The position numbers were made by a program, and so were the translations under genes. Positions 1-64,000 of a stretch of 64,000 nt of DNA are shown piece by piece. Numbering within the stretch: the first letter of the stretch is position 1; each line of letters starts with the position of its first letter. The DNA is taken from positions 53,444,001 through 53,508,000 of the forward strand of contig OZ260664.1 in NCBI GenBank assembly GCA_965285935.1. The letters are read 5' to 3'. This DNA comes from Ophelia neglecta. Its lineage: Eukaryota. Under the pieces are notes generated by a model that worked only from the letters and a program-made list of their open reading frames with translations, had not been told where the DNA came from and did no database searches.

Positions 1-1233
1 CAATATGAAATCATTATACACAGTGTCCTATTATCTAAATAATCATGCATCTTGCTATTAAATGTGAGCTTATAATTCCATGTGGACTTTAAAAGCCACA
101 TAATTGTGCATTGCTAATGAAAAGGCTTTGATGTTTCAGAACTGAAGCAGATGATTTTTTAGAAGGGAAAAGGCGACGAAGTAAAAGGTAAATAAAAGGT
201 CTCTGGCTGTTTCTACAGAACCTTTTACCTTCTGAAATGATGGTAGTTTTGATGACAACCTCGATTTTTTCCTGCCATCTTCCGGAGGAGGACTAGACGC
301 ATATAGAAGATAATTTAGTAAACGAGACACCTTCCTTCTTCTATGGGTAAAATACTATTTAGGGAATATTAAGCTTTTTCGGGTGTTGCCTTGCGCATTA
401 CGACAGCAAAAACATTCAAAGCCGCTCGCACTAACATCTAAAAACAGCAACAACAACAACAACAACATCAACAACGATAATGATAAGTAATGAAAGAAAA
501 ACCAGAAACAATAGGCACATACGCAATAATAGACGCACTTGCGTCCATTTTTTGTTTGTCTAATTCCACATAGGTTATTAATCTAAGCAGACTCATTCCC
601 TTGGCGGCAAATCCATTTCAAAGGACTTAAATATGAGTTCTTTGTATTTGATCTTCCGCCAGCCTCCCACATAAAAGCACATTAAATAAGCCTTACGGTT
701 TTATACAAACGACTATACACACGATGTGTGACGTACATTGAGCTTGGCCTAGATAATACAGATTGAACCTGAAATCTTAAAGGCATAGGCTAATGTTTCG
801 TGATTAAAACTGACAAAATAATTCCACCACTAACATATTGGAAGAGTACACCAGAACATCGTACATAACAGCAGTGCGCAGACAGCTAGGTGGGTTTTGA
901 TCGAAACGCTGTAAACAAAATATCCCATCACAAACACATCTGAAGGGTACAAAACCAGAACATTGAACATGTACAGCAGTGAGGAGACAGTTAGGTTATG
1001 ATCAGGACGCTGCAGATGAAAGGGGCACGGAATGGACACGGAATAGCCACCCCACTGTGGGCATGATTTGACAAGAATATGGCCTATGAGTCAGCAGCAG
1101 CTAGTGAGGGAGATGATGGTAAGGGGGGCGAGGTACTGACACATAGCACAATTCTGCAGCCCAAACTGAATTAGCAGACGAATTCACAAAACAACTGTTC
1201 GAGTTCATTCCTTTCCTCAATGCTGATCGTTAC

Positions 1234-1291
1234 CTTTGGATAGTCGGGCACGTCCCGTCGCAGCCCTATCTTCCTATCGTCGCTCAATGTG
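1234..1291 (-). CDS. PDE9A: PDE9 coding exon 8 (TLSDDRKIGLRRDVPDYPK); gene continues beyond the window start
   Basis: tttatag|...AAG|gtaacg, 58 nt, phase 2->0. RRDVPxYPK motif that precedes the PDE9 catalytic domain. Confidence 0.93.
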
Positions 1292-3133
1292 CTATAAAAA
1301 CGATCATATTTAAGGCCATAAAAAGCGTGCCTAAAGTCATCGTCAGCTGTATGACGCCATCACCATGATGGGGGGGATGAAGGTGACGCCATCGCGGACA
1401 TATTAATACAGAAGCGCAGTTGAAATGCGAGCTAGAATCGATGGCTGAGTGATGCTAATAATTATAAACAATACAAAAACTGAAAACAGTCAGAGAAAAA
1501 ATTAATACATTTATACTTAACTTATACAAATTCACTAGAGTAATGATTAACATACATTAACATTAAGTTTTAATTAAACTAAACTAAATATATAATATTT
1601 TGTGGTCAGGCTTTTAATCGAGAGAGAGAAAAACTTTTTAATTTTCAATGCAAATGAAATTATATATATATAATATTTAAATATAACTAGTTTCCTATTG
1701 GAAGTTAGCCCCGACCCTTCAATGATCGAAGTCGCTTTTTTCGTTCACGCGCTCATTGGGATTTCTTGGCCTGGACAACCAGTGTCTTTTAGACAGCAGT
1801 CAATATCGGCCCACGGCTTACTCTAGAAACATTGATAATCTTGGCCTAGGGCAGTCTTTTTAAAGGTATAAAATAAATGTACCCCTATTAGGTCTATTTT
1901 GATAACCCCCACCCTGAGCCTTGTCCCACGTCTAATCAGTGGGTCCAGATCTTTGTGAACAGAGTGTAGTGTGTCCGAATTGCGATGCTGGATACATAGC
2001 CATTGCTGAACGTGAGGATTAGACCACTGAACTATAATGCCGAATCCATTGATTGCGTCTACCAGATAAAACATCACAGGCAAACGAAATCGGAGGCAAA
2101 CCTCCGGCTACTGATATACACCCAGCGGACATAGCTGTGATTGATAATCGGAAGGCGTCCGTATTTCGGGACAACAAAAGAAGCTTCTAAGAATAATATA
2201 AGACGAACTTTCACCAAGGAAAAAACTTCAGGGAGATTAACCTATCGCCGTTGACTTCAGATTGAGTTTGATATATGACTGGTTTGAACCCTTTCGTCCA
2301 AACTAGATATTTTCTAGATATAAACTTCAGGTTATTGTAACGGCTACTTTTACATGTCGTCTTAACATCCACTTCAATTAAGTAACCCCCCCCCCCCCAA
2401 AAAATTAGAAAATGTAATATTTAAAATATATTCCTATACATAAAGAGCTATGTACTGATTTGTGTTTGTCTGCTTACATGTAATTACAATTTCTAATTAA
2501 TTGCCTGGATCAAATAACCAATGCTCTGAGATCACTTTTGAGCCTGGGACTTGCTAATTTCTATAGATTCGAAACCAAACCTATTGAACATCAGTGTGAC
2601 GACAAGGCCAAACATATTCTGACAAAATGAATAATAATGACATATTTTCTGACATAGGCTACTTATAAGTGCTCTGGTTAACAACGACGATATAATAAAT
2701 ATCATTGTCTAAACATTGACTGTAGTGCTACCGTATTACAGCACATTAATAGATATAAATGTACGATGATCAAAAACGCAGCGCTCATTGTATTTGTTGG
2801 TAATAAAATACGACTGAATAGAGTAGGTCAATTTGCACTTTTCAAATGAAACAATATATTTTAAATGGTAAAGAGACACATGAGAAGCGTTTCAAGACTA
2901 AATAAAAGATATATCAATAAGTTTTTATCTGCCAATACGCTACAAGTATCCATAATCTTATGTACAAAAATGAAATTGTTTAAGGATACTTGATCACAAA
3001 ATTTTGATTTAAATTTCTTGCTGATGCAATCGGCAATGAATAGCTCGTTAAAATATCATATTTTCCTTCGGAAAATGGCCCGACAGCCTCAGTGATGTAA
3101 CCTTGTAAGAGTAATTGTCTGACCCGGGCCTAC

Positions 3134-3242
3134 CTTAGTCGGTTGTAGTCAATCATCTTTTGTTGAGCATTGTACATCTGATCTTTTATGACGTTTATGT
3201 CTTTCTTGCATTTCTCTATTTCTATTACCCTGAGGCCTTCCA
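3134..3242 (-). CDS. PDE9A: PDE9 coding exon 7 (EGLRVIEIEKCKKDINVIKDQMYNAQQKMIDYNRL)
   Basis: tttcag|...AG|gtaggc, 109 nt, phase 1->2. Resembles PDE9A LEGLKVVEIEKCKSDIKKM. Confidence 0.94.
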
Positions 3243-3409
3243 CTGAAAGGTAAACGGCAAAATATAACTCTATTGAACATTATTGAGTGCATTTTAAAAA
3301 ATCATGTTAAAATTTAAAATGGTAAACTTTTTCAAGCCTAACGCTGAAAGTGAACAGTCAACACATATTAATCTGAAATAACAACAAAACAAGTCTTTTA
3401 ACACAAACT

Positions 3410-3469
3410 CATACACACACACATACCCTCACAAACACAAACACCCACCCACACACATACACACACACA
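3410..3469. repeat. Imperfect (CA)n microsatellite
   Basis: Read directly. Other simple repeats: (CAA)n ~445-475, (TA/TACA)n ~3780-3829, poly-C 30430-30447. Confidence 0.9.
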
Positions 3470-3619
3470 TGTACTAAATCAGAGTTTTTTCTGGTTGGGG
3501 ATGTATTACAATTGATTAAGTCGCTTGTATCGTAGTGCTACGTGGCAATACCACAAGGGCTGTTGATTCGAATCCAAGTCAAATATCACCTGAATTATCA
3601 ATAAAAATGAAAAGTGAAT

Positions 3620-3779
3620 TCAGACCACCCAAGGGACTGGATAATACTAGTCTGATCATGGAGGTGGTCTGTTTAGACAGGTTATTTTAAATTGAGAGTG
3701 TGCAGTATGGTTATGGTCTTTATTTTTGTCATTTTAATTGACAGGTGGTCTGAGGTGGTCCTTAATGCAGGTTTCGCTA
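3620..3779. mobile_element. Partial Tc1/mariner (pogo/Tigger-like) MITE
   Basis: Repeated GACCACC/GGTGGTC motifs and a right end caggtttcgct-ATA (CAGGTTTCACTG-TA-like), followed by a TA microsatellite. Left end missing. Confidence 0.5.
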
Positions 3780-4394
3780 TACATATATTTATATATATAC
3801 ATACATACATACATACATATATATATAATATTGTAAAAAGAGAAATTGATGCATCTAATGAATTATTAGGTGAAACAACTTCTTTAATTAATATAACAAC
3901 ACTGCATATGAAACCATACAGGAAACTCTTTTTTGATAGCAGTTTTTACAATAATACTGGAATTTTAATATAAGAGAAGCACCAGTTTCTAATATATATT
4001 CAAATACCAAAATTCAAGTATTATTGTACCAGCTTAGGAAGTCATTCCGGATTAGACGGTAACATTAATTATACAAAATCTAGATACACTACACGAAGCA
4101 TCCTATATGTATTTTCAATAATTTCACATTCTAAAGAAATAACGACTACCTGCAACTTCAAAATGTTCCCGACGTCTTTCGCGATGTTACCTTTTTGGCA
4201 CTAATTCACTATTGCACCGACAAACATAAAGAAGCCACTTGACAAACTTCTACTAAAAATGACGGCACTCTCGTTAACATAAAGTGGACAGCGTATTGGC
4301 CAAACGCTAAAAAAGCAAGCGACTGTGACGCTCCTAGCGGGATATGTCCTAAAACTACACCTTGTAGATATAGGCGCACATCGCTTTTACTTAC

Positions 4395-4465
4395 ATTCTA
4401 CTTTCTTTTCCAGCGCTGTTAATCGCTTATGAATATCTTTCTGCACCTCATCCACTTTGAATGCT
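4395..4465 (-). CDS. PDE9A: PDE9 alternative exon 6B (AFKVDEVQKDIHKRLTALEKKVE)
   Basis: ttccag|...T|gtaagt, 71 nt, phase 2->1. Resembles PDE9A [23 protein letters not shown]. Confidence 0.92.
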
Positions 4466-4523
4466 CTGGAACAGATCACACCACAACATTAGATCATATT
4501 TTCCGGTAGATTTGCTAACTTAC

Positions 4524-4594
4524 TTTCTAATTTTCTCTCCAGTTGGTGAACGCGTGCATGCAGACCGGTCTGTACTTCTTCTACCTTGAATGCC
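4524..4594 (-). CDS. PDE9A: PDE9 alternative exon 6A (AFKVEEVQTGLHARVHQLERKLE)
   Basis: aacag|...A|gtaagt, 71 nt, phase 2->1, open frame. Upstream TACTAAT branch-like motif (+4622-4628). Paralogue of exon 6B. Confidence 0.85.
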
Positions 4595-4962
4595 CTGTTA
4601 TCGCCAGCGATCAATCAACACATTAGTAAAGAGAATTAAACATGAATACATCAAATCATTACATAGTCTATATTTTCTAGAAGAAACTTGCTTTAAACAA
4701 ACATATCTAGTTCTAATAATGATAAAATAACAATAGCTCTATATTAACTCATCATGGGAACTTAATAATCTAAGACAAAACAAATCAAAATTCCTGACTA
4801 TATATATATATATATTAGTTTTAATTAAAAAATAAACACATAAAGACCAAAGTGTGCATTCAGCTCTAAAATGTTGCTATTTAAGTGTATTTTGTGTATA
4901 TCTGACTACTTTTGTTGCTCTTTGTGTAGGTTAAGAGTGCTTTGAAATTCCACACACTAAGG

Positions 4963-5688
4963 CAAAAAAATGTTTCACTAAGTTCTATTATAAGTTTCTC
5001 GTAAAGCCATGCCGGAAAACGGTTTTCTCTATGTGGAACGTACACAGCTACCAAAAACCACATATTTTATTTTTACATATTTTAAAATCTGCACAGTCCA
5101 TTTGTGGGTTTAGGCTCCCAACGAACCTACATCAGTGATAAGGACTAGGAAAGGCTCATAGGTAAAATGCATTAAAACGTATGAAAGAAAGCGTTTGTAA
5201 GCAGTTGAGTGACTTTTGAGCGGTGCTTGAGAAAGGTTTGGTGCATGCATATATAAAATCTCACTGACCGAAGAGACTCCACAGACAGTCTAAACAAAAG
5301 TTGCTTGATCACCGATATGAATTTGGATGTAAAAGATATAGATATATCTAATTCGGCATTTACGGGCTATTAAGTTTTTATAACATTATATGTATAATGA
5401 CACCAGTGTCAATCCGCTTAAAGCAACCGTTGTCAAATAACTGCAGTTTATACCAGTCTGTACACTTTCAAACATTCCTTTATGGGAGAGGGATAACTTA
5501 ATCTTATTTAAAAAGAGGCAAGGTTCCAAATGGGCAGGCCAAAAGTGAAGAGCGTGAATATTACCAAGAACCAATCTACTGTACCAAAAAAAGCGTTTTA
5601 CTAAGTTCTATTATAAGTTTCTCGTAAAGCCTTGCCGGAAAACGGTTTTCTCTCAGTGAAACGAACACAGCTACCAAAACCACATATT
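4963..5688. repeat. ~104-bp direct repeat pair (4963-5066 and 5585-5688) in a PDE9 intron
   Basis: Shared core actaagttctattataagtttctcgtaaagcc.tgccggaaaacggttttctct...acacagctaccaaaa.cacatatt. Confidence 0.9.
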
Positions 5689-7228
5689 CAAAGGGACGTG
5701 CTCACGGGCGTCACCGAATGTCTGACGCAGTTTTTTGTTCTTCTCCCAACTTCGCTCGTACTTAAGGTGAAATAATAAAACTAAAAATATCATCTATTTA
5801 ATTAGTTTACCTCAAAATATATCAATTGGCCTAGCTAGCCCTTTTTCAAATGAAACGATATTACCTCTGCCATCCACTACCGAAGACGTTTCAACTTTTG
5901 GCCGACAGTAATTGCCAATTGGTTTACTGTGATGTTGTCCCCGAGAAACTTACTTATAATTAATGGATGTATGCCTCGAGCACACATTAATGGTGTAAGA
6001 ACTCCGAAATGGATGTTACTGCAAATTACAGGTGCAACAGGTCCATAGGAAGTGTGTCCATCAACCCCACTTCGACCATCATCGCGGCTAGATGTGGCTG
6101 CCAAATGCAATCGTAGGCAATGCTTACACTGATGGATCTTCATTTTATTAGGTTACATTGCGCGCCAATCTGAACCAGCACCCCAAGACCCACCAGATAC
6201 GTACTTGCCTATAAATAGAAGCCAATTTTCCTTCAAAGTGCCTAAACACTAATGCGCTACTCTCGGAGCATCAGGATGCGGCCGAATGAGATTGATTTTC
6301 GAGTTTGTTACTGCCAAAAAAACCTGGCCCTGTGTGCTTGGAAAAACCTGGCTTAGTTTTTACTTGGAATATACAATGCATGGTAGCTCGCCTAGTCTGG
6401 TCTAAGCTTGAGTTGAGTTAGAGGCTACGATTTGAGGGTAACATGTTGAAACAGCAGGAACAGCAGTCATAGCGATAATTTAAGGCACACAACCTGATTT
6501 TGACTTGCACAAAAGATGAAGAGCCGAGATGGTTTGAAATCAAATATTTTGACGGTAACGCGTTCACATTTGAATGAATATAGTTTAACGTATTTTTCGT
6601 ATCAATGTCTGTTGGTACTTTTGGGGGATTTCGATTTATTGGGTTCATCTTTCCGTACTAAAACATATAATTGATTTATCAATGCATTAAGGGAGAAAAA
6701 CCGAAGATGCGGCATTCACACAAAGGACATATAAATGACGCATGCGTTGCTTTCAGAAAGAAGATTTAGGCACAGACTAGGCCTGTATTCTACGTAATGT
6801 AAGAGATGGATTATATGGTTTATACGTAAACTAGGTCTAGGAATTCGTAAGATGAGTCGGAAGGGCAATGGACGTTTTCCACTAATGATTGCCCACAGCT
6901 GTTTTATTCCTCACCGATGCATCTTCTTTCATTTCTCTGTGACATAATTCGCCTGGCAACTGAAGCGGTTATACACGTCGATAAAGAACACGGACGGCCA
7001 AACAAACGCGATTTATTTTCTTCGGTTAACTAAGTATCAGTCAATAGCAGATGCTCATCCTTTGTAATTCTTGTCTCTTCAATATTAATGAGAACTTTCG
7101 GCTAGTATAGGACTGATTTGCACCTGAGCAACCTCTATTACCGTCTTTTCGCGTTTCCGCCCCATAGCCTTCTCGTCTGAAAAAAGTTACAGGAGCTCCC
7201 TTGCTAAGAAGAAGATAATCACACTTAC

Positions 7229-7283
7229 TTGTTGAATTGTTCAGCAACCTGTGTCAGCACAGTATGAAGAATTTCGTGTTCTC
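7229..7283 (-). CDS. PDE9A: PDE9 coding exon 5 (EHEILHTVLTQVAEQFNK)
   Basis: aaacag|...AA|gtaagt, 55 nt, phase 1->2. Resembles PDE9A EREELIQSVLAQVAEQFSR. Confidence 0.93.
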
Positions 7284-7442
7284 CTGTTTAAACAAGGGGA
7301 TGAAAAACAATGAAGAAATTGTGGAATCAGCAAAGAACCAAGTACGAATAAATATAAATATTAAATAGTGAATTCACGAAAACAACAAAGTTTATCCAAT
7401 TTGAAATTTGGTCACAAGGAGAATGTAACTAAACTGACTCAC

Positions 7443-7483
7443 CATCTTTTTTTACTTCTTTGATAGACACTTTGTATGGGGCC
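7443..7483 (-). CDS. PDE9A: PDE9 coding exon 4 (APYKVSIKEVKKDG)
   Basis: ttcaag|...G|gtgagt, 41 nt, phase 2->1. PYKV motif as in PDE9A TPYKVRPV. Confidence 0.88.
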
Positions 7484-10319
7484 CTTGAATGTAAGAAAAA
7501 ATGTGTTTGAATGATTCCGATGCAAACTATATAAATTTTAACACATATATAATAAAACATCAAAACTACAAGCTCCTGCTAATAAGTATCATACACAGAT
7601 CTAATTTTGCATTTTAAAATACACCACTTTTGGGAACTGTAGCAAAAATTAGATTAATAACTACGAAGAAGACAACAGGAACAAATAACTGAGACTATCA
7701 GATAAATAATAAGCATCTGAAAGCTTAGCAGCTAGGGTTAATTTCCCATACAAAAGCCAGTGCCTTAGGACAGTTACCGTTATTCTACTGTTGGGGGAGT
7801 AGTTTGTTTCTTGTGGGGCCACTATTCTTTGCCATAGGAGATCTCGGTGTTGATTATGCATTTATTTTTTAAGCTTCACCTATTAACTTACAGCACCAGG
7901 CGCTATAATCTTAAAGTTTTACATACAAGGGGTAAAGCTATTTCTATATGACATCAATACTGACATGTTTTCCACTGTAGCTCTTTTGCTTTATAGATTG
8001 TTTTCATTGTTCCTATATTTTTTATTGATTATTATTTTTTTGAAGGTCAAGTACGGCGTTAACGTCAATTGCAATATACTAATGATTCTTCTAAGTGCTC
8101 GAGGGCACCCTAATTGTGAAAATGTATCGTTTAACTTTTATCGGTTTATCCACTTTATAGTCTTCCATAATGGATGATCCGATATGGTTATTCATTAAAA
8201 AAACACTACATACTTTTAAAGTCTATATTAGCCTGCATAACGACTTGTTATACCATCCCGCTACATCCAGAGTGGTAAATTGTTAGTTGAAAACAACCCA
8301 AAAGCCTCGACATGGTAGGAATTGTCTAGTTAAGACCCAGGCCATTCTGCCAATACATGCGATTTGCTTTAGAACCTGCTGCTACCTAGCAGTATTTCAA
8401 ATAATTCCATACATATATATAATATACATATATGATATATATATATACTCGGCCGGGGTCATATTACCTTTTAGACATTGCATGTTAACAGTATCAGCCA
8501 TCGCCAAAGGCAATATTGTCCATCACTAATGTTAGCTGGTACCTGTTTCCTCACGAGCCAGAAAAATACTGGTGCCTGTTTTAAAGCTCGAGATGCTTTT
8601 CAATGAAACAGTCATATTAGAGCTGAAAAAATGATGAGTAAGTCTTTGCTGTGAGACAAACATATAACTAATGTTTGTCAATGGCTTCTGTTTATGGCTT
8701 CGTGTCTTTGTCAGTATAGCCGGGGAACTGGTTGAAACAAGACCAACTTGCCACTTTGAATAGCTTGTTAAAAACCTAATGTCGACTAATTATAAACAAA
8801 AACAAATGAATGTCCAACAGGGCGACACTTAACTTGACCGGAAGAAGGAAGCTGCATGTATAAGCACAGCTGGCAATTGAGGGACGTCAAGGGCTAGTTG
8901 AATATGGAAGCGAAGCAATAGGAAAACAACAAAGCATGCACAGTTATTGCTCCCAACCCTTTTATAAAATTAAGTGAGGAGATGTATTAGATCATGCCCT
9001 CCGCCCCGTACCGCCGCCGTAGCCGCCATTTTTGTTTTGGCAATAACTCGGAAACCTTTAGGCCCGAGTTACTATATTGCACAGGTATGTTAGATAAGCC
9101 TGGGAAATTTACTTGATGTAGGTGACACCACCCTAGTGTCTAAACTACTTCCTCTTCAGCAATATGGTAACAAAAGCTGATTAACAAGATTGCGCAAAAG
9201 TTTCTACACTACGGGGTTGCAATTGACATGGAGGAAGCGTTATAGGCATAGGCTACTATGAACTGATAAACTTTTAGTAGACATCCGAATATCTTGAGTT
9301 GCAATAGCAATGAAAAATAAAAAAAGGATCTACAAGAAAACATAAACTTTTTTGTTTGCTCGCCACTTTGAGTCAAGTTTGAGAAAAAAACATTTTTTGT
9401 GAGGTGTTATTTTTTTCGGCAACATTTTCAAAAGTTGGTCTTTCCAGCCAGTTTAGACAATTTAAGTGCTTCAAGCAAAACCAACACCCCCATTCATTTT
9501 TTAATCCAACTCGGACCTCATCGCATTAAAAGCGGCCTCTTCGCAGTTTCGTTTCTATGTCCTTGGTTTGCACATAATTTAGTGTTGGCGTGAAAGATCA
9601 CCATCAAACTTCGTGTGTATATTTCCAAACATTGGCACACAGGCGAAAAGGCGCAGATGTGGTGTGTCCTGTCGCAGGTGTTGTCAATGATTAATATGAT
9701 TGAACACCGAAGACATTACCAGCTAATCAAATGGCGATGACTTGTACTTCCTTATGCTAATCTTCTTCCTTTATTTGCCTCTTGCACTCCAATTCGAGAA
9801 TGCGTTTTTCAACAGATTGCTAGTTAGACGCCTCTTAGAATTTTTTTTCCATGTTTAGGGGTCAAGTTGGGTTCACGGAATTTGTTGTTTCAGTATTTTA
9901 AAAGTCATTAAAAACATCCACATTTGTGGCATGTTTTCAATGTTAAAAGAAAAAAATAGGGTACGTCTCAATGGTCTGATACAAAAATTAATTATAGCCT
10001 TTATAAGCTCATAAGATAATAAATAACTGGCAAATATGGGCCAAAAGCATGACAGGTGTTCAACTGAAACTATTACAGTTTTCTAATAAGAACGGGAACC
10101 CCCACTGCTGTTTATATTTATTGAATGAATATGTATTCAGGAGAAATGTATCAAATATTTGGACGCTTGGCACGATGTTGAGAACTTACAAATAACATTG
10201 TTCAAAATATCTTTGTTTCTTATAAATAAGTACTCCTTGGCTTCAATGAGAAATTGATGTCGGTGCTAAACGCTTTTTCAATCGCACTACAACGAGGAAG
10301 ACAAAAGAGAATTACGTAC

Positions 10320-10397
10320 TGTGGTGTGTTATTGGGCATCGAAGGAGAAACCGTCACCAGAGCGCCTTCTTTATCTTTTAGAGTCACATGACTGAAT
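10320..10397 (-). CDS. PDE9A: PDE9 coding exon 3 (FSHVTLKDKEGALVTVSPSMPNNTPQ)
   Basis: ttccag|...CA|gtacgt, 78 nt, phase 2->2. Resembles PDE9A [26 protein letters not shown]. Confidence 0.92.
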
Positions 10398-11227
10398 CTG
10401 GAATGGAAGTAAAAATGAATAATACGAGCGAGAAAAAGCCATTCGCCATGTATATAACCATGCACATGTATGTGTTATAGCTTTTTAATCACTCACTATT
10501 TGTTGCCTATAATTTGAGGTTGAATGGCTGTGTAGTATATATTATTTTAGGTCTTTTGAAGTTGTCTTTTCTTTAGTTTATGGATAAGGATGCACTGCAG
10601 ATGTAAAGTCGTGAATTGCCTATGACATGTATATGTTGGAGCAAAATGAAGATTCTAATGACGTACAAAGGTTTACAAAGATTGACGGATACAGGCCAAG
10701 CTGCCCACGTAATTATAGATCATTATAAAAGGTGCTACAGTGCACCTGAGCTGTGAAGTTGGCCATAGAACGTTCCCACATTGGTCGATAAACTCTTCGT
10801 TTGTCAATGGTTGCATTAGCAGCTCATTGTCCATTTTAGTTCATATTAAATTCATTTCTGCTTATTTTCTAAAGCGTAAATAGACCCGACATCTTTTCTT
10901 TTCGTATCATATTAACACAATTAGATAACACCCGGGGTGGGTATTGTCACAGAGGTAGTTATAGGTCATGCTGTGTTCAGCAAAGTATGTTGTTTAGCCA
11001 TTCCGCAAAAGGACTAGAATGAGGCCAGTCGAGCATCGTTCTATTCTGCGACAATTCTAATCCCTAGCAGGATTCTCATTTTAATCTGGGAAGATTGATG
11101 GACGTTCCAATTGATTTCAGCGATCAGCAAAATTCACATGTGTTTGTAGGGGGCTTCTACAGTAAAACGGACTATGCATTATTAAACCTATAATTAACTA
11201 CTTGGTCATCTTAAAAGAAAAACTCAC

Positions 11228-11298
11228 TTGTTTACACCGGCAGCTTGAGCCAGAAGTTCTACAATGTCACGCGAACTGCAGTGTTTGCTAAATACAAT
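11228..11298 (-). CDS. PDE9A: PDE9 coding exon 2 (IVFSKHCSSRDIVELLAQAAGVNK)
   Basis: tttcag|...AA|gtgagt, 71 nt, phase 0->2. Resembles PDE9A [24 protein letters not shown]. Confidence 0.93.
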
Positions 11299-11385
11299 CT
11301 GAAATAAATATCAAAATGTTTAGACATACAATCTGAAATGAATCCCAAAATGATTTGTTTATACAATCTGGAATAAATATTTAAA
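11292..11385. repeat. 3 x 34-35-bp tandem repeat overlapping the PDE9 exon 2 acceptor
   Basis: atacaatctg(a/g)aat starts at 11292, 11326 and 11361. Confidence 0.85.
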
Positions 11386-14300
11386 GGTCTTTTTGCGTTT
11401 TGAAAAAACCTTAAGAAGAAAACATCTATATTGTAAATTTTGGCGAGTTGAAACATAAGTGCTGTTTTCTTACTCGCAGTTTAATTGAGGAAATATATTT
11501 GTTGATTGACGTGTACGGATACCCGGGCAAGATGTTTCAGTCACATGGCATGATGGACTAGTGTTTTTTTTCGAAAATTGCCAACAGGGACGGAACCTAT
11601 GGGCTTATATGACCTAAAATAAGTCACAAATTGACCTTTACTCGTGAACATCAAATTCTTGTGTTGCTAGTAACGCATATAGATCGCCACAGTTATACGA
11701 TTTCCAAATGAACCCAGCAAATCTAGTTAGACCCAACAAATAATGTTATGTTATCAGTTCCCTTACAAATGAATATACATGTACCTAAATGGACAACACA
11801 AGAGACAGTTGTAAAACAGTTTATATCTTGGTCTACACTTGTGTGGCATTAGCTCTATACCCCTTGATGGTCATGGTTTACCTACTGCCAAAGATGGGTC
11901 AGTATCTATCAACGCATATACAATATGTATTGAGGTCCTTCACTAGTACTGGCAGAAACACGTGGGATTTCTTAGAATGCGCCTTTTTGCCTCAAATTGG
12001 AACCGATCAACAACCATGTACAAGTGACCGTTCAGTGTTATGTTGAAGTACTATTAACCGGTCAAGGTCTAGTACTATTGACTAGTCAAAAGTACTTTAC
12101 TATTGACCGATGCATTGAAAACTACTGAAAGGGTTATGAACATGATCATTACTTTTTAGGCAAACATTTATATAACTCATACATAAAGGAAACCAAAGAA
12201 TTATAGCGAGGACGTAATTATGATAAAATGCTCACAGTTTCAGACAGCTATGTAATAATATCCACTTGTCACTGAACTGTAAGGTTGACCAATTTTGAAG
12301 TGTTTCTGCACACTCTGCCAGTGAAACAGCCCATCGGCATTGCGAAGTATGGAATGCTTTAACTGTCTTGTCTAATATTTTGCCTGAATGTATATCGGAG
12401 TAATCTAATTCATGTTCTGAACCATTTATACAACAAGAGCAAATAAGACGGGGTTTAATAATTTGCGTAGGACACATTTCCGTTTGTCTAAGAATGGACC
12501 TAGCTAAGTTCGCACGTGATATAAAACAGCAAATGAGGAAATACTCGAATTTCTTAGAAGAACAGGATACTATTTGTTGCGGATGACTAGTAGGCCTATG
12601 CATTATAAATTACAAGTTACGATGTTGCTAACGCTGTCGTCTAGATTTTTGTAAACGGTATGCAACAATTCATAATAAATAAATTATGTGACGTAACGCG
12701 AGTATTCCTAGGATTTACCGAGGCCTATGTGAGGTATGCAAAATCATCACATGACTCCGGAACCAAATTGATCTGACATATCGCGCATGCTAGTATTGCG
12801 TCCAATTTTAACATTGCATCTTGTAAATGTTTGAGATATAATTAATCCTGATTTTTAATTACAAGTGTTTCTTAGGTCCAATTTAAGCTTTTTTTCCTAG
12901 TCTCCTTCCTATAAAATGTATAAAATACAATAGTGTCAGACATGCACCGTTGAAATATTTACAGAACAAGTTGGCCAACCCGCTGATCTAAGGGCCAGAA
13001 GTTTGGCCCTGTAAGACGAGTCTCCAATTCTGAAAGCTGTTCTGCGCAACGGAACGCTCTTGAAAAGAGAATCAATGTTACTAAGATAGCGATGCAGCTG
13101 CTTAAGGCATCTGCTGGTTCTTACTCAAGTAGACCTGCTTACCATTGAAACAGCCGAGACGTGTCTTGATGCAAAATTTCCGCCATTAAAACATATCAAT
13201 TACCAATATTGACTGGTATAAATCGCAGACGGCAAGGGCCGTAGAAGTTCTCAGGTTAATGTGATATGTTTGCGGAGGCTCTTATATTGATCGTCTGCTA
13301 CAAGAAATGCCAAACAATCCTTAGCAACCGTCGGTGGGCTCGGTTACCGCAAATTGACACTGTTCTAAAGTTCAACTTAGTTGTCAGAATTGTAGAACCA
13401 CGGTAAATATCAGATGGGTTGAACCCAAGCCTCTAGCTCAGTCACATGCAAGAGTTGACTTCTCGAATGACGTGTTTTTTCGGTGGTAAAATATTTGCAG
13501 CACATGAAGATGAAAAATATTGGTTGCGTCTAAACACAAGATGGTTTAAATAATCATTTCAAGCTTTATTTGGCATCTTTGATTTATATATTTAATGAGA
13601 AATACTTTCGATAATACGAGACTTCCGATGTGGCATGTGAATTCCTTGGCGAAACGCAATAAATTATGTTACAACATCTCTCGTGTAGCAGATAAGGTAA
13701 AGAACAAATTAAAGTCTGTGATAAATGAACCAAATATAATTTTTTTACAAGGAGCACATCACACTTTGTTTAATTTATTGAAAAAAAAACTACGATTTCC
13801 ACAAAAATCTATGAATTCTATCATCGCAGAGCTCTCTTCTTGTATTAAAACCTGTTATGATAAACTTGTCCACATCCATTCGTCTTAGTGCCTTGGTTTT
13901 ATATTACATTCCTCCCATGGTTAATCACTCTAGTTTCGTCAATATTGTTTACAACAATTACATTAGTAGCACTGTTAATTAACTAAAAGGAAAGAAAACT
14001 GAGATCATCACAGTCGGAGCGAAAGAACGGGGGAGGGAGAAGGGGGGGGGGGGCGACAGGGACTTAGGATAGAAAGAAGGTGAAAAATTGGGGAATAGTT
14101 GATAGAGTGTGGTCAATTAAAACTGTTACAGCTATTTGCGGATATCAACCTTGTTAGAAACTACAGGTCCTAGGTGACCACTAGCCACGTTCTAATATAA
14201 TAGATCTGAATAGAGAAAGATGACGCTCAGATCAGTCACCAAACCCAATAAGGTAAGCTACTGAAATCAAATTCTCTAATCTGCCAAAGTTGATTAAAAT

Positions 14301-16267
14301 CAATATCGCACCTTCCTTGTATTGCCTTACCGCGCACATAACAGTAACGTAGGGGTCTGAACGAAGTGCACTGATAATTAATAATATATATCGGAATATA
14401 ATTGCAGCCATTACCACCAGTATAAGATCTACTCATATCCTGGCCAATCGGTGCACAGACTACTCACACCTTTCAAAGATATGTTCCGAATATGATCACC
14501 TGCATCAGCAATCTCAGTCGTAGCTGATTAAGTGGGTGAATAGAAACCAAAATTAAACATTACCAATGGGTTAATATTGAATTAGGATTTAGATGAGTTC
14601 TGAAATGTAAAGGGAGGTTATGATAACGGAAGAATATCATGTCATTCTATAAAATTATACAATTACCCCAAGGCACTGCTCGACGGGGAAACAGGATATA
14701 ATAACTGCTTACTATACATTATATCATTTGGTTTATGTGCTACACAATTGCTTGCTGATTAATAAATATAATACAAGCGAACACAATATGCTTATTGCTC
14801 ATGTCAGCATTCGCGTGCATATATGCATTACCTCATGTTTTCCCAAAAACTGACATTAAATATTTTTATATATATATTTATGACATTCACACTTCAAGTT
14901 CGGTTAATGTAAAATTGAGTCGTCACCCACCGAAATAGTCATCATGTCGTATCTGCTTTAATAAGAACTTTGGTAAATTTGTGTCGTTGAGGTAGGGTAG
15001 TGAAATTATATTTGCGTCTCTGCACGGAAACTCTGGTGCGAGTAAATGTTGCAGAAAATTTTCTCCTTTGTAAAGAAAAAGTCTACTGGTTTCAAAAGTA
15101 TAAACGTGTGGCATACAAAATGCACTTCCTGAATCAATCTGCACAGTCGAAAGTGACACGTCCAATTTTTAACATTTTCAAGCTTGATATATTATATAGT
15201 TATTTATTTACTGGCGGGTAAAGTTCGTCTACAACAAACACCCGTGTTTAACATGTGTAACTGAACGTTCCACACCCTACACTGTACAATAAGTAAATCA
15301 GACGTTTCAGATATCACAAAGCAATTAAGTTAGAGAGAACTGCATAAAACAGCAACCGTCATAAGTGCAAGTATGCGTAAGTATGGTATTTCATTATACT
15401 CGGAGTAATTCCAATCGAGTAAGTTATTAGTAGGGCATGAGAAAACGTGCATGTGGATACATTCGTCATATATAAATTCATTTTCTAAGATGAGAGATTA
15501 AGTTTCTGTAATAATGAAGCAAAATTCCAGTTTATAAAAAGACGAATATTTCGTGAACAAGCAATGGATGATAAGTAGGAATTATCGTACACATCGTTAT
15601 GTAAAATAGCATCTTAATAGGATTTAAAATTGCTCTAAGCTCCTATAGGTGTCGAATTCTAAATTAATAACAAGTTACTTCTCTATCTAGTACATTAGTG
15701 ACCCATTTATGCCTGGAAATAAAGGCCTACTTAGGCCTATACTAGGCCCTACCTGTCCGTTATAATATAATAGGATATGTGTAATATTCTCATTGTGTTC
15801 ATATGACCATTTTTATATGTTATTATTATATATGTATTGTGTCTCTAAGTTTTCACTGTATGTACTTGATCATAAAATTGTAACTCCTCGGAAAGCGGGA
15901 GATAAATAAAGTTTAGAAGATCTTGGGAATTGGCTCGAACTTGGGATGATGAAATCATTCGGCGTTGTGAATTGAATTAGGCCTACTATTAAATTAGCGC
16001 ATCATTGATGATATATTATGACACTAATTCGGAATCCCTGGCCACTAAAAATGACAAGTTTGTCCTTTTGTACACCATTCCAATTGAAACGACGACATCC
16101 TTACAAGTGCGTCATCACTACTTCCGGAACTCGCATAATTGACAGCCTATCCAAGTGGATAAATTTGATAGCTAACAAGAAGCGGAGTCTCGCCACATAT
16201 CTTTAAAGATCACCAACTGAAAATTATAAATATAATAAGAAATACTGAAATTGTTCTATAATCTTAC

Positions 16268-16336
16268 CTTTTCCTCTTTTCCCCCAATTTCCACATAAAT
16301 TATTCTGGAGGTATCAAGCGACGAGCCGTTACCCAT
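16268..16336 (-). CDS. PDE9A: PDE9 coding exon 1 (MGNGSSLDTSRIIYVEIGGKEEK)
   Basis: ATG at 16336, 69 nt, donor AAG|GTAAGA. Matches the recalled vertebrate PDE9A N-terminus [23 protein letters not shown] in length and motif; the MGxxxS myristoylation consensus is retained. Confidence 0.93.
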
Positions 16337-16549
16337 CTTCTGTTCACGAATAAACGGAAACGAATATAAATGTGTTTAGTCGGATCGAGTCTTAGCTACT
16401 TGAAATCCGTATACGTAGAGGTCAAAGCATTGATATCATCCCCTTGTCCCAAGAACAATAGAATTAACTACACATTATCGTCTCTGCTTGTCATCTTTCA
16501 CCTGTAATGTGATCCTGTCTCAGCGGGGCTAAGGTCCAGTTTTTTGTGT

Positions 16550-17020
16550 CTGACAGTAGCGACTGTACACATAAAAATGATTTTCGACTGATTTACGTAG
16601 TCCTAATTGGAGTCGGTTTCCGGGAGTCGGATGAATCGTGAATTGAGAATGTCCGATAGTTTTGTTAATCTTGGCGACAAAGGGCGGTTTTGTCATTGAT
16701 TGCTCAAGACGCCTCCTTCCTACAAGTAGATTTTTAGGCTACCACATCATTTTCTCATTTTCTCTTTCGCGTCTGCCGCTTGCCTATCGTCTGGGAAGTC
16801 TACGTCGTTTGCGCTCGATTCGAAGTGAATGTGCCACTATAACCTTTATTGGCAGCCAGAAGATGAGGTAGCGGGCGCGCAGATGCCAGCGGCGTTTACG
16901 GGCATCATACCTGGTTTGTCACCGAGGTTTTACCTGTATGCTCCAAACGCCGCACAGGCTGGTGTCATTCATGGACAAAACGCGCCGATGGCAAGAAGTT
17001 GTTGATCCGTATCGCCATGG
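16550..17020 (-). promoter_or_regulatory. Probable PDE9 promoter / 5'UTR region
   Basis: Locally CpG- and GC-rich stretch (e.g. gcgggcgcgc, cagcggcg) just upstream of the PDE9 ATG exon in an AT-rich background. TSS not determinable. Confidence 0.4.
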
Positions 17021-20000
17021 AAACCATGTAGACAAACCTTTATTCCCCGAAGGAAATTAAGGGAAATTAGTATGGGTATTAGTCATTAAGGAGTATCCAC
17101 TGCTTTATTGTCATCTATTTATTCTCTTAGTGATACCTTAGATATTTTGATCACACGCACTTCAACTGCATCATCTTCGACACTAATTGGTGAACATATT
17201 TTATGAATATATAATTACCAGTTATATATCGAAGGTTTCCATGTGTGGACGTACGTACTGAAGTATTAGGCCTAAACATTGAAAAGGCCGCACCAGGGTT
17301 TTCCGGCACTTTTAAGGGTCAATGAGAGATAAGCACGGATAGGCCTACCGAGGTAGAATATATAACTTGATTCATTTGTCGATTTTGTTATTAGATTAGT
17401 ATAGGGCTTATCTTAGTGAAAACGGCTCAAAGGCGCTGAACATATTGTATAAAAATTAAATCAATTCATAACACTGTACAATAAAAATTACATACAAACG
17501 CTACATTGAACGACACAAAAAAAAAAGAAAATAAACTAAATGGTCTATATAAAAGCAATAAAAAACAATGTTAAACTAATCAAAATTTAAAGATTTTTTA
17601 CATTCACAGATTGAGCATTGCATTGAGCAGGCCATGAAAATTTGTTTTTAATAGGCCTAAACTATGTGGAAAACTAGCTACCCGACATAATAAAACTATG
17701 AGAATGGGCTTAACCTCACTTTGGCAGCTAAAATTCGCCAATAGGTAGAGCTTCCTGTCTGAGCGGATAAATGCACAGCCTGCGCTCAGGTATTAATTAA
17801 TTTGCTAATATACCCACATTAGACTTGGCTTTTCAATACTGGACCAGCTATTTTTCTGTGCATTATTACTTTCAATGGCTCGTGATCACACTCACCAAAA
17901 TACATAGAAGTGATCCTTGTTTTGTTGTCCCTAAAAGACAAAGTAAATGTGGCAATCCAGCGCTGAAAGTACTTTGTAGTTTTTCATAAGTCTAACCCGG
18001 CTGACGAAAACTCAAGCGTCTGTGTACAGAACGAAATGCTTGGTAAGTAGTGTGTAGCTGTGAATAACAGGCATGAAGGGAACATTCGTTTAGTTCCAAT
18101 CCATACATCATTCTCAAGGCAAATATCTATGTTATAAATGGTGAAAAATTCCCACCACGATGAGAGCAACGACTTGCATGCCATACGCTGTTTTCCCACA
18201 CCTCCGCATGTAAACACAACCACGTGCGCTTCACTTTTTACTAGCCCGGTGTATATGAAAACACATAAAATAGTTCGCCACATATGTCACAATTGTCAAA
18301 CACATTACCACCTGTAGTGATCAGAAAATGACCATACTTGTGTGCATAATTGCAAATTTGTCCACAGATAACCTTGAAATCAGAAAAAAGGGAAAAATAT
18401 TATGTTAATTTAATGCCGGGACTATAGCTTCGTCACATGGAGCCACACATATAACCATTGATACCTAAATGCACTTTAATGCCTATATATTCGGGAATTA
18501 TAAACCTATGAAAAAAAATACCATATAGGCCTACCGGAGCGCAAAATCGCTTATAGCCATAAATTTTCAATACTTTGTACATTAGAAGCCTAGCTATACC
18601 CTCTATTGAATTGTCATAACTTTTTGAGACAAGTGTTTGCTTCTTCTCGACAAATTGACCATGGACCAATGGTTGGCTCTTATGTATAAACCAGGTCAAT
18701 CATAAGCCAATCAATCGAATGGGTCCTTTAATACGCAAAAAACAGGATCACGTCAGGGGCGTCACGGAAAGTGAATATTTATGCAATGAAAGTGATAAGC
18801 AGATTATGCATAGAATATAGAATATGTGGTTTAATATTGTTTAATTTTAAATTGGTTGAACCTTTTAATTGAAAGTCCTTTTAGTCTCATTTCCGCAATA
18901 CCACTTCTCACATGCTGACAGACTTCTTTTTTATTCCACAAGAGGGTGACTGATTTCAAGAACAGTTTGCAAAAACCAGAAGAAATAAGGTACCTGGTGT
19001 ATTTTTTCCTTCTCTCAGTCAATAACTCTAATAGTTACGAACAATTTCATGCCATTCTAATTTCCATAGGAAACTTTCTGCACGAGCGGAAGCATAGTGA
19101 GTGCCGCCAATAGCCTTATAAGTACATACTACTAAAGGCCTACTGCTTACTGTCATGGGTTCGCTGGTTCATCATAACTTTAGGGCATGGATTATACATG
19201 AGCTTCGATTTCGAGTTAGGCAATGCATTATGACGCTGATACATATACAGATAATTATATAAAAGCAATCTGTGAACTTCCTACATTGGTAAATACGATT
19301 TAATGATGACTTCATTAATTTGCAGTCCCCACCTGTTCATTATAGCCACTTTCACATTCCTCGATGCCGAGATACGCAAATCAGAAATCAGAAATGGCAT
19401 TTCCTCACTTGCTGGTGATACATATAGGAATTGCTTAGTCATGTAGGCTATAACGGTTTATGGACATGCATGGCTCGTAGGCTTATCTATATACCCTGGG
19501 AATAGTCGCCTTTCTAGGTAACTGGTTTATTTTCTCTTTGACATTTTCTTAGAGTGTTTTCGTGGTAAACATGAGATATATAATAATCTGCTGATGAATC
19601 AAGTACTGGAGCAGTCGCGGCACCTGCTCTTTAATGGTTCCTTTATCAGTTTAGCAGTTTTACGTAATTTGCATTGAATTTTATAATACATTTTCCGAAA
19701 CCAACAAAAACGACTTCTGTTGTCGCAAAAAGTCCCTTGCGGAAATTACAACATAATAATTACTGTTCCCATTTAAAAAGCTGTTTTTTTCTCTAAAATT
19801 TGTTTTTGCTCTAACACTGGTTGGTATTGTCATCAAAATTTAATTACACAATTCACATTGGCCTATAAATCAACATACAAATTCCGTCTGAATTAAACAG
19901 ATAACTTATATTAAACGGATTGAAACATTTTTCAAGTCAGCATCTCCTAGTATACAGTATACTTGTAATTCATTTTCAGAGTTTCATGGATATAAAGTTG

Positions 20001-20559
20001 TCCGCCGAAATTTAAATATCTAAATATAAGTCGCACGTAAGAACAATATTGTTCGAGTTCAGCATTCAGAGTCAACTATATATCTATGAATCCCAAGTGT
20101 TATACATAATTAGACAATTCAAATTATATACAAACTATAGTGTTGTGTGTTTTGTGAAACATCGGTATGAATCTATTGACTAATAATTAAGGAGGTTTAT
20201 AAATAGGCAATATACAATGATTCGATATTTCCACGACCGAATAAAGTGTAGCTAAACAAGGCCAAGGAAAATTTTGCAAGTTATCATGTTTTGTAAATAC
20301 ATGTTCCGACCTTGAGTTGTTCTGATTGCGAATTCAAGTTTATTCCAAGCAATGAACTGCCTCTTTCAATGAAATAAGACTCAAAGCCAACTTGATAAGC
20401 AATTGTAAAAAGAACTGCTGGTCTATGCAAAGGCTGATGAGACAAAGGAACAACATGTTATGAGAATCGGGAAAGGGTTATCTAAAAAATACTGCTTCAG
20501 ACAATGCGTTTGTGTGGTTTTAGTGTCATCACATGCAAATAGGTATGGGCTTTTTCTAA

Positions 20560-21350
20560 AAAAAAACAATAGGAAAGAGTTCGACTTAATGGCTGTTACT
20601 CACTGGGTATGATGATGTAAGTGGCATTTCCCAGGGTTCAATTCTCGGGCCAATTCTCTTTATGATATTCATAAATGATTTGCGAAGTCAGGGTAAATCA
20701 GGCGTTTGCTGATAACACAAAATTGTATAGGGAAATAGCCGGTAATTTGAACTTTGCGCAGCATATCCAGGCACATGAAAACAATACCAATCGATTAGTG
20801 GGTGTCATACAAGTGTCTTTCACCTATCTAGATAATGAAACTTGTGATTAATTGTTCAGGCCTCACCTTGAATATGCAGCAACGTCGGATCTCCTTACCT
20901 GAAAAAACAGATATCAAAATTGTTTAAAATGCGGAAAGGAGGCATCAAATTAGGTCCCAGGCTATCTTACGAGGGTCGTTACAAAATCTAAAATAACAGA
21001 AGTGCTAGAAGTGACATGAGGCAGACGTACAAATTATGAAATGATGTTTATGACAAATAAGTGACAATTAGCTGGGATCCTGCATTTAAGCGTACTTGGG
21101 GAGACAAGGTCATCGTTTCACATTAGCAAGGCATAGAACAAGGTTGGACATGAGAAAGTTCCTATTTTCAAAAGAGTGGCCGATATATGGAACCACCTCC
21201 CCCTAGAAGTTGTGCAGGCAGCTAGTGTGAGGATATTAGAGACACTTTTGGACAAACACTGGGCCGCACAGCCCCTCGTTTGTATTCTAAGAACTTTACC
21301 CACAAAAGAACCAGAAGTTAGAGCCGGCATTCAGTAATACCTAAACTAAA
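20560..21350 (+). mobile_element. Decayed, internally deleted CR1-type LINE (RT to 3' end)
   Basis: Frameshifted motifs in order: SGISQGSILGPILFMIFINDL, FADNTKLY, RPHLEYA, LSYEGR, RSDMRQTYK, RVADIWNHLPLEVVQA...LDKHW. Confidence 0.9.
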
Positions 21351-24300
21351 TTATGCAAGACATTTTCACTCCTTAATCATTTTTTTAATCAATTTATTAT
21401 TTTATTTATTTATTTATTAATGAAGAATGACCCAAAGCCAGTATAGTTTCAGCAAGCCAACGTAAACTCCTTTGGTACAGAATCGTATGTATCATTATGT
21501 AATATCATATATGCCTGAAATTTGTACAGTCCATGGCAACTATGATAACAATTTGTTCGGTGGCGTTGCTCCTAAACTATATGGTCCAATTTTTCAATGT
21601 ATATACCCACACTGATGTTTATTACTAAAGGCTGATATATTTTCTTAAGCCTACATTCTACATTCTGTTTGGTCTATTAAGGGTAATTGGGCTCAATTTT
21701 TTTTTAATATTCCTAGAGAATATATAAGTTTTTAATAAGGAGGGGGAGGGGGTTTACCATTATTTGTTTTGTATAAACAGATAAGTTATCCTTTATCATA
21801 ATTAAACATGAATAGGTTAATAAGATTTAGTTTAGAATTGTGTAATGAAACTTTGTAAAGGGCCATCTAATCTTGGCCTTGCATCGTTATTAATGATTTA
21901 AGCATGTTTAACACATGCTTGAACAATTTCTTTATATAATGTTTTACTGTAAATTCACATATTTATTCCTCACCGAGGCATGGCTCATTTACACTATGCA
22001 GAAAAACATCAATTGTGACCTGTCGAAATTAAGTTTTTTTTAGTACGATTTGTGCCATCAGAGTAGTTGGAGGATGCTGATAGATAATAATAATTGGCCC
22101 TAGCTTTTTCGTGTGCTTCCTTTGTCTGGCACTTCCAATTTGGATTTCTAAGAATTTAAACAAAAAATGCACTCAATTAAACACTGTAGATATATGTATT
22201 TCCACGACATATTTCCGTTTCGTGACACCAAAGTCCGCTTTGTTCCTCGAAATGCCGACGTAGGTAGACGAAATCGAGGACAATTTCTACACAGGACTTC
22301 CGGACAAGAACGGAAGGAACATTTCTGAATTTTGACAGTTTTCTAAAATGACATGGCACTTGATATTTCTCAGTAGCTGACATGGGCTTTTGGGGACCTA
22401 CGGGGCATTTTCCTTTCTTGAAAAAAATCGCTTTGTCATTGATTTACGATCAATAGGTTACGGTGCTTTAGCATGTATGTGGATCTAAATATGATTCATA
22501 TAGACGGACTACATGCATATAGACTATATGAATGTAGGTATACATTGTGAGAAGAATGATGTCTGACTGCTCTCAGTAACACAACAGGCCATATAGATGT
22601 ACTATACCCTAGAGGCGGTTACTTTATGCGTTATTAATTGAAGTCATAATGCAGAATATGTGCTACATAATGTTAGAATTTGGAGATCTACAAAGTTTTA
22701 GATTTTATCAACTTAAAATGAAGGCAGAAGCTTGCAATTAATAAATAAGGGTCAGCAAAAATTATGCTTTCCAAATCCGAAAAAAATAACAAAACATGGA
22801 TAATAATATAGTTGAAATACATATCTGTCATGTTTTGCAGGTCTAATGGCTTCTTCGACGAAATATAGGACTTTTAAAAACAATTGACTGTTGCGTTCTA
22901 TATCTGGTGTTTGGATAATTGTACTTGATCAGAGCATTAGCTAAATTTAAATGTTGAACCATAACCTCATGATCACGAAAAGGTGGCATTGTAATAAGTA
23001 TAGAAATCTAAGATACTGCTTGTACTGGGAAACTACTTTTAATTTGGAAGCAAATGAACATGTGCATTTTGTAATAGAAGAAATATATTCTACTCCCAGA
23101 TGGAAAATAAGCCAGCCATCTTTACTGTGATAGGAATGTATTCGTTTTATTTATGCAAGGGTTATTATTCTATCAATCTACATCAACTAGACCATTTACG
23201 CAGTGTCGTCGGAAACCTGTATTAACAATATGCTTTCCACCATTTAATACCACACAAAGTGGTTATAAAGGAATAAATATTTACAAAATTTACCATTTTT
23301 TCCACATTTTTATTAATAACTGCAACATCATAAATTCAACAGCCATTGCATTGAAACACGAATCAATTTATCTAACTTATCTAACGTTTTACCTAGGGAC
23401 AATGCTACCCCTCTCTGCCTTTCTTATATAACATTAATAGGTCTACTCTAAAACAGACACGACAGCTCGTACCTTGTTTGGCGGGTACATTTGTACGCCG
23501 CTAATAATACAATTAAATGTATGACTGTCCAATTGGTTGACTTGAGGTGTGACACTAGTTTCCATCTTGAGCGTCTATGACATGGACAATTTATGAATGA
23601 GTCAAATGTGTCATAGCTAGGTGTTGTTTTTACGCAGAGAAAGACAACAGGCTATTATTAAAACCTGTTATTAGAACAAGTGCTCAGGACACCAAATATG
23701 CTTTAAAAATGCTTGCAAACTCTCATTTGCTTATGCCAGAAAGACTGTACATCACAGCTCACGTCCACAGCAAAATTAACTGACCCAAAGCAATAATGTA
23801 TATAATTGTATTTTAGGAATGACGTTTTCAGCAAAAACAAAAACAACTTAAACATAGAATTAAAAGTTTTGAATTAAATTATACTATATGCGGTTAATTT
23901 CACATCCTGGTCCCTTTTAACTAACTGGATGTTTGTATGTATACCTCCCCATTTCAGTTACGCCCGGAGTGATATGCCACATTAGGTAATGCTTCTTTCA
24001 CGGCACTTGAAATCCCCACGCCACCCTTTATATTATTGCAATATGCAGTGATGATTTGTGAATTACAAAAAGGTGCTTAAAAGTCACGTAGATTGATTAG
24101 CAAATAAATTCTTTGTCACCAGCTTCCTTATTGGTCGCGTGACAAACTGTATCTTTGTGTCATAGGTAATTCTGTTTTGCATTTAGTAAATATTAAAATT
24201 ACGGACTTGTCTTATAAAGGAAACCAACGGATTTGTTTTGCTAGCTGTTGTGGTCGCAAGCGGTTCTTGCATGCGTCCGAAGCGGTTCAGGACAGGTTTA

Positions 24301-25449
24301 TGAACATATCAAGGTACATTGGTAAACTTCCGATGTTTCCAATGAGTGACAATGGGCGTTGGTAAGACACCCTCTGATTTTTTGGTTTTGTTGATTAGCC
24401 GAAGTAGAACGGGGCGCTGGAATTTCCCGACAAACTCGGGAAAACCAGGTCATTTGATCTTTGCTCGCATTGGTCAGTTTCTCTAGTACGTCACAGGTCT
24501 AAGCCGCCTTGCCCGGGGTGATCCGGATCACTTAACGCAAAGGTAGTGGTAGGGAGTGTCGTGACATGTGACGAGCAGCAACCACCATTAGGCAATCATC
24601 AGTGACTGATTGTCAAACTTTTATATCCGTATCTGAAGACTGTAGAAATCCCTGTGGACTACACAAATTTAGTTCAATTGTTCCACTGGCCGCTGCCGGT
24701 CAGGCGATTGGTGAAAGTGGCCTGCTGACGTCATTTCTAGCACACGGAACTTCAATGAGGCATGCCATAAACGCCCAGGAGGGGCGCTATGGGGGGGGGG
24801 GGTCGGTCAAGAATATGCCGGAATAAGTATGTTCAGCCCACAAGAGGTGTCTTAATGAATTTCAAATGGCTATGTTTTCTTTTAGAGAGAATCGTGTTAT
24901 TGCCACGCTATTTGCTACAAACAACAGGTAACTGGCAGGTTTGACAACACATATACCTACCAAATGGCATTCAAATTGATTAATCAAGTAGTAAATAAAC
25001 TGATAGAGAGAAGTATCACAATAGAAAATTCTCCCCAATATAACAACAGGTCCACGAAGCCCCTGGGAAAGATTAACATTTACCCTTGTAATAGTACGTG
25101 CTGAGATGATAAACATATGTTTATAAGGCCTTTCCATACCCAAATGATGTTTTGAAGGTATTATCTCAATGTTTAAGCGGACTCGGTAAACGTTTGAATG
25201 CTGGTAGAAGTAGTAGTCTAATATTACTTTTATAAAGGCCCCGATTCACCCAACGCTACTATAATAGTTTATACCAAAATGATTCCAGCCACGACCGAAA
25301 CATAGTAGTTAAAATAAGACGAAATGCCATTCTGTCTTCCGTACTCCATTTTAAAGCAGTATAACGACCAGGCTGTGTAGTTTTTGTTTCACCGCAGACG
25401 ATATAGTACAATGCAACATCTGTGGTTGCACCAAGAGAAAAAGAATTGT

Positions 25450-26508
25450 TCATAGAAACCCTTCTCTTGTGCTAGGTGAGGTCAGCGTGGCTTGCTTTTT
25501 GCACCCCAACAGGTCCAATAACATAGTCCGAAACTTCTTGCCAAATAGATACATAAGAATAAAGTTTGCAGCACAATTGATGATGACCAGCAGGTTGACC
25601 ACCGCCGTGTAAACCTGCAACCAAGGATTAACGGTGATGAAGATGGCGTCCAAAATAAAGGCTAGAAGACTCTGGGTTCCGCAGATGAAGTACACCATCA
25701 CAATGACTAGGGGTAGCTTGGTTGCCTTCATTTCTCGTATTTGGGATCTGTTGAGTAGTTGCCAGTTTTTCTTCGCCTTCTTGATCTCCTTCACTAACTT
25801 GACATTGAACACGGTGAGTGTGGATAGAGGCACGGCGTAGATGACAAGGCAGTAGAGAGCTGTGTTATACAGGTACCGATACACGGGGTCCATGCGAAGC
25901 GGAGTGTCCCCTACCGTCACAAAGCTCAGGTTAAGTGAAGTGCTGTATGAAACTTCCGGACGGAATTCAAAGAACTTTGGAATGTTGAAGAGGATTGCCA
26001 AGACAAGAATGGTGAAAATAATGAGTCGTATTCGATTAAGAGAGCACAAACGATGTGCCCGCAATGGGTAGCAGATCGCAACGAATCTTTCCGCGGAAAT
26101 CAGCAAAGTCAGCCATATCGACAACATTTGGGCGATACACACAATAGGCCAACTGTAGACGCGTATGTAGCCCTGATTTCGACAGAATGGCTCTACATTA
26201 TGGGTGACTTTGCAAAACATCGGAATCACTTGTTGAGCTAGGGCTCCCAACAAAAGAATCAGGTCCGAGGAGGCAAGGGCTTTCAGCGAGACAAATGTGA
26301 TGGATCTGCTGCGGTCTTTCGATAGAACCACTAGACACAGAGTGTTACCGAGGATACCCAAAATAGCAACCACACCAGGCAGCCATACACCCATTAATAT
26401 GTCAAAAACACCGAGCTCCAGATCATTCCAGTCTTCTTTCGGCGCCTCTTCTACCAATATAGTTTGGTTGAACACACTGTCATTGTTGTATGCAATGTTG
26501 TCCGGCAT
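25450..26508 (-). CDS. Class A (rhodopsin-family) GPCR, FMRFamide/peptide-receptor-like, single coding exon, 352 aa
   Basis: Seven hydrophobic segments; GN in TM1, LAxSD in TM2, ERF-VAICYPL after TM3, NIPKFFE after TM4, NF..Y..GKKFR at TM7/helix 8; N-terminal N-glycosylation sequons (NDS, NQT). Confidence 0.95.
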   Translation of the reverse strand: MPDNIAYNNDSVFNQTILVEEAPKEDWNDLELGVFDILMGVWLPGVVAILGILGNTLCLVVLSKDRSRSITFVSLKALASSDLILLLGALAQQVIPMFCKVTHNVEPFCRNQGYIRVYSWPIVCIAQMLSIWLTLLISAERFVAICYPLRAHRLCSLNRIRLIIFTILVLAILFNIPKFFEFRPEVSYSTSLNLSFVTVGDTPLRMDPVYRYLYNTALYCLVIYAVPLSTLTVFNVKLVKEIKKAKKNWQLLNRSQIREMKATKLPLVIVMVYFICGTQSLLAFILDAIFITVNPWLQVYTAVVNLLVIINCAANFILMYLFGKKFRTMLLDLLGCKKQATLTSPSTREGFL

Positions 26509-26668
26509 TTTAATTGGTGCTAGTTAGCCCTTTTGATCAACATGTATAATATCTGTATTTAGTAGGATATGGAGGGTCACGGCATTAACTCCAAGTTAGC
26601 AATGTTTAGCTTGTCTTATCTTAATGTAACAGGTATGGACGAGTCATTTGGCAGATGACTGGATCAAA

Positions 26669-26690
26669 CTGCAAAGAGAGAAAGATAGCA
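26669..26690 (-). promoter_or_regulatory. Splice acceptor for the GPCR exon (5'UTR intron)
   Basis: Minus strand tgctatctttctctctttgcag| is a strong polypyrimidine tract plus CAG, 160 nt upstream of the ATG. Confidence 0.7.
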
Positions 26691-27002
26691 TGAAGCAAGG
26701 TAGTGCACAGGAATACCCAAATAGACCACAATCCTGGAAACAAAATGTTAATGGCAACTAGGAACCTACTGCAGCTTTGTGTTATAGATAAGGGCAAAGG
26801 AGCTCTCGGTAGGATATTTAATCAAGTTACATGTCCTCGAGGGCAGATATAGAGAGCGCCTGTGATATAAGACTAAACGGCGGAGGGTACCCTACTTCAA
26901 CTGCATGGGCCTGCGAAGACACCTCCGCCATTTAGTCCTGTGACTGCAATATCCGGTACGACAGACAACATTTCAAAGATAGTCAAAATCCTCTGTTTAT
27001 CG

Positions 27003-27230
27003 TTGCTCAGACGAGAAATGATTATGCTTTAAGTCGTGTCTGTGCCAGTATGTGCGTGGGTGTGTGTTTATGGGCAAGGATATTAAAACCTATACTGATC
27101 AAATTTACCGAGAATGTAGCCTGGCACCAGGTTTCCCATCGATTAACTTTTGGTTGACCTTATTTCAATATAAACGTCATGGTGCATTTTGAAAATTTAT
27201 CTTCAGTAGACCAGAGGATATATGCTAGCT
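27003..27230 (+). repeat. Helentron/DINE-1-like interspersed repeat (related copy at ~42090-42235)
   Basis: Both copies share tgctc..gag, a GTGTCTGTG/GTGT block and atcaaatt...gagaatgtag. Confidence 0.4.
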
Positions 27231-27239
27231 ATTAACGTG

Positions 27240-27310
27240 CAACACGTGGTACAGCAGTAGAATGCTCGCTTGGCACACCGCCGGCCCATGTGCGATCTCC
27301 GACCACGAGA
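27240..27310 (+). pseudogene. tRNA-Gly(GCC)-derived pseudogene or SINE head
   Basis: By manual alignment, 45 of 59 nt match the recalled metazoan tRNA-Gly GTGGTTCAGTGGTAGAATGCTCGCCTGCCACGCGGGCGGCCCGGGTTCGATTCCCGGCC; anticodon, T-loop and stems are mutated. Confidence 0.7.
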
Positions 27311-30029
27311 GAACGTTTTTAAAAGTGCGACGTTATAACTATACTTTTCGCGGATAAATACAGTGCCAGTTTGAAAAGTTATGTAAGCCTAACCATGTTA
27401 GGGAATATGCGATCGAGTGTTGGCTTAATTCTGTGGACACAATTATTTTTAAATATTGTTTTTTATGAATACTTAGCAACGGGTTTTTTTTTGGGGGGGG
27501 GGGGGGTATTTTATGGAGAGTTTAATATAGAGTCGAATAGGATAACCTTATTGTATAATACGATCATGCTGAAGTGCGCTGCTTTGTGGATATAGGCATT
27601 TTCAGAGTGCAAAATCAGACGACACTTCTGTCTGATTGAATCGCTGGAAGTTTTTGTTCCAAAAGGTGGCCAAGTTTTCCCAGTAGTATATCGAAATAAT
27701 TTATACATTGGCATATTCCTGACATTGTTGCATATTTTTGACGATCGATCTTCTAGTTTTCCAAATCTGGCAAGTTTAATTATCAAAAGTAGTGCAACAG
27801 ATTGTCACTTTTTGGCTTTCTTCTCGTTACCATTCGTTGCCCATTGCGCTTCTGTAAGCGGCTGCAGGTGAACACTGCGCATCATGTCGTACTGCTGGGG
27901 GGCCGATGATGACAAAAAAGTCCCAGTATTGGGCGGGAGGTTGGAAACAATCGACCTGGGAGGATAATTGTAATGGCGAGCGACTAAGGCCTGCCTTTAT
28001 TGCTGTCTTGGTTGAAAGGCTAGGGTTCTGGAAATGTTGAGCTAAACTTAGCCCAGTTGAGGTTAATAGCAAGCATGCAGTGCATTGTGGAGGAGAAATA
28101 AACCAATTTCCTCTTCAGAATGAAGAATTTTTTTATAGCTTTCATTAGAGACGGGCTTATTGAGTAAATCAGAGCCTTAGCCTGCAATTTATAAACGAGC
28201 TTAGTCCATCGCAGACACTTATATTGGGTATTTAACGAAATCATGTGTTTCCCTGTATCGCCGAAGAACAACAAACCACCTTAGAAGAGAGAAAATCAGA
28301 GCCATTGCAAGTATCACTGCATTACCCTGCTCTCTTACATGGAAAGGCGTTGTACTGTTATCCTAGCACGTTAACTGGTTGTTTAAGTTATCGCCACGAG
28401 AATTTTCCAACGTAATATTACATGTAAGAGCGGATGTTTGTTATCAACAAGTTGTATTCAGCGTTTCTTCCAGCTGTCTTTCGATGAAATATCCCTTTCG
28501 CGAGTTGACTATGGCAACAGTTGACATTTCGAGGAGTTGGCTTTCTAGTAGTTGGAGAAGTCACGAACCCGTGGCAGCCTTGGCCGGTCATTTGTACTAT
28601 AGGGCAACGTCAAGTAACTTCAGGGATTGGGTGCTATCATGTAAAATTACATGCCATGGTTTACCGGATGGTCAAATCAATTGAGAATGGGCGCCTACTA
28701 GAATTTGTACATTTGGATACCAACTGGTTAATCGTTCATGGAATTATTGAAAACTAAATATGTATAATGGCGTATCTGTGCTTCTCAATTTTTCAATTCG
28801 CTTCATAACATGACTAGTCCGAATAGTGCGAAATGCAAACTTGGAGACGGCTAACCATACACTAGGCCTCATATGTTTGAATTGAATGCCCGGGCTTTAA
28901 TGATAGCTCCAGAAAATATTATCTGCAGGATATGATAGACATGCCATTCGAGCCCTTGCAGCCAATGTTACTCTATCAGAATCGTACTGTACTTTAATTA
29001 GGTTCTCTCAGGTATTCTGCATTTGTCTTGAAGCGCAGACAGTAGTTAGTCTTGCTAAATTTGTCATGTGGCCTTCTTGACCATATCAATGTTTAGTGAA
29101 GCAAATCAATTTCGAATCATTTCATTTTGACAGGGCAATACATGTATATAATTAAAGGAGGAGCGAGGTCCGCTTTCGTCGGTCAAGTGCGACTGATTGG
29201 CAATTAGTAAAGCCATTCTGATCGGATACAGGTGTGTCGAATAATCCGTTTTCAGGTAGCGCTGTAGTAGTATGCACGGCGCTCCCTGTCATCATTATAA
29301 CTGAACTGAAGAAACGTATATTATATATGGCTAAGAGATATTGTTCTTCCCATTAAGGAAGCTAAAATTACGCTTGGCATCGGTAGTAGTGTGGAAATAC
29401 TTAAAGACTAAACTACTGTGTAGTCCAATCCAGTTTGGAAAAAGCTACGTGTGATTAAGCACAGTACATACAATGCACAAACTGCTTAGCATTCTAACAA
29501 CAGCAGAATTTTTTGGCTGTGACAATAATTGAGTTACTATACCATAATATCCATTTCCATCTCCGGTCCATTTTAGCGCCGTCTACATAGTTCCAAAAAT
29601 GACTATTTCTGTCCGTTGGCCTTTCATAAAAACTATACTTACTATGATGTGTTTGTAACAGATTTATAGGCCTACCAGCTCATTACATTCACCCGTAGGA
29701 TCTCCCTTCGTGTAAGGGGCCCAGCTGCCCCCCCCCCCTGCCCCCTCTTGTATTATATAATTTAATATGATCTTGAAATCAGTAAACCAGAATCATTGTA
29801 AAAAGACCCTGGTTTTACATCACTCAACTTTTATGGAAGCTTATATTATCTGCGCCTAGCCATAAAAACTATTCTCCTGTCAACGTTAACTGCAATTTTG
29901 TTTAAGAATTCCTAATTTCTGCATGTCACCATACCATAAAGGTTCCATATATCAGAGGTGTATTGTCCATTGGTCCTTTTTCTGTTTGCATTTAGTTTGT
30001 GCCACAGCAACCGCTAAAAAAATTGCATG

Positions 30030-30195
30030 CACAGTGTTGACCAGATCATCCACCAAAGTCGAAAGTGTACCACGAATAAGTGGGATATCCAGTTCGATGA
30101 GTTCGCCGAGAACTTCGATATACCTCACACATTTGTGGGTTATGTTACTGATAACAACCATGGCCTGTTAAAACTCTCTGGCTTGGAAAAGAGTT
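30030..30195 (+). mobile_element. Possible hAT transposase fragment
   Basis: QFDEFAENFDIPHTFVGYVTDNN..LLKLSGLE resembles the hAT/ZBED catalytic 'VTDN' block. Confidence 0.4.
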
Positions 30196-33059
30196 CAGAT
30201 CTTTGTTGAAGCACAGTAGTATTGTGTTAGGAATGCTTAGTCGACATTCCGTGATTAGAAGGGCGAGCTGGAGCTTACGTCACAGGTGGATTTTAAGACC
30301 GCTGATTGGCAAATAACCTCCCTAAGCGTGGTCGTGGCTGTGAAATGATTTGCCATTCCTCTAATTTGGACATACTATTTGTAAAATGTTGACCTTTACC
30401 AAACTGCAGTCACTAATATTTTAATACGACCCCCCCCCCCCCCCCCCGATCACCACAGTTTCTCCTAAGTATACAAAGACATAGATTCAAGGAAGTGGTC
30501 ACTGGAGCCATGTAACATGTCAACGATTTGCCATTGTTTGAATATCTGTCTAGAAAGGCCCAGCAGGGCCTACCAAAGTTATAATTTGTACCTTTATAAA
30601 GCAGCGCCTATTTCAGATTTTTCAGGAAATTACATGGCTACTTAAATTTGGCGTCTCATTCTATCTTAATGAGTACAGTATTTGAGATTAAACACCGCGC
30701 TCATTCTATCTGAATGAGTGTTTGAAATTTTACAATGCATTAACTTAACAATTTTGTGAGAAGAACAGAAATAATAATGGGATTCTCCCTTTCCTTTCAA
30801 ACCAAAAGATCAGCAAGTCTCAAATTGGATGCCTAATTGGATTTAATGCTATGTAAAGTACGTGGCACACATAGTCAGGTTCCTCTCAAGATTCTTCATT
30901 TTAGAATAGAGTGGCCAGCCCAAAACGACCTGGTTACTATAGCAACAAGCGTACCAAGTCATGCTTTGATATGCTTCTGTTGACCGTCTATAACCTAATT
31001 TGTGAATGTTATTGAGCAGAAGTGAGTGGCTGTTTGGATAGCTCATGGATCTCTTTGCCGTAAGCAGACAATATTTCCAAGCCGAACCTTTGTTTCCTTG
31101 GCTACCCGGTAGTTAACCGAGTTTATCCTTTCTTGACAAAATATAAGAAACATTTCTCAAAGTAAGTGGTTGAGTTTAAAATAGCTCGGGACGAGAGTTT
31201 TTATACAATATATACTGCATAGTGGGATCAGTCTGACCTGTGAACATGGTAATTAACCTTTATCATACCAAACAAAAATGTCAAAAGTGGTAAAAATCAA
31301 TGGAAGCGTATTATGGTGTAAGTTTAAATCCACATTGTTGAATACGAATGTCCTATAATCAAGTTACAATGGTAACAAATTGCAAAAATCTTCATTTGCA
31401 TGAATTGTTTAATCCAATTGGATGCTGGTATATTAGTTTCAAGGACACCAGACAAAGCTCACATGAAAGACATAGCAGTTAACTTTGTGTTTATTACCAA
31501 AAAAACAAATAATCTAGATGATCATAGGCATATTATAATATATAGTTGAAATGTTTTACTAAAATGCCTGCGTTCATGAGTTATAGCTAATCTTTTTACA
31601 TTATAAAATTTAAGTGAAGCACATTTACTACAGTTCTTTTTTATTAAAATGGGCAGATTTTGAAAATATCATAGACGAACAGTTTTGTCATTGATTTCTG
31701 TAAGTTTGTTGGCCTCATGTAAAAGCATTATAATCTTATTGAATTTGATGCCTGGCAACTCATAGTCCGAGTTTTTCCGAGCTGTTTCCACATTGATGTT
31801 TAGATTATATTTGGTGCCGAAAATTACAGAGTTTTTAATCAATTTTCTTGGTGGAGAATGCCGAATGCCATGTGTACTCCTCTGCCGGCACCTATAGGGC
31901 TTGAACCTGATTCAATACTCAGTACAACGAAGCGTAGGGAAGATATACCGAGTCTGGCTGTATAAGTTTCAAATCTTAATTAAACATCAGTTTATTAAAT
32001 GTGTATATGAATGTTCATTATGAATGTTTTGTTATCCTACGTTGTGTGTACCGCAAGTTTTGTTTATGTCCAGCGCTTCTTGATATAACGGGAAAAGCCC
32101 TGTACAGATATTTGGATATTTGAATATGTAAATAAATAAATATTATTGTTAGCTACAAAGGTACATCTAATAATTATCATCAATGAAAGTATTTGAACCA
32201 TCAGCAAATAGAAGTAAAAAATAAAATATGGTAGCATATAAATGATAAAATGGTGCCAGTTAAAAGTTACTTGCGAGGTAGGGATCCACCATGTTTGATA
32301 AAGCTTAACATACATGCATGCATAGGAAAGAAACACCAAAATCAGAAGATGTTCCAGAGTTATAAATCGTCGTTCCCTATTTAATTGACTCGCACACGAT
32401 CCATGTTATAAGTTGTGTCTTAACATAGATGATCAAGACGACGTTGGTGGTTTACTTGACAACTTAACCATAAGAAAGACAAAAACTGTTCAAACCATCA
32501 ACACTGATTCGAAATCACTGCAGAGTCGAGGCAGAAATTCGTTGATAGATTCGAAAACGAGAATTGTTATTGGAGTCTCGGCGATAAAATCGCAAATAAG
32601 CATTTAGGGGAGCAATCACTTTACAGATATCAATTTGAGTCGAGGTTGAAGAATCAGTTAAATAAAGCGTCAATTTGTTTTGTTCCGGCACACTTAAATA
32701 TTGGACGGGCGAAAGTGTCTTTATTCCTTACATCGGGTCTAATTTGGAAAGTGGAGACTGCTGGCAATTAAAGACCAAAGACTATGCAGATATACAGTCA
32801 AAAAAAAGTTGTTGTAGAATTATTTTTTAATTTTGTTCAATGTTTTGTTCCCCAAGAACATTTCTCACTATTTGGCCAGGGAATAATGCTTTCACCGAAA
32901 TATTTAACGACAATTTTTTTTATTTAAGATCTTCCTTTAAAAGAAAGTTTATCTGTTTTTTTCTTTTACTAGTCGAGAGTTAATCTTTTAAAGAGTCGCC
33001 ACATTGTCTGCTTAACATCAGTTTCAGACGTAACATGAGTGTCTCTGATGTAAAATTTG

Positions 33060-36000
33060 ATAGTCGACTTTTGGTTAAGCGACGTTTGGTTTCGACATAA
33101 TATTATACCATGGACTCAATAAATATTTCATGAAAACTTATCTCCTATTTAGTGGGAATGTTACGTGTAACATATCGGCTACAAGTCCGGCTGCAGTGGA
33201 TAATATGCATAAAAACATTACGATGCAGGCCTTTAGCATATAATTTGCCGATATTGGGTTTCACTGGAGGCAGCTTTGAATAATTTCGGCTGAAGAGGTA
33301 TTCTTAATTTGCTTCAGTGAGGTATTCTTGAGCAGTGTGCTCCTGCTGAAATTCCTAAATGTGTATCACCAATTGGCTGTGATATAAAGAAAAACAAAAC
33401 ATTTCGCTTGAACACAGATATATGTTGTTTAAATAACAATATTAAAGATTGTAAATTCACCTATAAAGGTATTGACACTGTGTTTGATATTATTTAGGAG
33501 ATTTAATTGCCACATTTGACTAAAAAGGTGGTTTCTTTTATACACCAATAGGCCTACACTAAGATTATCATGCTTACTTTGGAATTAAATGGAAAAGATA
33601 CTACTTAAAATGGACTGATTTTGCTTTTTGGCTTCGGAGATTTTCTTTAATGAAACCCTTAGGCAAGTTGTACGGTATCTCACGGAATGTGGATTGCGCA
33701 TTGCAGTATATATAGAAGATGGCATACTTTTGGTCAAACCTTGTTTTGCAAAGGATTACAGGGACTTGCTGATTCATACAACGTAAGTCCTTGGCTTTGC
33801 AATAAAAATTCTCAGAAAAATGTCCTTATATTTATTACTCAGAAAGAATTTATTGTCTAATCAGTCAATTCATTAGGGGAGATAACCAGCCCTGAATTTC
33901 TATTTCACACAAACGCCACTGCTAGGAAATTGACGCGGGTTTTCTGGCACATGTATTGCTCTCACCAAAGCTATACTTCCAGGAAAATTGCTCCTTAGGA
34001 ACATAATTATATAAATTGCTTGCCTCTCGTGAGAGATGGTAGTCTATTCTCACGATCGTTAAAGACGTCATATCCGATTTAAACTGGTGGCTTTCTGCTT
34101 TGGATTCATGGAATGGTAAACCCGTAATCAAACATACCTTCGACAGTCAGGTATGTTGTGATAGAGCTAGTTTTGGCTGGAGGGCCATATGTGGATGTTT
34201 GAAGACGTCGGATGTATGGAACAAGCAAATTTCAACAAGCACTCAAACTTTCATGAGTTGATGGCTGTTATGTTGGCTATCAAATCATTTGGCAAAATTT
34301 GCAGAGAAAATCCATCCAGGTACTTAGTGGTAACATTGTAACAGTGGCTTGTTTAAGCCATCTCAGGGGACCACAGTCCAAGTTAACGGATCTGACGAAG
34401 GTCATATGTAGCGAGTTGCCAAACCTTAATGTGGAGCTTACCACAAAACAATTGGCTCCATGCGGACAGGCTCAGTCGCTTTGAGTCGCTTACGAATGGA
34501 AGCTACATCCGGGACATTTCAAATATTTAGACACGTTTTTTTAGCGCATTCACATGCGACATATTGGCATCCCTGGTGACACATCATATAGGCCTACCAC
34601 AATGCAACAGCTATTAAATGGACCTATTGACAGCAGGAAACAATGCCCTGGCTCAGTCAGATTGGGCAAATTTCAAGGACTTCGTCAGTTGTCCTTTCAA
34701 ACTCATTTAGAAAGTCTTGGACGACAAAGAACAACACCAACCTTTAGCAACAATAATCGCGCCCAGGTGGTCAGTTCATACATGTTACAACCGGTTTCAA
34801 AGACTGTCAGTTGATCCACCACTGCACCTACCAACCCCTGACTCATCAGTTACTCTACTGGGCAATTGCATTCCAGAACCCAGAAAGAATCCAAAATGGA
34901 TGTAGAATATCTGAGAAGAAAAAACTCAACAGGCTAGGGTGCGTGCCTCCAGGTAAAACTGCACAAATTGCTGAATTTCACTCTTTATTATGTGACTCAT
35001 CTGTTCGACCAAGGTCTCTACTCGACAGTGCGGAGGTGACCCTTACACACCTGCATTCGGCATGGGATATGGACATAATTACTCATGACGAGAATCTAAA
35101 ACATTTGTCGGTAGCCTTGATTAAGTCGGGAACCCAAGTGGCACGCTGCAAGACCACTATGATGCCAATTGACCCATTTAACAAACTGTTCCTGAAATGG
35201 CCAAGGAAAGAAGTGCTTTGCGTCAGACATCTCCGTTTAAAGTGCATAATTTTTCTGGCATTAGCCCTCATGCTACATCCTCTGGACAATGCACCACATG
35301 CTCAGGTACGTGACCGAGAAATAGGACTATCACACGCAATCGTCTTGTCTGTGGACCAGTTGTCATTCCCAGGTGACGGATCGCTCGTCATCACTGTTTA
35401 CGGCTTTTAAAACGATACACTTCAGGATGGTTTTAGCTACATATACCAGGAATTATTAAGATAGATAAGATAAGAATTTTATTATTGCGCATATCGCTAC
35501 AGCAATGTCGCACAAAAGACAACGTAACATCAAGACAACTAACTTAAAGTAGTGTGATAATAGGTTGTGTTAGAAAATACTCGAGTCTTATAATTCATGA
35601 AAAAAAAGTTAAATGTAATTTGTAAAATTATTGTCTAAACTTTATATGTAATACGATTATGCCTAATTGAACGGCGTCATGATACAGTTTACGACGGTGC
35701 GTAATTCTGTCTATATATAATATGCCTTCAAAGTCCATGACTAATGGCGATTACTGTCGACCGAGCGGTTTACCTTAAAGGCTTTATCAATGAAGATACA
35801 CAAATTGTTCATTATCCTCGGGTCCTGACAGTTGAGCAGTTCGATGACGTTCGCCGCGCTTCTGTGCTGGATGTATTTCGCTGGTAAGTAACGGCGTCTA
35901 AGCACATCCAGAGGTCTACATTCTACCAGAAAATGTACCTCGTCGTCGACACATCTGCATACTTCACAGAGTCGATCATGGCGCTCCACGCCGTTCCATG

Positions 36001-36240
36001 CCCCAGTGACCACGCCCAATTTGGTACTCCGGAGTCGAAAGTTGTACCAGCGGTTGATCCGGTACAGGTTATTCAAACCTATATTCAGCACACTCAGGAC
36101 ATCCGATCAATTAAAATTAAGCCAGTGTTCCCTACGCAGAGACGACCTTATATTTCAATTTCAAACACAAATTCTCGAAAATTCTTAAAGAGGTTATAAC
36201 CCTAGTAGGCATATCAGATCATTTTTGTGTGCAAAATTGT
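33060..36240 (+). mobile_element. Decayed DIRS-type tyrosine-recombinase retrotransposon (RT, RNase H, MTase-like, YR), interrupted by a LINE
   Basis: In order: CVSPIG..KKNKTFRL, KFTYKGID, D*KGGF, YIED, DLNWWL...WNGKP, ASFGW, HELMAV, ADRLSR, DILAS, NALAQSDW, ATIIAPRW, then YR LRLKCIIFLALALML, NDT..GF. After the insert: VDPVQVIQTYIQHT..PVF...RPY and ILKEVITLVG. Many stops and frameshifts. Confidence 0.9.
35456..36052 (-). mobile_element. 5'-truncated CR1-group (L2/Crack/Daphne-like) LINE 3' end inserted in the DIRS YR
   Basis: FRLRSTKLGVVTG..RxxRLCEVC..DDEVHFLVEC CCHC-type C-terminus, 3'UTR, AATAAA and (TCTTA)n tail on the minus strand. Confidence 0.85.
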
Positions 36241-37249
36241 GCCATACGCCGTACAGTTTCCCGGAGGTTTATCGTATTCAATCAGTTGGACCGAGATGTA
36301 TGTTTTCACTACGAAAAACATAGATTTGCAACGGAACGGCACGGTTTAAATAACATTATATATATTTAAAATTCGGCTTATCAGCTGTCTGTGTTGTTCT
36401 TTTAACCGATTTGCATGATGACTCCTCCTTTCATGCAGTCAAAATTTGTCAAACGGGAAAAACAACGAGCACTCTGTTTTCGTTCGCGCACATGCACATG
36501 TTGAGTGTATTTTTATGAACTACAGACATGCATTAACGTACAGATTGTTCGTTTTTGGACGCTTTTCTCGTTGGAATCTAGTGCAAACTTGTTGGTGATC
36601 GATTAGTAATAGTTTTGTGTGAAAAATATTCTTTTTAATGTGGTGCGTATTTGCCGGAGTTTGGTCCATGTTTGTCGCAGTGAAATGGCGGAATTACTGT
36701 GTGTTTACCTGATGACAGTGGCCCAGCCAGTGATTCAAGTGTATATTGGCACCAAACACAGTTTAGACTAGTTTTCGTAGCAATCGATTTGCCAAAAGAG
36801 GAACTTTTCCTGCTACCACGCATCAAACTCCGGAAATCACCTAGCCTCTTTCGAAAGTGCTCGTTGTTTTACCCGTTTGACAAATTCTGAACTGCGTGAT
36901 AGATAAAATCGTCATCCAATTCGGTTAGAAGAATAACACTGATAAGGTGATGAGTCGAATTTTTAAAGAAAATAATACTTTTAACATATGCCCTTCTGTT
37001 CTCAAGATAACAACAAACTCCGTTATATGTTTTAATCCAAAAATACATTCACCAACCCCCCACCAACTGATTGAATATGTTAAACCTCTGGGAAACGTCA
37101 AGAATTTCAATAAGTGTATATTTTGAGTTAAGAGGTAGAAAAGAAACATTATACAAAACCAATTTTTATTGGGGGGTTAAAACAAGTTACTTGTTGACTC
37201 ATTACTTTTACTGACATATACCTGAGGAGGATTAAATATATCTGAAGCC

Positions 37250-39680
37250 TTTAGAATTTAATCATCAGTGGCTACCATGAGACAACAAAACTCTCCATTA
37301 GAAAGACCTATCTTCCTAGTGTACTCTGATGGAGAAGATTTAAAAAATGGAGTCCATTTTGTCCTTGTCCAGATCGTGCAGCTTTTACTGTTAACACACA
37401 ATAAAATATCACCGACATTACTCTAACCAAGTCTTAGGTAGCCACATATATGGGACAGCACGCACACCTAAACACTCCATACGAATGTTTCCCTTTTTGT
37501 ATTGTTTGTTGGGTCGTACGGCTGGTTTGCAGTGGGCTGGTCCTCAGTTACAGATTTCCCTATGGCCGGCTCCAGCTGCTGATCGCTGCCCACTGGCTCC
37601 TTGTGGGAGTGGGTGATATGGTGGTGTATATTGCTTTACATTTCCCCTGATCAGTGTCATTTGTCGAACCATCTCCAAAAGGCTCCTGTAAAAACTCTGG
37701 TATGAAGGTTGGTGAGGTTTTCGGTGGCGATCCAATAGTAATGGTCCGCTAAGTTGGCATAATATGTTATTGTGACCTTTAACAGGCCATGGGCCCGCTG
37801 TTTCTTTTTGTCGATAACCTCTGTCGGTCCTTGGGCCTGATGAGATATTTTATGACGACTATGAATCTGACATTGACATGTGGACTGCGAAATAGCTTTC
37901 ATGCCAGTCGTGGCGTTGTTTATGTATATTCCGTGCCATTCGTTTGTCGGGCTGGAATTAAGGGCAGTGTATTGTTAAATATACCATTGATGATTCCTGA
38001 CCTACCAATTATGACGGTTGTAGCGCAGATAGTGGTATGTTTCTTCTCTCCTTCCGCGAGCATTCATTCAACTCTGTTCCAGGTTTCCTGTTTTTGTATA
38101 GGGTATAATAATTACACCGCTTTCATTTAAATTGTACCTTTATTCTCTTATTCGTGTGATAATTCATTTCCGTCTCATTCTGTTGCATTTGTGGCTTTAT
38201 GAATTCCTTGTGTGAAAAAAAAACCCTCCTTTCAGTATCAACTTTTTTTTGCTCTGTTGATTCCATACCAATTTGCTTCCTGTTGGTTTTTATCAGCTTT
38301 CCAGCTATTTTTTCTTCTCATTTGTGTCAAATTAGAGAGCATGTTTTTTATCTACATAGCATGCCAGAATGATGGACAGGCTTTCGGCAACTTCCTTTAC
38401 TTAGTTCCGAGTTGATAATTAAGGTTGAGCCCCTTTTTTTCGCAAGACACTTCCTGAGATTTCCAATGTTGGATTTTAGCCAATAATTGAAACAAATTGA
38501 CATGGTCGGGATCCAAGCTCTTTGTCGACCATATAAATTCTCGGATAAGGCTCCAGGATGTCACGCCTTCGGATTATACATTAGACAAGTGTCTATAATT
38601 TGGATCCCAGTTAGATTTAGGAATAAATCAAAGGTATGTATTGTATTGTGATAAGTTTCTGACTCCAGACTATTTATACCAGCATGTCTGAGAACATCAG
38701 GATTTTCCATTTCTAGGAGATCGTTCATCTTTGCTTTTATATCCGAAGTGTCTCCACCTATGAATATTGCAGGGTTTATATACAGTAGGTCTCCTCATGT
38801 GTCTGAATCATACCGGAAATGTCAGTCTTACAGTAGAGTCAGTAGCCAGCTGCGGCTCTCTTGTTATTCGTTCCTTATTTGGCACTGGTTTTGAATTTTT
38901 GAGCAGTTTCTCTCTAATGACCGCCAATGTTTTCCTACCAGATTTTTCATTTCCATTTTATACAAGAAGATGAGGGTCATTTTCCGGTTTGAAGAGTAAC
39001 ATTTATCACGTTTGATTATAGTATTCTTCGTTTGACCTTAATAATATAGATTTCCTCTAGTACTGAAGTTTCCTCTGTTTCCCAGTGCTTGTCACAGAGT
39101 GCACCACACTGTCGTGTCCGTTGCTGTTTACGTTCAACATCTCCCTTACGTGTTCAGCTTCATCACTGAGCTTGAAGTGTTTGGGTTTCTTGTTAAGGTA
39201 TTGTTGTTCTGCTGACTTGAACGTTTTCTTACACTTGGACGTTTAACTGCATCGGGGAAAATGAGGATTTCCTTTCTCCAAAAAAGAACAATCTTCTTTA
39301 TTGGTATTGTTAATTGTTGTTTTCCTCCACTTAACTTTTGAATTGTTTCTGCTATGTTTTTCTCTAGTATTTTCATCCCTTCACTATTCTTTGTTTTACA
39401 CCATACGAATTATGATGCGTTTCTTGTAGAACTTTTTTCGTGGTGTATCTACTATATTTTCTTTATATCAACAAGTGGTATTTCTGGCGATGCTCATTTG
39501 TCAATATTGGGATTTAAGTATTCATGAGTTTTTTTGTTCGGGAGTATCTATCTCGCTAATTGGAGCTAAGAGGATTGGCGACCACCAATGGTTTGCCAGT
39601 GGGGAATAATTCCAATTCTTTTTCACTTGTTAGCGCATATGGAATATATAGACTCGTAGCAAGACGTTAGTACTGACTCT
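37250..39680 (-). mobile_element. Heavily decayed Penelope-like retroelement
   Basis: Colinear relic motifs on the minus strand: K*KRIGIIP, FIPKSNWDP, FQLLAKIQ (FYLLPKIH-like), VAESLSIIL...DTN, HKEFIK, IINGIF (YIDDIF-like), NLTNLHTR. Boundaries approximate. Confidence 0.55.
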
Positions 39681-42600
39681 AAACGAAAATGCGGCGTGAC
39701 AAGGGGTTTCCAGAAATGTGTAGTGTCATTGCACTAAAGGTCTCTATGGACCGATGTATGCCCACATTTTTAAAGATACTATGTTAACATTAGATAAACA
39801 AGTTTTACAGCTAAGCGGCAATAGGCTTAAATCTTGGTTGTCATTTGTATGTAGTCAAGGTGTTATCGTGTTTTCTTGTTTACAGTTAATAAGTGCAATA
39901 ACCTGATACTTGATTCCGCCCGGAAATAGCAATTCTTGCTAATTAACTGTATTTATTTCTTTCCAAAAGCTAGAAACCCACAAGGCCGAAAACGGATGTC
40001 ACTGAAAGCTGGCTTCTCCCTGGACATTGTGCGTGGCAAAGCAAATTGCCCGGCTCAATTCCAATGTAAATGTATTGGGCCTTTACTTCATTTTAAAAAC
40101 GTCATATTGCTCCTCATAAAATATCTAAGGCAATACCGTCCAATAATTATGTGCTTGGCACAAGACTCAAAGCCCTTACTAAAACTATTGTGCAACGGTC
40201 AATGCGGGATTTTATATTATTATGCGACAAGAGCAATGTTAATACAATCGGCGATCTCGCAGCATTGACCTATCTCTGGACGCACAACAATTCTGAATGC
40301 TGCATGGACCGCTGCACAACGGTGGCAACGTTTTCATAAAGTCGTTGGTTTCAATAGTTATTGCCTGTACCCTATCAACTCACGAATTCATCAGGAAGAC
40401 CACATTTTGTTGATGAATTGTAGCAATTAAAACATAAATATTGTTGTTTTAAAATTGCCTTTTAAATTGGGACACCTAATTATCAATTTGAACACCCGCA
40501 TTTAATATGGAACTACCCTAATATAAAAATCAATCATTCATCAATTCGTTAAGTCCCCTGGATTATACCAGATACCAAAATTTTGTATATAGAACGGCTT
40601 CTTTGGTCCAGTTTTTATAAATCAAAGTGCTGAAGACACTGTCCTTTCTGCTCACTGGATTGGTCGACACAGAGTAAGGCAGACAGTTGCCCTAACTGTT
40701 CACCTTGTGAATGGCTGAAAAAAACTTGCTTTCTAGGCTTGTACCACTTTCTGCAGTGTAGCACTGCCAACATCTAAGAGCGCTCGTAGACAGTTGGGGA
40801 GTATTGTCTCAGGTTTCCACCTGTGGAGTGTACATACCGTTATCAATACAGCTAATTATTCGACATGACAATAATACTTTCGACTCCTTTATCCTTGATA
40901 TATAACCGACTCTCGGGTGTCTATTTACAGCCCACGACCTCTAACCTCGTGCATTACTTCATGAACACTGACTATGTCCAGTGACAAGCGCAGCATAGAT
41001 TAGAGAGTCAAATGATGTAATAATGGTGTCTGCTAAAATAACGATAAGTAAGCGGTTAAAAGTTCACACAGGACATGAATCTGACTTAATACATATGTAA
41101 AAACAATATGAAACACTTAATTATTACCCTTTAACTATATCCAGGGTATGGATCATTTTTTGGAAGCCCGCCTCAGGGTTGGACTTCCCATCGCACAAAC
41201 CAAACCACAATATATCTTTGGAGCTCTGCCTTACCCCTGATTGGAATGTAAATCACTACTCATTCAGCTTGATGTAGGAAAGCCACAGAAGCGTTGGCTA
41301 CTATGTTGAACGCTGTGTCAGATGATCGTAAGACACCTACAGTGAATGAAGGAGGGAGTTCGAGGCCAACAAACATCTCTTAATGCCATTAGGACGTTAT
41401 TACATAATACATTCACTGTATTAGGGACAGTGTCCACCCTACATAAAATAAGAATGCCGCTTCAATTAAACAGGGCCCCCTGCCGGAATTTACTCTAACC
41501 CGGCTAATTTATATACGCACTCACCCCAACTGATACAGGAGCAGTATTAGCCTAATTTAGGCAGTCTGTATACATTATATACTATATGTGAGTCATCAGA
41601 AAAAAATCAGCTGACGCTGAGATGGTCGCTCTAATGGTGCAAAGTATCGTTCAATATAAATTGTATAACCATTCCCCTTTGCTCTCAATTGTGAAAATCC
41701 CCACGATTAGCACTTGGACTCTTCCAGTCGTGCACAATCTCATGATTTCATTTGGTGAAAGAGACTGGTCCACAGCCCCTGTAGGCCTATAAATGACATG
41801 TTTTCATGTGCTTTCGCTTATCAATCATTAGATCACAACTGAAATTCAACTTTTTCTCCATTTGCTAGTTATATTTTAAACTTTCGTTTCGTCATGAGTA
41901 CTCAAAAGCTAATTTTTCTGTTATTATTCGGTTGGTAACACACACTTGGTGCATCAGACTTCTGGTTTCTTTCACTTGAAATCTATTATTCTTTTCAACA
42001 AAGTTAGTCACAGCAACTAATCTTTTGCCAGTATAGTAATCACCTGGAGAGGGTTGGTAAACATAATCTTTTTGACTTCAAACATTATTTTCTTTGCTCG
42101 CCTGAGCAAAAGTAATGTTCGTGTCTGTGGGTGTAGGTGTATGTCTGTGAACAAAACAACTGAAAAACTACTTGTCCGAGTTTTATCAAATTGGTGAGAA
42201 TGTAGTGACCAGTGAGTCATTCAATCAATTAAGGTGTGTCCGATGTACTTTCAAATACCAGAGACTGAACCATATGAAAAATTCAAATGCTCGTTTCTAA
42301 CCGGTTTATGGTCCGATTTCAAAAAGGAAGAAACCAAATATATGGTCAGTTAGGGTACTTTCAGTCGAAAAACTAAGGCTTAACCTATTGTTTAGAAGAT
42401 AGTCACTGCGCCATTTTGTTAACCTCAAAAGCTTATATTTCGGCTGTTTATTGTCCGATTTGAAAAAGAAAAACCCTCTATAGCAAGTCAGGAGTACAAT
42501 TGATCGATACATGAAATACATGAATAGCATGAGTTCCATATATGATTGGTCATGGTGTAAGCTAGACCACTTTTAATGCTCATGTCTCAACTGATAGTAC

Positions 42601-42892
42601 AAAATGTTATAACGCTACGTTCAGCAAGTATCAACCTTTCCGATTGGATACACCTTTCATTATTCGATGTTTATATTAATCGATTCTCGAATGCAATTGG
42701 TCTAATGAACGTAACTACATAGCAGCTGTGCCTGTCAGTTACTTTCCTGATTTCCATGAAATTTCCCTTTGGCGTATTGGCCAATTAATGTTATTTCTCT
42801 CGAGGGAACTGTAGTGCATATACTTGCAGAATATAGACCTGCGTAAGCGAACACGAAATCTCTGCCGACGAGGGGTGGACGGGGAGCTCCTA

Positions 42893-43320
42893 CCCCAGAT
42901 AACCACAACCAATCAGGCAGAGACGCTGGCCCGAGGTAGTGCCAAATATCGGAACGATGTGGTGATCAAGGCATCGGCGAGACCTCACTTTGACCGGCGA
43001 CATGATGCATACATTTATGACGTCGTATTGCAGTTTAATTCGACTTATCTTCGGCCGTCAATATTGGACAGTATACATATTTATATCATAGGTAACCAAT
43101 CTGATGAATATAGGTTCAATGAAGACTTATACGCGTCAAATAACGGGCTGGTGAATTGCATTTTATGTATCGGGCTAACATTAAGACGATGTTGGCCCGA
43201 CTCCTATGCGATGGCATCGGGCCTACATTGTTAAAGTGATAATAAATGACATCGGCCCAATGTAAGTTGTTAAAATGACAGCGACGAGTCTACATCGTGC
43301 CGATCTTTAACCAATATGGG
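42893..43320. mobile_element. Possible CACTA/EnSpm-like (CCCAG-terminal) non-autonomous element
   Basis: Starts CCCCAGATAACCAC; multiple subterminal motifs in both orientations (catcggccc, atcgggcc, gttggcccga). Confidence 0.35.
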
Positions 43321-46300
43321 ACTTTTGGAATTATAAAGTCTCATTATCATGTACTTGTTTCTTGGCCACAACTCGCTGCTAAAAGAGAAATGCAATATTC
43401 CGCGGTAATATACCTTTTCTGAATTATGTTGAATGCTTCTTCGTGTAACAAATTTACTGTGACGACACAAGTCGGGTTCTACCTCCGGATGTCTGAGGTA
43501 TAGGAGAAAGACGGATAACTCGTCATTCTTGCTTGGAGGCTGAATTGAAGCTTTAGAAATATTGAGTTACGAATCCTTTTACCTACTTGAGTCCTCCCCA
43601 AGCATAAGGTATGTCGACTCAGTGTTAGGAATGCTGTTCCGAAATAACACAACCTAGAAGAAGGGACTTACGTCACAGTTGGATTTTAATAGCAAGTAAT
43701 GCAGAGTAAAGGATAAGAGAAAATATATATACATAAGAAGGAATTACCTATATTATAGTAAGGAATCACAAGCGATATAACTGCCTACCGGCCTCATAAT
43801 TCTGGCATATCTGTCCGCCTCTAGACCACACGCGGATGAATTTGCAGTTACCGAAACACCCAATAATGATAAATGATAGATCTACACTCACACTCTTTTC
43901 TGCAAACAGTCTGCATTTCAAATAAGGCAGATCCTAAAACACACCCTTGGGCGATGCCGTATTCTATGTGTTAGAATGGGAAAAACTTTGTTTAAAATAA
44001 TCCCCGTAACCACTACACAAGTCTTATTCTTTCTACTTTACGAATTGTACAGCTGTTTCCGTTATGTACTTAAACTAATCCAGTGGTATGATGGAGAAAT
44101 GACATTATCGGTAAGCATTGAGTCTACTTCCGACGATATAAAATATATATTGTTTGTGTGTATTAAGTAGTATAAAACTGCGACACCCGGAAAGCGAGGC
44201 AGATAAGAAAGCAATTGAAAGGGATGTATAGTCTAGAGAGCGATTTGCTACATTTTAACATGAGTGAAAACTGTGTCTTGTATGGCCAAACCGGATCTGA
44301 TAAACACATTGGCAGCTAGTGGCCCACGCATATATGATGCATGTCCTTTCATCGAATTTCTTCTTTTCATAACCTCACTACCCATGCAAAAAAGTACAAG
44401 CACCAGCTTTAACTTGATGTTCATACTGAAAAGATGTTTCCTATTTTTAAATGTGAGACGCACAAATAAGCAGATTATACACCCGAGTTGCATTGTTTAT
44501 CATCTCAGGTGACTGGAAGGAAGCTGTGCTCAAACGAGATAAAAGGAAATCCCGAAGCAGGTGTTGATAGGTCGGGGCGGATAATACAATTCTCTCAAAT
44601 GGGATTATTTATGGGCCTTCAAACAAAAACTTACTGTGTGGTAGCGCAAATCACACCTAATGGGTTTGTCTGGTCGTATATTGCAATGCAGCTAAAGCTT
44701 GGCTTGCAGAAAGTTCGAAACATTTTACTGTTGAAGCCAATGTCAATAGACGTTTCAGGAGCAGGCACTTCAATTTTATGGGAATTTGGTTTCTCGTTTC
44801 ACTGACATTTGTTTTTCCTTCAGCACATATCAAACATACTATATCCTATAATATTTGCTTTAGTAGACGTATATATACACTACATTTATATTTTTAATTC
44901 ATCAATTCAACTATTCATTTATCAAATTACATTTTTCTGAAATCACCTGTCAGCCGACGCTGTTCTTTTCAGAAGGGGGGGGGGGGGGGTCAGTTACAAA
45001 TGAAAGCAGAAAACACATTAAAACAAAACATAAGGTTAATAACAAATTGAATAAGACTTTCAACACCAATAATTTCTGCATGTGTGCTATGTTTGTGAAC
45101 GAATGATAAAGAAGAGTATGTTTGAAGAAACGAGTAGATTTTATAATGGGGAAATATGCTTGTAGTTTATATTTATTTGTCAATCATTAAACATGGCACT
45201 ATACTTATTTCAGCATGTTTTAGGTTACAGTGCATGGTGCAAATTGGTACCTTTAAAGCAAAATATATTGTGCATATCAAAAACGTCGTATTTTACAAAT
45301 AGCAGTTGAGATATGAGTTTTAATGGTGAGCGTTGTACTTTAATAAAATTTGATGAAAATCTGTAGTCATATTATTCATAACTCCATGGGCATAATCTGT
45401 GTTGTCTTTTCCATTTTTTTTTTGTTGCTTTTTAAATAAAACTTGTTGTCTATAAAAGTTCCAAGAAATTAAAAACACTTAGCGTCACCTGTCATTGAAG
45501 CATTTTGATTGGTTGTATTGGGCATATAAGTTTTTCATATGGTACGGACTCGGTCGAAGACCTTCCAAAACACTCGGCGAGCTCGAACTCAATCTCCAAT
45601 TTTGTTATTTCAAACCAATACGATAAGTAGCACGTTGGCAGGCAGTATAGTCTGTGTCTGTGTGGTTACCAAGGCAAATCCCTTTCTTTTAGCATAGCAT
45701 CCAGCCTATCCTAATGACCCAGTCAATCACAGACTAATTCGTGTCCGGGTGGATATCTGAATCCAGACCCTTTATAGGACCTCTATTGCCATATAATTCC
45801 AAGGATGCCATGATCCAGTGTATTACATGATTCGACGAGGTCAATGAAGATCGATGAGATATGTGTTTGGTCCGTTGCAGATGTAATTATACTTATATGG
45901 TTTGCTTGCTCAATAGAGTAACCATTTCGGAAACGAATTAAAATATGTATAGAATTTTGTCTTTTTGTTAAGGCCTTGAAAAATTATTTGTATATAACTC
46001 ACTCGAAACATAGGATGAAAGACAAAAATTAAATTGGTTTGCTGTTGCCAAAACACTGCTTATCCCATATTCCCATCCAGTTGAATATGCTGCAAAGAGA
46101 ATTTGCAATTTTTTTTTTATTATGGCAACCAAAGGACATGGCAGAAGGTAGTGTCATTTCGACCCTGAATGAGAGAAAGGAAATCATAAGTTATTTCCAC
46201 ACAGAACTTAAGACCCATCTCTTCAAAATGCATCCGGTAACATCCAACAACATGCGGGTTGGCTCCGACTTTTCATCTCATCGTCGGCAAATAATTGATG

Positions 46301-49300
46301 AATGTCGCACAATGCTAAAGAGGAACGAAATTGTCCCGCGTCTTATCACGCCACCTGTCCTAAAGGACTTGATTTACGCCACCAGTTTTTTCTAATGGGG
46401 AAAACGTAAAATCGCTTTCCGGGCGGCGATTTAAAATAGAAACGAAAAAAGAGAAAGAACAATATGATTTTACGGATGCTCTTGTCGTTGGATAAAGTGT
46501 GGCGCTGATTGCGATAACCCTGGTTCCCACGCTCATCTACGACCGTTATTTAAACTGAAAAACCATTTCTAGCTGACAATGGTAGGGTCAAATGGGGCAA
46601 GAGAGATATTATGGGAGCCCAAGAGGTTCCCATTCTTTCAGACAAGTTAATACAATTAATTAATAATGTGACCAATAAAATTGTTCTTTCCAATGGGCCT
46701 GCTAACTCTTCCTCATTACATCTAGCACTAATTAGTTTTATGAGGTTATTTGAAATAAATTAAGGGAAAATAATGAGCCCTTAAAACACCTGGCTAACCC
46801 AGTATTGAGCTTCTTGAAAATTAATGATATTTTTTATATATCAAAAGAAGTTTTTTTAAATTTCTGGGACGCCCGCTCGCCTTCCTTTCTAAGACAACAT
46901 CGGTAAAATGTCAAGTCTTTGTAACACCATCGTTTAAAGGATTTCTTGCCTGATCCCAGACATAGTTGAAAGACGATAGAGGCAGACCTTTCCTTCGTAA
47001 CCCACCCCTCCTCCGCTGCATTACCTGATTATATTGATGGCGGTACTGCGGAACACGGCTAGTCAAGCGAAAAATCTGACCGGTATAAATAAACAACCAG
47101 ATGACATAAACAGGTAAATGCTTGCTAAGACTAAGCCGTAGATCAGTGTAAAAAGTTTTACGATGTAGCCATAAAATGTCCTCAGCCATCAAAAGTGTCC
47201 ACATACTGTTTGAATAATTAAAAGTACGTGATACTTGCAAAAATTCACCCCTTGACAGCATAAGTGTCATAAATATTGGGTGCCAGATATTTAGTGTTTA
47301 AGCGTTAACAATTGTCATGGGTGAGTCTTGGTCAGTTAGCCCCTAGGCGGGCCGTGCAATCGACTTGAAAATTACAGGAAATACAGATGATATATTTGCA
47401 AATATCGCACCGATGTTTTTTTGAAAATCTTTGGAGAACTTATTAATAATTCTGGTAAAAAATGACAAGTTTTACAACTGAAAGATCCTTATAGGCAAGG
47501 TAAAGAAATTGGTGCCGTGTGCGGAAGTATTTCTTCCATTGAAATCCAGGATTTTCTACTTTATGGCCTTTTCCAATACTTTGCCCGGCGTGCCACAGAA
47601 CACTGGGGTCCACATGCACTTTACATGGAGGGGCTGTAGAATCCGGTGTTTTCGCTCATAAAAAATACAATCATGCGTATTAATTCTTAAGTAATGTCCG
47701 GTGTCTAATGACTTTTCTGCGAGACAGGAGCCCCAGCCCTTGAACCCCTGCCACCGGTGTGAGTCGAATTAATTCGAATACAACAAAGGTGCTCTGCCTG
47801 TGGCGATATATTACTGACAGGACACACACAAATCTGATGAAAAATTATACCGTGTTATGTTATTGCGATAATTCTATTTCCTACTAAAATCAGGTCATCC
47901 ATTCCAAGAACTAGGACGCTGACTGCAAATCGCCCAGTTCACGTGTGCCGATTCAAAGCCAATGGGAGATTTTCCTTTAAACAAGTTTCCGTCAATATAA
48001 TAACGTTGTATTATGTTCAGAGATGTTTTTAAGTGCATCTGTACCACCGTCATATTGTAGCTAATGTTGCAGGGAAATCAAATTTGCATCAGCAAAACGG
48101 TCGCTTGTAACAGGTTGCTGTCGCGTATCTGTCAAACATCGTCGCCTAGCATATTCTGTATGTTATACTTGTATGGAACGCATCAAAGCAAATAGCAGGT
48201 ATTATTTTAGGAATTGCAGTCTCAGAAACATATTTAAAAGCAAAGTAAAGCCAAACAAAATAGCGCATGGACAATTCTGAGAAGTGGTGCGCGCGTAGTG
48301 GGAAATTAATTTCGGTGCGCAGTCATTACAGGTGATGTAAGCGTGCTGACGCTTAGCCTAACTAATAACTTTTCTTTGTGCCCAATTTTGCCAGACAGCT
48401 GATAGTCGCATTAAAAAATATGTACATCGGAACTGGGTACATCTGACTCGAGAAACAGAGTGGATTATTGGTAAGGGCCACAAATGTTGGAAAACGATGC
48501 AGGGATACCTATATTCCGGCAATTTGCATCGGCTTAATGCCACACATCTCATCAAATTTGACAGACATTTTCTGATTACGGCCCGATTCAAATCTCTAGT
48601 TAATGGTAAACCAGTAATATTTAATCTTAAGCAGGAGATAATGAGCAGCGGTGAAGGAGGCAGCTATGGCCTCAGATGGATTCTCTGGTAAGCCACTTGT
48701 CATGAAAGCTTAACCGACGAGATGCATGTTGGTCCGGATGGCGGTGTTCATTATTTAAACAGCCGTCAGTGCGGACGCCCATCACACGAAATATTGAAGC
48801 ATGTGTGCTAACCTCGTTTGGGGGTGGGCGGGGGAGGGGTTTCGGTGTCTCACAACTGTTTGAAAGCTACCCAAATATCTCCCAATTTCCAAAAATGTTG
48901 CATATACTTCAATTGTGCTGCCTATGGCCCTGTATTGAGGCTATGAATTGAGGCCCCACCTACAGATGTTGAAAACAACAGTCACTGATTTTCCTTCCCG
49001 AGACACACACGGAAGAGCTTTCGTTAATCACATGCTTGGATGAAGTCAATTCGCCAGTAGATTGGTATCTGAAAGTCACTGTTTGCTGGACGATTGACAT
49101 CCCATAGCCCCTCGGTTGTATGCATGCCTTTTGTCTCCGACAGTCAAAAACTTAGAGGACTTCTTCCCAAAACGTTGAAATCATGAAGTGACTATTCTTA
49201 ACTACCACTTTAAAACAAAATGCAGAAATTATATTGAGGGGATTCTCTCTGGACAGAGGATGGAAGAACAACAGGGCGTGCTCGTCATTTTACTCCCCAG

Positions 49301-49857
49301 ATAGTCCTATAGGCCTAAGTAAAAAAATCAATCATATACTGCGTGAAGATATAGGCCTATAAGAAAAAATGCGTCAACGTGCAAAAATGGTCTCGAGGGA
49401 CTTGGAAAAATCGCTCGGATGCCTCGATCGGCGAGCTTACACAGGTATGCCGCACCGAAAAATACCATAGATACATTTCTGCTACCTGTCGCCACAACAA
49501 TGAAACTCGTATATGCACTGAAAAAAAGACACTTGTTTCCCCAGTGCTTAGCTATAATCTACGATGAAATTCAAAGAGCTTCTCACCAAGGCGAGAGTGT
49601 ATTAGTTTATAGCAATGGCCAAGAAAATTTCCTGATTAGAGTGGACAGTTCAAAGGAACATTTGACGCCAGGGTCTTCGCTCCCATCAATTTATATACGT
49701 ATGCCTTAACCAACCTGGGCTGAACTCGGAAAAAATACACTTTGACCAATTCATATAAAAGTATGGTAGACCAACTTTTATTTGTCTTCAGAATAATCCA
49801 AGGACACCAAAAAGCCCTTTGATGACAATATATACAGGCTGCCGTATAATTGTCCGT

Positions 49858-49958
49858 ACTTGCATTGCCGACATCTCGCTGTAATACTAATAATGTATTA
49901 GTACATTAGGCATAGTAATACATTATTAGTATTACTACGAGATGTTGGCGCTGAAAGT
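49858..49958. repeat. ~100-bp palindromic (foldback) element
   Basis: 34-bp arms gccgacatctcgctgtaatactaataatgtatta / taatacattattagtattactacgagatgttggc around a 15-nt spacer. Confidence 0.85.
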
Positions 49959-50849
49959 TATGTTATAAAACTCATGAAGAGGCGGCTAAACGCCGGTTCT
50001 GCTGTTTATTCTCTGATTGCAATCACCAGATCAAACGAGAAGCTCCTGTGAATTGTTCAGTCAGGAAGTTCGCCGTGTTGAGAAAATCTAAGTGAAGTGA
50101 AACTGAAAGGAAATCTATTTAATAATCCATCATTCTAAGTCACTGATGCTCAAACATAGCCTAAAGTTGTGAAAGTAAGTTAACTCGGTGGCAGATAAAC
50201 TAAATGTCATTACAACCGCGCAAATATAGTACAGGGCCAAGACTCGTTTATAAGATGAAGATTTTCCCCGAGCAAAGCCCCAAAATAAATTTGCGCCCCG
50301 CCAACTGTCAAAATCCATGGGCACGTTTTCGAGACGATGCATTAACTACAGTCCATGTATCCTGGTACAAGTATGAGGTCCTACGTATTCTTTGGTACCG
50401 GTGACGGGCAAGACTGTCGTAACGTGCATACATGTTAATCATGCAATCAACTTTGCATGAGGCTAATAAAATTTACCGCAAATTTTGGCAGTTTTTTAAG
50501 TAGCACCGAAAACACAATATCGGGATGTGTTCTCTGTAAAACCAAGATGCCACAACTGCAATTTCCTTGGCTTTACAGTTAATACATCATTGTGAACGTT
50601 TTTTTTCTTTTTTGTTTAACAGCCAACCGAGTAATAACTAATTTTTTTAGCTTCATACCGGATCCCTTGAAAAGCCATATACACGTTAAACAGCCTTGCC
50701 CGTTGCCGGTTTCAATAGCACGTTTGACCTTCGACTTGCGTCTGGCTTCGTTAATACATCGTCTCCATACCCCTTCCTTGGACAGCCACCTAACTGTTAC
50801 ATGTAGAGAGCATCCCCACAGACTGCCTGCACACACGTGGTGAATCATT

Positions 50850-51190
50850 CCGTGCTCATGCCGTGCTGGCCGGGCCATGGTGGCCAGGTCTGTAGACGCA
50901 GGTTAATCCGTCCAGAACACCGCGGCTCTAGTCTGAGTATGTGGGTCACCGGCCATTGTCAGATTGTGAACCTGTCCTACATGCTCCACAAACAACCCTA
51001 TAGCGGCCGGGCGACGGCCACTTTTTCTCCTTTCTCCGCCTATTTACTCTTCTCCCTTTCTGCCGAGATAGTTAGTCAGATGATGGACATTGCGAGTCAC
51101 CCCTGGTCATATGCATATAGAGGAAGTTCTATCCTGCAGGCTCGGGGGCGACCTGCGCGGCAGGCCTCACTCGACTCGGACCACGATGTG
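50850..51190 (+). mobile_element. Possible decayed tyrosine recombinase (Ngaro/DIRS/Crypton-like) fragment
   Basis: GC-rich island with RPLF followed by SCRLGATCAAG (HSFRIGAAT-like box), across frameshifts. Confidence 0.3.
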
Positions 51191-53131
51191 TTGCGTCCCC
51201 TCCTTAAATCACTGAGCTTACAGGTCAACTCATTTTGTATTTCCTGACATGACTCTGCTTATAATTGTGCTCTGGGGGAGCTATGAATTCATACTAACGC
51301 TGCCACCACGCTATTGAAATGACAAGATGTCACAAATTATGGAAATTGTTTATTCAATACGAAAGGTTGCAGGAGCCCCATTACAACCATAGACCAGTAC
51401 ATCTACACAACAGGATGCGCACGCACACACAGGTGCATCACTTTCGCTATATTGAGTGAATTTATAATGTTTCCACACTAGGTAGAAGTTTGCATAACAC
51501 TTTCATCAAAAAGTCTATCTCAGCCGCCTGTAATCAGTGTAAATTTGATAAAAATATGTGGGATTGAGCCAAGGACTACCTTTGCAGTGTATATTCTAGG
51601 ATAACTTCATTTTATTGGAAGATTTAAACTTTGATCAGGAAAGCTATTTGTATGAAGATGCGACTGGAAACTGATAAAGAACAGTTTAGGTATTCCTCCA
51701 CAAGCAATTAAAACAAGAACCATGTGCAGTAATATAAAGCAAATTTGCCACCATTTTGTCAAAAGTCTGATGCTTTGATTGGTCAAGGCACTGTCCAAGT
51801 TAGAGAAAGGTTGACCTATTATCAACCAATGTACTGTGAGAAGAAGGCTCTGTAAACTGAATGCGACACTCTCGAAATTCTTGCCATATGTGCGAACCTA
51901 ATTCAAACCAAGTCTTCGACAAAACACTAGATGCCGTGAATTGTTTGGCAATAAGTCATTCCTCAATGAACTAATAGTGAACAATTCGGCAAGGTATGAT
52001 AGTTGTTTGCAAAATATCACGACGAATCATTAGGCGGAAGTACAAACTGCTGGTTTGGTCACACTGAAAACCATTAAAATCCAGCTTTGTATATTTAGTC
52101 TTGAGTCTGTTGAGTGAAAAGGACGATGAATAATCTCGTCGACCAGGACACTGGTCCGTCCCGGCGTCAGTCAGTCTAGAGGACGTACGCGGGTGAAGGG
52201 TAATAAGCCCTAAGAGCAGGGTTGAAAATTCAATATTAAATCTGGCAAACTCTTGCAAGTTTACTGCGTATACCATTAAAATGTCACAGTACCTTTTCCC
52301 AACCCACCTACCTAGATATTATCAAGTCCAATCATATGATTAGCCATTCATAATACGTACCGTGTGCAAAACTTTTATTATTTTGACGGGTGTCGGTGTT
52401 GGATTAAATTCACCCTTAGAGTAGCCACTCCACTCTATTTTAGAACTTGCCCAGAAGTCCATTGCATGCAATTTGTATATCTGTTTTCAAAACGTGAATA
52501 AAACATATTTGCCCCCTAACTCAGTTCCAATTAATTTGTATTGATATTCTTACATGTGACTGCCGGTTCTATTGTACCAGCAGCCGCGTAGTCATGCCAA
52601 CAACGTGGGGTTTTCCAGCATGGGTTTTTCTATGTGCGTTTACAATTAATTTATAAGAAATATGCACTCAAACCTTTTTTATTATAAGTGTGTTTTCGAT
52701 CCTATAGCTAACTAACAATTCGTTATGAAAAGCAAAGTTTACCAGCAATAATATAAATTTTACCTACATTTTCGGATTACATAGAGGGCCTATATAGGAT
52801 ATCCGTTCGTCCCCAATATTGGTTCAGCTTAAAGATCGGGAACGCTGTTCACTGCATTGTATGAGTAAATATTGGGCAAATATGTGATCATTTATTATTA
52901 AAAGGCCCTGTTCATAGAAAAAAAAACTGTGCTAATTGCATTTATGCGTGTTACAAACTTAATTAAAGTTCAATAGGACATTCGAAACAAGACTTGATCA
53001 ACTTGTTGACGAATGAAGTATTAGAAATCTGAATCTGAGATTAATCCGACTAGAAGGAACAATTCATATTATTTTATTTCCGTTCGTATGAAGCAAGTGA
53101 AGTACAACTGTGGCCTCATTCTAAATACATA

Positions 53132-53796
53132 GGGGAAACCCGGGCAAGACGAGCCAGTTAAGACTTGAGCCGTTACCATGGAATAAATTAAACGACTAGT
53201 AAAATAGAATGGGCTCAATCTGTAGATGCCACATCTATCCTTTCATCAATGCTTTTTCCATCATATTTAACAGTTTGACTAAGCAGGACGAGGAAGGTCG
53301 TATTGTCAGAATTGACCCGTCTTGCCCTTGTCCTTAGGGCAAGACAGGTCAAGTTCACTGGCAATAGAATCACATGTAATATAAATTGCTTTTTAAGATG
53401 TAACTCAATCTGGTAATTTGTTTTAATGTTTACAACACACCCTAGTGACTATTTGGGACTTGTGAACCAAATACCTAGGTATAATTTACTACTGTGACCC
53501 TATATGGGACGATTAAAATTATCCCCTTTAATAATATTCTATACCAAAAACTGTGTTGTCTGTCCACAGCGGAAGTGGCTTATATAATAAGACCGGGCAA
53601 GTTCAATGAATTAATTATGTGATCTTAATGGTCTGTATTATTTCCGAACTGTTTCTAGTCAGAGGCTTAGCTCATTTGTGATATTAAATGCCTTTCAAAT
53701 GTTTAATTAAATCAATTTTCCTTATTTGCCGTGCGAATGCGTTACATTAAAGCCTATGACCCATCTTGCCCGGCCCATCTGACCCGGCAGACAGCC
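53132..53796. mobile_element. MITE-like element with GGGCAAGA subterminal motifs
   Basis: Starts TA|GGGGAAACCCGGGCAAGACG; inverted motifs CATCTTGCCCGG and CATCTGACCCGG near the end; internal 20-bp hairpin at 53309-53356. Confidence 0.55.
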
Positions 53797-56700
53797 TGTG
53801 ATTTGCGCAGCTGCTTCGGAAACTACCAACGTAATCCAAACGCTTATATTTGACTTTCTTTTCTTTAAATTACCTGAAAGCTTCGTCTGCGTTATAAATA
53901 ATTAGGGTTCCCATAAAAAAAATAGACAAATATGTAAACATTTTCATTAAGGAGCAATCGTAAGGAAATCATTAAAATAGTTAAAACGCTTCCTCAAATA
54001 AATTCAAATCAGAAAATTAAGCTGATTACCACTCACATTTAAAGGCCGACTGACAACCTGTTTAAGGATATATGTTGGGTATGGCAATATGGGCTTCCCC
54101 TCATTACTGTTGCTAAGCCTATTCGTAATTTATACCAATTATATATTTACTAGAAAATATTCTACATGTAGAAATAAGAGCAGAATTCTTACCGTATAAT
54201 TAAGAATATTTTGAAAGCTTACGTTTGGCAACTGACTCTTCAAATATTTCCTTCAATGATTGATCACGAGAAACAGTTATATAAATCTGCAAGAATTATC
54301 AGCCTTGCCGTCAAACTGTACATTGATATCAACGTTTTCCCTTCTTCAAGAAATCACTGATTGTTTCACACCTAAATCTTCAACTGGATCAGTCCGAGGA
54401 AACTGGATCATGCCAAACGATTATCAAGCAAAGATTATCAAGCGGAGAATACCCAGCACAAGTATACTGCACTCCAAAACACCAACAAATATGTTCTTTT
54501 ATAAAACTGCAGAACACAAAAGTGTTTCTTCCCTTTTAAAAGGACACTGGCAAATTGTACTATAAATCTACAGAAATTGATCTCGCCAACTGATAGTATC
54601 AAACGCTCAGCTGCGTCACAGCGTACTCTGTTACTAAAAAATAAACGAGCAGCTACCGCTGGAATGATCTCTTGTAACTTTCCCGCGACATGTGTCCATT
54701 GGCAGTGACAACGGCTGAACTAAAGGCGCAGCTTTTGTATGCCTATACAAACAGAAGCTCGGAAGCGCAAATGAACTGTCATTTACCATCCGCTAGGCGC
54801 TGCTCTAACCGAGCAAAAGCGGTGGTAAAGCAGATGGCTCGAGCTAGATGCAACACGGCCATGTGGGGAAAGAGACAGGTAGGTATATTACCCGGGTAGA
54901 TGTCTATTCTCTCAATATGATAGGCAATTGCAGAGGGTAGCTTCTCCCGTAATCACTCATCATAAGAAGGTTAGAGCATCAGTAACACACAAGATCCAAA
55001 CAACATCATCAATCATTCAATCGGAATGTTGTCTTATAATTGATATTTTGTGTTATATTTCATATTTCTATCCGTTTCACCGTATATGTGAACCTTTTTT
55101 AAAATAATATATGAACAGGTGCTGCATCAGTTTAAAACCGTGGTATTGGCATGAAGTTCGATATATGACCAATGAATTTGCTTCCATTGACACTGAAGTA
55201 TCAAATCGCCTTGTTCAAGCTAGAATCCTCCTAAAATGTCCATTATAATTTTTCAAATTCATCAAGAAATGACACATTCAAGAATTTTGATTAAAACATA
55301 TTATTATTGGGATTGGTTAAATAGCACGTTTCTCCCGGTTAATCTAGTTGTTTCTCCCTGTAATGTATTGATGAATGAGTACCAAGTGATTTGCACAATT
55401 GAATCAGTCCTTCGTTAAGATGCAGATAACTAAAAAGATTACATGATTGAAGAAATACATGTTCATATCAATATTGTATTTTCTCCAAAATGAATCCATT
55501 TCTACGTATAAATATAGAATGCACCAATGCAATAAAAACTGACGGTCTGGATCTACCTAGAATATACTGGCAAAAAACGTAAAAAGGGGGTGAATACCCA
55601 GCAAAGAAAATAAATCGGGAAAAAAGAAGTGTCCATAAAATATGTCCACATTTATCAGGAAAAAACAGCCGCAACTCTTTCAACATTGATCCGAAACGGA
55701 ATTAATCGGAAAAAAGTTAGATTTATTTCACTTGCAGTGAGAAATAATCGACAGTTGTCCATGATGTAAGCCAGACCACATAACAATGTGAAGTGAAGTT
55801 TATTTACTACATTCAATATCCATTAGAATAACTATTTTTCAATCACAAATAGAAAAAGATGCATAATAGTGGATGGAGAATAAAATGGAAGATCCAAGGA
55901 GCTTATTGAGGAGGGGAAAATGAAAGGCAAAAATGCCATATGATAACCACTTCACTGCAGGGTTTAAATATTAGCAGTACCAAAGATCTATGAGAATTGA
56001 TGAATTGGGCTTTACAGGCTGTTGAAGCGTATAGGGTTTTAGTTCGTTTTCACTCGGATTGCACTCCTATGTGGATTCTTAAAAAGAATAAATGCCTGTT
56101 ACAACAACATAGGAGCACTTTGGGTACTTTTGACTGGTGTCTCCAATGGCTGCCCGCCCTCTCGAGGATACTGAACTATTTGGTATGTCCGATAAACAAA
56201 ACTTACACTTTACCGTAATACAAAACAATGTCATATTTTATTTCTATTAAGTGGAAAATAACTTGTTGGTACATGATGTTTTTGCAAATTGATGTCGGCA
56301 GAACCACACGAGATACCTACCCGGTTGTGTAAAATGCGCGTGCTTGCATCCTTATGTGTCTAAAACACCACGTATATCGAGTAACAACTTTTGATTTCTC
56401 CTTATTCAATCAGCACAATGTCCTAGCTGTTTCTAGCTTATATTTCTGGCCCATTGGTGATGTCATAATAAGACTACATGGACCTATGTCACATTTATTT
56501 GTTCATGCTATAGCCATGCTCTATTGCTTATCTCGGTATTAAACTTCCTTTGCGTGAGTAAATGGGTATCAAATGCACAAGGTATAATATCATTACTATT
56601 CTATTTAAATTTAAATGGATGCCTATCGAACATATTTTTTAAGCCTTTTAACCTTTCATGACTCTCAAGTCACACTCGATACTTACGTTTAGCCATCCTT

Positions 56701-57099
56701 TTATAATTAAAAGATACAAACAAAACCCTGAGAATATAACAAGGATACTTCTTGTGTACATTTTTGCACGCACCGAAACCACCAAATACATATCGATGAC
56801 GAAAGAACAGACTTCGTTGATTGATTCCATGCAAATTTGGTTAATACAACTTTGCTAATGGTTATAGGGCTGGGAATTGATGTCCTTTTCGGTTGCCCTA
56901 ACTGTTATGTTTGGGTAGATATAATGCAATGCTTTTATTAAATGTCAATACTAGTATGACTGCCTGGTTTCCACCCCTGTTGTTTATCAACAATAAGTGC
57001 CAGCGAAAAGCTCCTTGTTCATACTGACACCTCCATTACTTACTATAAGTTGAACACTATTTGGTCCCACTGGTTGCATTTGCATGATGTATGTCTAAA

Positions 57100-57520
57100 C
57101 CTTGGACCCCTTCTGGGCTTTCTCTCCAGTTGTCAACTGTACTGTTATTTTGATAAAATTAGTCCACCAAACCTTTAATATACAGGTGTCCATTTATTGT
57201 TAACAGTTTTATCACAAGCTCTATGTGCCTGTCCTTAATCTTAGTCTCTCGCTGATCATCTATAATGTTGATATTCGCATTCACTTCTGATTTGTAATTT
57301 TAGTCCAAACGTTTTGCCACCTCATGAATTATTCCTATAATATCGTTGCAGCTCCTCCAATTTTGTCCACTTATTTCTGCAAATGACGTATATCACCAGC
57401 CCAAATCCCTTTAACATAACGGGTAACTGCTTTTTTAAGTAAAAAACAATGGTTTGTATTTCTGGTCAACTCAATAATATATTGGAACGTGGCCCACCTG
57501 ATATTGCGTCTGGGTCTGCC
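57100..57520 (-). mobile_element. Possible decayed RTE-type LINE 3' fragment
   Basis: RRNIRWATF...LKK...LPVML and later HIE..NNKW resemble post-RT RTE motifs. Very degenerate. Confidence 0.35.
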
Positions 57521-57827
57521 TACAAACAACTTAACAGCATACACACATTTTAAAGAATTCAACATTAATTTGATGGTAAGGCATATATTAAGAAATAATT
57601 TCGGATATTTCTCAATAATATTAGCGGTTATATTTCACTAAGGTGGATTGGACGCCATTTCACCGAAAATATACCCAAAACAAGGCTCAAAATGGCGTCA
57701 AGACAATTTCCTATTATAAAATGCTCCATTATATTGACAAATAAATTGAATCTAGTTTGTGAAATAGAATATAAGATAGATTCTACTGCAACATGGAAAA
57801 TCGGAAAATATGATCATGTACATTTGA

Positions 57828-57899
57828 TGCAAAACAAAAAGCCTTCCGGAGAACCAAGGGATTGCAAAACAAAAAGCCTTCTGGAGATCCAAGGAATTG
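57828..57899. repeat. 2 x 35-bp tandem duplication
   Basis: tgcaaaacaaaaagccttc(c/t)ggaga(a/t)ccaagg(g/a)at repeated twice. Confidence 0.9.
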
Positions 57900-59270
57900 A
57901 GATATCTTAATTATATTTATTACCATAGACAGTGTATGGCAATGACAACATATGGCTATAAGTTTTGCTGTCACAAAAACATGCACTTTGTGTCCCTGGG
58001 GGCTGATGGACTATTGGTGAAATGAAGCGCAGCGAAGACACTGAGACTGAGTGTCTGTCTATAGACTACAACGTTCAGACCGCCTTTTTTGTCACTCTCG
58101 GGCCATAGTATAGGCTGCAGGAATTCCTCTATGTGTTATGGAAATGGACCTTCGTTCACGCAGGTCTAACCAAGAATAAGAACCCCGACATCATATATCT
58201 CACTGCTTATTCGTTGTCGCCATACGCGTTTTTTTTCCATCTTCATGCATAACCTACCTCCCTGGAGGAAATACAACGGGTGAAGTGTAAGAGCGATGCC
58301 GGTTTAAATGAGGCTTCGCTGCTATTTACCTTCAGTTCTTTAGCCTGGGTCTCATCCAACATTTAGCGTCCTTCAATGATGATGTGCGTTGCTAATCATT
58401 AATCGCTACATCAGATAGGTTCTTGGTATGACGGCGAGTAGTTGCCATCAATGATTCAGTTAAGACCGAATAAAAACCAACTGACATTTCGCTCAAAGTC
58501 GCTATTATAAGAATTATTACTCGATATTCACAAGCTTTTTCCTTTATTTCGGGGTGGATATGGACATTGTGTAACCTTTTATTATATAATATATAAGAAG
58601 CAAATGATACAAGTCATGTTGGCCTGCCCGTGGTAATACTAACGGTATAAGACTTACCACATCGTTCTTTATTAACGGCCACCAAAGCGCATTATACGTC
58701 GTTAAAAGGCAACCTCTGCTACAAAGACGTGTACTCATTATATCGTGTGTATGATCGTATCGAGAAAAATCTCATTATTCTAAGTGACTAATAAGATGGC
58801 TTTATAGTCCATATAGATTGCATTAAGTATTTTAGTCAACAAGATAAGACAAGCTTTGGAGAAAAGGGGCAGTTTGTCTTCCTTAGATTTACCACAATAT
58901 TTTTGCTTCAATATTTCAATAGTAAGCTATTCGTGTAAGGCCCCAGAACTGATTAAATTGTGTTTAAACAGTCTAAAACAAATGTATAGTATAATGGAGT
59001 CGGGTCCAGCGTCATATCCTGTCTTTCGTGGTATATTAACGATTGGAGTAAGGCATTGTATAAAGATTTCCCTTCAATGTTTGCCTAAGGATGCTAATAT
59101 TAATATAAAAGGTAAAAATATTGTTAACATGAAACAGGGCCTGAATGAAACGTGAAAAAAATAAAATATTGATTGGCTTAGGGCCATGGAGCTTGTCGTT
59201 TAATCTTGTGATATTGATCATAGAGCAAACAACACACACGGCTTATGGCCGCCGTGTCACATTTTACATA

Positions 59271-59370
59271 ACATTACTTGCAGCGCCTACATCTCATAGT
59301 AATACTTATCATTTAAATAACCAGTATGACTATGAGATGTACATTACTTAAGCGCCTACATCTCATAGTA
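59271..59370. repeat. Rearranged copy of the same foldback family
   Basis: tacatctcatagt occurs forward, reverse and forward; cagcgcctacatctcatagtaatac matches the arm of the 49858 element. Confidence 0.75.
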
Positions 59371-62300
59371 CAACATTTTTCCAACTTACAAAAAAGTCCC
59401 CCGTCACGTTTAAACTGTTTTTATTTACATATTCAATTGGACGCAAAGAAGAACAACAGTTTACTTTTCATAGTTTACTCCAAACGGCATTAGGAAGGAT
59501 CATTTATCAATACGCCTTCTTTGAAACAATAATTAGTGCACGTTGAATGAACTGTAAGTTAGGACTTTGATGTATAGATGCGTTGGAGTCATAAGTCAGA
59601 TACCTAGTGTCACACTCTCTCGCTCAAATGGATTTTTCAGTTAATGATGATCAGTTGTTTTTCTGTACGGAAGAAGACCTTGAGAGTTCCCTAAAGATCT
59701 TAAATAACTCGTGTTCCGTATTCGTGGCCGGTGGCTCGAACAAATCGCGTGCGTAATATTTGAACTGAAATATTTCTCCACCATTTAACCCTATCCTGTG
59801 CCTCTGGTAGTCCAAGCACATGTATTCTATACCTGGTTGATTTGTTAGCCTGTAAGTTAATTTGATGTTTGTTTGATGCTCTATCGTGCATTGGGTTTAG
59901 AAATGAATTGTGACGCTAACCAGAAACACAATTAGAATTGGGATACTAGCCCCCCTCCCCTCCCCGCCCCTGGTGTCAGATATTGTCGGCCTAATGGCTC
60001 TTACGCGTGACAATTTCCAATTTGCATGACATTTAAACAAAGAACACGAAGAAATGTTGGTTTATAATGTCTGCGTCTGATGGTTGGAAATTACGCCTTC
60101 TCGGCGAAAAAGAGTTCGATAAATTAGAAATATATTGGAAACTATCATTTTAGCTTTGGGGTTGGTCATAAAATAAACGAAATTGGCGTATCTATTCCGG
60201 TTTTACGACCACAGCTCGAGAGCCTAGGAAGGCGGGCGAATATTGAGCTTTATAATATGTTCTATGTTTATCTTATGACTAATGGTCCACTACTACTCTT
60301 ATTATACCTACGCCACCACAAGCACGTTACAATTCAAACAAGTTTTATAGAAAACTTAGTGGAACGCTCTTAAGTTCCTTTAACATTACACAAAGGCACT
60401 CAGTGACAACAAATAATAGTTCGATAGGTCATTGGACGCTCGTAAACGAGCCCCGCTCCAGTTCCACAATGATGCACACTTCTCCATTTTCACTGAGATC
60501 TCAAGCCGAAATAATGATTATTATAGCTGAATTAGGTTATACATCAAAACGCCCGTCACTGACATTGTACCACTCTGAAGCGATTGAGCTGGTCTGTGAT
60601 CACATCTCAAACGATAATTTAGCCAGGTGTCGTCAAATTAGAGTACAGAGTACAAGACAGATAATGCGGTGGTTTAAAGCAAATTGATGAGGGGGAAGGT
60701 GAGTTACATGAAAGGCGAGATGCACAAACTCTCCTGCCTTCTTCATTTGCACGAAGTCTAAGCGATTGAATAGTTCATGAAGAAATTCGAGCTATATACG
60801 CCTATCTAAGCCGGCAACGGCCTGAGCCGAATTATTGGAATTAGAGAAGTTGTTGTTCGTGCTCTGCACATAAGCTGCGTATTCCTCAAACCTGACATGT
60901 CATCCATACAAGGACCTCTCAAGGCTGGCGTGGCACAACAAAAATTCTTAGAACTACCAAGCATATTGTGGGTTTCTATATCTGAGGTCAGGCGGGCACA
61001 ACGACTGAACCGCATGGCATCACCGACTTACAGGCTCGAAGGGAGAAGAATAGTTGATGCAACATGTGTGGCATACCTAACCCCTGGAATATGGCTTTGA
61101 TATTTTAACCATAATTACCTGGAGGGCATGCGTGCATCGAGTTGATGACATGCGAGCAGTTCCAGGTCGAAACATGTGCTTTGTGTGTCCACCGACGTTT
61201 AAGACTGATCCCCGTCCGTGGTAATTGGGTCTCTGTATTCGGCGCTGTACGGCTATTTCACGGTATTCCGTAAGCCAATTTAAAAGGCTGCCCTCGGGGC
61301 TCTATACAAACATTTTATTTTCTAAAAGCTCTCGTCGAGCTTTGTAAAGTGTTGAATGGAAAAAGCTCACGGCGGAATGTTTGACATTTTTTCGCCGTTT
61401 AAAAATTGCGAGTCACAAAACGAAGTGTAATTATTTTGTAGCGTTACAATTAAGTTATTAATAAATTGTGAATTTATTTATTATCCAGAATGTTCTGTTC
61501 TGTTCTAACCGGCGTTACAACTGCGATCTGAATGATCCATAAGCGGCACATCATGTTTTAAATACATGTATTCCTTTCTCTACGATTGAAATTAAAAAGG
61601 CAAAACTGTGGTTACAAAAGGTGGCAAGGGTTACAATTTTATTTGTTACTGGATATGTAAATGTCTGAGACAATAAACTAAACATTATATGTTTCCCATA
61701 ACTGTGCTCCTTGGCATGATTAGTATTACAAACACTGGATAACTCTCAATATCATATTACTACAGTTAGTAAGTTGTAGATTACAAATCAGAAAGTTAAC
61801 TAAAGGTACAAAACGTTACGAATTGGTAAAAAATCCGTTGCAACTGGTTTTAAATCACCATACAAATGGGTAAAAATGTTTATAATCGGTACACGCTGTG
61901 GAAGGAATCAAGACATATACGGAAACAAACGCCGACGGGCATGGAACTTATCTAGTCTCAGGATTTTTTCGATGGAGGTAGGCTCCCGCAAACCGCGAGT
62001 TAAAATCTTTAATATCCTTTATTTAAGAGAGTGTTAACCAGGAAAAATTGTACAGTAATTGTTACTGTCAATTTACTGGAAGGTTTTAAGATTTCCCCGA
62101 GAATAATTGTTCTTGTTTTCTAAACTTTATTGAAGCAGGATGAACTTATTTGACCAAAGCTTCGATTTTGTATGGTACTGTCCCCTGCTACCTATGTATA
62201 CCTAGTTACTTATATGTAGCAGAGGACAGGCGCCTCGCGTACTTAGATGTGGCCGGCAGTGAAAATCTCTAGCCAGTCCTGAGCAGATATAGTGATATGC

Positions 62301-64000
62301 ATTTTGGTTGAAATTCAATATATAATAAAATGTATAAAAACTTCTATTACTAATTCATGCATTTATAATCTTATCTAACATCGTTTAACCCCTGCTAATG
62401 GGAAGAGATTTATTTTGGAGGATCTAGTTAAATTTAAAATAAAAAAACCAATGTCTGCGCATTTTCTGGTAGATGATTTTATTAATAGTGTCTAAAAAGC
62501 AACCCCCTCCTCCCCACCAACCCATAAATAATGATCACTCACTTATAACTGGATGCATACATGTTGAATATTATGTTAAATGTACTTACGGATTGTCATC
62601 TTTTGGCTTTCTTCATCTTTCAATTCTCCTTAATTTTTGCAACTGGGACACGATTGTCATATTGCTAGTATCTTCTCTTTCGTTTTTTCCCCATGTTTTG
62701 TTGTTTACGAGTTTCCTGGAATACAAGGAGAGAGTCAGAACTCTTATACGTTGATAGCAAACAAGAATTTAACCTCGAACACTGCAGAAACAAAGTAATT
62801 AGTCCATTACAAAATATTGATAAAAAAAAACATTTCGTATCCATAACGGTTAAAAACGTTTATAAATGATTTGTCACTTTGTGCACGTGACATTTCCAGA
62901 GATCTATTGACCTAGTTTGGGTCTACAGAATGTTCCCTACTACAGCAAAAAATTTTCGATTAATTTCAAAATGAGTCTCTGTATTGTCCAAATCTAAACT
63001 AAATTTCTCTGTTATCGCGAACACTTGTTGCTATCAACTTGTACGCAGTTTTGCAAAACATTCCTAAATTTTGTTAAAAATAAAAATATTTACTCGGGCG
63101 CGTAACCCTTTAGTTCGAATTGTGATCATTTCTTTGAGTTTACTAGTACTTCCCTGTTATTAGTTGATTGGATTCTTAAGCAGTTACTTAACTAAAAGCA
63201 ATTTCTTCATGGGTCTATTAAGACATTTAGCATCAAAACCATACTATCTTGCCTCAATAGAAAGGGAAATATGTAGCGGATTGCCCTGTAAAGACAGTGT
63301 ATAATCAATGCATCACGTTTGGTAATGCACAGAGCATTATCACAAACAACACCAAACGAGATTGAACGGATTCGGATTTTAAGTACAAGACACGCTAGCG
63401 GTGCATAATCTAGCTGTCTATCAGTATGCTCTAAATAATAATTGTAAATGGCATCAGGGTTTAAATATCCGATGAAAACAACCGGGAGTGGATACCTGGC
63501 AGACATAACCAAATCATAAGTCAAGAATAGTCCATAAAATCTACTCGAAATCACCAGGAACCAGCGGCCACAGGCTCTAACACATCAATACATCAATCTC
63601 CAGCTCCTAAACAGTAAATTAACATGTAAAAAAATAAAATACTGTAAAACAAGTAATATGATCAATGATGAGAAGTATTAGAAACATGCAATGTGGCCGA
63701 CCAGCCCTGTCGAAAACCTCCAAACGCCAACATCTTAATAGTTTCTAAACTTTAAGAACCAGAACCACCATGACTGAAAGTCAAAATGCAACCTGTGAAG
63801 CATTGAAAAACGAATATATGCTGCCTATTCAAAATAGTCAATTGCAAGACGTCATCAGCAGCGCAAGTTAATTCTTTAGTGCGCATTTGGAAGAAAAAAT
63901 ATAACAAAACTTTTCCTGAATGGTCCTTCCATCTGCCTAATGAGTTTGCAAATAATATCAATGAAAATACTAACGTGCATTGAGCAAACACTTATAACTG

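Follow-up and report, generated by a model that had tools for sequence, protein, structure and literature searches.

The window, i.e. the whole stretch of 64,000 nt of Ophelia neglecta DNA that was analysed, carries on its minus strand a gene that is, by its protein matches, PDE9. Within this gene lie two adjacent, similar exons of 71 nt each (cassette exons 6A and 6B). Among cGMP phosphodiesterases, PDE9 has the highest affinity, and it is a drug target. To our knowledge, no function has been assigned to its N-terminal half.

Just outside the window, past its start, the same strand carries exons of the PDEase_I domain (PF00233). Two catalytic exons matched human PDE9A with an E-value of ~1e-23, compared with ~1e-8 for PDE5, PDE10 and PDE4. 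The PDE9 N-terminal region was collinear with the orthologues of Capitella, Owenia and Biomphalaria in tblastn searches, and the exon downstream of the cassette aligned to residues 131–152 of the 533-residue human PDE9A2 chain. Based on an exon-by-exon tblastn with the PDE9 proteins of these three genera, the whole gene was mapped, beginning with the initial Met at 16336 and ending ~8.6 kb past the window start. The nearest orthologues by summed exon scores were those of the annelids Capitella and Owenia. Apart from the cassette, the following exons were placed in the window:

16265–16336, minus strand: first coding exon of PDE9 (tblastn; 3' boundary approximate)
11227–11301, minus strand: exon of the PDE9 N-terminal domain (tblastn and open frame; boundaries approximate)
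10320–10397, minus strand: exon of the PDE9 N-terminal domain (tblastn; AG before, GTACGT after)
7229–7283, minus strand: exon upstream of the cassette, 55 nt (tblastn)
3134–3242, minus strand: exon downstream of the cassette, 109 nt; continues the helix that starts in the cassette; single copy in the genome
1234–1291, minus strand: following PDE9 exon, 58 nt; its phase fits the exon at 3134–3242

The borders facing the cassette, i.e. the upstream end at 7229 and the downstream start at 3242, are those proposed in an earlier note on this DNA. The exon at 10320–10397 ends with two bases of a codon, so one more small exon is needed before 7283. It was not located between 10320 and 7283, and a candidate at ~8150 had no splice sites. 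The predicted protein starts with Met-Gly-Asn-Gly-Ser-Ser (16319–16336, minus strand), as in most PDE9 orthologues. This start matches the N-myristoylation consensus.

The cassette region comprises four features:

4524–4594, minus strand: cassette exon 6A, 71 nt, AG before and GTAAGT after; weak polypyrimidine tract
4466–4523, minus strand: spacer intron between 6A and 6B, 58 nt, the shortest intron of the gene
4488–4492, minus strand: CTAAT, a branch-point-like motif read from the sequence; putative branch point
4395–4465, minus strand: cassette exon 6B, 71 nt, AG before and GTAAGT after; polypyrimidine tract better than that of 6A

The earlier note had described two adjacent, open 71-nt exons of equal phase with AG and GTAAGT borders, and both were seen at these positions. 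Their layout is the same: one base, 23 codons and one base in the same frame, without stops. The open frames (4614–4492 and 4488–4390) belong to one shared frame. At the upstream junction, the final AA of the preceding exon and the first base of either cassette form a Lys codon. At the downstream junction, the first bases of the next exon (TG) complete a Met codon with 6A and a Leu codon with 6B. The two cassettes share 43 of 71 nt (61%) and 13 of 23 amino acids. With 58 nt vs ~330 nt, the spacer is more than five times shorter than the next-shortest PDE9 intron in the exon layout by tblastn. The A of CTAAT (4489) is located 34 nt from the donor of 6A and 23 nt from the acceptor of 6B, and the motif is the sole branch-point-like one in the spacer. 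It overlaps the single in-frame TAA of the spacer (4491–4489).

The best explanation, which we hold to be probable, is that 6A and 6B are a mutually exclusive pair of paralogous PDE9 exons. A conserved 71-nt exon was duplicated in tandem long ago, and both copies have been under purifying selection.

The age of the pair can be read from its surroundings: the intron flanks of 6A and 6B could not be aligned, and beyond the exons only AG and GTAAGT correspond. Hence, the duplication is old. Identity at the three codon positions was 74/74/39%. The dN/dS calculation suggested in the earlier note gave a dN of 0.35 and a dS of 2.85, which is saturated and comes from 23 codons only. Glu6, Arg14, Glu19 and Glu23 are near-invariant in a 36-species PDE9 alignment, and both cassettes retain all four.

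A cassette profile was built from the cassettes of 13 other animals plus 6A and 6B. With this profile, 6A scored 58.7 and 6B 65.4, everything else on both strands of the 64 kb scored <22, and the cassettes of single-copy orthologues scored 59–69. When 6A and 6B were left out of the profile, they scored 53.7 and 61.6, and bona fide single-copy cassettes scored 57–70. In a neutral simulation with 28 substitutions in either exon, 39% of the replicates stayed open, and none of 100,000 reached the family-profile score of the other copy in either direction. Taken together, dN/dS, simulations and invariant residues mean that both copies were maintained as coding sequence. On this evidence, 6A and 6B are old paralogues whose coding sequence was preserved over most of their history, and the selection on both copies that the earlier note had suspected is borne out.

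This preservation is an argument against a relic, i.e. the explanation that one copy, likelier 6A, is no longer spliced in and that 6B is constitutive. Although third positions are nearly randomised between the copies, 6A has kept its frame, the AG, the complete GTAAGT and all family-invariant residues. What speaks for a relic is that the acceptor context of 6A is weaker (poor polypyrimidine tract), that its score with the reduced profile is lower than that of 6B and that it carries a segregating Val-to-Ala change (4574). Moreover, a single cassette is sufficient in Capitella, Owenia, Dimorphilus, Lottia and Lineus. We consider a relic unlikely, because 6A is also of a sequence type that works elsewhere: it shares 17 of 23 residues with the only cassette of another annelid-like PDE9 locus (see below). 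Given this and the constraint, any loss of use could only be a very recent event.

The single cassette of these five species was found in scans of the genomic loci; it is 71 nt long and keeps its AG/GT borders. Lowering the thresholds revealed no relic of a second cassette in the species with one copy. One cassette type was seen in every vertebrate PDE9A protein retrieved, in line with the single copy assumed in the earlier note, and 6B is closer to this type than 6A. A second cassette type was absent from the 90% clusters inspected, which covered oysters, abalone, scallops, mussels, Lineus and Lingula.

A metagenome search with a 63-residue catalytic exon returned 80 loci (L022–L101). About 70 of these contigs encode animal PDE9 catalytic exons with 74–87% identity to the present gene, and three genomic ones reach the cassette, with one copy each. 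The contigs appear to be host or eukaryote DNA or RNA in metagenome and metatranscriptome assemblies. Four of them (L082 and L085–L087) are intron-less and transcript-like.

The sole cassette of the metagenome-derived, annelid-like loci L068 and L071 is the one that shares 17 of 23 residues with 6A. The corresponding values of 6A are 14 of 23 for Capitella and 13 of 23 for 6B. 6B in turn shares 14 of 23 residues with each of the sole cassettes of Dimorphilus and L047. The cassettes of L068, Dimorphilus and L047 are necessarily used because they are single-copy. As 6A and 6B are each nearer to the sole cassette of another locus, each represents a cassette sequence that functions on its own in another species. 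There are two possible histories of the pair. Either the duplication is older than these lineages and copies were lost later, or it is lineage-specific and the sequences then converged. Both histories are compatible with the 23 residues available.

A more far-reaching version, which we regard as distinctly unlikely, assumes two old annelid types of linker helix, one represented by 6A, Capitella and L068 and the other by 6B, Dimorphilus and L047. Most lineages would have kept one type and the present lineage both, as a regulated switch. Combined with a second exon pair in the catalytic domain (see below), this would give four PDE9 forms differing in partner or dimer pairing and in catalytic surface. 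If this were true, cell-type-specific cGMP compartments could be formed from a single gene.

In local translations of the exon combinations, the upstream exon joined to 6A or to 6B and then to the downstream exon gave an open product. Joining both cassettes led to a stop inside 6B, and skipping both led to a frameshift into a stop. Because 71 is not a multiple of 3, both or neither shift the frame into early stops. Retention of the spacer would give a phase-preserving exon of 200 nt, which is blocked by the in-frame TAA at 4491–4489. An in-frame PDE9 mRNA thus allows exactly one cassette, and the mutually exclusive architecture put forward in the earlier note agrees with this. The same stops make it very improbable that 6A and 6B are constitutive together, or form one 200-nt exon with the spacer, and so lengthen the helix, even though 200 and 71 are congruent modulo 3 and both exons are in one genomic frame.

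Besides the frame, the spacer itself may enforce a mutually exclusive choice. With 58 nt, and with CTAAT 34 nt from the 6A donor, it is probably too short to be spliced. Judging from the minimal intron geometry in other animals, 6A could then not be joined to 6B. Any 6A–6B product would be a target of nonsense-mediated decay. Neither inverted repeats nor an unusually stable RNA fold were detected around 6A and 6B (fold z = −0.07), so a docking/selector mechanism is not supported. In this respect, the pair differs from Dscam, as no docking/selector RNA pairing was found.

Classical mutually exclusive exon pairs from tandem duplication are enforced either by an intron that is too short (alpha-tropomyosin exons 2/3) or by the reading frame together with nonsense-mediated decay. 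6A and 6B resemble the classical pairs in many ways: they are homologous and adjacent, equal in length and phase, their length is not a multiple of 3, the spacer is very short and a branch-point-like motif lies near the upstream donor. They differ from them in that exclusivity is deduced here from the sequence. Such tandem pairs are a well-known phenomenon, and the conceptual advance is therefore modest. The pair would represent a fairly ordinary kind of alternative splicing, with the use of either exon being predicted from sequence features.

The probability of a chance resemblance or an assembly artefact is negligible, as the profile found only two matches in the window and a six-frame search of the 762-Mb genome found cassette matches at 6A and 6B only, as independently assembled read-derived contigs cover both exons in the same order and as the copies are only 61% identical, whereas a misassembled duplicate would be near-identical.

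The read-derived contigs originate from three public data sets of one sample. All are genomic DNA, collinear with the introns and without splice joints. It is because they span both exons collinearly that the pair is not an artefact of the assembly. The segregating change at 4574 appeared in these contigs as a heterozygous A>G (plus strand), which turns Val7 of 6A into Ala. It was the sole exonic difference among 17 over the 4.2 kb compared, and we give it no weight either way. An intronic part (3523–3804) had a contig word depth of 26,000–150,000 vs ~10–30 elsewhere, with many loose ends, which marks a very high-copy genome repeat. Simple repeats are located at 3398–3475, 3774–3832 and 4765–4827.

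A long alpha-helix joining the beta-rich N-terminal domain to the catalytic domain is predicted to begin with the 23 residues of the cassette. This is based on an AlphaFold2 model of the Owenia orthologue, calculated as a monomer only from a 36-sequence alignment. The model showed a confident beta-rich N-terminal domain (residues 10–81, pLDDT ~86–91), a helix at 90–107 over the exon preceding the cassette and a 54-residue helix at 110–163, which begins with the cassette and runs through the next exon (pLDDT 50–73). There is good support for a long, amphipathic linker helix.

In the heptads of the cassette and the next exon, 59% of the a/d positions were hydrophobic, compared with 46% in shuffles (P ~0.05, both isoforms alike). 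Searches of the PDB with the 23-residue cassettes gave chance matches only, and no solved structure was detectably similar over the segment. The heptads point weakly to the coiled-coil or dimerisation role that the earlier note had proposed for the cassette.

Core changes between 6A and 6B are conservative (Leu/Ile, Val/Leu and Leu/Val). At exposed positions, charged residues are more frequent in 6B, and Gly10 and an extra His (His16) occur in 6A. As the core is kept and the cassettes differ mostly at exposed helix positions, the switch would affect the linker helix, in its surface or its stability, rather than the catalytic core. An either/or switch in the helix between the N-terminal and catalytic domains would point to the functional importance of this helix and would provide a natural pair of variants for comparison.

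A swap of the same exon is annotated in freshwater snails. The PDE9A-like RefSeq isoforms of Biomphalaria glabrata fall into two sets (X5/X3/X7 and X6/X2/X8) that differ in the cassette only. X5 and X6 have 512 aa each and are identical except for a 24-residue stretch (residues 106–129). In the genome of Physella acuta, two intact 71-nt cassette copies were found ~2.3 kb apart. The upstream copy of Physella (L017:57467–57535) is intact and absent from the six RefSeq isoforms listed; it is either used alternatively without being annotated or conserved without being used.

The snail pairs and the present pair have in common that the homologous 71-nt exon is present in tandem and in the same phase; each annotated snail isoform uses one copy. 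In contrast to the Ophelia pair, the distance of ~2.3 kb in Physella means that no steric block is possible there. Moreover, the upstream copy in the gastropods is far more diverged. The two duplications are probably independent because the other gastropods, the annelids and the nemertean sampled have one copy. An independent duplication of the same exon strengthens the case for the importance of the helix.

The earlier note had considered the pair to be undescribed. This holds for the searchable literature, in which no paper on PDE9 with mutually exclusive exons, a coiled coil or a tandem exon duplication was found. It does not hold for databases, since the RefSeq isoforms of Biomphalaria already annotate the cassette swap; a published account of the swap was not found beyond this database annotation. 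The pair is thus less novel than first claimed.

Vertebrate PDE9A has many isoforms produced by skipping N-terminal exons. The same N-terminal region of the same family is diversified by splicing in both cases, and the exon borders around the cassette are conserved. The difference is that the vertebrate variants result from skipped exons, with one cassette type in the proteins retrieved. In one protein (P0017), the exon preceding the cassette is missing.

A second tandem pair was found in the same gene, ~4.5–5.4 kb beyond the window start and thus outside the window (L013:5369–5482 and L013:4610–4723, both minus strand). Its exons are 114 nt long with AG/GT borders, and the spacer between them is 645 nt. 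Both encode the catalytic helix with the metal-binding motif Leu-Ala-Thr-Asp-Met. The copies are 59% identical at the nucleotide level, with codon-position identities of 66/74/37%. The pair was also found in Capitella, Owenia, Dimorphilus and Lineus, and RefSeq lists the two forms as alternative isoforms in oysters, scallops and mussels. In Physella and Lottia, one copy of the 114-nt exon was found.

Like 6A and 6B, the 114-nt exons are a tandem duplication, but they are far older and more widely distributed, occurring in annelids, a nemertean and bivalves. As the exon length is divisible by 3 and the spacer is long, neither the frame nor steric hindrance enforces exclusivity of this pair. It may represent an old alternative catalytic exon of lophotrochozoans and might be of greater interest than 6A and 6B. 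Together, the linker switch and the alternative catalytic exon would mean that invertebrate PDE9 was diversified by exon duplication and vertebrate PDE9 by exon skipping.

In one Capitella teleta model (P0172, 551 residues; L015:13546–13882), both 114-nt copies are present in series. This is probably an annotation error, which could arise because 114 is divisible by 3.

Follow-up and report, generated by a model that had tools for sequence, protein, structure and literature searches.

A TA-duplicating TAGGCCTA insertion dispersed through the genome of Ophelia neglecta, with transposon excision as a candidate origin

We have analysed a 64-kb stretch of the Ophelia neglecta genome (hereafter the window, which contains no N), in which a decayed copy of a DIRS-like retroelement, with many stops and frameshifts, occupies positions 33306..35451 on the forward strand. 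The relic is recognised by its homology to dispersed copies of the same multi-copy family, found on C1, C2, C5 and C8 at 66–86% identity. The preliminary description had assigned it to the DIRS retroelements according to two conserved blocks, and the translations quoted there are indeed present, D*KGGFFYTPIGLH*DYHAYFG in one frame and DILASLVTHHIGLPQCNS in another. Elements of the DIRS type encode a reverse transcriptase/RNase H, a methyltransferase-like domain and a tyrosine recombinase. A Pfam search with seven short open fragments of the relic gave no match. A weak lead comes from a downstream 199-aa ORF (34811-35410), whose feature-level neighbours have tyrosine-recombinase N-terminal domains (Phage_int_SAM_1 / Phage_integrase). 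Overall, the motif reading, the dispersed family and the recombinase lead weakly support a DIRS identity for the relic.

Two copies of the octamer TAGGCCTA lie inside the relic, one in the RT-like block (33549..33556, scar 1) and one in a downstream block (34589..34596, scar 2); at each, 6 bp have been inserted where a single TA used to be. The window holds 13 copies of the octamer. Those at 12591..12598 (without a paralog in the genome), at 29667..29674, and at 49310..49317 and 49352..49359, a pair 42 bp apart, are located in single-copy DNA. A group of six sites begins at 15732..15739, followed 3 bases later by the variant TAGGCCCTA (15743..15751), and continues with 15978..15985, 17267..17274, 17340..17347 (73 bp after the preceding one), 17652..17659, and 18526..18533, the last of which lies 42 bp past the 3' end of a MITE copy with GG...CC ends. 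A further site is at 41782..41789.

The number of sites in the window is far above expectation. Dinucleotide-preserving shuffles (n=100) give 0.64 sites on average, and 0 of 100 reach 13; the window contains GGCC 146 times, and 13 of these occurrences are flanked by TA at either end. The same excess is seen elsewhere: unrelated loci with a total length of 114 kb contain 14 sites, and a 318-kb sample contains 35, where 3.7 are expected. For the whole genome (762 Mb), we have counted 69,501 sites, whereas the reversed word ATCCGGAT, taken as control, has 3,592. This is a 19-fold difference, and corresponds to ~1 site per 11 kb. Part of the genome-wide count is held by tandem repeats, and all of the 35 sample sites are dispersed singletons with unrelated flanks. 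When the TA-N4-TA words are ranked, TAGGCCTA is the top outlier (z = 16), and, once repeat-derived words are set aside, it also ranks with the most over-represented 8-mers of the sample. These results confirm the observation and show that the motif is very far from randomly abundant. In the literature searched, TAGGCCTA appears solely as a primer or oligonucleotide sequence.

The sister copies of the relic, whose dispersed family shares 66–77% identity, tell what the two sites looked like before. At scar 1, the C2 sister (L005/L002) reads CCAAT------ACGC where the window reads CCAATAGGCCTACAC, i.e., exactly 6 bp fewer; from the C1 copy, a larger segment is missing at this place. At scar 2, where the window has ATATAGGCCTAC, the sisters L002 (C2) and L003 (C8) agree on AAA------TAC, again exactly 6 bp fewer. 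Since the sisters are without exactly these 6 bp and have a single TA, each relic hexamer is a true 6-bp insertion that duplicates one TA. This agrees with the preliminary description, according to which GGCCTA had been inserted after TA twice in the relic; what had been deduced there from the spacing of DIRS motifs is read directly from the sister copies. The paralog of a third site, at an unrelated locus (L035:2143), reads GAGTA------ATG. The three testable sites thus agree: in each of the four paralog comparisons that are informative, one gap of exactly 6 bp stands opposite one TA. These three are the only sites that have been polarised against paralogs. For ten control 8-mers, an exact 6-bp gap is found in 1 of 44 cases vs 3 of 3 for the scars (Fisher p = 2.5e-4). 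When all paralog alignments of the sample are taken together, ~19 independent 6-bp insertions are present, three of which are TA-GGCC-TA; of the four that duplicate TA, these make up three. In these alignments, GGCC is the main 6-bp insertion of the TA-duplicating kind. The two outcomes that the preliminary description would have counted against its view, sister copies with GGCCTA at both positions and a lack of enrichment of GGCCTA among 6-bp insertions at TA sites, were not observed, the former by direct comparison of the copies and the latter on these few insertions. A gapped-pattern search inside the MITE consensus gave no scar. From these comparisons we conclude that a real TA-duplicating insertion process generates TAGGCCTA, and the earlier claim of a genome-wide and frame-preserving (+2 codons) process is supported, with +6 bp at each polarised site.

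These data also bear on the view that the two relic hexamers were inherited within the DIRS family or coincide by chance. Inheritance of TAGGCCTA within a family does happen, as seven copies of the L076 family share their stacked scars (see below). For the relic, however, three sister copies are without the hexamers at the two positions, and chance would provide 0.64 sites per window vs the 13 observed, so that this view is already refuted for these two sites.

The insertion is very specific in sequence. When TAGG-N(k)-CCTA is examined for k from 0 to 40, k = 0 alone is enriched (35 vs 2.8), apart from a small excess of TAGGCCCTA. In the series TA-G(n)-C(m)-TA, we have found 35 sites for (2,2), 5 for (2,3)/(3,2) and 0 for (3,3), and the related words TAGGCTA, TAGCCTA and TAGGTA occur at expectation in the 318-kb sample. 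Among the 16 palindromic TA-XYY'X'-TA words, two are clearly enriched, namely TAGGCCTA (35 vs 3.7) and TACATGTA (32 vs about 10), the latter with 117,701 occurrences genome-wide; the TATATATA microsatellite was set aside, and TACTAGTA is about 2-fold enriched on 10 sites.

In addition, the scars have a preferred context. The base preceding TA, counted over 70 half-sites, is A in 49%, G in 29%, T in 16% and C in 7%, and the corresponding values for the CAGTG MITE, a TA-specific element resident in this genome, are 57%, 30%, 7.5% and 5% (93 insertion sites). A purine therefore precedes TA in 77% of the scar half-sites and 87% of the MITE insertions, vs 52% of all TA sites. The scar context differs from that of all TA sites (p = 4.5e-4) and shows no difference from that of the MITE (p = 0.36). 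We conclude that the scars carry the target-site signature of TA-specific elements.

Scars also stack upon each other in steps of 6 bp. At L076:1735-1760 the sequence reads TACATG-TAGGCC-TACATG-TACATG-TA, and the double scar TAGGCCTAGGCCTA has 896 strand matches in the genome, equal to about 680 dispersed sites, vs roughly 10–20 expected from composition. The stacked scars of L076 are common to six other copies of a family with 96–99% identity. They accordingly predate the spread of this family, and copies of a transposon can inherit scars.

The palindromic form of TAGGCCTA raises the idea of a functional protein-binding site, which would have become abundant through selection or through the spread of repeats such as LTR-like enhancer arrays and satellites. 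It gains some credit from several tandem repeats, with 40-, 26- and roughly 18/36-bp units, in which the octamer occurs once per unit; some of these arrays belong to the direct repeats of an LTR-like element of ~4.3 kb. (The word GGCCTATTTAAC, considered as a possible element terminus, is the 26-bp tandem unit within these direct repeats, and was rejected.) In dead relics and paralogous DNA, however, the motif is a clean 6-bp insertion at TA, and apart from purine-TA...TA-pyrimidine the 35 dispersed sites have no flanking sequence in common. Selection would moreover leave the TA duplication and the 6-bp stacking unexplained. We therefore consider a binding site very improbable as the source of the motif.

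As for the age of the scars, the one-mismatch neighbours of TAGGCCTA show a modest excess, mostly by G/C transitions, from which a mean divergence of ~6% is estimated with wide error. This is consistent with scars that are old and mutate neutrally. We have also compared the five scars at 15732-17652 with the assembled contigs of three runs of one sample. No 6-bp presence/absence difference is seen among these contigs, the sites at 15978 and 17267 included, nor any filled or empty allele. The five covered scars contain one SNP inside the motif, 15738 T>A, where the contigs read TAGGCCAA. Two polymorphic 6-bp indels do occur within 12580-18560, with sequences unrelated to the scars.

Elements of the Tc1/mariner group provide a known kind of event with which these insertions can be compared. 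Tc1 leaves a TACATGTA-type scar, and the Minos footprint is 6 bp long and preserves the reading frame (+6). When a Tc1/mariner element excises, its non-transferred strand is cut a few bases within the element, and the joined ends keep as a footprint the first or last 2–4 transposon bases between duplicated TAs; the footprint of Sleeping Beauty is TAC(A/T)GTA (PMC6943129). The scars described here likewise have a duplicated TA around a few constant bases and an in-frame gain of 6 bp. Their purine-TA-pyrimidine context is that of the resident TA element, and the coexisting CATG scar fits CAG-ended elements. The best reading, which we regard as moderately probable, is that the TAGGCCTA scars are Tc1/mariner-type excision footprints of a postulated element with GG...CC ends.

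According to this proposal, each dispersed TAGGCCTA would record one event that turned a single TA into TA-GGCC-TA and lengthened the site by 6 bp. The agent would most likely be a cut-and-paste transposon related to Tc1/mariner/pogo, specific for TA and bounded by 5'-GG...CC-3' ends, which would have duplicated the TA on insertion. On excision, the non-transferred strands would be cut a few bases inside the element, the flanks would retain short 3' overhangs, and end-joining would seal TA+GG to CC+TA. Alternatively, the element may have had GGCC ends and been cut 4 nt inside, so that two self-complementary GGCC overhangs could re-anneal; by this route the uniformity of the scars would follow. 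Against the footprint reading, the scars are far more uniform than the usual products of end-joining. Compared with known footprints, their scale, about 1 per 11 kb, is unusual as well. The preliminary description had already read the motif as the scar of a TA-targeting element. The TA-duplicating insertion, the genome-wide excess, the transposon-like target context and the stacking with CATG scars are shown by the data and support this reading in part. Excision as the origin, and the derivation of GG and CC from element termini, are what we infer from them, and the donor has not been found.

Genome-wide scars of transposon excision have reportedly been described in grasses (PMC4423477). The resemblance lies in the idea of DNA-transposon excision as a measurable genome-wide source of small insertions; here, by contrast, a single octamer dominates, the genome is that of an animal whose telomere repeat is TTAGGG, and the donor has not been found. 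On the footprint reading, the event is of a known kind, its scale and uniformity are unusual, and the donor is missing.

We have looked at TA-type elements that reside in this genome. The ends of five Tc1/pogo-type families could be read, and all five end in CAG (TA|CAG...CTG|TA). They include a 2,741-bp pogo-like element with the end TA|CAGTGGATCC and a 99.96% identical twin, a Tc1-like element ending in ...GCCACTG|TA, a young 3.7-kb family ending in ...CATAACTG|TA, a 1.1-kb TIR element that starts with TA|CAGCCC, and the 178-bp CAGTG MITE, which starts with TA|CAGTGAAACCTGC and has about 10,000 exact ends. If 2+2 bases are retained from such CAG-ended elements, the TACATGTA scar is predicted. 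The donor with TA|GG...CC|TA junctions that the preliminary description had predicted was, on the other hand, found neither in the 318 kb nor among these five families. TIR scans of the 318 kb for such ends yielded an internal match and nothing else, the sequence after TA|GG shows no recurrent word in the sample, and no mariner-type transposase appears at E <= 1e-8. GG-ended copies of the CAGTG MITE number 0 among 100 listed of its ~10,000 TA-flanked ends (96 CA, 2 AA, 1 TA and 1 CT). Unlike the footprints of Tc1/mariner elements, the inner GG/CC of the scars thus match no TA-specific element examined. The survey covers five families and 318 kb, i.e., 0.04% of the genome, where a family of <~2,000 copies would escape, and the negative result applies to this sample. 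An element that moves by cut-and-paste can, moreover, produce scars in numbers well above its own copy number.

An abundant ~460-bp MITE with the termini GGCATGAAGGG...CCCTTAATCCC, of which the window has a copy at 18070-18484, was first taken as the donor. Its GG...CC ends and its abundance (at least 490 first-look candidates) recommend it. Its target duplication, however, is 4 bp, as seen from the perfect pairs TAAA, TGGA, TGAA and TACT that flank single copies, and of 100 copies no more than 34 have TA in front of their 5' end. Since a 4-bp duplication plus GGCC gives +8 bp, vs the +6 seen at the three polarised sites, and TATA is the only 4-base direct repeat with an excess around GGCC, the claim has been withdrawn, and an origin of the scars from this MITE is extremely improbable.

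Ends of a similar kind are known from another superfamily. PIF/Harbinger/Tourist elements often begin with GGCC or GGGC, which resembles the GG(C)C termini postulated for the donor, and duplicate TAA/TTA. The net gain at the scars fits a 2-bp duplication instead. The ancestral sites of scars 1 and 2 (CCAATACGC and AAATACC) contain neither TAA nor TTA, and a PIF/Harbinger footprint was rejected.

It has also been considered whether GG could come from the host. In that case TA-specific elements of any kind, the CAG-ended ones included, would excise, and a template-independent polymerase or telomerase would add GG to the trimmed 3' ends. The lack of a GG-ended donor in the sequence examined, the target context that the scars share with the resident MITE, and the minor TA-G(n)-C(m)-TA variants are all in line with such an addition. 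It would, however, require exactly GG on each side nearly always, given the 35 (2,2) sites vs 5 of (2,3)/(3,2) and none of (3,3), and the CAG-ended elements already have an enriched scar of their own, TACATGTA. As to telomerase, the telomere repeat found is TTAGGG and not TTAGG, hence an addition of GGG would be expected, and this variant was dropped. Addition of GG by a host enzyme is, in our view, unlikely.

A further way to account for scars without donors is that the elements are confined to the germline and are cut out in development, so that the assembled, presumably somatic, DNA keeps the scars only. In ciliates, the internal eliminated sequences are reportedly bounded by TA, descended from Tc1/mariner-like elements, and excised precisely to leave one TA. 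The TA boundaries, and elements that would be missing from the somatic genome, are common to both systems; unlike in ciliates, a 6-bp scar would be left here, and nothing in the present data points to a germline–soma difference. Donors not found despite about 40,000–70,000 scars, and the high uniformity of these scars, would suit such elimination. Against it, no contig diverges at a scar among the matches listed for the three runs, the motif mutates like ordinary DNA, and a young transposon family passes stacked scars on to its copies. Elimination of this kind is also very unlikely a priori in an animal, and we hold germline-limited elements to be highly improbable. The broader proposition, that the ~40,000–70,000 scars were left by TA-bounded elements now gone from the assembly, either by somatic removal in each generation or because a whole family was purged by near-complete excision, is given very little chance as well.

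If the TAGGCCTA scars are indeed excision footprints, one transposon family would have written tens of thousands of identical, frame-preserving two-codon insertions into an animal genome. They would then form a countable record of past cut-and-paste activity that is invisible in copy numbers alone, and would identify one source from which in-frame indels in genes arise. The missing donor would mean that the family has been lost, that repair took an unusual course, or that something stranger is at work. Local hopping would in addition be marked by the clusters and stacks of scars, and the distribution in the window, with six scars in 2.8 kb and two pairs spaced 42 and 73 bp, is the pattern that would be expected from it.

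Among the resident TA-type elements, we have found a pogo-like element of 2,741 bp with a 409-aa ORF, located in the numbered genomic loci that we sampled at L074:877-3621 and, on the reverse strand, at L073. Since a twin of this element is 99.96% identical, the element was probably active recently. A MITE of 178 bp, starting with TA|CAGTGAAACCTGC, is represented by ~10,000 exact ends and sometimes forms head-to-tail arrays, 180 bp apart. Further loci with the pogo-like element or this MITE are L043, L052, L014, L015, L028 and L030.

The word TACATGTA fits the scar that the resident CAG...CTG-ended TA elements would leave if two bases were kept from each end. It is enriched ~3-fold in the sample and counted 117,701 times genome-wide, with 7 sites in the window and others at L076:1735-1760 and 3106-3119, and it builds stacks of the form TACATG-TACATG-TA.

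An element of ~4.3 kb with LTR-like direct repeats, as well as satellites, occurs at L080-L083 (2.81 Mb and 3.09 Mb of the chromosome-scale contig C1), L077 and L079. Each direct repeat opens with an array of 10-17 units, each of 26 bp and containing TAGGCCTA, and a purine-rich tract immediately precedes this array. Separate from the element, the 40-bp and 18/36-bp satellites carry the TA-GGCC-TA motif once in every unit.

The ~460-bp MITE (window 18070-18484; L033:1427-1964; L010-L038), whose termini read GGCATGAAGGGCGCATTAGG...CTAATGGCCCCTTAATCCC, duplicates 4 bp of its target, with the loose pattern T-N-N-A. It is abundant, with at least 490 candidates at a first look, and its copies are 70-90% similar. 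Often, a TAGTAGTA-like word is present 10-40 bp upstream of the 5' end. The 9-mers TAAGTAGTA and TAGTAAGTA are enriched 11-14-fold, in a sample biased towards the flanks of this MITE.

The top over-represented 8-mer is GGGGGGGG, with 450 strand counts versus ~3 expected. Runs of 8-20 G or C appear about once per 4 kb (~80 in 300 kb of loci), in the window at 2386, 14042, 24791, 27493, 29728, 30430 and 44975; no shared sequence was seen in their flanks.

Compared with the assembly, the sample's contigs skip 86 bp at window 15161-15248, with 5 bases instead, and 43 bp at 15354-15398, and show ~40 single-base differences in 5.3 kb. These are probably haplotype differences.

The telomere repeat of this genome is TTAGGG, and TTAGG arrays are almost absent. 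TTAGGG array blocks recur ~2.3 kb apart at C1:148,969,430-148,976,663, ~0.5 Mb from the contig end.
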